Made by a program: the position numbers and the translations under genes
Notes under the pieces: generated by a model
What the model saw: the letters and a program-made list of their open reading frames with translations, nothing else
What the model was told of the DNA's origin: nothing
Databases searched by the model: none
In this document: positions 1 through 16,551 of the stretch, piece after piece
Layout: every line of letters starts with the position of its first letter
Position numbering within the stretch: the stretch's first letter is position 1
UHGV virus genome: UHGV-0128496
From: a virus
Direction: 5' to 3' (one strand)
DNA: 16,551 nucleotides

Positions 1-4
1 TAAA

Positions 5-25
5 GCGTGGTGTTGCCCTCCACGC
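5..25 (-). terminator. Possible weak terminator hairpin downstream of int (GCGTGG-N9-CCACGC)
   Basis: Inverted repeat gcgtgg (5-10) / ccacgc (20-25), 24 nt past the int stop; on the minus-strand RNA the hairpin is followed only by UUUA, so any U-tract is short. Confidence 0.25.
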
Positions 26-49
26 AGTTAACATGTCGGGTATGTTGGG

Positions 50-1363
50 TTAACTGACTGATTTTAATAGTCCTATGCTGTTTGTTTGTGGCCTATGGGG
101 CATCAATGGGGCAAAGTCGCCCAGCTTCTGATTCAGCATTGCGATCTGCTCTGCGTTATTGTCTGCCATCCATGCGCCGTACACATTGAAAACCATCTGC
201 GCGCTAGCGTGCCCCATCTGACTGGCTATAAAGCTTGGATTGGCGCCGGCGGCGAGTGACCAGCACGCGTAAGTGTGGCGCGACTGGTAAGCTTTTCGAT
301 GCCTGATCCCCGCCTTTTTTAGCCCTGCGTCCCATGAGTCACCAAACGAATCCACCTTGTAGATAATCCCCACATCCTTACTTCGACGGACTATCTTAGG
401 GTTAAAGACAAATGTACACCGGTGCTTCGCCGTTCTACCATACTCACGCAATTGCACGTTGATGTGATGCTGTTGCCCGAGTCTGGTCATTTCCATCTGA
501 TTCCTTAAAACATCGATGGCTGGCTGAATGAGGTGTATCACTCTATCCGTACTGGCGTCAGTTTTCGGTAGTGTGAACTCGCCCAGCTTTGTATAATTGC
601 GGCGAATTGTTATTGTACCTGCCTCAAGGTCGATATCTTCCCATGCCAGGGAAACCAGCTCCCCGTGACGAACACCTGTGTACACCGCCAGTGACCACAT
701 GTTTTTCGTCTGCTGATGCCGGCATGCATCTATCAGACGGATGAACTCATCACGACTGAGCGGGTCTGGCTCTACCCTGGCTCTTTTTAATGGCTTTATT
801 CCATCAAAGGGATTTGCCTTTATGTACCCATTATCGGCGGCGAACTGGAACATTCCGGCGATAGTCGTCATGTAGTAATTGACGGTGACCGCGCTCCGGC
901 CCTTAACGGGGATCCTGCCCTTTACAGCGCACTGATAACCCATCAAAAGCTCTTTCCTGATATACAGCAACTCTTCTTTCTCAATCGCTGTCACCAGTCG
1001 GCTAGACCCGATCAGCGGTACAACAACAGCAACGACCGACTCGTACCGTTTGTGCGCGTTCGAGCTGATTTCCATCTTTTTCAGATCCAGCCACTTCTCT
1101 TCGAGTTCTTTCACTGTGATTTCTTTCTTTCCCAACCCAAAAATTTTAAGGTTAGGTGAATCTGGAAACCGTTCAGCATAATCAAAGCTTCCCGTGCGGA
1201 TGGCAAAGCATACCGACACCCGCAGTTCCCCGGCTATCTTTCTGTTCTTAGCGGTGTCAGGGACACCGAGGCTTTCCCTGACACGCTTACCTTTAAAATT
1301 AAACCAGATGCGTAAAGTGCCACCGTGGTTTTCGACGCCTGTTGGATATGTGACTTTATCCAT
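50..1363 (-). CDS. int: Phage tyrosine integrase (lambda-Int-like site-specific recombinase)
   Basis: 437-aa ORF with N-terminal arm-type DNA-binding region and C-terminal catalytic-core signature (R in TGVRHGEL, H-x-x-R in HRKAYQSRHTYACW, GHASAQMVFNVYGAW with tyrosine). GGAGG RBS 5 nt upstream of the ATG at 1363. Terminal position and adjacency to xis are typical of a prophage end. Confidence 0.9.
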   Translation of the reverse strand: MDKVTYPTGVENHGGTLRIWFNFKGKRVRESLGVPDTAKNRKIAGELRVSVCFAIRTGSFDYAERFPDSPNLKIFGLGKKEITVKELEEKWLDLKKMEISSNAHKRYESVVAVVVPLIGSSRLVTAIEKEELLYIRKELLMGYQCAVKGRIPVKGRSAVTVNYYMTTIAGMFQFAADNGYIKANPFDGIKPLKRARVEPDPLSRDEFIRLIDACRHQQTKNMWSLAVYTGVRHGELVSLAWEDIDLEAGTITIRRNYTKLGEFTLPKTDASTDRVIHLIQPAIDVLRNQMEMTRLGQQHHINVQLREYGRTAKHRCTFVFNPKIVRRSKDVGIIYKVDSFGDSWDAGLKKAGIRHRKAYQSRHTYACWSLAAGANPSFIASQMGHASAQMVFNVYGAWMADNNAEQIAMLNQKLGDFAPLMPHRPQTNSIGLLKSVS

Positions 1364-1418
1364 TGATACCTCCAGACGCCCAAGAGCGATATGAGCTTAC
1401 CTTTTTCATGGCATCAAA

Positions 1419-1655
1419 TCACCCTGGCTGTTTGTTTTTCATTGAAGCCACCCAGGCATCGACCGCTTTACGGTTATACATGCATTCACTTGATGGCTTC
1501 GGGTTACCATCTGGTGAAACGTGGATATATTCCCGGCCAACCATCCAGCACTCTTTTCTGGCCCGGAGGATGGTACCGGGCTTGAGCCCGGTAACCGCGA
1601 TCAGAACGCTTTCACAAACCCAATCGTTGGGAGCTAACTGGAAAATATTGCTCAT
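1419..1655 (-). CDS. xis: Excisionase-like protein (Xis, DUF1233-type)
   Basis: 78-aa ORF immediately upstream of int on the same strand. The sequence MSNIFQLAPNDWVCESVLIAVTGLKPGT matches what I recall of enterobacterial prophage excisionase-like proteins. GGAGAAA RBS 6 nt before the ATG at 1655. Confidence 0.7.
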   Translation of the reverse strand: MSNIFQLAPNDWVCESVLIAVTGLKPGTILRARKECWMVGREYIHVSPDGNPKPSSECMYNRKAVDAWVASMKNKQPG

Positions 1656-1695
1656 AGTTATTTCTCCATTATCCCGGCTGCACCCGGGGAAAATT

Positions 1696-2274
1696 TTAGT
1701 TGTTGCTGGTGGTTGGGATTAGTTTCTGCCAAATCGCTGAAACATATTTCGCCTGGTGGCGGGCATCAGCCAGTGCGTTATGTGCAACCCCATCAAATGG
1801 CATATCACGCTTAGGATCGAAACCTACAACTCTGCCTAATGTGACGATGGTTCTGACGTCGTGATCATTCCAAAATTGCCACGGGCAAACCTGGCCGGCA
1901 CGCTCATATGCGCCGCGCAATATAACGTTGTCGAAAGTAGCTCCATTGCCCCAAACTTTTAAATATTTAGGGTTATCAGAATGCCGATTAATGAAATGGC
2001 TCAGTTCAGATAGGGCAGATGATATCGGCATCGCATCATCAACACAGATTGCTGATCGTGCTTCTGAGCTTTGTCTTAACCACCACAGAATAGTGTCACC
2101 GTCCGGCACCGCTCCCTGCTCCATAGCGCTTTCAAGGTTAACGGCGCTGTAAAACTCCTGACCCAGTTCACCGCTTTGCGGATCGAAGAACACGGCACCT
2201 ATGGAGACGATAGGGGCATTTGGTTTTTTGCCCATGGATTCGAGGTCGATCATTAAATTGTTCACGTTATACAT
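1696..2274 (-). CDS. DEDDh-family 3'-5' exonuclease (DnaQ-like)
   Basis: Exo motifs visible: LMIDLESMG (D-x-E), WGNGATFDNVIL, GVAHNALADARHQAKY (H-x4-D). I place the start at the internal ATG at 2274 (MYNVNN...), preceded directly by AGGAGA; the longer track ORF (to 2466) would overlap the upstream gene by 200 nt. Confidence 0.75.
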   Translation of the reverse strand: MYNVNNLMIDLESMGKKPNAPIVSIGAVFFDPQSGELGQEFYSAVNLESAMEQGAVPDGDTILWWLRQSSEARSAICVDDAMPISSALSELSHFINRHSDNPKYLKVWGNGATFDNVILRGAYERAGQVCPWQFWNDHDVRTIVTLGRVVGFDPKRDMPFDGVAHNALADARHQAKYVSAIWQKLIPTTSNN

Positions 2275-3049
2275 TCTCCTGCTGCGGTGCTGCTGCCTGC
2301 TCAGCTGCCATAGCTGCATCGATTTGCTCACGTAATTTGGTCGCGTGATAATCGTCATCTTCATCCGTGATGGTCTGCGACCAGAAAATGCTATGGCTTC
2401 CGTAAACCATAGGCTCACGAACATCAACGGTTTTAGATACCAGCCAGTCCATGCGGAGTACGTCATCCGGAGTTACCGGAGAGTTGCCAGCCTGGAGAAT
2501 AGATTTCAGCGCTGCCCTTGGCATTGCCGACCAGGCAAGGAATACGTCTGGCCTGTCGACATCTTCTGTCGGGAGAGTGTTTTCTATTTCGTCCAGCGCA
2601 TCACTTAGCTTCTGAAATGCGTCGTCTGGAACAACGTGGCACTCTTCGCCATCAACATCTTGCTGACAGCTATCATCTGCGAGTTCGAATGCGGCCCAGC
2701 AAACATTGAGCAGCATTTCAATAACGCGACGGTGTTCTGCTGTTACGCAATTCTCCGGCACTACCTGCGCTGGCGTGGCAGTGTAGAGCGGAATTACCGC
2801 ATCTCCCATTGGCTGAGACAGGCACTTAAGGTGAAGATCACCCATCTTTGCATAAGCCAGAGTTTCCTCAGCGGCATAAAGCACAGGCTCAGCATTCAGG
2901 ACTTCATCAATCACCTTCACAGCATCAGCCATTGCGTAGCCGAGATTACCGCCGTCGCTTTGTGCTGCTGCGTTGCTGAGTATTTCGCTTATCTGGTGCA
3001 GGCGATCGAGTGATACAGGACCGTGCGCCGGGTGGTTGTTAGTTGTCAT
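2267..3049 (-). CDS. Hypothetical acidic phage protein (260 aa), function unknown
   Basis: Long ORF in the coupled early-left operon; AGGGAGGA RBS 7 nt upstream of the ATG at 3049. Asp/Glu-rich with cysteine clusters; no motif I can assign. Confidence 0.6.
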   Translation of the reverse strand: MTTNNHPAHGPVSLDRLHQISEILSNAAAQSDGGNLGYAMADAVKVIDEVLNAEPVLYAAEETLAYAKMGDLHLKCLSQPMGDAVIPLYTATPAQVVPENCVTAEHRRVIEMLLNVCWAAFELADDSCQQDVDGEECHVVPDDAFQKLSDALDEIENTLPTEDVDRPDVFLAWSAMPRAALKSILQAGNSPVTPDDVLRMDWLVSKTVDVREPMVYGSHSIFWSQTITDEDDDYHATKLREQIDAAMAAEQAAAPQQENV

Positions 3050-3052
3050 GGG

Positions 3053-3271
3053 TTAGTCCTCCCTGTACGGATTTAATTTGTTGTGCAGTTTGTTAAATGG
3101 CCCCCATACGATGGAGCTATACCACTCAGCTATCTTTTCTGCCTGTTCTCCTGCTAACCAGATGAGGACTATCGGTGATATTGGAATCATTAAAATAAGA
3201 AAGAGAAGGAAAAATAGAGCCTCTTTAACACGGCTTTGGCGCGGATAATTCTTCAGGAATATTTTGGTCAC
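3053..3271 (-). CDS. Small hydrophobic (membrane) protein, 72 aa
   Basis: GTG start overlapping the stop of the upstream HNH gene (GTGA). Strongly hydrophobic central segment ALFFLLFLILMIPISPIVLIWLA suggests one transmembrane helix. Confidence 0.45.
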   Translation of the reverse strand: MTKIFLKNYPRQSRVKEALFFLLFLILMIPISPIVLIWLAGEQAEKIAEWYSSIVWGPFNKLHNKLNPYRED

Positions 3272-3645
3272 AAGTTATCCCCCTCTTGATACCGCTCGAA
3301 CCAGAACACAACTGGTGCGTTAGTCTGTTTAACCAGGCCAAATGATTCCGCTGTGCGGTAACTTCTTGACGCACGGCGAGTTACATCAACCTGAGTGGCT
3401 ATGCGGCTGCGAAAGTCTTCTACTGTGCTGCACATTTTGAACAAGTTGCATGGAATGCATGCTGGAACCATGTTGCTGACCGTGTCATTTTCTGGCCTGT
3501 CCATTGCGTAGCCGTTGCTGATATTTCTTCGTACCGCTTCTACATGGTCTGCATGCCACTTATCGCCAAGTTCACAGCCGCAATAAGCACAGCGACCGCC
3601 AAACTTCATGCGCAGTTCTGCACGCTGTTTTTTCGTCAGTGCCAT
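3268..3645 (-). CDS. HNH endonuclease
   Basis: CAYCGC ... WHADHVEAV ... N ... VPACIPCN: HNH core (His-Asp-His, Asn) flanked by two CxxC zinc ligand pairs. Start lies 1 nt from the upstream gene's stop. Confidence 0.75.
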   Translation of the reverse strand: MALTKKQRAELRMKFGGRCAYCGCELGDKWHADHVEAVRRNISNGYAMDRPENDTVSNMVPACIPCNLFKMCSTVEDFRSRIATQVDVTRRASRSYRTAESFGLVKQTNAPVVFWFERYQEGDNL

Positions 3646-3646
3646 C

Positions 3647-4204
3647 TCATTCCCCCTTCACGCCAATGCCAGCGGCGGCACGTTCGGCTTCACTTTGTTC
3701 CCAAAACCACTTGTGAAGCGCCATAAGCTCTTCGTCAATCGGTGCATATTTGCGGTCAAAGTAGGCCTGAGCATCTTTCTCAGATTCGTCAGGCAATTCA
3801 CCAGGCCCAAACAGCGTGTTATAAATCCATGACAGCCCGTTCTTAGCGTCACCAGTTGCCTGCCATTCGATAATCGCAGCTTGCATGACCAGAATGTTCT
3901 TCCCGATTAACAGGTCCAGTTCTTTGTGTCGGTTGCAGATATATGCATTCTCTCTCTGTAATTCAGCATTGCGCTTCTCTGCGGCTTCCAGCTCATCCAG
4001 CAGCGCCAGTACGGTGGGCGGGTTGGCGGCGGCGATGAATGCCGAATCAACTTTAAGGCAGTGTTGAGCTACCGCCTTTGCACCAACTTTTACTTCATAT
4101 CCTCTCGCGCCTTTGTGTGGCTTATACGACTCCCATTTACCCCATGAAGCTATGTTTGCGGCATTGTCCGCTTCACGCAACGCCTGTTTGTTGAGTGCTT
4201 TCAT
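3647..4204 (-). CDS. Ead/Ea22-like early-region protein (hypothetical)
   Basis: 185-aa ORF with N-terminal MKALNKQALREADNAA and a coiled-coil-like middle, resembling what I recall of Ead/Ea22-like prophage proteins. Its ATG overlaps the upstream stop (ATGA). Confidence 0.5.
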   Translation of the reverse strand: MKALNKQALREADNAANIASWGKWESYKPHKGARGYEVKVGAKAVAQHCLKVDSAFIAAANPPTVLALLDELEAAEKRNAELQRENAYICNRHKELDLLIGKNILVMQAAIIEWQATGDAKNGLSWIYNTLFGPGELPDESEKDAQAYFDRKYAPIDEELMALHKWFWEQSEAERAAAGIGVKGE

Positions 4205-4455
4205 TGGGCTGCTCCCTGTCTGGCGCTATTCAATAGCTGGTTAAACATCATGGTTAGGCTGTTACTGCACCCAAACGGCATATCGTTAACACGGTATGTT
4301 GGAATGCCCTTGCGAACACCAGACTTCACGATCCGGCCTGTGCCATAGAGTTGCGATAATGCTCCGGCGACCGCTGGCGTCGTTTTGTTCATGCCTTTGG
4401 CGATTTCACCGCTGGTGGTATTTGGATGAGCCTGGAGATATTCAAATACGGTCAT
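4201..4455 (-). CDS. Small DNA-binding (winged-helix-like) protein, 84 aa
   Basis: ORF coupled on both sides by ATGA overlaps. The segment TTSGEIAKGMNKTTPAVAGALSQLYGTGRIVK looks like an HTH recognition unit. Confidence 0.5.
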   Translation of the reverse strand: MTVFEYLQAHPNTTSGEIAKGMNKTTPAVAGALSQLYGTGRIVKSGVRKGIPTYRVNDMPFGCSNSLTMMFNQLLNSARQGAAQ

Positions 4456-4619
4456 GGCGTTTTACCTTTACGTTCCTGTTCCAGTTGCACCAGAGACTCT
4501 TTTAATGCTGCGAACGTAGCTTCTAGTCTGGTGGCGACTTCGCGCATAAGCGGTGCATGCTTTGGTGGCAATTCAGCAACGGAGGCAAACGCCTCCGCTA
4601 CGAGTTCTTTTACCTTCAT
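4452..4619 (-). CDS. Unannotated small ORF (55 aa) coupled between the HD and wHTH genes
   Basis: Hand translation gives MKVKELVAEAFASVAELPPKHAPLMREVATRLEATFAALKESLVQLEQERKGKTP. It is below the 60-aa cutoff of the ORF track. Its ATG overlaps the HD gene stop (ATGA) and its TGA overlaps the ATG of the next gene. Confidence 0.4.
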   Translation of the reverse strand: MKVKELVAEAFASVAELPPKHAPLMREVATRLEATFAALKESLVQLEQERKGKTP

Positions 4620-5155
4620 GCGGCGCATTGGCGCTGCTCCATCAATTCGTTAAAGCGATTGATGAACATGCCGTATGACTGGCCAGGACGAACTGGATTG
4701 ATAATGAATAAATCCGTTGGGACAACTCCCTCGAGGCATGGCCACACGGAACCTTCGTCAACCTCAAAATCGCGGCGTTCGCTGGCGAGCATCACCAGAT
4801 CGGCATATTTCACAGTTGGGTGTTGTTCCGTCGGTAGGCCGAACTTCTGCCGAATGGCTGCATCCACGCGAGCTTCGATCACCTGGTAATCCGGAAGCAG
4901 GTGCTTAAGCGGGGATGGGATGTCCTGCAGGTAGGCTTCAGCAGCATCATGAAGCAGTGCTTCTAATGCAAACTCCTGCGGAACGAGGTGGCTGGTTAAA
5001 ACGCTATGCTGGCCGACGCTATAAAACTCAGGAAGATGCCCTGCAAAACGGCAGATATGAGACAACGCGGTAGCAATATCCTCGATCACGATATCGTCCT
5101 GTTGGATATCGAGGTAATTAAAATGTTTGCCGGATAATGTCTGAATGTAGCTCAT
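4616..5155 (-). CDS. HD-domain phosphohydrolase (YfbR-like 5'-deoxynucleotidase family)
   Basis: H...HD metal-binding signature (QHSVLTSHL ... LLHDAAEAY). I place the start at the ATG at 5155 (MSYIQTL...), preceded by GGAGAAAA; the track ORF begins at a GTG at 5182 with no SD. Confidence 0.7.
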   Translation of the reverse strand: MSYIQTLSGKHFNYLDIQQDDIVIEDIATALSHICRFAGHLPEFYSVGQHSVLTSHLVPQEFALEALLHDAAEAYLQDIPSPLKHLLPDYQVIEARVDAAIRQKFGLPTEQHPTVKYADLVMLASERRDFEVDEGSVWPCLEGVVPTDLFIINPVRPGQSYGMFINRFNELMEQRQCAA

Positions 5156-5262
5156 GGTTTTCTCCATATTGGCGCGCTGCACCGCGCTATTAAATTAATG
5201 AATTGCTAAATTTAGCGTGCAGCAACCCAACCCATGACATGGGTTAATTACGGTCTGGGGTA

Positions 5263-6180
5263 TTAGGCTGCGGGTTTTTGTGGCTGTTCTTCTTTGTACG
5301 AAAGAAGATCACACATCAGGTTTACTACTTTGCTGAATTGGATTAGATCCGTCCCGGCCTGATGGCGCCATTGAAATGCTTTATCATCTTCATCGTTGAA
5401 TGTTTGGGCTTGGGTATTGATGCGCGAAAAATGGAAATTTTCGGTGAGGATGAACGATACACCGCATCCTGCTAGCTCCATTTTATCAGCGGTAAAGCCG
5501 CTATTAAGGCTATCAACTAGCTCGCTTTGAATTGAGTCGTGTTCAGCTGAGTAGCGAATAACTTCATTTTGATCGGCAAGGCGGGACAGCTGGATATAAT
5601 TGCCGACGGTAAACCCTTCAAAAGCATTGGCCACGCCATTGATATAGTTTTTCAACCGCGTAGTTAAACCGTTCTTAATATCGCTAATGTTGATTGTTTC
5701 TGTTTTAACGGAACCGACAACTTTCACCAGCATAGCCACAGCCATACCGGCAATATTTTTATTGGTCGTATTGACCACTAATAGCTTTTCGTTGGTGCTG
5801 TACAACGCAAGGATCAGCGTTGATTTAACAAATGCCCGTTTACACAGGTCAACGCGGACGCTGTCGATAATTGCTAATCGTTCGATACGTTTGATTTTAC
5901 TCCCGGACATATCTTCGATTCTTTGGATCCGTGCTGCGGCTTCCTTCAAAACAACATGCTGGGGAATGATTTTCTGATCATGGCGGATCACGATGGCATA
6001 CCCACCTGATATTGGGGTGACCAATTCGCCAGTGATCGGGTTTGGCACAAAAGAGGCGCGTGAAAACTCAGTTTCACCAATCTCGGAGTAGGGGAGTTCA
6101 AGCAGATGCCCCTCGATAGCTTCAATGCTAGGTAGTGTGGCGCGGTACACGATTGCGTTACGGAACTTAGGTAATTTCAT
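5263..6180 (-). CDS. rdgC: RdgC-like recombination-associated protein
   Basis: 305-aa ORF whose length and sequence pattern (N-terminal FRNAIVYR, central hydrophobic core, C-terminal acidic tail) match my memory of E. coli RdgC (about 303 aa). AGAGGAAAG RBS 5 nt upstream of the ATG at 6180. Confidence 0.65.
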   Translation of the reverse strand: MKLPKFRNAIVYRATLPSIEAIEGHLLELPYSEIGETEFSRASFVPNPITGELVTPISGGYAIVIRHDQKIIPQHVVLKEAAARIQRIEDMSGSKIKRIERLAIIDSVRVDLCKRAFVKSTLILALYSTNEKLLVVNTTNKNIAGMAVAMLVKVVGSVKTETINISDIKNGLTTRLKNYINGVANAFEGFTVGNYIQLSRLADQNEVIRYSAEHDSIQSELVDSLNSGFTADKMELAGCGVSFILTENFHFSRINTQAQTFNDEDDKAFQWRHQAGTDLIQFSKVVNLMCDLLSYKEEQPQKPAA

Positions 6181-6513
6181 TTAACTTTCCTCTGCACAAG
6201 GTTTTAGTCCATACACGAAGTTAAGGCGGCTGCCACCGCCGAACTTTCTCCATACACAACAGAGAAGGGCACCTGCATTAGTCGGCGGCTTGAGAGACCG
6301 CTTTCTTTTTGCCCGGGTGGATTGGGTTATGAGCCCGTCGCCCGGTGATGCCCTTTTCTGTTGTGCCCTGAAAAAGGCTGGCGGTTACCGGAAATACACG
6401 GGAAAACACCGGGCCGCCAGAACAGGGAGTTACTTGTTATTGCTTTAGCCTGCTTTTAACCACATCAGGCGCGGTGGTATCTTGGTGTTCTCACACAACC
6501 AAGAGGGATGTTT

Positions 6514-6711
6514 ATGGGCGCTTTTGATAACCAGGAAATTACGTTACCCGCATGCCCTAAGTGCGGCACTAAGACGAAGAAGAAAATCGCTTGGCTCAAG
6601 TCGAACAAAAGTTTCACTTGTCGATGTGGAGCTACTATCAATGTCAACAGCAGCCAGCTTACTTCCGAAATCAGGAAGGTTGAGGACAAGCTGAAGAAGC
6701 TCTTTAAATAG
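6514..6711 (+). CDS. Small Cys4 zinc-ribbon protein (about 65 aa), lysine-rich
   Basis: CPKCG-x15-CRCG zinc-ribbon signature. AGAGGGA RBS about 6 nt before the ATG at 6514; an intrinsic terminator follows the stop. It lies antisense to the 3' half of the minus-strand ORF 6544..6910. Confidence 0.45.
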   Translation: MGAFDNQEITLPACPKCGTKTKKKIAWLKSNKSFTCRCGATINVNSSQLTSEIRKVEDKLKKLFK

Positions 6712-6910
6712 TTTTTTATCGACTGATATTATTTCGTTATCAGAGGTTGGTTTTTCAGCCTCTGATTTTTTAGTCAGGATCATTTTTTCTACACATGTGA
6801 CTACGCATTCCGAACAGATGGCAGGTTCGTCCTTACCACCTTTTGCGACGATCTTTATCGCTCCCAGTTCGGTTGCTCCGCAAAATGAGCATGTGAATAA
6901 ATGATTCATG
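6544..6910 (-). CDS. ClpX-type C4 zinc-finger domain protein (N-position early gene)
   Basis: N-terminus MNHLFTCSFCGATELGAIKIVAKGGKDEPAICSECVVTCVEKMI aligns by eye with the ClpX N-terminal zinc-binding domain (CSFCG ... IC-x-EC-V-x-x-C). ATG at 6910 with GGTAGAGG RBS. It is the first ORF downstream of the PL-like promoter. The C-terminal about 55 codons are antisense to the plus-strand zinc-ribbon ORF. Confidence 0.45.
6739..6772 (+). terminator. Rho-independent terminator after the zinc-ribbon ORF
   Basis: Stem atcagagg (6739-6746) / cctctgat (6759-6766) with a 12-nt loop, followed by TTTTT(T). It is not a terminator in the minus orientation because no U-tract follows there. Confidence 0.5.
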
Positions 6911-7018
6911 TAAACCTCTACCCCCAACCTAAGTTTTCTGTCAGCGAATCATCCGGTTATTCATATGCCACCGGCGGCTACTTCGTGGGCGTCCTGCCTG
7001 TTCGCTTTCGATGCAATG

Positions 7019-7048
7019 ACTATAGCTACTTTAAGTAGATAATTGCAA
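7019..7048 (-). promoter_or_regulatory. PL-like leftward early promoter with embedded operator
   Basis: On the minus strand: -35 TTGCAA (7043-7048), 18-bp spacer, -10 TATAGT (complement of 7019-7024). The spacer contains the inverted repeat CTACT-TTA-AGTAG (7026-7038), the same motif found in the cI-cro intergenic region. Degenerate AGTAG half-sites lie at 7057-7061 and 7076-7080. Confidence 0.4.
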
Positions 7049-7110
7049 CAACAAAAAGTAGAAAATGAAATTTTTAGTAGTGTAGTGTTATGAGGTGAGG
7101 AATTGGAGGC

Positions 7111-7140
7111 GTAAAAAAAACCGGCTTTCGCCGGTTTCTT
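7111..7140 (-). terminator. Rho-independent terminator ending the cI transcript
   Basis: Stem CCGGC (7121-7125) / GCCGG (7130-7134) with TTTC loop, flanked by A8 on the plus strand. On the minus strand this reads hairpin plus U8, 14 nt past the cI stop. It is much weaker in the plus orientation (TTTCTT). Confidence 0.6.
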
Positions 7141-7153
7141 GATGAATTAATTA

Positions 7154-7873
7154 TTAGCCAAACTCTATCATTTTTAGAGGTAAGCATCTGATTAGCTTGC
7201 CGAATATGTATAGTTCATTCATTTCATGCTCCTCTATGAAGAAGGGCGGGTAATGTTCATTGTCTGAAAGAACTGCCAGTCGGCGCCCTTTTACCTTCTG
7301 CAAACGTTTAACGAACGTACTGTCTTCAAAATTGAACACATAAACGCCGTCGCCGCTGAATTGTTCAACCTTGCTGTCTATGAAAAGCAGGTCCTTTGGG
7401 CAAAGCGTGGGCATCATGCTATCGCCATCAACATTTATCATGACGATGCCATCAAGGCTTCTACGACCAAACAACTCGAAGATCCTCTCTTCTGGAATCT
7501 CTATTGAGCTCACTATTGTAGGGAATGGTTGGTTTATATATCCGGAACCGGCTGAAGCATGAACATCCAATTGCTCTATTCTGACCGTGCCTTTGGCTGG
7601 CGCGTCGCCACCATTAACAGGCACACCATAATCAAGATAAGCCGGTGAGACGGCAAGTCTTTCTGCAATTCGAATCATCTTCTCATCTCTCGGCTTTGCA
7701 GTACCAAGAGTGTAGCGCCGCGCCATCTCATACGAGACACCACTGAACTCTGACAATTCTTTAACTCCAATAGATTGCTCTTGGAGAGACCTGTTTAGCC
7801 TTTCGGCAAAGTCTTTGTATTTAGCATTTTCCACCATAAGTAGAAGATTAAGCGCACAAGGCATAGTTGTCAT
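7154..7873 (-). CDS. cI: CI-like prophage repressor (N-terminal HTH, C-terminal S24 LexA-type peptidase)
   Basis: HTH segment VKELSEFSGVSYEMARRY; S24 self-cleavage signature VDGDSMMPT (Ser) and FVKRL (Lys). Coordinates are the maximal ORF. The in-frame ATG at 7837 (MVENAKYKDF...) is the more likely start: a PRM-like promoter (-35 ATGACA, complement of 7868-7873; 17-bp spacer; -10 TAATCT, complement of 7845-7850) would place the transcript start at that ATG, giving a leaderless mRNA as for lambda cI. Confidence 0.85.
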   Translation of the reverse strand: MTTMPCALNLLLMVENAKYKDFAERLNRSLQEQSIGVKELSEFSGVSYEMARRYTLGTAKPRDEKMIRIAERLAVSPAYLDYGVPVNGGDAPAKGTVRIEQLDVHASAGSGYINQPFPTIVSSIEIPEERIFELFGRRSLDGIVMINVDGDSMMPTLCPKDLLFIDSKVEQFSGDGVYVFNFEDSTFVKRLQKVKGRRLAVLSDNEHYPPFFIEEHEMNELYIFGKLIRCLPLKMIEFG

Positions 7874-7914
7874 TTCTATTTTAAGTTGCTAATAATTGCT
7901 ACTATAAGTAGTAT
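7831..7914. promoter_or_regulatory. Immunity-region operators with divergent PRM/PR promoters
   Basis: Three inverted-repeat sites of type CTACT-N3-AGTAG: perfect CTACT-ATA-AGTAG (7899-7911), degenerate CTATT-TTA-AGTTG (7876-7888) and CCACC-ATA-AGTAG (7831-7843). PR candidate: -35 TTGCTA (7886-7891), 17-bp spacer, -10 TAGTAT (7909-7914), upstream of the cro RBS AGGAGA (7933-7938). The operators overlap the -35 and -10 elements of both promoters. Confidence 0.45.
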
Positions 7915-7942
7915 TGATGCAGGCTTAGTCATAGGAGAACAC

Positions 7943-8200
7943 ATGTCATCTCAACACAAGAATGTAACAGCTAAAGCTGTGAAGGCGATCGGGTCGATTT
8001 CAGAGGTATCAAGGCGGTTTGAATTCCAATCAGTTCAATCTGTTGCGAACTGGATTGCAAAGAACCGAGTACCTTCTGAAAGAGTTATTCAACTCTGCCA
8101 ATGGGGCGGATGGGTAGTAACTCCCCATCAATTACGACCTGATATTTATCCGAACAAAAATGACGGCATACCTTCCGCTAACAACAATAGTCAACTTTAA
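7943..8200 (+). CDS. cro: Cro-like HTH regulator (YdaS-like)
   Basis: First rightward gene, divergent from cI. AGGAGA RBS 5 nt before the ATG at 7943. The segment AIGSISEVSRRFEFQSVQSVANWIAKNRVP is HTH-like. The track ORF begins at an upstream start with no SD. Confidence 0.6.
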   Translation: MSSQHKNVTAKAVKAIGSISEVSRRFEFQSVQSVANWIAKNRVPSERVIQLCQWGGWVVTPHQLRPDIYPNKNDGIPSANNNSQL

Positions 8201-8231
8201 GTTGATTATTAACTACCAGAGGGAAATCAAC

Positions 8232-8795
8232 ATGGTAGACAGCATAAATACAGCAATCCGCCTGATGTGTAAGGCACACAAGCATGGTCGCTTAGGTATG
8301 GCTTCCGATTTAGGGATGACTATCGACCAGTTCCACAACCACCTGTACCAGAAGTGTGGCAGTCGGTTCTTTACCTTGGCAGAACTGGAACGGATGGAGG
8401 ACCTGTCTGGTTCTTGTTACTTGGCCGAGTACCAGGCGAACCGAAAAGGGAAATGGCTGGTGGATGTTCCAACTGCTGAGAGCCTGGATAACGTTGAGCT
8501 GTACAGCATTGAGATGAAAGCGGCAGCAGCATCTGGTGAGCTGGCTAATGCCAAGATGGCAGCAGCGGCTGATGGGGTAATTGATTCATCAGAGCGCAAA
8601 ACGCTTTCAGAATTATTCAGTAAGAAGCTCCGCCACCAGATTCACGGGTTCCTGGGATTTATGGCGCTTTATGGGGTTGGTGTTTCAGATCAGGCGATTG
8701 ACGTATTCGTTTCAACAGGCAGAAAAGGTGACGCCCGCGAGTGTGCAGCTCCGGGCGCCTTGGCGTGTCGTATCAGTGGAGAAACTAACGCATGA
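8232..8795 (+). CDS. cII-position early protein (possibly YdaT-like), function unknown
   Basis: ORF directly after cro with AGAGGGAAA RBS 7 nt before the ATG at 8232. Its position matches ydaS-ydaT of Rac-like prophages, but I cannot confirm sequence similarity from memory. Confidence 0.45.
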   Translation: MVDSINTAIRLMCKAHKHGRLGMASDLGMTIDQFHNHLYQKCGSRFFTLAELERMEDLSGSCYLAEYQANRKGKWLVDVPTAESLDNVELYSIEMKAAAASGELANAKMAAAADGVIDSSERKTLSELFSKKLRHQIHGFLGFMALYGVGVSDQAIDVFVSTGRKGDARECAAPGALACRISGETNA

Positions 8796-9130
8796 ACAGT
8801 GTAAACCGATTCAGACCAGCTAAGCAATTCAGATGTTTGCCGCTGGTGGGTAAAGATGCCCAGTTCGGCTATGTGGAAATCATAAATAACGCGGCTGATG
8901 GAGGCAACTACCAGCCAGCAGACTTGATGGTAGAAGCATTTGTTCAGATGAACGAGAAGGGGCGCGAGGAATGGCTGAAGTTAACCGGCGGTTCAGAGAT
9001 CACTACGGAGTTCCCGTCAGAGTTGTCCGCTGGGAGCCAGATACACAGCGCGTTATATACCTTCGCGAAGGGTACGATCATGAGTGCTTCAGCCCTCTTG
9101 AACAATTCCAGCGTAAATTTACAGAATTAA
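8792..9130 (+). CDS. Hypothetical early protein (112 aa)
   Basis: Its ATG overlaps the upstream stop (ATGA), so it is coupled within the early-right operon. No recognisable motif. Confidence 0.5.
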   Translation: MNSVNRFRPAKQFRCLPLVGKDAQFGYVEIINNAADGGNYQPADLMVEAFVQMNEKGREEWLKLTGGSEITTEFPSELSAGSQIHSALYTFAKGTIMSASALLNNSSVNLQN

Positions 9131-9139
9131 AGGACGACC

Positions 9140-9994
9140 ATGAGCACTAAATTAACCGGTTACGTATGGGATGCATGCGCTTCGTCAGGCATGAAGTTAT
9201 CCAGCGTTGCCATCATGGCGCGTCTGGCAGACTTCAGCAGTGATGAAGGGGTTAGCTGGCCTTCCATCGCTACCATCGCGCGCCAGATTGGTGCTGGTGA
9301 GAGCACGGTTCGTACAGCCATATCTCAGCTGGAAAAAGATGGTTGGTTAACCCGCCAGCAGCGCCGTAAAGGCAACCGAAATGCATCGAACGTTTACCAG
9401 CTCAATGTTGCGAAATTGCAGGCTGCTGCCTTTTCTCACCTGTCAGATTCTGACGCATCAAAATCTGATGCCTCAAAAACAGACGCGTCAAAATCTGAGG
9501 CATCAAAAAACGATGAAAAAGGCGGTTTTCACCCGTCAGAATCTGGGGGGGATCCGTCAGTAAATACAACTACTGATCCATCAGTTAAAAAACCTTCTTG
9601 TCCGGTTGCGCCGCAACCAGACCCTGAAGTGATGATCACCGATAACGCCATCCTGGTTCTGAATCATCTGAACCTGGTTAGTGGCTCACGATACCAAAAA
9701 TCAAAAACTTCTCTGGAAAACATCCGTGCTCGTCTGCGTGAAGGTTACACCGTTAGCGACTTACAGCTGGTGATCGACCTTAAGCATGAGCACTGGAACG
9801 GCAATGACGTGCAGTACCAGTACATGCGTCCTGAAACGCTCTTCGGTCCGAAAAAATTTGAAGGTTATCTGCAAAGCGGGATCCGCTGGGACAAGAAGGG
9901 GCGGCCACCGCGTGACAGCTGGGGTGAAAAGAAACATGACCCGATGAAGTTCGGTCCGGTTGATAGCAAGATTCCAGAGGGGTTCAGAGGATGA
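9140..9994 (+). CDS. Replication initiation protein (lambda-O-like; N-terminal winged HTH, conserved phage C-terminal domain)
   Basis: N-terminus VAIMARLADFSSDEGVSWPSIATIARQIGAGESTVRTAISQLEKDGWL is typical of HTH_36-type initiators. A low-complexity linker (DASKS x4) precedes a conserved C-terminal domain (VLNHLNLVSGSRYQ ... LFGPKKFEGYLQ). The position after the cro/cII module matches a replication gene. Confidence 0.7.
   Translation: MSTKLTGYVWDACASSGMKLSSVAIMARLADFSSDEGVSWPSIATIARQIGAGESTVRTAISQLEKDGWLTRQQRRKGNRNASNVYQLNVAKLQAAAFSHLSDSDASKSDASKTDASKSEASKNDEKGGFHPSESGGDPSVNTTTDPSVKKPSCPVAPQPDPEVMITDNAILVLNHLNLVSGSRYQKSKTSLENIRARLREGYTVSDLQLVIDLKHEHWNGNDVQYQYMRPETLFGPKKFEGYLQSGIRWDKKGRPPRDSWGEKKHDPMKFGPVDSKIPEGFRG
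9452..9511 (+). repeat. Four tandem 15-bp iteron-like repeats inside the initiator gene (putative origin)
   Basis: gacgcatcaaaatct / gatgcctcaaaaaca / gacgcgtcaaaatct / gaggcatcaaaaaac, with partial copies on both sides. Each has a near-palindromic GAYGCRTC core and an A-tract. Lambda ori likewise lies as iterons inside the O gene. Confidence 0.45.
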
Positions 9995-11325
9995 TGGAAA
10001 ATAAATACTGCCGTGCACTGGCTGAACTCCGTTCAAAACCAGCACACGAGTTGAAAGAGGTCGGTGATCAATGGCGCACTCCGGATCTGTTGTTTTGGGG
10101 GATCAATGCGATGTTCGGCCCTCTGGTGTTGGACCTTTTTGCCGACGACAGCAACGCGAAGTGCCCAGCATGGTACACGGCTGAAGATAATGCCCTGACG
10201 CAGGATTGGTCAGAGCGGCTGGCAGAACTCGGTGGTGCCGGGTTTGGCAACCCGCCTTACAGCCGCTCTCAGTACCACGACAAGCAGGCCGTTACCGGAA
10301 TGACCCACATCATTAACCACGCTATGGCCATGCGAGAAAAGGGTGGTCGGTACGTTTTTCTCATTAAGTCTGCGACGAGTGAAACGTGGTGGCCGGAAGA
10401 GGCAGATCACGTCACATTCATCCGTGGCCGAATTGGTTTCGATCTTCCTACATGGTTCGTGCCGAAAGACGAAAAGCAGCAGCCCACCAGCGCATTTTTT
10501 GCTGGCGCTATCGTGGTCTTCGACAAAACATGGCGGGGTGAGCGTTTCAGTTACATCAACCGCACCGACCTGGAGGCCAAAGGCCGTGCTGCGATGTCGC
10601 TGGCCCAATTTGCCGTGGGAAGAACGCAAACTGATGCGGCGCCAGAGCTGGACGCTGAGGTAGTGCCGAAGAAATCAGAGGCAGAACTGCCATTAACCCA
10701 AAAAGCCATTCTGGAAACCAGCGGTGTAGAGGCTTGGGCCTGTGTTGTCGCGGCGTTCGGCGAGAAAGACGAGTACACCTTCAGCGAGTCAAAGTTTGGT
10801 CATACCTGGGCTGCCGACTCTCTGGAAAACCCTGAATTTACCAATGTTTCACCGCTGACGATCGACAGAGCGAAAAAGCTGATCAGCGAGAGCATCCTGG
10901 TGGGTGTTAATGCATGGCTGGAAACATTGCCCTTTGATAGCGATGACGTGAAACAAGACATGTCAGAGCGGTTACGCACGGTTGCCGTTGAGTCTGCGAA
11001 AGAATACGGCATTAACCACAGTGAATTCATCGCGACCATGGAAAGCCTGGATAAAGCCAAATGGTCAAATATTCGGGGGATCCGCGCCCATGTCCGTGAG
11101 ACGCAGGAATCAAAGGACAAGGCGTTAAACGAATCGCGCGTTTGGCCTCTTGAGGTTGGACTGGTGTTTAACCAGATTGAAGGGGCTGACGCTCTACCTG
11201 TTTCGCAGCAGAACAAGCTGAAAGCCAATATCAACCAGCTGTGGCTCGAACGTATGCCGACGAGTGAAATTATCACGACCGCTGGTGGTCTCTTCAACAG
11301 CATGCAGGGGGCCGTCAATGCGTGA
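9991..11325 (+). CDS. Phage Dam-family N6-adenine DNA methyltransferase with about 240-aa C-terminal extension
   Basis: N-terminal about 200 aa carry WRTPD and the catalytic FGNPPYS (NPPY) motif of phage Dam-type N6A MTases. Its ATG overlaps the initiator stop (ATGATG). Residues about 205-444 have no motif I recognise. Confidence 0.8.
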   Translation: MMENKYCRALAELRSKPAHELKEVGDQWRTPDLLFWGINAMFGPLVLDLFADDSNAKCPAWYTAEDNALTQDWSERLAELGGAGFGNPPYSRSQYHDKQAVTGMTHIINHAMAMREKGGRYVFLIKSATSETWWPEEADHVTFIRGRIGFDLPTWFVPKDEKQQPTSAFFAGAIVVFDKTWRGERFSYINRTDLEAKGRAAMSLAQFAVGRTQTDAAPELDAEVVPKKSEAELPLTQKAILETSGVEAWACVVAAFGEKDEYTFSESKFGHTWAADSLENPEFTNVSPLTIDRAKKLISESILVGVNAWLETLPFDSDDVKQDMSERLRTVAVESAKEYGINHSEFIATMESLDKAKWSNIRGIRAHVRETQESKDKALNESRVWPLEVGLVFNQIEGADALPVSQQNKLKANINQLWLERMPTSEIITTAGGLFNSMQGAVNA

Positions 11326-13255
11326 AATTATCGTTGATAACTTTGCTGGTGGCGGCGGCGCGAGTACCGGCATTGAACTGGCGATCGGGCGTAGCGTGGA
11401 TATCGCTATCAACCACGACGAAAACGCTATTGCGATGCATAAGACGAATCACCCTGACACGCTGCATTATTGCGAGTCGGTGTTTGACGTTGACCCAAGC
11501 GCAGCCACCAGCGGTAAACCTGTCGGTCTGGCCTGGTTTAGCCCTGACTGCCGCCACTTTTCCAAGGCGAAGGGCGCTAAGCCGGTTAAGAAAGAGATTC
11601 GCGGGCTGGCGTGGATTGTCCTGCGCTGGGCGCTGGCAGTACGTCCCCGCGTCATGATGCTGGAGAACGTCGAAGAGTTTAAGACATGGGGCCCGCTGCT
11701 GGATGAAGAATTACGCCCGGATCCTGAGCGTGCTGGCGAAACATTCGAGGCATTTGTCGGCATGCTGTCGACGGGGATCGCGGCGAATCACCCTGCGCTG
11801 GCTGAGGTTTGTGAATTCCTTGCCATTGAGCCGCACGGCCAGCAGGCGCAACAGCTGATCGCCGGGCTTGGTTATGAGGTTGATTATCGGGAGCTGCGCG
11901 CATGTGACTACGGCGCGCCGACGATCAGAAAGCGTTTCTTCATGGTCATGCGCTGTGACGGCCGCAAGATTCATTGGCCTGAAGCGACTCATGGGGATCC
12001 AAAATCACTGGAAGTACAAAGCGGCAAGCTGGCGCCATGGCGTACCGCGGCGGAGTGCATTGACTGGAATATCCCGGCCCGGTCCATCTTCGACCGCAAA
12101 AAGCCGCTGGCGGAAAATACGCTCAAACGTATCGCGCGCGGCATCCAGCGCTTTGTTATCGAAAGCGCATCACCTTTCATCGTGAAGTGTAACCACACCA
12201 CGACGAAAGGAGGTTATGACTGTTTCCGCGGGCAATCGTTGTTAGAGCCATTGCAGACCATCACTAAAAAGCATGGCTACGCACTGGCGGTACCGCATCT
12301 TACTAAATTCCGCACCGGGGCCACCGGGCAGCCAGTGACCGAGCCGGTACCAACTGTCACCGCTGGTACGTCGGCGCGCCCGGGCGGGAATGGGCATGCG
12401 CTTGGCGTAGTTGAGGCCGCCCTGACACCGTTCCTGGCTGGCAATGGCGGCAGTGAGTACCAGGCAAAGCCGCGCCCGCTGGATAAACCCGCTCATACAA
12501 TCCTCAAGCAGTCCCGCGCGTGCGTGGTTGCGCCGGTCATCGCCCGCCAGTTTGGAGCCAGTGTTGGGCACAGGGCTGACGAACCGAGTGCGACGATTAC
12601 TGCAGGTGGTGGCGGTAAGTCGCAGCTGGTAACTCCAACACTGATCCAGATGGGGTACGGCGAACGCCCAGGGCAAGAACCGCGTGTTCTTCAACTGAAT
12701 AACCCGCTCGGCACGGTCACTGCTGGTGGTAATAAGTTTGCAACGGTGAGCGCGTTCCTGGCGAAGCACTATGGTGGGAATTACACGGGGCCGGGTGTTG
12801 GTATGGATGAGCCTGCCCACTCAGTCACTACTGTTGATCACCACGCGGTAGTTGCGTCGCACCTGGTGAAGCTGCGCGGAACCTGCCGCGACGGTCAGAC
12901 CATGGATACACCTATGCCGACGATTACCGCTGGTGGCCAGCACGTTGGCGAGGTCCGGACATTCCTCGAAACCTACTGCGGTGATAGCGAGGATGAATGG
13001 CTGGTGACGATCGAGGGGGTTAAGTACCAGATCGTCGATATCGGAATGCGCATGCTGCAACCGCATGAGCTTTATAAGGCGCAGGGCTTCCCTGACGGCT
13101 ACGTTATCGATCAGGACTATCGCGGCAATCGTTACGCCAAAGACAAGCAGGTAGCGCGCTGTGGTAACGCAGTACCGCCGCCGTTCGCTCGTGCGCTGGT
13201 AGAAGCAAATCTTCCTGAATTATGTGCAAATCAAAAGGCGGGTGCAGCCGCCTGA
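11318..13255 (+). CDS. DNA cytosine-5 methyltransferase (large, repeat-containing variable region)
   Basis: Motif I FAGGGGAS, an ENV motif (MLENVEEF) and C-terminal CGNAVPPP; the Cys motif reads SPDCRHFS rather than canonical PCQ. Start taken at the ATG at 11318 (MREIIVDNFAGGGG), overlapping the Dam stop; the track ORF extends upstream in the same frame. The region between the catalytic and C-terminal motifs holds about five P-x-x-T-[VI]-T-A-G-G repeats. Confidence 0.8.
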   Translation: MREIIVDNFAGGGGASTGIELAIGRSVDIAINHDENAIAMHKTNHPDTLHYCESVFDVDPSAATSGKPVGLAWFSPDCRHFSKAKGAKPVKKEIRGLAWIVLRWALAVRPRVMMLENVEEFKTWGPLLDEELRPDPERAGETFEAFVGMLSTGIAANHPALAEVCEFLAIEPHGQQAQQLIAGLGYEVDYRELRACDYGAPTIRKRFFMVMRCDGRKIHWPEATHGDPKSLEVQSGKLAPWRTAAECIDWNIPARSIFDRKKPLAENTLKRIARGIQRFVIESASPFIVKCNHTTTKGGYDCFRGQSLLEPLQTITKKHGYALAVPHLTKFRTGATGQPVTEPVPTVTAGTSARPGGNGHALGVVEAALTPFLAGNGGSEYQAKPRPLDKPAHTILKQSRACVVAPVIARQFGASVGHRADEPSATITAGGGGKSQLVTPTLIQMGYGERPGQEPRVLQLNNPLGTVTAGGNKFATVSAFLAKHYGGNYTGPGVGMDEPAHSVTTVDHHAVVASHLVKLRGTCRDGQTMDTPMPTITAGGQHVGEVRTFLETYCGDSEDEWLVTIEGVKYQIVDIGMRMLQPHELYKAQGFPDGYVIDQDYRGNRYAKDKQVARCGNAVPPPFARALVEANLPELCANQKAGAAA

Positions 13256-13269
13256 TATGGAGAAATAGC

Positions 13270-13962
13270 ATGAATCAGTTAACCGCTAAGGGTGTTGTGA
13301 CAATGTCCAGCCGTGAAATTGCCAGGCTGGTGCAGAGCAAACATGGTGATGTGAAGCGCTCAGCTGAGCGCCTTGCATCTGCTGGTATTTTAACCGCGCC
13401 GTTGGCGCACACCCCCTACACACACCCGCAAAACGGGCAAACCTACGAGGAGTATTGGTTTAACAAACGTGATTCTCTGGTGATCGTCGCCAGGCTGTCG
13501 CCAGAATTTACCGCCGCTGTTGTCGATCGCTGGCAAGAGCTGGAGAACAGCCAGGCCGTAAGTGTCCCGCAAACATTGCCGGAGGCATTACGTCTCGCCG
13601 CGGATCTGGCCGAGCAGAAAGAACAACTCAGCCAGCAGTTAGCCGCTGCCGCGCCGAAAGTTGAGTTTGTCGATCGATATTGTACTGCCAAAGGCTCAAT
13701 GTCTTTCCGCCAGGTGGCAAAGCTGTTGCAGGCCAAAGAGACCGATTTCCGCTTGTTCCTCATTGAGAGCGGCATTTTGTACCGGCTCAGTGGAGTGCTG
13801 ACACCTCGGCACCAGCACATTGCTGCCGGGCGGTTTGAAGTGAAAACTGGCACTACGAGCGAAACAAACTACGCCTTTAGCCAGGCACGTTTTACACCCA
13901 AAGGCATCGAGTGGATCGGCGGCCTGTGGACGGCACACATCGCTAAGGGGCATGCCGCGTGA
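13270..13962 (+). CDS. Rha-family regulator / antirepressor (Rha N-terminal domain plus KilA-C/ANT-like C-terminus)
   Basis: N-terminus MSSREIARLVQSKHGDVKRSAERL resembles the Rha domain; C-terminal EALRLAADLAEQKEQL ... KVEFVDRY resembles ANT/KilA-C. GGAGAAA RBS 5 nt before the ATG at 13270. Confidence 0.65.
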   Translation: MNQLTAKGVVTMSSREIARLVQSKHGDVKRSAERLASAGILTAPLAHTPYTHPQNGQTYEEYWFNKRDSLVIVARLSPEFTAAVVDRWQELENSQAVSVPQTLPEALRLAADLAEQKEQLSQQLAAAAPKVEFVDRYCTAKGSMSFRQVAKLLQAKETDFRLFLIESGILYRLSGVLTPRHQHIAAGRFEVKTGTTSETNYAFSQARFTPKGIEWIGGLWTAHIAKGHAA

Positions 13963-15020
13963 GAGGACTGTTTACAGCCGAGACTGTTCCGCGCCTTGGG
14001 CTTGTGCTGTTAAAGCCGGGTAGCGAACTGATGTCTTTGTTTCAACAGGGGCGTGTGCTGGTGGAGCCTCAGCCAAAAAGCATGGCTGGGCTTCCGTCGG
14101 GGCTCGTCCCTGATGCCCGGCAGCCGCTGGCAGAAGATAAGTCCCTCGAGGAATTCTTCACCGACGAGAGAGTTATCCGTGCAGCAGGCGGTTTGTCCGG
14201 GTTGGAATCCTGGCTAGAGCGTAACGTGAAGGAATGCCAGTACCCGCACACTAATTATCACCATCATGAGCTGGTAACGATGCGACATCCCCCTGGATCA
14301 ATGTTGCTCTGTTGGCATTGCGATAACCAGCTGCGCGAGCAAACCACCGCGGCGCTGGCAGAACTGGCCCGGCGTAATCTCATTAACTGGCTGATCAGTT
14401 CTATCCTGTCTTCGCTTGGCTACAACAACGAGCGTGAACTATCCCTCGGTGAATTGTGCTGGTGGGCCGTTTACTCAGGCATTGCTGATGCAATCACGGA
14501 AAGGATGGCCCAGCATGCGCTTCGCTTACCGGATGAGCCGTTTTTATCCGTATATCGCGAAAGTGACATTGTGCCGATGCCACCGACAAAAAACATTTTG
14601 CAGAAGAAGGTCACCCCTGCGGTCACGGCTGCGCATTTAAAGCATGGAACAAATCAGGAAGTGGCCTATGACCAGCCACAGGTTCTGGCTCTGCATGCGG
14701 ATCCTGAATCCCCTGAATCATTCATGTTGCGCCCAAAACACCGCAGGTGGGTGAATGAGGACTATACCCGGTGGGCTAAAACCCAGCCCTGTGAAGGTTG
14801 CCGGCGGCCAGCGGATGATCCACACCATGTCATTGGTCACGGCATGGGCGGTACCGCCACTAAAGCCCACGATTTGTTCGTGATCCCTCTGTGCAGAGAG
14901 TGTCACGACAAATTACATGCTGATGTTGCAGCGTTCGAGAAAAAACACGGTACCCAGCTGGAGCTGCTATTCCGATTTATGAATCGAGCGCTGGCGATCG
15001 GCGTAATAACAAAAGCGTAA
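13959..15020 (+). CDS. DUF968-like prophage protein with C-terminal HNH-like zinc motif
   Basis: GTG start overlapping the Rha stop (GTGA), with AAGGGG 8 nt upstream. C-terminus PCEGCRRPADDPHHVIGHGMGGTATKAHDLFVIPLCRECHDKLH has an HNH-like arrangement (CxxC ... HH ... CxxCH). I recall DUF968 (YdfU-like) proteins sitting next to Q in Qin-like prophages. Confidence 0.5.
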   Translation: MRGLFTAETVPRLGLVLLKPGSELMSLFQQGRVLVEPQPKSMAGLPSGLVPDARQPLAEDKSLEEFFTDERVIRAAGGLSGLESWLERNVKECQYPHTNYHHHELVTMRHPPGSMLLCWHCDNQLREQTTAALAELARRNLINWLISSILSSLGYNNERELSLGELCWWAVYSGIADAITERMAQHALRLPDEPFLSVYRESDIVPMPPTKNILQKKVTPAVTAAHLKHGTNQEVAYDQPQVLALHADPESPESFMLRPKHRRWVNEDYTRWAKTQPCEGCRRPADDPHHVIGHGMGGTATKAHDLFVIPLCRECHDKLHADVAAFEKKHGTQLELLFRFMNRALAIGVITKA

Positions 15021-15041
15021 TTGTATGGAGCGCTGAGCATA

Positions 15042-15734
15042 ATGAATTTACAAGAACTGGAATATACGCGGATTGAACTGCGCCGCGCGCTGGCGGATTT
15101 ATCAGGATCGACAAAAGGACAGCTGCAGGCGTTCAGTGAGCATCCACCAGCAGATAAGAATAAATACCCCCGGCACCATCCTGAAATCGTCATGGAGGGT
15201 GGGGAAGGTTGTGGGTCAAAGGTTGTAACAACGCTGGCCACTCCATTTTATGTTCTTGAGACAAGGAGCCGTCGTCGACCTTTGCCGCCTATTAAAGATA
15301 CGGAGTTCGCTTGTTCAGCATGGCGTCGTTCGGTCAATGGTCTGGGTGAGCATTTGCAGGCATGGGTGCGGTACTGCTATGGGTATGACCTTACTTTCCG
15401 GTACCAGACATTGATGTGCCAGCACGTGTGGGAACAGTTTCAGCGTCAGCATAGCGGCAAAAAAATACAGGGCCGCGTCACTAAAAAACTGGTAGGGCTT
15501 GTCTGGCTGGCGGCGCAAGAAGTTGCTGCCTCGCGTAATAACGATACCTATCAGGAGTATGCTGGTGCAGCTCTGGCGCGCATGGTCAGCGTTGAGCGTT
15601 CCACCTGGCTCAGAGTGTATTCAGGCCACTGGGCGGCTTTCAAAGCGTCGTTTGCTGAAATGGATAGCCAGGCACTAAGCGAAATTTTGTCACGGTACGA
15701 AGAGTACCAAGAACTGAAAGTGGCGGAAATGTGA
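15042..15734 (+). CDS. Late-gene antitermination protein Q-like
   Basis: Last gene of the early-right operon, immediately upstream of a promoter-plus-terminator pair. Size and sequence fit my recollection of enterobacterial Q-like proteins. Start placed at the ATG at 15042 (MNLQELEY...). Confidence 0.5.
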   Translation: MNLQELEYTRIELRRALADLSGSTKGQLQAFSEHPPADKNKYPRHHPEIVMEGGEGCGSKVVTTLATPFYVLETRSRRRPLPPIKDTEFACSAWRRSVNGLGEHLQAWVRYCYGYDLTFRYQTLMCQHVWEQFQRQHSGKKIQGRVTKKLVGLVWLAAQEVAASRNNDTYQEYAGAALARMVSVERSTWLRVYSGHWAAFKASFAEMDSQALSEILSRYEEYQELKVAEM

Positions 15735-15792
15735 GGTAACTTTCACTAACTCCCTCAAATGGGCTTGCAAAATGCAACAAAATGAGCCATAT

Positions 15793-15821
15793 TTGAAGCT
15801 AATTTTATATTTTGTCATAAT
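15793..15821 (+). promoter_or_regulatory. PR'-like late promoter candidate
   Basis: -35 TTGAAG (15793-15798), 17-bp spacer, -10 CATAAT (15816-15821), just upstream of a terminator. An alternative is TTGCAA (15765-15770) with CATATT (15788-15793). Confidence 0.4.
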
Positions 15822-15831
15822 TATATCTAAC

Positions 15832-15853
15832 CTCGCCTCGGCGGGGTTTTTTT
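15832..15853 (+). terminator. tR'-like rho-independent terminator
   Basis: GC-rich hairpin cctcgcc-tcg-gcgggg followed by T7 (15847-15853). Its position directly after Q and a promoter matches the lambdoid 6S-RNA/tR' arrangement. Confidence 0.6.
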
Positions 15854-15932
15854 ATGCCTTTTGTATCTAAAGCTTGATGCAAAAATGAACCAGAGTTATC
15901 TGTGTGTCACACGATAAAAAAGGGGAAAAGGC

Positions 15933-16124
15933 ATGCAAAATCAACCTTATATGACAGAAGAAGCAAAAGCGGTTTTTAACGAACTCAGCGCTTCACCAGC
16001 GACAGCTGGGGAAATTGCACAGAATACGCACCTAAGCCGAGAGAAATGCCAGCTCATCCTGACGCAGCTGGTTATGGCGGGGTTATCAGATTACCAGTTT
16101 GGATGTTACAAACGCCTCCACTGA
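15933..16124 (+). CDS. Small hypothetical protein (63 aa), possible winged-helix DNA-binding
   Basis: AAGGGGAAAAGG RBS directly upstream of the ATG at 15933. The segment ATAGEIAQNTHLSREKCQLILTQLVMAGL is HTH-like. It is the first gene after tR'. Confidence 0.4.
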   Translation: MQNQPYMTEEAKAVFNELSASPATAGEIAQNTHLSREKCQLILTQLVMAGLSDYQFGCYKRLH

Positions 16125-16274
16125 AGGGGGCATTCTGCTGTGGAAATGGGCGGCTGGTGGGTGTTGTAGCACCCAACCAGCCATTAGCTCATGCTTTCAG
16201 GTCACAAGCTAACCAAGGCCCACTGCTTTAGCGCAAAAGCATAGTGAGCCTATCAGAGTTACGCTTACGGATCT

Positions 16275-16530
16275 ATGAAAAATACTGTAAATATAAACAG
16301 TGTTGAGCTTATCAACGCTGACTGCCTGCAATACCTCGCTACCCTCCCAGATAACACCATCGACCTTATTGTTACGGATCCGCCTTATTTTAAGGTGAAG
16401 CCGAACGGCTGGGATAATCAGTGGAACGGTGACGCCGACTATCTTCGATGGCTTGATATGTGTCTTGCCCAGTTCTGGCGAGTGCTTAAGCCTGCCGGCA
16501 GCCTGTATTTGTTTTCAGGTCACCGACTTG
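16275..16530 (+). CDS. DNA methyltransferase, N6-adenine/N4-cytosine beta-class (5' fragment, truncated by contig end)
   Basis: Hand translation: MKNTVNINSVELINADCLQYLATLPDNTIDLIVTDPPYFKVKPNGWDNQWNGDADYLRWLDMCLAQFWRVLKPAGSLYLFSGHRL, with the DPPY catalytic motif near the N-terminus. No stop codon before the adapter junction at 16531. Confidence 0.7.
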
Positions 16531-16551
16531 AGATCGGAAGAGCACACGTCT
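16531..16551. other. Illumina TruSeq adapter (sequencing artifact, not biological)
   Basis: The last 21 nt, agatcggaagagcacacgtct, exactly match the start of the TruSeq adapter AGATCGGAAGAGCACACGTCTGAACTCCAGTCA. Confidence 0.9.

What the first reader, a model, noticed from the sequence alone, without database searches (positions are those of the whole stretch)
13959..15020. DUF968-like protein ends in an HNH-like zinc motif
The last about 50 residues (PCEGCRRPADDPHHVIGHGMGGTATKAHDLFVIPLCRECHDKLH) have the ligand spacing of an HNH/His-Me finger nuclease. The protein sits next to the Rha antirepressor and Q. Function in this family is, to my knowledge, unassigned; a nuclease here could act in DNA processing or in exclusion.
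Basis: partly seen in the sequence, partly recalled or inferred. Interest (0 to 1): 0.35.

Follow-up and report, generated by a model that had tools for sequence, protein, structure and literature searches.

The report
Known YdfU-type phage HNH nuclease gene
This prophage gene encodes an ordinary member of the YdfU/DUF968 family, whose C-terminal HNH (His-Me finger) nuclease motif is real and conserved but already described in databases and papers, although nobody has yet tested what the protein does.

Summary
ORF 13959-15020 (+) encodes a 353-aa protein. The quoted Cys/His motif is residues 277-320, so 33 residues follow it. It lies between an Rha/KilAC antirepressor and a Q antiterminator.

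The protein matches Pfam DUF968 (E=2e-70) and PHROG 96 "HNH endonuclease" (E=7e-151). It is 56% identical over its full length to E. coli K-12 YdfU. The zinc and catalytic residues (C278, C281, H289, H290, H304, D305, C312, H320) are invariant in 48 homologs. The AlphaFold model of the C-terminal domain has only HNH nucleases as its top 18 PDB matches, at modest scores. Its profile aligns to YbcO (PDB 3g27).

Curtis 2014 and Jablonska 2017 already classify DUF968/YdfU as His-Me finger proteins and propose a recombination role. No biochemical test was found.

New minor points:
- The N-terminal ~190 residues are outside Pfam, with no structural match found. They carry a second conserved Cys/His cluster and are better conserved than the HNH motif in phage P1 PdcB.
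- In 75 of 80 loci the gene lies one or two genes upstream of Q.
- RusA is nearby in 56 of 80 loci; NinG/Rap in none.

Likeliest role: an accessory early DNA endonuclease acting on recombination or replication intermediates.

The parts
13959..15020 (+). YdfU-family (DUF968) protein gene, 353 aa plus stop. The GTG start overlaps the Ant stop codon.
   Evidence: Pfam DUF968 E=2.2e-70. PHROG 96 E=6.9e-151 over the full length. 56% identity over 350 aa to K-12 YdfU.
13959..14528 (+). N-terminal domain, residues ~1-190. It is largely outside Pfam (only about residues 160-190 fall within the DUF968 match) and no structural relative was found. The AlphaFold model is confident (pLDDT about 90) over residues 50-190.
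   Evidence: The Pfam match starts at residue 160. phrog_11007 'unknown' covers residues 2-133. Model. No significant PDB or BFVD match. Only 191 representative clusters in 1.84 billion proteins, nearly always at the N-terminus.
14235..14336 (+). Second Cys/His cluster, residues 93-126: C93-Q94 ... H101 ... C118-W-x-C121-D122-N123 ... R126. It lies on a predicted beta-hairpin plus helix (strands 105-110 and 113-118, helix 119-125). Proposed structural zinc site.
   Evidence: C93, Q94, C118, D122, N123 and R126 are invariant even in P1 PdcB and a Vibrio phage homolog. Position 101 is H or C and position 121 is C or H. Secondary structure. No detectable sequence relationship to the C-terminal HNH.
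14529..14744 (+). Variable, low-confidence linker, residues ~191-262. It includes an indel-rich stretch (about 225-245) and a conserved DPESPESF...RPKRRRW segment.
   Evidence: pLDDT below 50 for 197-201, 222-240 and 246-261. Gaps and length variation in the alignment.
14745..15017 (+). C-terminal HNH / His-Me finger domain, residues ~263-353.
   Evidence: Domain-only model with pLDDT 80.6 and pTM 0.72. Foldseek top 18 PDB hits are all HNH nucleases; best is EcoKMcrA at E=4.5e-3, probability 0.97. BFVD hits are ~100-115 aa standalone DUF968/HNH phage proteins. hhalign to YbcO gives probability 91%.
14787..14918 (+). Zinc ligands: C278, C281, C312, C315. HH pair: H289/H290, with H290 the probable general base. 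H304-D305 sit at the 'N' position of HNH. H320 is the probable catalytic-metal ligand.
   Evidence: Invariance. In-register alignment with IscB HNH domains and YbcO.
13222..13962 (+). Upstream neighbour: antirepressor with Rha N-terminal and KilAC/ANT C-terminal domains. The likely true start is 13270. Translationally coupled to the DUF968 gene.
   Evidence: Pfam ANT E=2e-24 and Phage_pRha E=1.9e-9. RefSeq annotation of a near-identical prophage.
15021..15734 (+). Downstream neighbour: antitermination protein Q (PF06323). The likely true start is the ATG at 15042.
   Evidence: Pfam E=4.6e-41. RefSeq annotation. Sequence.

Best explanation
The gene encodes a YdfU/PdcB-type member of the DUF968 family. 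It has three parts: an N-terminal domain of about 190 residues with its own probable structural zinc site, a flexible linker, and a C-terminal zinc-stabilised HNH (His-Me finger) nuclease domain with a complete catalytic set.

It is transcribed as the last gene of the delayed-early operon, before Q, and is translationally coupled to the antirepressor gene.

Inferred mechanism: after induction the protein binds DNA, most likely branched or single-strand-containing recombination or replication intermediates recognised through the N-terminal domain. It then nicks or cuts with the HNH site, using H290 as general base and a divalent metal held by H320 and the D286/D287 or H304/D305 region. This would be a non-essential helper of phage recombination and replication. 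It occupies the genomic and probably functional niche that NinG/Rap holds in lambda, and in most relatives it works alongside the Holliday-junction resolvase RusA.

What is shown: family membership, domain layout, ligand conservation, predicted fold and synteny. What is inferred: nuclease activity, substrate and biological role.
For: Family and fold:
- Pfam DUF968 and PHROG 96.
- 56% identity to YdfU.
- Invariant Zn and catalytic residues.
- The C-domain model matches only HNH nucleases at the top of the PDB list.
- hhalign to YbcO/3g27 at 91% probability.
- IscB HNH and YbcO align in register.

Role:
- In 80 viral loci, Q is the first or second downstream gene in 75.
- RusA is within 5 kb in 56 loci, and in 24 it sits directly between this gene and Q.
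- Lambda-type NinG/Rap, Orf, YbcN and YbcO are found in none.
- Intergenic gaps are mostly 0-21 nt, and no + strand promoter-like or terminator-like site lies between 12800 and the end of Q.
- Published analyses report DUF968 domains fused to Erf, Rad52-like and RusA proteins and propose a recombination role (PMC4118853, PMC5714182).
- P1 pdcB is non-essential, like the lambda nin genes (PMC10695390 and PMC10067587).
Against: - I found no biochemical or genetic test of any YdfU, YbcO or PdcB protein.
- Fold-match statistics are modest: best E=4.5e-3 and TM about 0.45. YbcO itself was not in the Foldseek top 50.
- Frequent co-occurrence with RusA means the protein is not simply a junction-resolvase substitute.
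- This window has no RusA, so any partnership is optional.
- In P1 PdcB the HNH residues H290, H316 and H320 are replaced while the N-terminal domain is retained. The family's conserved function may therefore not need HNH catalysis.
- Absence of NinG within 5 kb in a sample of closely related enterobacterial phages is weak evidence for functional equivalence.
Confidence: 0.5

Rival explanations
1. The protein is a host-directed or competitor-directed nuclease. It would degrade host or superinfecting DNA (exclusion or host shut-off), possibly with the phage's own DNA protected by the Dam-like and C5 methyltransferases encoded just upstream.
For: The catalytic set is intact. Two methyltransferase genes lie in the same operon in this window. 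Dam or C5 methyltransferases are among the three upstream genes in a minority of related loci (clusters 6 and 9). The best structural match is the HNH domain of the restriction enzyme EcoKMcrA.
Against: There is no match to any PADLOC defence model. The gene lies in the delayed-early operon with no + strand promoter-like site upstream of it in the scanned region, so it should be silent in a lysogen. Methyltransferases are absent from most related loci. In a 99.9% identical prophage the C5 methyltransferase is a frameshifted pseudogene while this gene is intact. The McrA match covers only the generic HNH core.
Confidence: 0.15
2. The protein is mainly a non-catalytic zinc-finger DNA-binding or adaptor protein tied to the switch to late transcription. 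The HNH fold would serve as a binding module.
For: The gene lies immediately upstream of the late activator in unrelated systems: four different Q families in 75 of 80 loci, and Lpa in phage P1. The N-terminal domain is better conserved than the HNH catalytic residues in P1 PdcB.
Against: The position is explained simply by its being the last slot of the early operon. The HH pair, H304-D305 and H320 are invariant across the enterobacterial clade, which argues for catalysis. P1 knock-down of pdcB does not affect plaque formation, whereas lpa is essential.
Confidence: 0.1
3. The gene is a free-standing HNH homing endonuclease, that is, a selfish gene.
For: HNH homing endonucleases are common in phage genomes (general knowledge). 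Some BFVD neighbours are annotated as HNH homing endonucleases.
Against: The two-domain architecture is fixed and conserved from E. coli to Vibrio phages and P1. The slot in the operon stays constant while the flanking genes are swapped. The gene is translationally coupled to its neighbours. No homing-endonuclease DNA-binding modules such as NUMOD or AP2 were detected.
Confidence: 0.05
4. The protein is a packaging-associated HNH that assists terminase in cos cleavage, like HK97 gp74.
For: It is a phage HNH protein, and the related prophage has a lambda-like terminase, gpW and portal module.
Against: Packaging HNH genes lie next to the terminase or portal genes (general knowledge of the HK97 gp74 family). 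Here the terminase gene starts about 7 kb downstream, beyond Q and the lysis genes. The gene belongs to the early operon, not the late one.
Confidence: 0.03

Closest known systems
E. coli K-12 YdfU (Qin prophage, b1560); Pfam DUF968 (PF06147); PHROG 96
   Same: 56% identity over the whole length. Same two-domain layout, same Cys/His residues and same position directly upstream of a Q gene, ydfT.
   Different: Nothing substantive. The upstream neighbour here is an antirepressor rather than rem/hokD. YdfU itself is uncharacterised.
YbcO (DLP12 prophage, DUF1364, PDB 3g27), placed with DUF968 in His-Me finger group 7 by Jablonska et al. 2017
   Same: Homologous HNH core (hhalign probability 91%). 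Also a nin-region gene, lying directly upstream of rusA and near Q.
   Different: YbcO is 96 aa and consists of the nuclease module only, with no counterpart of the N-terminal ~190 residues. Its C-terminal metal-ligand position reads CHDEID rather than CHDKLH.
Phage P1 PdcB
   Same: Distant full-length homolog at 25.6% identity. The N-terminal invariant residues are retained, and the gene lies directly upstream of the late activator gene lpa.
   Different: Several HNH positions are replaced: H290, H316 to Q, and H320 to E. It sits in a non-lambdoid genome, downstream of phd-doc. It is known to be non-essential.
Lambda NinG/Rap (PF05766), a branch-specific His-Me finger endonuclease
   Same: Same superfamily by published classification (PMC5714182). 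Same operon region shortly upstream of Q. Never found together with the YdfU-type gene in the 80 loci examined.
   Different: No detectable sequence relationship (hhalign probability 3.9%; no Pfam NinG hit). Different domain architecture. Rap has demonstrated activity on D-loops and junctions, whereas this protein has none shown.
Gram-positive DUF968 proteins described as Orf-HNH fusions (Curtis et al. 2014)
   Same: Same Pfam family and the same C-terminal zinc HNH motif.
   Different: The proposed Orf-like N-terminal domain is not detectable here. Neither the middle nor the N-terminal region relates to lambda Orf or YbcN. The corresponding region is predicted to be largely linker.

Membership tests
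Pfam DUF968 (PF06147) | Score above the family's gathering threshold over the whole model | tested here: met
   236.6 bits against a cutoff of 27.8. Model positions 1-171 of 171 align to residues 160-348.
YdfU/PdcB subfamily (PHROG 96) | Full-length similarity that includes the N-terminal domain | tested here: met
   PHROG 96 E=6.9e-151 over residues 1-351. 56% identity over 350 aa to K-12 YdfU.
HNH / His-Me finger superfamily | Beta-beta-alpha-metal topology | tested here: met
   This rests on a predicted model only. The model shows short strands around residues 277-290 and 308-309 followed by helix 313-321. The top 18 Foldseek PDB hits are all HNH nucleases, with a best E of 4.5e-3.
HNH / His-Me finger superfamily | Catalytic histidine (general base) at the end of the first strand | tested here: met
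   H289-H290 are invariant in 48 of 48 homologs and align with the HH of IscB HNH domains.
HNH / His-Me finger superfamily | Metal-ligand His/Asn in the helix, and a structural 'N' position | tested here: met
   H320 is invariant. H304-D305 are invariant and sit at the position aligned to the Asn of IscB.
HNH / His-Me finger superfamily | Structural zinc site formed by two Cys pairs (in the zinc-containing subgroup) | tested here: met
   C278, C281 and C312 are invariant. Position 315 is C in 34 and H in 14 of 48. Metal binding itself was not testable.
HNH / His-Me finger superfamily | Metal-dependent nuclease activity | not testable with these tools
   No experimental report was found for YdfU, YbcO or PdcB.
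NinG/Rap (PF05766) | Sequence match to the NinG family | tested here: not met
   No Pfam NinG hit. hhalign probability 3.9% for the C-domain and 0.06% for the N-domain.
Orf (NinB)-HNH fusion type of DUF968 | Orf/RAGNYA-like domain N-terminal to the HNH | tested here: not met
   hhalign of the middle and N-terminal regions against lambda Orf and DLP12 YbcN gives probability 0.2% or less.
Terminase-associated HNH (HK97 gp74 type) | Gene adjacent to terminase or portal genes in the late operon | tested here: not met
   The terminase gene starts about 7 kb downstream, beyond Q and the lysis genes, in the near-identical prophage.
Known anti-phage defence systems (PADLOC) | Match to any defence-system protein model | tested here: not met
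   No families at E up to 0.1, for either the full protein or the N-domain.

The most novel reading that the evidence does not exclude
The defining and functionally central part of the YdfU/PdcB family is not the HNH module. It is the uncatalogued N-terminal zinc-binding domain (C93, H/C101, C118, C/H121, plus invariant Q94, D122, N123, R126 and the ELCWW helix). This domain has no match in Pfam, the PDB or BFVD and may be a new DNA-structure-recognition fold. With it, the protein would form a dedicated two-nuclease module with RusA at the very end of the early operon, processing replication or recombination intermediates just before late gene expression.
Probability: 0.12. Interest if true: 0.45.

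Novelty: already known. Interest (0 to 1): 0.15.

Why it matters
It matters little as a discovery. The gene is a routine component of lambdoid prophages, and its HNH nature is already in Pfam-based classifications, PHROGs and two papers.

The open question is real but modest. No YdfU, YbcO or PdcB protein has been assayed, although the family is very common in Enterobacterales prophages, including Shiga-toxin phages. The gene also occupies a strikingly constant slot next to RusA and Q.

Defining its substrate would fill one of the remaining gaps in the nin-region recombination toolkit. It would also give a function to an E. coli K-12 y-gene.

Tried and rejected
1. A second, degenerate HNH in the N-terminal domain. 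The predicted hairpin-helix with flanking Cys/His looked like one, but profile-profile comparison of the N and C halves found nothing (E=0.17-0.22). It is kept only as a possible zinc site.

2. An Orf-like domain, as proposed by Curtis 2014. It is not detectable in this subfamily.

3. Full-length model against the PDB. There was no significant hit, so the domain-only model was needed.

4. Sequence and profile searches of the PDB. These gave only sub-significant hits to YbcO and IscB for the C-domain (E=0.2-0.6) and nothing for the N-domain.

5. Long family members (about 400-800 aa) as possible informative fusions. They carry tail-fibre, tail-tip or portal domains, or duplicated DUF968 segments. 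They look like assembly chimeras rather than biology.

6. Defence-system membership. None found.

7. Literature on YdfU, YbcO and PdcB. Searches returned no functional study, and most 'YBCO' hits were papers on superconductors.

8. NCBIfam. It has no model for this protein.

Full report
**Observation.** The ORF at 13959-15020 on the + strand exists and encodes 353 residues. Its GTG start overlaps the stop codon of the upstream gene (GTGA) and has an AAGGGG run 9 nt upstream. RefSeq uses the same start in a 99.9% identical E. coli prophage. It is followed by three more helices, so it is not quite the end of the protein. The neighbours are as described: an antirepressor with Rha and KilAC/ANT domains upstream and a PF06323-type Q antiterminator downstream.

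**Context.** The window is the early region of a lambdoid prophage. It carries, in order:
- an integrase;
- a 3'-5' exonuclease;
- a small HNH ORF;
- Ead/Ea22;
- an RdgC-like protein;
- a CI-like repressor;
- a CII-like protein;
- a replication protein;
- a Dam-like methyltransferase;
- a C5 methyltransferase;
- Ant;
- this gene;
- Q.

**Is the motif real?** Yes.
- The protein matches Pfam DUF968 at 236.6 bits, with weak HNHc_6 and HNH_5 hits on the same residues.
- It matches PHROG 96, named 'HNH endonuclease', over its whole length at E=6.9e-151.
- It is 56% identical over 350 residues to E. coli K-12 YdfU.
- In 48 homologs of 57-87% identity, C278, C281, D286, D287, H289, H290, K302, H304, D305, C312 and H320 are invariant. 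Position 315 is always C or H, and H316 is kept in 47 of 48.
- In profile searches of PDB sequences the top hits are YbcO (3g27) and IscB HNH domains. They are individually non-significant (E=0.2-0.6) but align in register: Cys pair, HH, Cys pair, His.
- A direct profile-to-sequence comparison with YbcO gives hhalign probability 91%, E=9.5e-7.

**Fold.**
- The full-length AlphaFold model (pLDDT 76.6) found no significant PDB match.
- Against the viral structure library it matched only short, ~100-115 aa standalone DUF968/HNH phage proteins (best E=3.8e-6; target-normalised TM 0.65 for that hit and up to 0.70 among the next hits).
- A model of residues 255-353 alone (pLDDT 80.6, pTM 0.72) gave a PDB hit list whose first 18 entries are all HNH nucleases: EcoKMcrA, Cas5-HNH and type I-E HNH Cascade, IscB, CBASS Cap5 and the Gme nicking enzyme.
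- The best of these is E=4.5e-3, probability 0.97, TM about 0.45.
- Each score is modest, as expected for a small zinc-dependent module, but the uniformity of the list is persuasive.

**Already known.** Curtis et al. 2014 (PMC4118853) describe the C-terminal zinc-finger HNH motif of DUF968 and note fusions of the domain to Erf, Rad52-like and RusA proteins. Jablonska et al. 2017 (PMC5714182) place DUF968 together with DUF1364 in His-Me finger group 7, naming YdfU and YbcO. They note RusA, Q and antirepressor genes as neighbours and hypothesise a recombination and repair role like NinG. Several deposited phage genomes already label the ortholog 'HNH endonuclease'. I found no experimental characterisation of YdfU, YbcO or P1 PdcB. 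P1 pdcB is listed as function unknown and non-essential.

**N-terminal domain.**
- Most of the N-terminal ~190 residues lie outside the Pfam model, which starts at residue 160. They correspond to PHROG 11007 of unknown function.
- The domain is modelled with high confidence, pLDDT about 90 for residues 50-190.
- It has no match in the PDB or BFVD.
- An exhaustive search found it in only 191 representative clusters out of 1.84 billion proteins. It is almost always at the N-terminus of proteins of about 320-370 residues.
- It carries a second Cys/His cluster on a predicted hairpin-plus-helix.
- In an alignment that includes P1 PdcB (27% identity) and a Vibrio phage homolog (34%), C93, Q94, C118, D122, N123, R126 and the ELCWW helix are invariant.
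- In the same alignment position 101 is H or C and position 121 is C or H. This is the swapping pattern expected of zinc ligands.
- By contrast, P1 PdcB has replaced H290, H316 and H320, and the Vibrio protein has lost most of the zinc cysteines of the HNH module.
- I could not show that the N-terminal module is a second His-Me finger. Profile comparisons of the two halves are negative.
- The Orf-like domain proposed for Gram-positive DUF968 proteins is not detectable here.

**Synteny in 80 related viral loci**.
- A Q antiterminator from one of four different Pfam families is the first or second downstream gene in 75 loci.
- Of the other five, three have an unidentified 205-aa protein in that slot. 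In the remaining two no Q was found in the short downstream sequence available.
- RusA is within 5 kb in 56 loci. In 24 it lies directly between this gene and Q.
- Lambda-type NinG/Rap, Orf, YbcN and YbcO are found in none.
- Intergenic gaps are nearly all 21 nt or less.
- In P1 the homolog lies directly upstream of the late activator gene lpa. In K-12, ydfU lies directly upstream of ydfT, a Q gene.
- In the window no promoter-like or terminator-like site occurs on the + strand between 12800 and the end of Q.

**Interpretation.** With high confidence (about 0.9) this is a YdfU-family protein with an intact zinc-stabilised HNH active site. With moderate confidence (about 0.4-0.5) it is a non-essential, early-expressed DNA endonuclease that acts on recombination or replication intermediates. 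In that reading it fills the slot that NinG/Rap fills in lambda and often works next to RusA, with the N-terminal domain providing substrate recognition.

**Rivals.**
- An exclusion or host-DNA nuclease. There is no PADLOC hit, it has an operon position that implies silence in lysogens, and it stays intact where the neighbouring C5 methyltransferase is a pseudogene.
- A non-catalytic regulator linked to late transcription. It is suggested by adjacency to late activators and by the P1 divergence. Invariant catalytic residues and the non-essentiality of pdcB count against it.
- A homing endonuclease or a packaging HNH. Both fit the synteny poorly.

**Verdict.** The only mildly new material is the conserved, uncatalogued N-terminal zinc domain and the quantified gene-order pattern.

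Noticed in passing
window 14235-14336 (residues 93-126 of the same protein): There is a second conserved Cys/His cluster in the N-terminal domain. C93, C118, D122, N123 and R126 are invariant even in P1 PdcB, position 101 is H or C, and position 121 is C or H. It looks like a structural zinc site on a predicted hairpin-helix. Most of the domain (residues 1-190; Pfam DUF968 starts at 160) is absent from Pfam and has no PDB or BFVD match.
   Followed up: partly
window 3268-3645 (-): A second, small (125 aa) HNH ORF lies in the early-left operon next to an Ead/Ea22-like gene. Its Pfam HNH score is 21.5 bits, right at the cutoff, and it weakly resembles PtuB-type HNH proteins in PADLOC (E=2e-6).
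   Followed up: partly
window 9991-11325 and 11264/11319-13255 (+): Two large methyltransferase genes sit in tandem just upstream: a 444-aa Dam-like N6-adenine enzyme with a long C-terminal extension, and a 663-aa C5-cytosine enzyme. The C5 gene is intact here but is annotated as a frameshifted pseudogene in a prophage whose DUF968 gene is 99.9% identical (strain ECONIH4, L001).
   Followed up: no
window 15793-15848 (+): A promoter-like site (TTGAAG, 17 nt spacer, CATAAT, with an extended TG) is followed at once by a strong GC-rich hairpin and T-run just downstream of Q. It could be the pR'/tR' region on which Q acts, although the spacing would give a very short transcript.
   Followed up: no
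L002:4001-5044 (phage P1 pdcB): P1 PdcB, listed as 'unknown function', is a distant full-length homolog of YdfU. Its HNH residues have diverged but its N-terminal domain is conserved. It lies between phd-doc-pdcA and the C1-controlled late-activator gene lpa.
   Followed up: partly
L024:6066-6680, L034:6073-6690, L063 (first gene downstream of the DUF968 gene): In three loci the slot normally held by Q is occupied by a conserved protein of about 205 aa with no Pfam match. It may be an uncatalogued late-gene regulator.
   Followed up: no
e.g. L043:4712-4999 (upstream neighbour in 30 of 80 related loci): A conserved protein of about 95 aa with no Pfam match is the commonest gene directly upstream of YdfU-type genes, 1 nt from the DUF968 start in most of these loci. 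In those loci it takes the place that the Ant gene holds in this window.
   Followed up: no
database proteins P0143, P0130, P0138, P0157, P0128: Several long 'family members' join the YdfU N-terminal domain to tail-tip, tail-fibre or portal domains. They are most likely chimeric assemblies across prophage repeats and should not be read as domain fusions.
   Followed up: partly
window 5263-6180 (-) and 1696-2466 (-): The early-left operon encodes an RdgC-like protein (annotated as YfdQ family in RefSeq) and an Rv2179c-like 3'-5' exonuclease. No RusA, NinG or Orf homolog was found in the window.
   Followed up: no

Follow-up and report, generated by a model that had tools for sequence, protein, structure and literature searches.

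We analysed positions 15735-16530 of a 16,551-nt stretch of phage DNA (the window). A preliminary description, made from the sequence alone, had presented this region as cargo-like genes behind a lambdoid late-control module. All features that it listed are present where it placed them or within one base, and matches to PF06323, phrog_331 and PF01555 bear out its outline: a small winged-helix-like ORF and a DNA methyltransferase (MTase) lie directly downstream of a module of Q, promoter-like sites and a terminator. All genes, promoter and terminator elements and RNA elements of the window described below are on the plus strand.

The late-control module and the slot behind it

The module is headed by an antiterminator Q of the lambda-Q type (237 aa, 15021..15734; PF06323 at 4.6e-41, phrog_304 at 4.5e-72). 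Two candidates for the late promoter PR' follow: TTGCAA-17-CATATT (15763-15791), which was read by eye, and TTGAAG-17-CATAAT (15793-15821), which was detected by the promoter scan; additional -10-like hexamers lie within the same block (15763..15821). Downstream of these, the terminator scan places a tR'-like intrinsic terminator at 15829..15856, with an 8-bp G+C-rich stem (15829-15848) and then T7. The promoter block is nearly identical in phage phiNP, where the terminator is also conserved. With a sigma-70 promoter-like site close behind Q and then an intrinsic terminator, the region has the arrangement that marks a lambdoid late module. Between tR' and the MTase, the promoter scan detected no promoter-like site, and a consensus scan of 15857-15932 found no own promoter for the winged-helix-like ORF.

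This ORF (63 aa, 15933..16124) matches phrog_331 at 2.6e-29. Its Pfam winged-helix matches fall slightly short of the cut-off (DprA_WH 1.4e-4, TrmB 6.6e-4), and a profile of 18 homologues matches winged-helix domains in the PDB (DsyB 2e-4, ArsR 6e-3). The single-sequence AF2 model (pLDDT 74) has three helices, and its best Foldseek matches are the winged-helix domains of Lrp, MarR, ArsR, DsyB and AspA, with an rmsd of 1.2-1.4 A and non-significant E-values. We predict a winged helix-turn-helix fold for this protein, with nucleic-acid binding as a putative function. Its stop codon is overlapped by a hairpin, GCCTCC/ACTGAA/GGGGGC (16114..16131), which was read from the sequence and the alignments and was not called by the terminator scan; the hairpin is terminator-like, with a U-tract that is weak in the window and strong in Stx2a-type copies.

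Of the 80 species loci, about 40 have the winged-helix ORF upstream of the RNA leader described below; elsewhere the same slot holds unrelated ORFs (221, 79, 299 or 823 aa) or nothing. It thus shows the presence/absence polymorphism, the fixed position and the conserved neighbours by which morons are recognized, and it does behave like swappable cargo, as an optional occupant between tR' and the MTase leader. Like morons and other cargo downstream of tR' (stx, LT-II), it comes and goes in a syntenic slot and ends in a terminator-like hairpin. Unlike morons, it has no own promoter in our scan, and the MTase next to it is a conserved member of the operon.

The methyltransferase and the lysis genes

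The MTase starts with an ATG at 16275, and the window contains the first 85 of its 350 codons (16275..16530), truncated by the end of the contig. Up to this point the window is 100% identical to KM389288, from which it departs at 16531-16551 with AGATCGGAAGAGCACACGTCT, an Illumina adapter; this contig-terminal adapter is an assembly artefact. The full 350-aa MTase, taken from KM389288, matches PF01555 (4.4e-43, residues 29-340), with DPPY at residues 35-38 (16377-16388 of the window) and FMGSGS at residues 310-315. Its PDB matches cover an N-terminal and a C-terminal block around an insert of about 165 residues, and the order of N-terminal DPPY, central recognition domain and C-terminal FxGxG is that of a beta-class N6-adenine DNA MTase.

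The window MTase is 75.7% identical to the MTase of phage 1720a-02, which is described as very similar to M.EcoGII (PMC5778455). Judged by sequence and by way of the 1720a-02 enzyme, it probably belongs to the M.EcoGII family. M.EcoGII is a prophage-borne, non-specific adenine DNA MTase of the beta class with 349 aa that is harmful if over-expressed (PMC5778455). Together with M.EcoGI, a likewise non-specific enzyme from E. coli O104:H4 prophages, it resembles the window MTase in length (about 350 aa), beta class, DPPY...FxGxG motifs and location on a prophage; both enzymes are reported to be silent in lysogens, and a leader upstream of the MTase is not described in that study (PMC5778455). 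The window MTase probably methylates adenines non-specifically. Enzymes of the M.EcoGII family are widely used tools, do harm when their expression is unrestrained and are able to methylate RNA too. To our knowledge, no mechanism has been put forward for their silence in lysogens; the reported silence of M.EcoGI and M.EcoGII fits a late, Q-dependent expression. A different enzyme of Stx phages, the two-subunit M.ECPA8_3172P/PNB-2 'rRNA methyltransferase' of Koudelka, was considered and rejected as the gene at this position: in phage PA2/PA8 it is encoded not after Q but some 2.4 kb away from the int end (PMC4587872), and PA-type phages are not among the 90 phage records that carry the window-type MTase.

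The preliminary description had stated that these two genes occur rather than lysis genes, which the extension into KM389288 contradicts, as the MTase is directly followed there by a P21-type holin, a lysozyme (endolysin) and Rz/Rz1. The apparent absence of lysis genes arises because the contig stops at the adapter at 16531. The same order of MTase and lysis genes is found in Eeyore, phiNP and the Vibrio phage Val-yong3, and this adjacency is seen in at least 33 of the 81 loci with an MTase that were examined (80 GTDB species loci and the Vibrio phage locus L126). Since it recurs across loci, we conclude that the late operon has the MTase as a conserved first gene and not as incidental cargo. 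Extending the contig had been proposed as a check of the cargo reading; with lysis genes following, that reading fails for the MTase and is retained for the winged-helix ORF, whose slot varies in its occupant. Cargo varies at two positions, one between tR' and the leader and one after the MTase.

The site after tR' had also been likened to the one that carries stx, and here the comparison was confirmed: in Stx2a and Stx2c phages, homologues of the winged-helix ORF and the MTase lie between Q and tRNA-stx2AB. Stx2a, Stx2c and Stx2e phages (Stx2_KH16-043, Stx2c_JNE090279, phiP27, 1720a-02) share the homologous cassette of winged-helix ORF, leader and MTase, which occupies the same position behind Q and tR'; compared to the window copy their MTases are 76-79% and their leader 82% identical. 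The late order of the Stx2 phages is Q, tR', winged-helix ORF, MTase, tRNAs, stx2AB, nanS-p and lysis genes. Their Q has 131 aa, whereas the window phage has a lambda-type Q (PF06323). Neither the window nor KM389288 has tRNA genes downstream of Q, and as tRNAs and stx are missing, the lysis genes come directly after the MTase. On the best explanation, 15735-16530 is the head of a late operon, and the phage that carries it is lambdoid and stx-negative, with a Stx-phage-like backbone. The arrangement of winged-helix ORF and MTase is ordinary and was previously known as sequence; the cassette is present in 2246 of 5426 (41%) complete E. coli genomes, and a single genome can carry as many as 10 copies. 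Over 15735-16530, E. coli CX21 is 99.2% identical to the window.

A conserved RNA leader upstream of the methyltransferase

Between the two ORFs lies a bulged hairpin of 12 bp without a U-tract (16152..16182), exactly as first described. It consists of GGCTGGTGGGTG (16152-16163), TTGTAG and CACCCAACCAGCC (16170-16182), with one bulged A, and ATTAGCTCATGC is found downstream of its stem. A U-tract after the stem, as expected of an intrinsic terminator, is absent from all 72 homologues. Across 72 distinct sequences, 95.8% of the hairpin cells are paired and nine of the 12 pairs have changed on both sides, which is far beyond chance.

Going beyond the preliminary description, we found that the hairpin is the inner part of one helix, P1, within a larger structured RNA leader of the MTase of about 135 nt (16140..16274; covariance model 157 bits, E 1e-34). 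P1 (16146-16192) comprises 18 bp, interrupted by bulges of 4 nt and 1 nt. The further helices are P2 (16199-16203 with 16270-16274), P2b (16206-16208 with 16264-16266), P3 (16217-16223 with 16244-16250) and P4 (16224-16229 with 16236-16241), and there is a candidate helix P0 (16140-16143 with 16202-16205). A second domain brings the start region into the fold: a segment that is conserved in the middle of the leader (AGGUC..AAG) pairs with the 11 bases just 5' of the MTase AUG; P2 and P2b cover positions -1 to -11 of the start. A Shine-Dalgarno sequence is missing from this stretch in most members of the leader family. In the window, a weak GGA at -8 to -6 could still permit some translation.

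In every comparison, the leader is more conserved than the coding sequence of the MTase (e.g. 95% vs 72.5% and 82% vs 72%), and it ranges from Enterobacterales to Vibrio. In 60 of the 80 species loci, the covariance model places it directly before the ATG of the MTase or, in Vibrio, before that of a zinc-ribbon ORF lying in between. Homologous MTases without the leader occur in two loci (L150 and L158) and in most Vibrio, Aliivibrio and Shewanella loci. We rejected a protein-coding reading of the intergenic block (a 61-aa ORF at 16046-16231) because frames are not kept open: no frame is open across all 75 leader sequences, 45 of them have stops in all three frames, and leader lengths differ by non-multiples of 3.

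The structure, S1, was built by hand and tested separately with controls. Its paired cells amount to 88.9% in the MAFFT alignment, which is blind to structure, and to 93.1% in the model-fitted alignment, which leans towards structure, compared to 27-45% in slid controls. With 16-17 pairs changed on both sides, the observed values were reached in none of 500 shuffles. Compensatory changes occur in four helices of the leader; this covariation comes largely from a few deep splits (enterics, Morganellaceae, Vibrio), and the independent events are fewer than the cell counts suggest. P2 is paired in 92.8% of the cells (two of five pairs changed on both sides) and P2b in 93.7% (three of three), the latter switching from AAG/CUU to GGA/UCU in Morganellaceae. 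The helix at the start region covaries as well, from AGGUC with GAUCU in enterics to GUCAUA with UAUGAC in Vibrio and GGUCAU with AUGACC in Gilliamella. Minimum free energy folds from five lineages (z-scores -3.3 to -6.1) share the two-domain architecture, and the start region is paired in all of them. The leader thus has its start region base-paired in a conserved helix, which is the hallmark of translation-occluding leaders of the Mu mom TIS type. The RNAalifold consensus on the MAFFT alignment yielded a partial structure only. Another candidate, helix (ii) between CUCAU and ACAAG, was rejected, being fully paired only in Morganellaceae and having A.C or C.A at its two central positions in 57 of 72 sequences.

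A covariance search against Rfam 15 returned no match at the gathering score. The scores for istR (22 bits vs 45) and P26 (20.3 bits vs 36, on the minus strand) are at chance level, and we rejected both identities as sub-threshold; the sRNAs AgvB, AsxR, Pas and StxS, which have terminators and are located elsewhere, were rejected as well. The leader of about 135 nt is widely conserved, matches no Rfam family and has apparently not been described before.

Possible roles of the leader

Because the start region is paired and most members have no Shine-Dalgarno sequence, the leader most likely restrains translation of the MTase. On the sequence evidence, it is probably a cis-acting element that keeps translation of a potentially toxic, broadly acting methylase low or delayed. 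The preliminary description had proposed the hairpin as a processing or attenuation element. A regulatory RNA is broadly right and processing is possible, but the lack of a U-tract in every lineage makes attenuation by the hairpin unlikely.

Processing would mean that P1 is an RNase III processing or stability site in the late transcript, with precedents in the lambda N leader and the R sites of T7. Cleavage could then split the part with the winged-helix ORF from the part with the MTase and lysis genes (or stx), or it could activate translation of the MTase. We consider this role possible if somewhat unlikely, and it is compatible with translational restraint. P1 runs for about 18 bp almost without interruption and is conserved with compensatory changes; without a U-tract it is not a terminator, and it is retained at loci where other genes replace the downstream MTase (L022/L060). 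However, RNase III substrates are expected to have about two turns of double-stranded RNA, and the 18 bp of P1, with two bulges, are at the low end. Furthermore, P1 alone leaves the conservation of the second domain and its pairing with the start region unexplained. The leader could also be a two-state switch, riboswitch-like or protein-responsive, in which a signal such as SAM/SAH, the MTase itself, the winged-helix protein or co-transcriptional timing would shift the pairing and release the start region. The alternatives would be P0 vs P2, and UGGGC with either GCUCA or GCCCA. The invariant AAUGGGCG and GCCCA are complementary in all 72 sequences, with the sole variant (Mixta) changed on both sides, and their pairing would leave GCUCA and UGAGC to form a helix together. 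In addition, a 4-bp pairing of flank and middle is found in 69 of 72 sequences, against a background of 21%, and changes from GUGA/UCAC to AUGA/UCAU in Vibrio; helix (ii) is fully formed, though only in Morganellaceae. The complementarity of UGGGC and GCCCA and the other alternative pairings imply that the static S1 fold may be one state only. Yet invariant motifs yield almost no covariation, which makes for thin evidence, and the changes in Mixta and Gilliamella are equally compatible with a static fold. No known riboswitch class was matched in Rfam, no ligand is indicated, and many loci that retain the leader have no winged-helix gene. We therefore regard a switch as rather improbable. The same doubt attaches to the wider view of a widespread two-fold RNA switch that gates the methylase, might sense SAM/SAH or be autoregulated by the methylase, and could affect processing of the toxin mRNA.

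Two further explanations seem very improbable to us. The hairpin could be a palindromic DNA operator for the adjacent winged-helix protein, whose hypothetical binding would control the MTase in the manner of a C protein. A small winged-helix gene does lie immediately 5' of the hairpin, and the two occur together in MTase-less loci of the L022/L060 type. However, at least 17 loci without the winged-helix gene keep the hairpin unchanged, and the covarying halves of P2 and P2b, about 60-70 nt apart, cannot be operator half-sites. G:U pairs also exceed A:C pairs, although at only 203:77, so that the strand of the leader is assigned mainly from context. The other explanation would make the leader a small RNA gene in its own right, or a transcription attenuator, within the late operon. 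The block is highly conserved and non-coding, the TGTGRAAAT at the 5' edge of the leader weakly resembles an extended -10, and sRNAs, StxS and the Pas sRNAs among them, are known from the late regions of prophages (PMC7547250; bioRxiv 10.64898/2026.05.13.724894). Against this, the scans called no promoter-like site at the leader and no terminator after it, the -10-like hexamer of the window copy is without the key A2, and no lineage has a helix followed by a U-tract. The Pas sRNAs carry terminators and adjoin esterase and holin genes, which is not the position of the leader. The 3' end of the leader invariably meets a start codon, and the leader pairs with the start region.

Translational restraint of the MTase has a parallel in com-mom of phage Mu, where the translation start of a late, potentially toxic DNA-modification gene is buried in an mRNA stem. 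The start region of the window MTase is likewise paired in a leader stem, but there is no sequence relationship and the leader here is larger (about 135 nt, two domains). Vibrio relatives have a 38-aa ORF with CxxC..CxxC just upstream of the MTase, which serves only as an analogy to Com and is absent from the window; homology of this zinc-ribbon ORF to Mu Com was rejected, as the Pfam Com match (E 0.28) is indistinguishable from generic zinc ribbons. The cIII mRNA and the N-leader of lambda are further examples in which alternative mRNA structures or RNase III sites control translation. With these, the MTase leader shares a cis-acting structure, a long helix and possibly alternative pairings by which the start codon becomes more or less accessible; it differs in its gene, its late-operon position and its sequence, and a role of RNase III is hypothetical here.

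We infer that expression of the cassette is Q-dependent, that the leader represses translation and that a trigger, if any, would open the leader structure. RNA polymerase would start at PR' and, once modified by Q, read through tR'. It would then transcribe the optional small winged-helix gene and the structured leader of about 135 nt, and continue into the M.EcoGII-family MTase and directly into holin, endolysin and Rz/Rz1. By burying the start of the MTase, the leader would allow the enzyme to be made only late in infection and in limited amount, and this late methylase may modify progeny DNA ahead of packaging.

The possible importance of the locus rests on the leader. The earlier point about cargo adds little, because the cassette occurs in such a large share of complete E. 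coli genomes and the arrangement is already in the databases. In a conserved RNA that covers the start codon, the reported silence of the M.EcoGII family in lysogens has a candidate explanation that lends itself to direct tests. Moreover, in Stx2c, Stx2e and some Stx2a phages the leader lies on the late transcript just upstream of stx2, and its processing or folding there could influence toxin expression.

Late genes downstream of Q

The features named in the preliminary description are all present on the + strand: the Q gene (15021–15734, PF06323 at 4.6e-41), a promoter-like site (15793–15821) and a terminator followed by a T-run (15829–15848), both from computed scans, a small ORF of 63 aa (15933–16124), a hairpin, GGCTGGTGGGTG/TTGTAG/CACCCAACCAGCC, read from the sequence at exactly 16152–16182, and a methyltransferase (MTase) ORF that starts at ATG 16275, carries DPPY at 16377–16388 and runs off the contig (both ORFs from the ORF list and the sequence). 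A second promoter candidate, TTGCAA-17-CATATT, was found by eye on the same strand (15763–15791). Between Q and the terminator (15763–15828), two promoter-like sites overlap, and several hexamers resemble a -10 box (CATATT, TATATT, CATAAT). Some of these may serve Q loading as sigma-70-dependent pause elements. A terminated PR' transcript would measure only ~30–60 nt.

The last 21 bases of the window (16531–16551) are AGATCGGAAGAGCACACGTCT, an Illumina adapter, and the window diverges exactly at 16531 from the otherwise 100% identical GenBank record KM389288 (Escherichia phage Phi06_2987 S). We thus conclude that the contig end is an artefact and that 16531–16551 is not phage sequence. KM389288, which is 100% identical to the window over 15000–16530 and 99.9% over 6220–16530, extends 3.5 kb past the window's phage sequence. 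Its full MTase has 350 aa (PF01555 at 4.4e-43) and is directly followed by a P21-type holin, a lysozyme-family endolysin and Rz with embedded Rz1; the extension contains no tRNA or toxin genes. This order answers the question of what follows the MTase and contradicts the earlier claim that cargo-like genes stand here rather than lysis genes: both genes are the head of the late/lysis operon. The cargo reading holds for the small ORF, a variable occupant, but not for the MTase, a conserved first late gene with the lysis genes next to it.

Related arrangements are widespread. Phages Eeyore and phiNP are annotated with the order Q, small ORF(s), MTase, holin, endolysin and spanin, and in Vibrio phage Val-yong3 a 58% identical MTase is followed by holin, endolysin and spanins. 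Stx2a- and Stx2c-converting phages have a different Q from that of the window, after which come a small-ORF homologue, a 76–78% identical MTase and three (Stx2a) or two (Stx2c) tRNAs; in the Stx2a phage examined, stx2A, stx2B, a nanS-p-like esterase and lysis genes come after the tRNAs. The MTase is carried by 90 phage records, including SfV, cdtI, mEp460, phiP27, SerU-LTIIb and 1720a-02. Of 5426 complete E. coli genomes, 2246 contain the Stx-type cassette, up to 10 times each; the window's own variant is present in 48 genomes. The gene content here is already known.

The MTase is a beta-class amino-MTase, whose PDB sequence matches (M.RsrI, M.MboIIA, CcrM and others) cover N-terminal and C-terminal blocks flanking a large insert. 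Its full-length identity to the enzyme of phage 1720a-02 is 75.7%. The 1720a-02 enzyme is very similar to M.EcoGII, a prophage-borne enzyme of 349 aa with the order DPPY, recognition domain, FxGxG, which is not expressed in the lysogen and whose constitutive expression is deleterious (PMC5778455). Based on this identity and description, we file the window enzyme as a putative member of the M.EcoGII family, placed indirectly through the 1720a-02 enzyme. Two further MTases are found in the early/nin region, one of 444 aa with a Dam-type PF05869 domain (9991–11325) and one of 663 aa with a C5-cytosine PF00145 domain (11264–13255), giving three MTases of different classes within 16.5 kb.

The small winged-helix-like ORF

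The small ORF matches phrog_331, a family without assigned function. The Pfam domains DprA_WH and TrmB are both slightly sub-threshold, and RefSeq names its homologues 'TrmB family transcriptional regulator' or 'DprA-like winged helix domain-containing protein'. A profile built from 18 homologues matches winged-helix domains in the PDB, and AF2, run on the single sequence, models three helices (pLDDT 74), with the winged-helix domains of Lrp, MarR, ArsR and DsyB as the model's best matches. The label 'wHTH-like' is therefore fair.

The ORF lies 5' of the MTase in about 40 of 80 species-level loci; elsewhere its slot holds unrelated ORFs, or the MTase leader directly follows a Q-like gene. It is optional, variable cargo. 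Upstream of it, phages whose Q/PR'/tR' modules are unrelated share the block CAGAGTTATCTGTGTGTCAC (15891–15911; alignment A1), which would mark the 5' boundary of a mobile cassette with this ORF. The stop codon of the ORF is overlapped by a terminator-like hairpin (16114–16131 in the window, ~5835–5865 in locus L004). Copies of the Stx2a type have a strong U-tract here (GCCTTCAGtccCTGAAGGCTTTTTTATTT), compared to a weak one in the window (ATTCTGCTG). Such a hairpin would bound the ORF with a terminator, unless polymerase modified by Q transcribes past it.

There are also loci in which the small ORF and the hairpin are retained but another gene has replaced the MTase. In two IMG/VR loci (L022, L060) and four E. 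coli matches (H112–H115), the ORF and hairpin are followed by a 237-aa protein, a nanS-like esterase and a holin. The recombination breakpoint lies within the 3' arm of the hairpin's helix, P1, which still pairs via four G-U wobbles. In H112–H115, RefSeq annotates a DUF3927 protein adjoining the small ORF.

A conserved RNA element in front of the methyltransferase

In an alignment of four phages, the block between the two genes is conserved more than either coding sequence. An exact 18-mer from this ~135-nt element (16140–16274) occurs in at least 120 IMG/VR contigs. Loci were also collected independently, via the MTase protein across GTDB species. In this set, nhmmer places the 3' end of the element at the MTase ATG in 55 loci. 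With a covariance model, the element is detected in 60 of 80 loci, among them those of Proteus, Providencia and Morganella, whose MTases are ~60% identical, and of several Vibrio; the match in Gilliamella is weak. Nucleotide identity is higher in the element than in the MTase coding sequence in 11 of 11 comparisons. A protein-coding reading is out, as no frame is open in all element sequences (45 of 75 are stopped in all three frames) and lengths vary by non-multiples of three. The element has no match in Rfam 15, and we found no description of it in the literature.

In Val-yong3 (locus L126), the minus-strand CDS annotated at 2954–3316, probably a spurious one, overlaps the element. A winged-helix-like ORF on the + strand (2790–3086), missing from the annotation, lies 5' of the element, and a 38-aa CxxC..CxxC ORF (3362–3478), annotated as RNA polymerase subunit P, lies between element and MTase. 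The motif GCCTTGAGTACCTGAGAC recurs 5' of the MTase region in Vibrio and Psychromonas loci (~3176–3193 in L126, ~2850–2875 in L193 and L195), also where the RNA element is absent, and may be a late-promoter or regulator site of these phages.

We propose the helices P1 (outer part 16146–16151 x 16187–16192; inner part, the hairpin, 16152–16163 x 16170–16182), P2 (16199–16203 x 16270–16274), P2b (16206–16208 x 16264–16266), P3 (16217–16223 x 16244–16250) and P4 (16224–16229 x 16236–16241). When 44 diverse sequences are aligned by MAFFT without regard to structure, 88.9% of cells pair compared to 30–45% in controls with slid partners, and 16 pairs changed on both sides compared to 5–9; these values were reached in 0 of 500 shuffles. 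A model-fitted alignment of 72 distinct sequences, which is biased towards the structure, gives 93.1% and 17 pairs (0 of 500 shuffles). Changes on both sides affect 9 of the 12 pairs of the hairpin, and P2b changes from AAG/CUU to GGA/UCU in Morganellaceae. The compensatory changes stem from a few deep splits, and G:U outnumbers A:C by no more than 203:77. Single-sequence MFE folds from five lineages share a two-domain shape (z-scores -3.3 to -6.1), in which the second domain always closes on the start region: AGGUC x GAUCU immediately 5' of AUG in enterics, GUCAUA x UAUGAC in Vibrio and GGUCAU x AUGACC in Gilliamella. Most copies have no Shine-Dalgarno sequence 5' of GATCYATG. The GATC directly 5' of the ATG (16271–16274) doubles as Dam site in DNA and 3' strand of P2 in RNA. 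Almost every enteric copy has it, with two exceptions in the alignment, whereas neither Vibrio nor Gilliamella conserves it; in these two, the AUG itself is paired in the helix.

Possible roles of the leader

The hairpin belongs to a conserved structured leader of the M.EcoGII-family MTase that is apparently undescribed so far. The earlier suggestion of attenuation fails since no lineage has a U-tract, which excludes a terminator or attenuator. A DNA operator for the winged-helix protein is disfavoured, as the hairpin persists where that gene is absent and the long-range helices covary. An independent sRNA is unlikely, given that no promoter was called, no terminator is present and the element always ends at a start codon.

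A minority reading is a switch between alternative folds. The invariant motifs UGGGC (5') and GCCCA (5' strand of P3) are complementary in 72 of 72 sequences, the sole variant (Mixta) having both changed together, and once they pair, GCUCA x UGAGC could pair as well. Furthermore, a 4-bp pairing of the 5' flank (GUGR) with the middle segment (UCAY), which would compete with P2, is possible in 69 of 72 sequences compared to a 21% background and becomes AUGA/UCAU in Vibrio. Both features are consistent with switching, but a static fold explains them equally well. The strands of outer P1 and P3 are also pseudo-symmetric (AUGGGC resembles GUGAGC, GCUCAU resembles GCCCAC; 16146–16151, 16187–16192, 16218–16222, 16245–16249) and could swap partners without losing pairs, which may reflect a switch or an ancient duplication.

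Best supported is a leader that acts in cis and, by occluding the start region of the MTase, would hold a potentially harmful enzyme low or delayed, where we infer translational control from the structure. P1 as an RNase III processing site is compatible with such an occluding leader. During late transcription, the leader would cover the start region and MTase levels would stay low or be delayed, a logic that would be analogous to that of Mu mom. Within the finding, real interest attaches to the leader alone.

Follow-up and report, generated by a model that had tools for sequence, protein, structure and literature searches.

An untrimmed Illumina adapter at the end of a lambdoid prophage contig, where assembly cuts a DNA methyltransferase gene short

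Results

The window analyzed here, a stretch of 16,551 nucleotides (nt) from the virus genome UHGV-0128496, makes up the left arm of a lambdoid prophage and begins with an integrase gene (positions 50-1363, minus strand) whose product contains Arm-DNA-bind_2 and Phage_integrase domains, and it also encodes a DUF1233 excisionase, a protein with an Rv2179c-like exonuclease domain, an HNH protein, an Ead/Ea22-like protein, RdgC, and a CI-like S24 repressor. Further to the right follow genes for a CP76 (cII-like) protein, an O-like replication protein, two DNA methyltransferases in addition to the one that is the main subject here, an antirepressor, a DUF968 protein, and the antiterminator Q. In the alignment to the phiP27 record, position 1 of that record (attL) corresponds to window position 21, and in E. 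coli chromosomes (longer contigs) an identical integrase adjoins DUF72, MAPEG, and two methyltransferase-domain genes, which we take to be yecE (DUF72), yecN (MAPEG), cmoA, and cmoB. The 5' edge of the window is a prophage-host junction and not a contig end: the source contig reaches 18,960 nt further to the left, and the window starts inside this 35.5-kb contig because the prophage-host boundary lies there.

Two long open reading frames (ORFs) on the minus strand, at positions 1696-2466 and 2267-3049, overlap by ~200 nt. The former contains the Rv2179c-like 3'-5' exoribonuclease domain (residues 69-246), and its true start is probably located downstream of the listed ATG; the latter has no Pfam match. 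Position 6220, a short distance past the right-hand end of the RdgC gene (5263-6180), is exactly where similarity to the window begins in four phage records (KM389288, Flotzy, LLS, and phiNP), and this suggests a mosaic or recombination boundary that they have in common.

Three DNA methyltransferase genes, each of a different family, are present in the prophage. The first (9991-11325, plus strand) is located right after the O-like gene and encodes a protein of 444 amino acids, of which the N-terminal ~200 match phage Dam (PF05869 and TIGR01712); across the relatives, the Dam-domain protein ranges from 217 to 444 amino acids. The second (11318-13255, plus strand) encodes a protein of 645 amino acids with a C5-cytosine methyltransferase domain (PF00145/dcm) in its N-terminal part. 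The third, a PF01555 N6/N4 DNA methyltransferase gene that starts at 16275, is found downstream from the antiterminator Q gene (15042-15734, plus strand; 230-amino-acid product, PF06323 Phage_antiter_Q), which is likewise identified by the RefSeq annotation of the relative CX21. Just downstream of Q are a match to a sigma-70-like promoter with an extended -10 TG (15793-15821, plus strand) and a strong terminator-like hairpin followed by a T-run (15829-15848, plus strand); the two elements, both recognized purely as consensus matches, would fit a putative Q-dependent late promoter and terminator. Ten E. coli assemblies that carry an identical 63-amino-acid ORF upstream of the methyltransferase all have the gene order Q, 63-amino-acid ORF, methyltransferase of 350 amino acids (354 in one assembly), small ORF, and lysozyme, and the small ORF belongs to a holin family in 8 of the 10. 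The methyltransferase thus lies in an accessory-gene slot flanked by Q and the lysis cassette.

The last 21 nt of the window (16531-16551, plus strand) read AGATCGGAAGAGCACACGTCT and are identical at 21 of 21 positions to the 5' prefix of the Illumina TruSeq-type read-1 adapter, AGATCGGAAGAGCACACGTCTGAACTCCAGTCA. The 3' terminus consists of ...TTTTCAGGTCACCGACTTG followed by AGATCGGAAGAGCACACGTCT, and genome and tail together form the string ...GACTTGAGATCGGAAGAGCACACGTCT. The sequence AGATCGGAAGAGCACACGTCTGAACTCCAGTCA, a 33-nt trimming sequence, has been given as the Illumina read-1 adapter, and the read-1 and read-2 adapters are identical in their first 13 bases only (PMC8722114). Since the match runs past base 13, where the two adapters diverge, the tail corresponds specifically to the read-1 (index-side) adapter. 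The adapter 33-mer is named together with "TruSeq" in 321 papers of the literature searched; the read-1 adapter oligonucleotide is, however, common to many TruSeq-compatible kits, and "TruSeq" therefore labels the sequence and not necessarily the kit. The retained piece comprises 21 nt of an adapter of more than 33 nt, and both the remainder (GAACTCCAGTCAC) and the index are absent from the contig.

When both strands were searched, the 21-mer occurred once in the window (plus strand, 16531-16551), and no second copy was found on either strand of the window with up to 3 mismatches allowed. None of 200 dinucleotide-preserving shuffles of the window contained a match, and the analytic expectation for an exact 21-mer on both strands of the window is ~7.5e-9. 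The sole extra match to the 13-mer core of the adapter lies at 14966-14978 and has 2 mismatches, which is within chance expectation. No reverse-complement suffix of the TruSeq read-1, read-2, or Nextera adapters was present at the 5' end of the window, and the 32-mer that spans the junction between genome and adapter had no match among the viral contigs searched. The initial annotation had identified the terminal 21 nt as an exact TruSeq adapter prefix, and this identification is borne out by the complete match, its uniqueness in the window, and its absence from all shuffles. The terminal 21 nt are synthetic adapter DNA and not part of the genome.

Comparison with related sequences located the junction to the base. 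All 26 related sequences examined (including a 100%-identical phage contig, complete E. coli chromosomes, and 14 IMG/VR contigs recovered by a scan with the genuine 33-mer that ends at 16530) match the window up to 16530, with no further match. The closest of these is the phage contig KM389288 (100% identity over 780 nt and 99.9% over window positions 6220-16530), and the second closest are five E. coli CX-strain chromosomes (99.2%). When window positions 15751-16551 were compared by megablast with phage records and with 5,426 complete E. coli genomes, every alignment stopped at query position 780 (16530) or a few bases short of it; none crossed 16530, either in the phage records or in the 48 complete E. 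coli genomes with matches. In local BLAST comparisons with 12 fetched loci, the rightmost high-scoring segment pair ended exactly at 16530 in 12 of 12, with each subject sequence extending at least 3 kb further. The junction alignment shows identity through ...GACTTG, after which two relatives continue with CATCCGATAT(T/C)GAGATCATG, in contrast to AGATCGGAAG in the window. Read base by base, all 16 relatives that share the preceding 33-mer go on with CATC(C/T)GATAT..., and the adapter is found in the window only. The G at 16530 (plus strand), which is followed by CATC in these 16 relatives, is the last genuine genomic base and the end of the library insert, and the A at 16531 corresponds to the A-tail/adapter junction base of ligation-based libraries.

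Beyond the junction, the relatives vary among themselves at 5 and 11 nt. Another possibility considered was that a small deletion had brought genuine downstream sequence to this position. The motif AGATC recurs 12 nt past the junction in the relatives; only these 5 nt agree, and we regard the recurrence as a coincidence.

An exact lookup of the 92-amino-acid chimeric product that reads from the methyltransferase into the tail returned a single source record, ENA ERZ783497 NODE_123_length_35511_cov_4.737336. The NODE_length_cov name follows the SPAdes convention and reports a k-mer coverage of ~4.7x. The window corresponds to positions 18961-35511 of this record. The range fetched, with a 10-kb flank requested, was 25235-35511; this locus ends at 35511 of 35511, and the final 10277 bases of the window match it without a difference. 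The partial gene is located at the very end of the record, which stops one base past it, so the window and the source record truly end at the same base, and the adapter tail is terminal in the record and points outward. The initial annotation had also interpreted the contig end as a library artifact, with which the record coordinates and the divergence of the relatives at the junction agree, and it had named as evidence to the contrary the presence of the same 21 nt in an independent assembly; they are absent from all 48 matching complete E. coli genomes.

The methyltransferase ORF starts with an ATG at 16275 and remains open, in frame, to the end of the window. Its genuine part (16275-16529, plus strand) comprises 85 of 350 codons, and the G at 16530 is the first base of codon 86, which is GAG (Glu) in the window versus GCA (Ala) in the relatives. 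The seven residues that follow codon 85, EIGRAHV, are encoded by the adapter. The 85-amino-acid fragment matches the Pfam N6_N4_Mtase profile with 34.1 bits (gathering score, 26.7) over profile positions 1-55 of 221, and the full-length KM389288 homologue (350 amino acids) matches it with 148.2 bits over positions 1-219 of 221. Catalytic motif IV, DPPY, is contained in the fragment (residues 35-38; ...LIVTDPPYFKV...). The FxGxG AdoMet-binding motif I is found near residue 310 (DFFMGSGST) in the 100%- and 99.2%-identical relatives, that is, beyond the contig end, and it is missing from the window copy because the contig ends at codon 85. From this motif order (DPPY before FxGxG), the gene product is predicted to be a beta-class N6/N4 DNA methyltransferase. 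No NCBIfam equivalog matched the methyltransferase at its cutoff; the best model was PRK11524 (108.9 versus 292 bits).

An intact 350-amino-acid PF01555 product is encoded both by the 100%-identical phage contig and by a 99.2%-identical complete E. coli chromosome, and at the same position eight further E. coli assemblies encode a product of 350 amino acids and a ninth one of 354. WP_059446190.1 (E. coli CX21, 350 amino acids, annotated as "DNA-methyltransferase") differs from the 85 residues of the window at one residue. The first 85 residues of the KM389288 homologue are identical to those of the window, both have the DPPY motif, and in each the gene is found between Q and the lysis genes. 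In comparison to the PF01555 enzymes of lambdoid prophages, the window copy lacks residues 86-350, solely as a result of the contig end. No stop codon, frameshift, insertion, or deletion was found in the genuine part of the ORF, which is open and matches the intact homologue at 100% of its nucleotides up to 16530.

A natural pseudogene or a naturally truncated methyltransferase was considered and rejected, the sole disruption being the adapter and the contig end. It had been claimed at the outset that the methyltransferase ORF is cut at the junction and that calling it a natural pseudogene would be wrong. Both statements hold: 85 codons precede the junction, the relatives are intact at 350 amino acids, and the genuine sequence shows nothing that would point to a pseudogene. 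The methyltransferase is a partial gene at a contig edge, truncated by assembly rather than by biology, and we infer that the source strain's own gene is intact.

An exact scan found the identical 21-mer in at least 120 IMG/VR contigs. In the fetched loci of these contigs, 121 of 125 copies are located within 250 nt of the locus end to which they point (median, 48 nt), where the locus end serves as a proxy for the contig end and some loci are pieces of longer contigs. Among the IMG/VR loci listed, one copy near a locus end points inward. Four internal copies among the loci listed (L056, L098, L109, and L110) could mark chimeric joins. The outward, terminal geometry of the IMG/VR copies is that expected of read-through artifacts and is the same as the geometry observed here, which makes the tail an instance of a common artifact. 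The 92-amino-acid chimeric product (window 16275-16550, plus strand; 85 genuine residues followed by EIGRAHV) is present in a public protein collection, where it comes from one contig; the artifact has already spread from DNA to a protein catalogue.

Discussion

The adapter tail at the end of this prophage contig is an ordinary assembly and library artifact without biological content, and it almost certainly represents adapter read-through that was carried over into an assembly of short metagenomic reads. We observed directly that the tail is adapter sequence lying at the terminus and pointing outward, that the junction falls at a defined base, that the gene is intact in near-identical relatives, and that the record name gives a low coverage. 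In the sequence of events that we propose, a fragment of an E. coli-type lambdoid prophage would have ended at 16530 in the library, and the insert would have been shorter than the read, such that, from the A at 16531 onward, the sequencer read the adapter ligated to it. The reads would then have been left untrimmed or been incompletely trimmed. At a coverage of ~4.7x, the assembler could have extended the contig end with the adapter-containing read and then been left with nothing to extend, the genuine continuation being absent or very thin in the sample. That the tail is 21 nt long is probably due to the point at which this read stopped. The data contain nothing at odds with the read-through account; an assembler would, however, normally give preference to genuine sequence with coverage over the tip of an adapter.

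This same preference also bears on a second explanation, in which the tail is artificial but the break is real, with the methyltransferase interrupted or recombined just past 16530 (by an insertion, deletion, or rearrangement) or with DNA molecules repeatedly ending at 16530, for example after cutting by a nuclease or during packaging. If the assembler would have taken a covered genuine path, the continuation must have been missing or thin; furthermore, prophage contigs often break at mosaic boundaries and strain-variable sites, and the relatives do vary 5 and 11 nt past the junction. We nevertheless consider a real break very unlikely. A coverage of ~4.7x is by itself enough for a random break, and the site falls well inside a conserved ORF, where there is neither a repeat nor the end of a mobile element. 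In the relatives, the terminase genes lie ~2.5 to 4.5 kb further downstream, and the cos/pac region is accordingly expected there; moreover, phage contig KM389288, with 100% identity across the 780 genuine bases nearest the junction and 99.9% across 10.3 kb, continues through the site without a break. The contig break itself more probably results from the low coverage (cov_4.7 in the record name).

A chance identity between genuine genomic sequence and the adapter prefix is favored by the presence of the 21 nt in the deposited contig and by nothing else, and we regard it as extremely unlikely. The chance expectation of ~7.5e-9 per window and the 200 shuffles without a match stand against it, as does the location of the string exactly at the contig terminus, pointing outward. 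Moreover, the 16 relatives, one of them 100% identical, all differ from the window from exactly position 16531 on, and no complete E. coli genome aligns past 16530. Least probable of all, to a degree that we treat as negligible, is that the adapter is internal, as a chimeric join or an adapter-mediated misassembly in a contig that extends past the window: 4 of the 125 IMG/VR copies are internal among the loci listed, but here the 35511-nt record stops at 35511 and the fetched locus is identical to the window tail.

Read-through of an untrimmed adapter has consequences that are limited to data hygiene. If the tail is left in place, the methyltransferase could be miscounted as a pseudogene or as a truncated variant, and the spurious EIGRAHV peptide enters protein catalogues; in addition, adapter tails that are shared can yield false similarity between unrelated contigs. 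The correction is to trim 16531-16551, to flag the methyltransferase as partial at the contig edge, and to ignore EIGRAHV.

The case has no essential difference from TruSeq-type read-through contamination in deposited assemblies, with which it shares the adapter prefix, the position at the terminus, the outward direction, and the junction at the end of the insert; here, 21 nt were kept without the index, and a screen that needs a longer match could therefore miss the tail. Adapter artifacts of this kind are what the NCBI VecScreen and FCS-adaptor tools screen for. Contamination by library oligonucleotides is also found with another technology, since Oxford Nanopore adapters and barcodes contaminate GenBank assemblies (PMC13182109). 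In both cases, library oligonucleotides have entered public assemblies via incomplete trimming and have been propagated downstream. The contig described here differs from the Nanopore cases in the platform and the oligonucleotides involved, in being a short-read, SPAdes-style contig, and in carrying its adapter at the terminus rather than as an embedded fragment.
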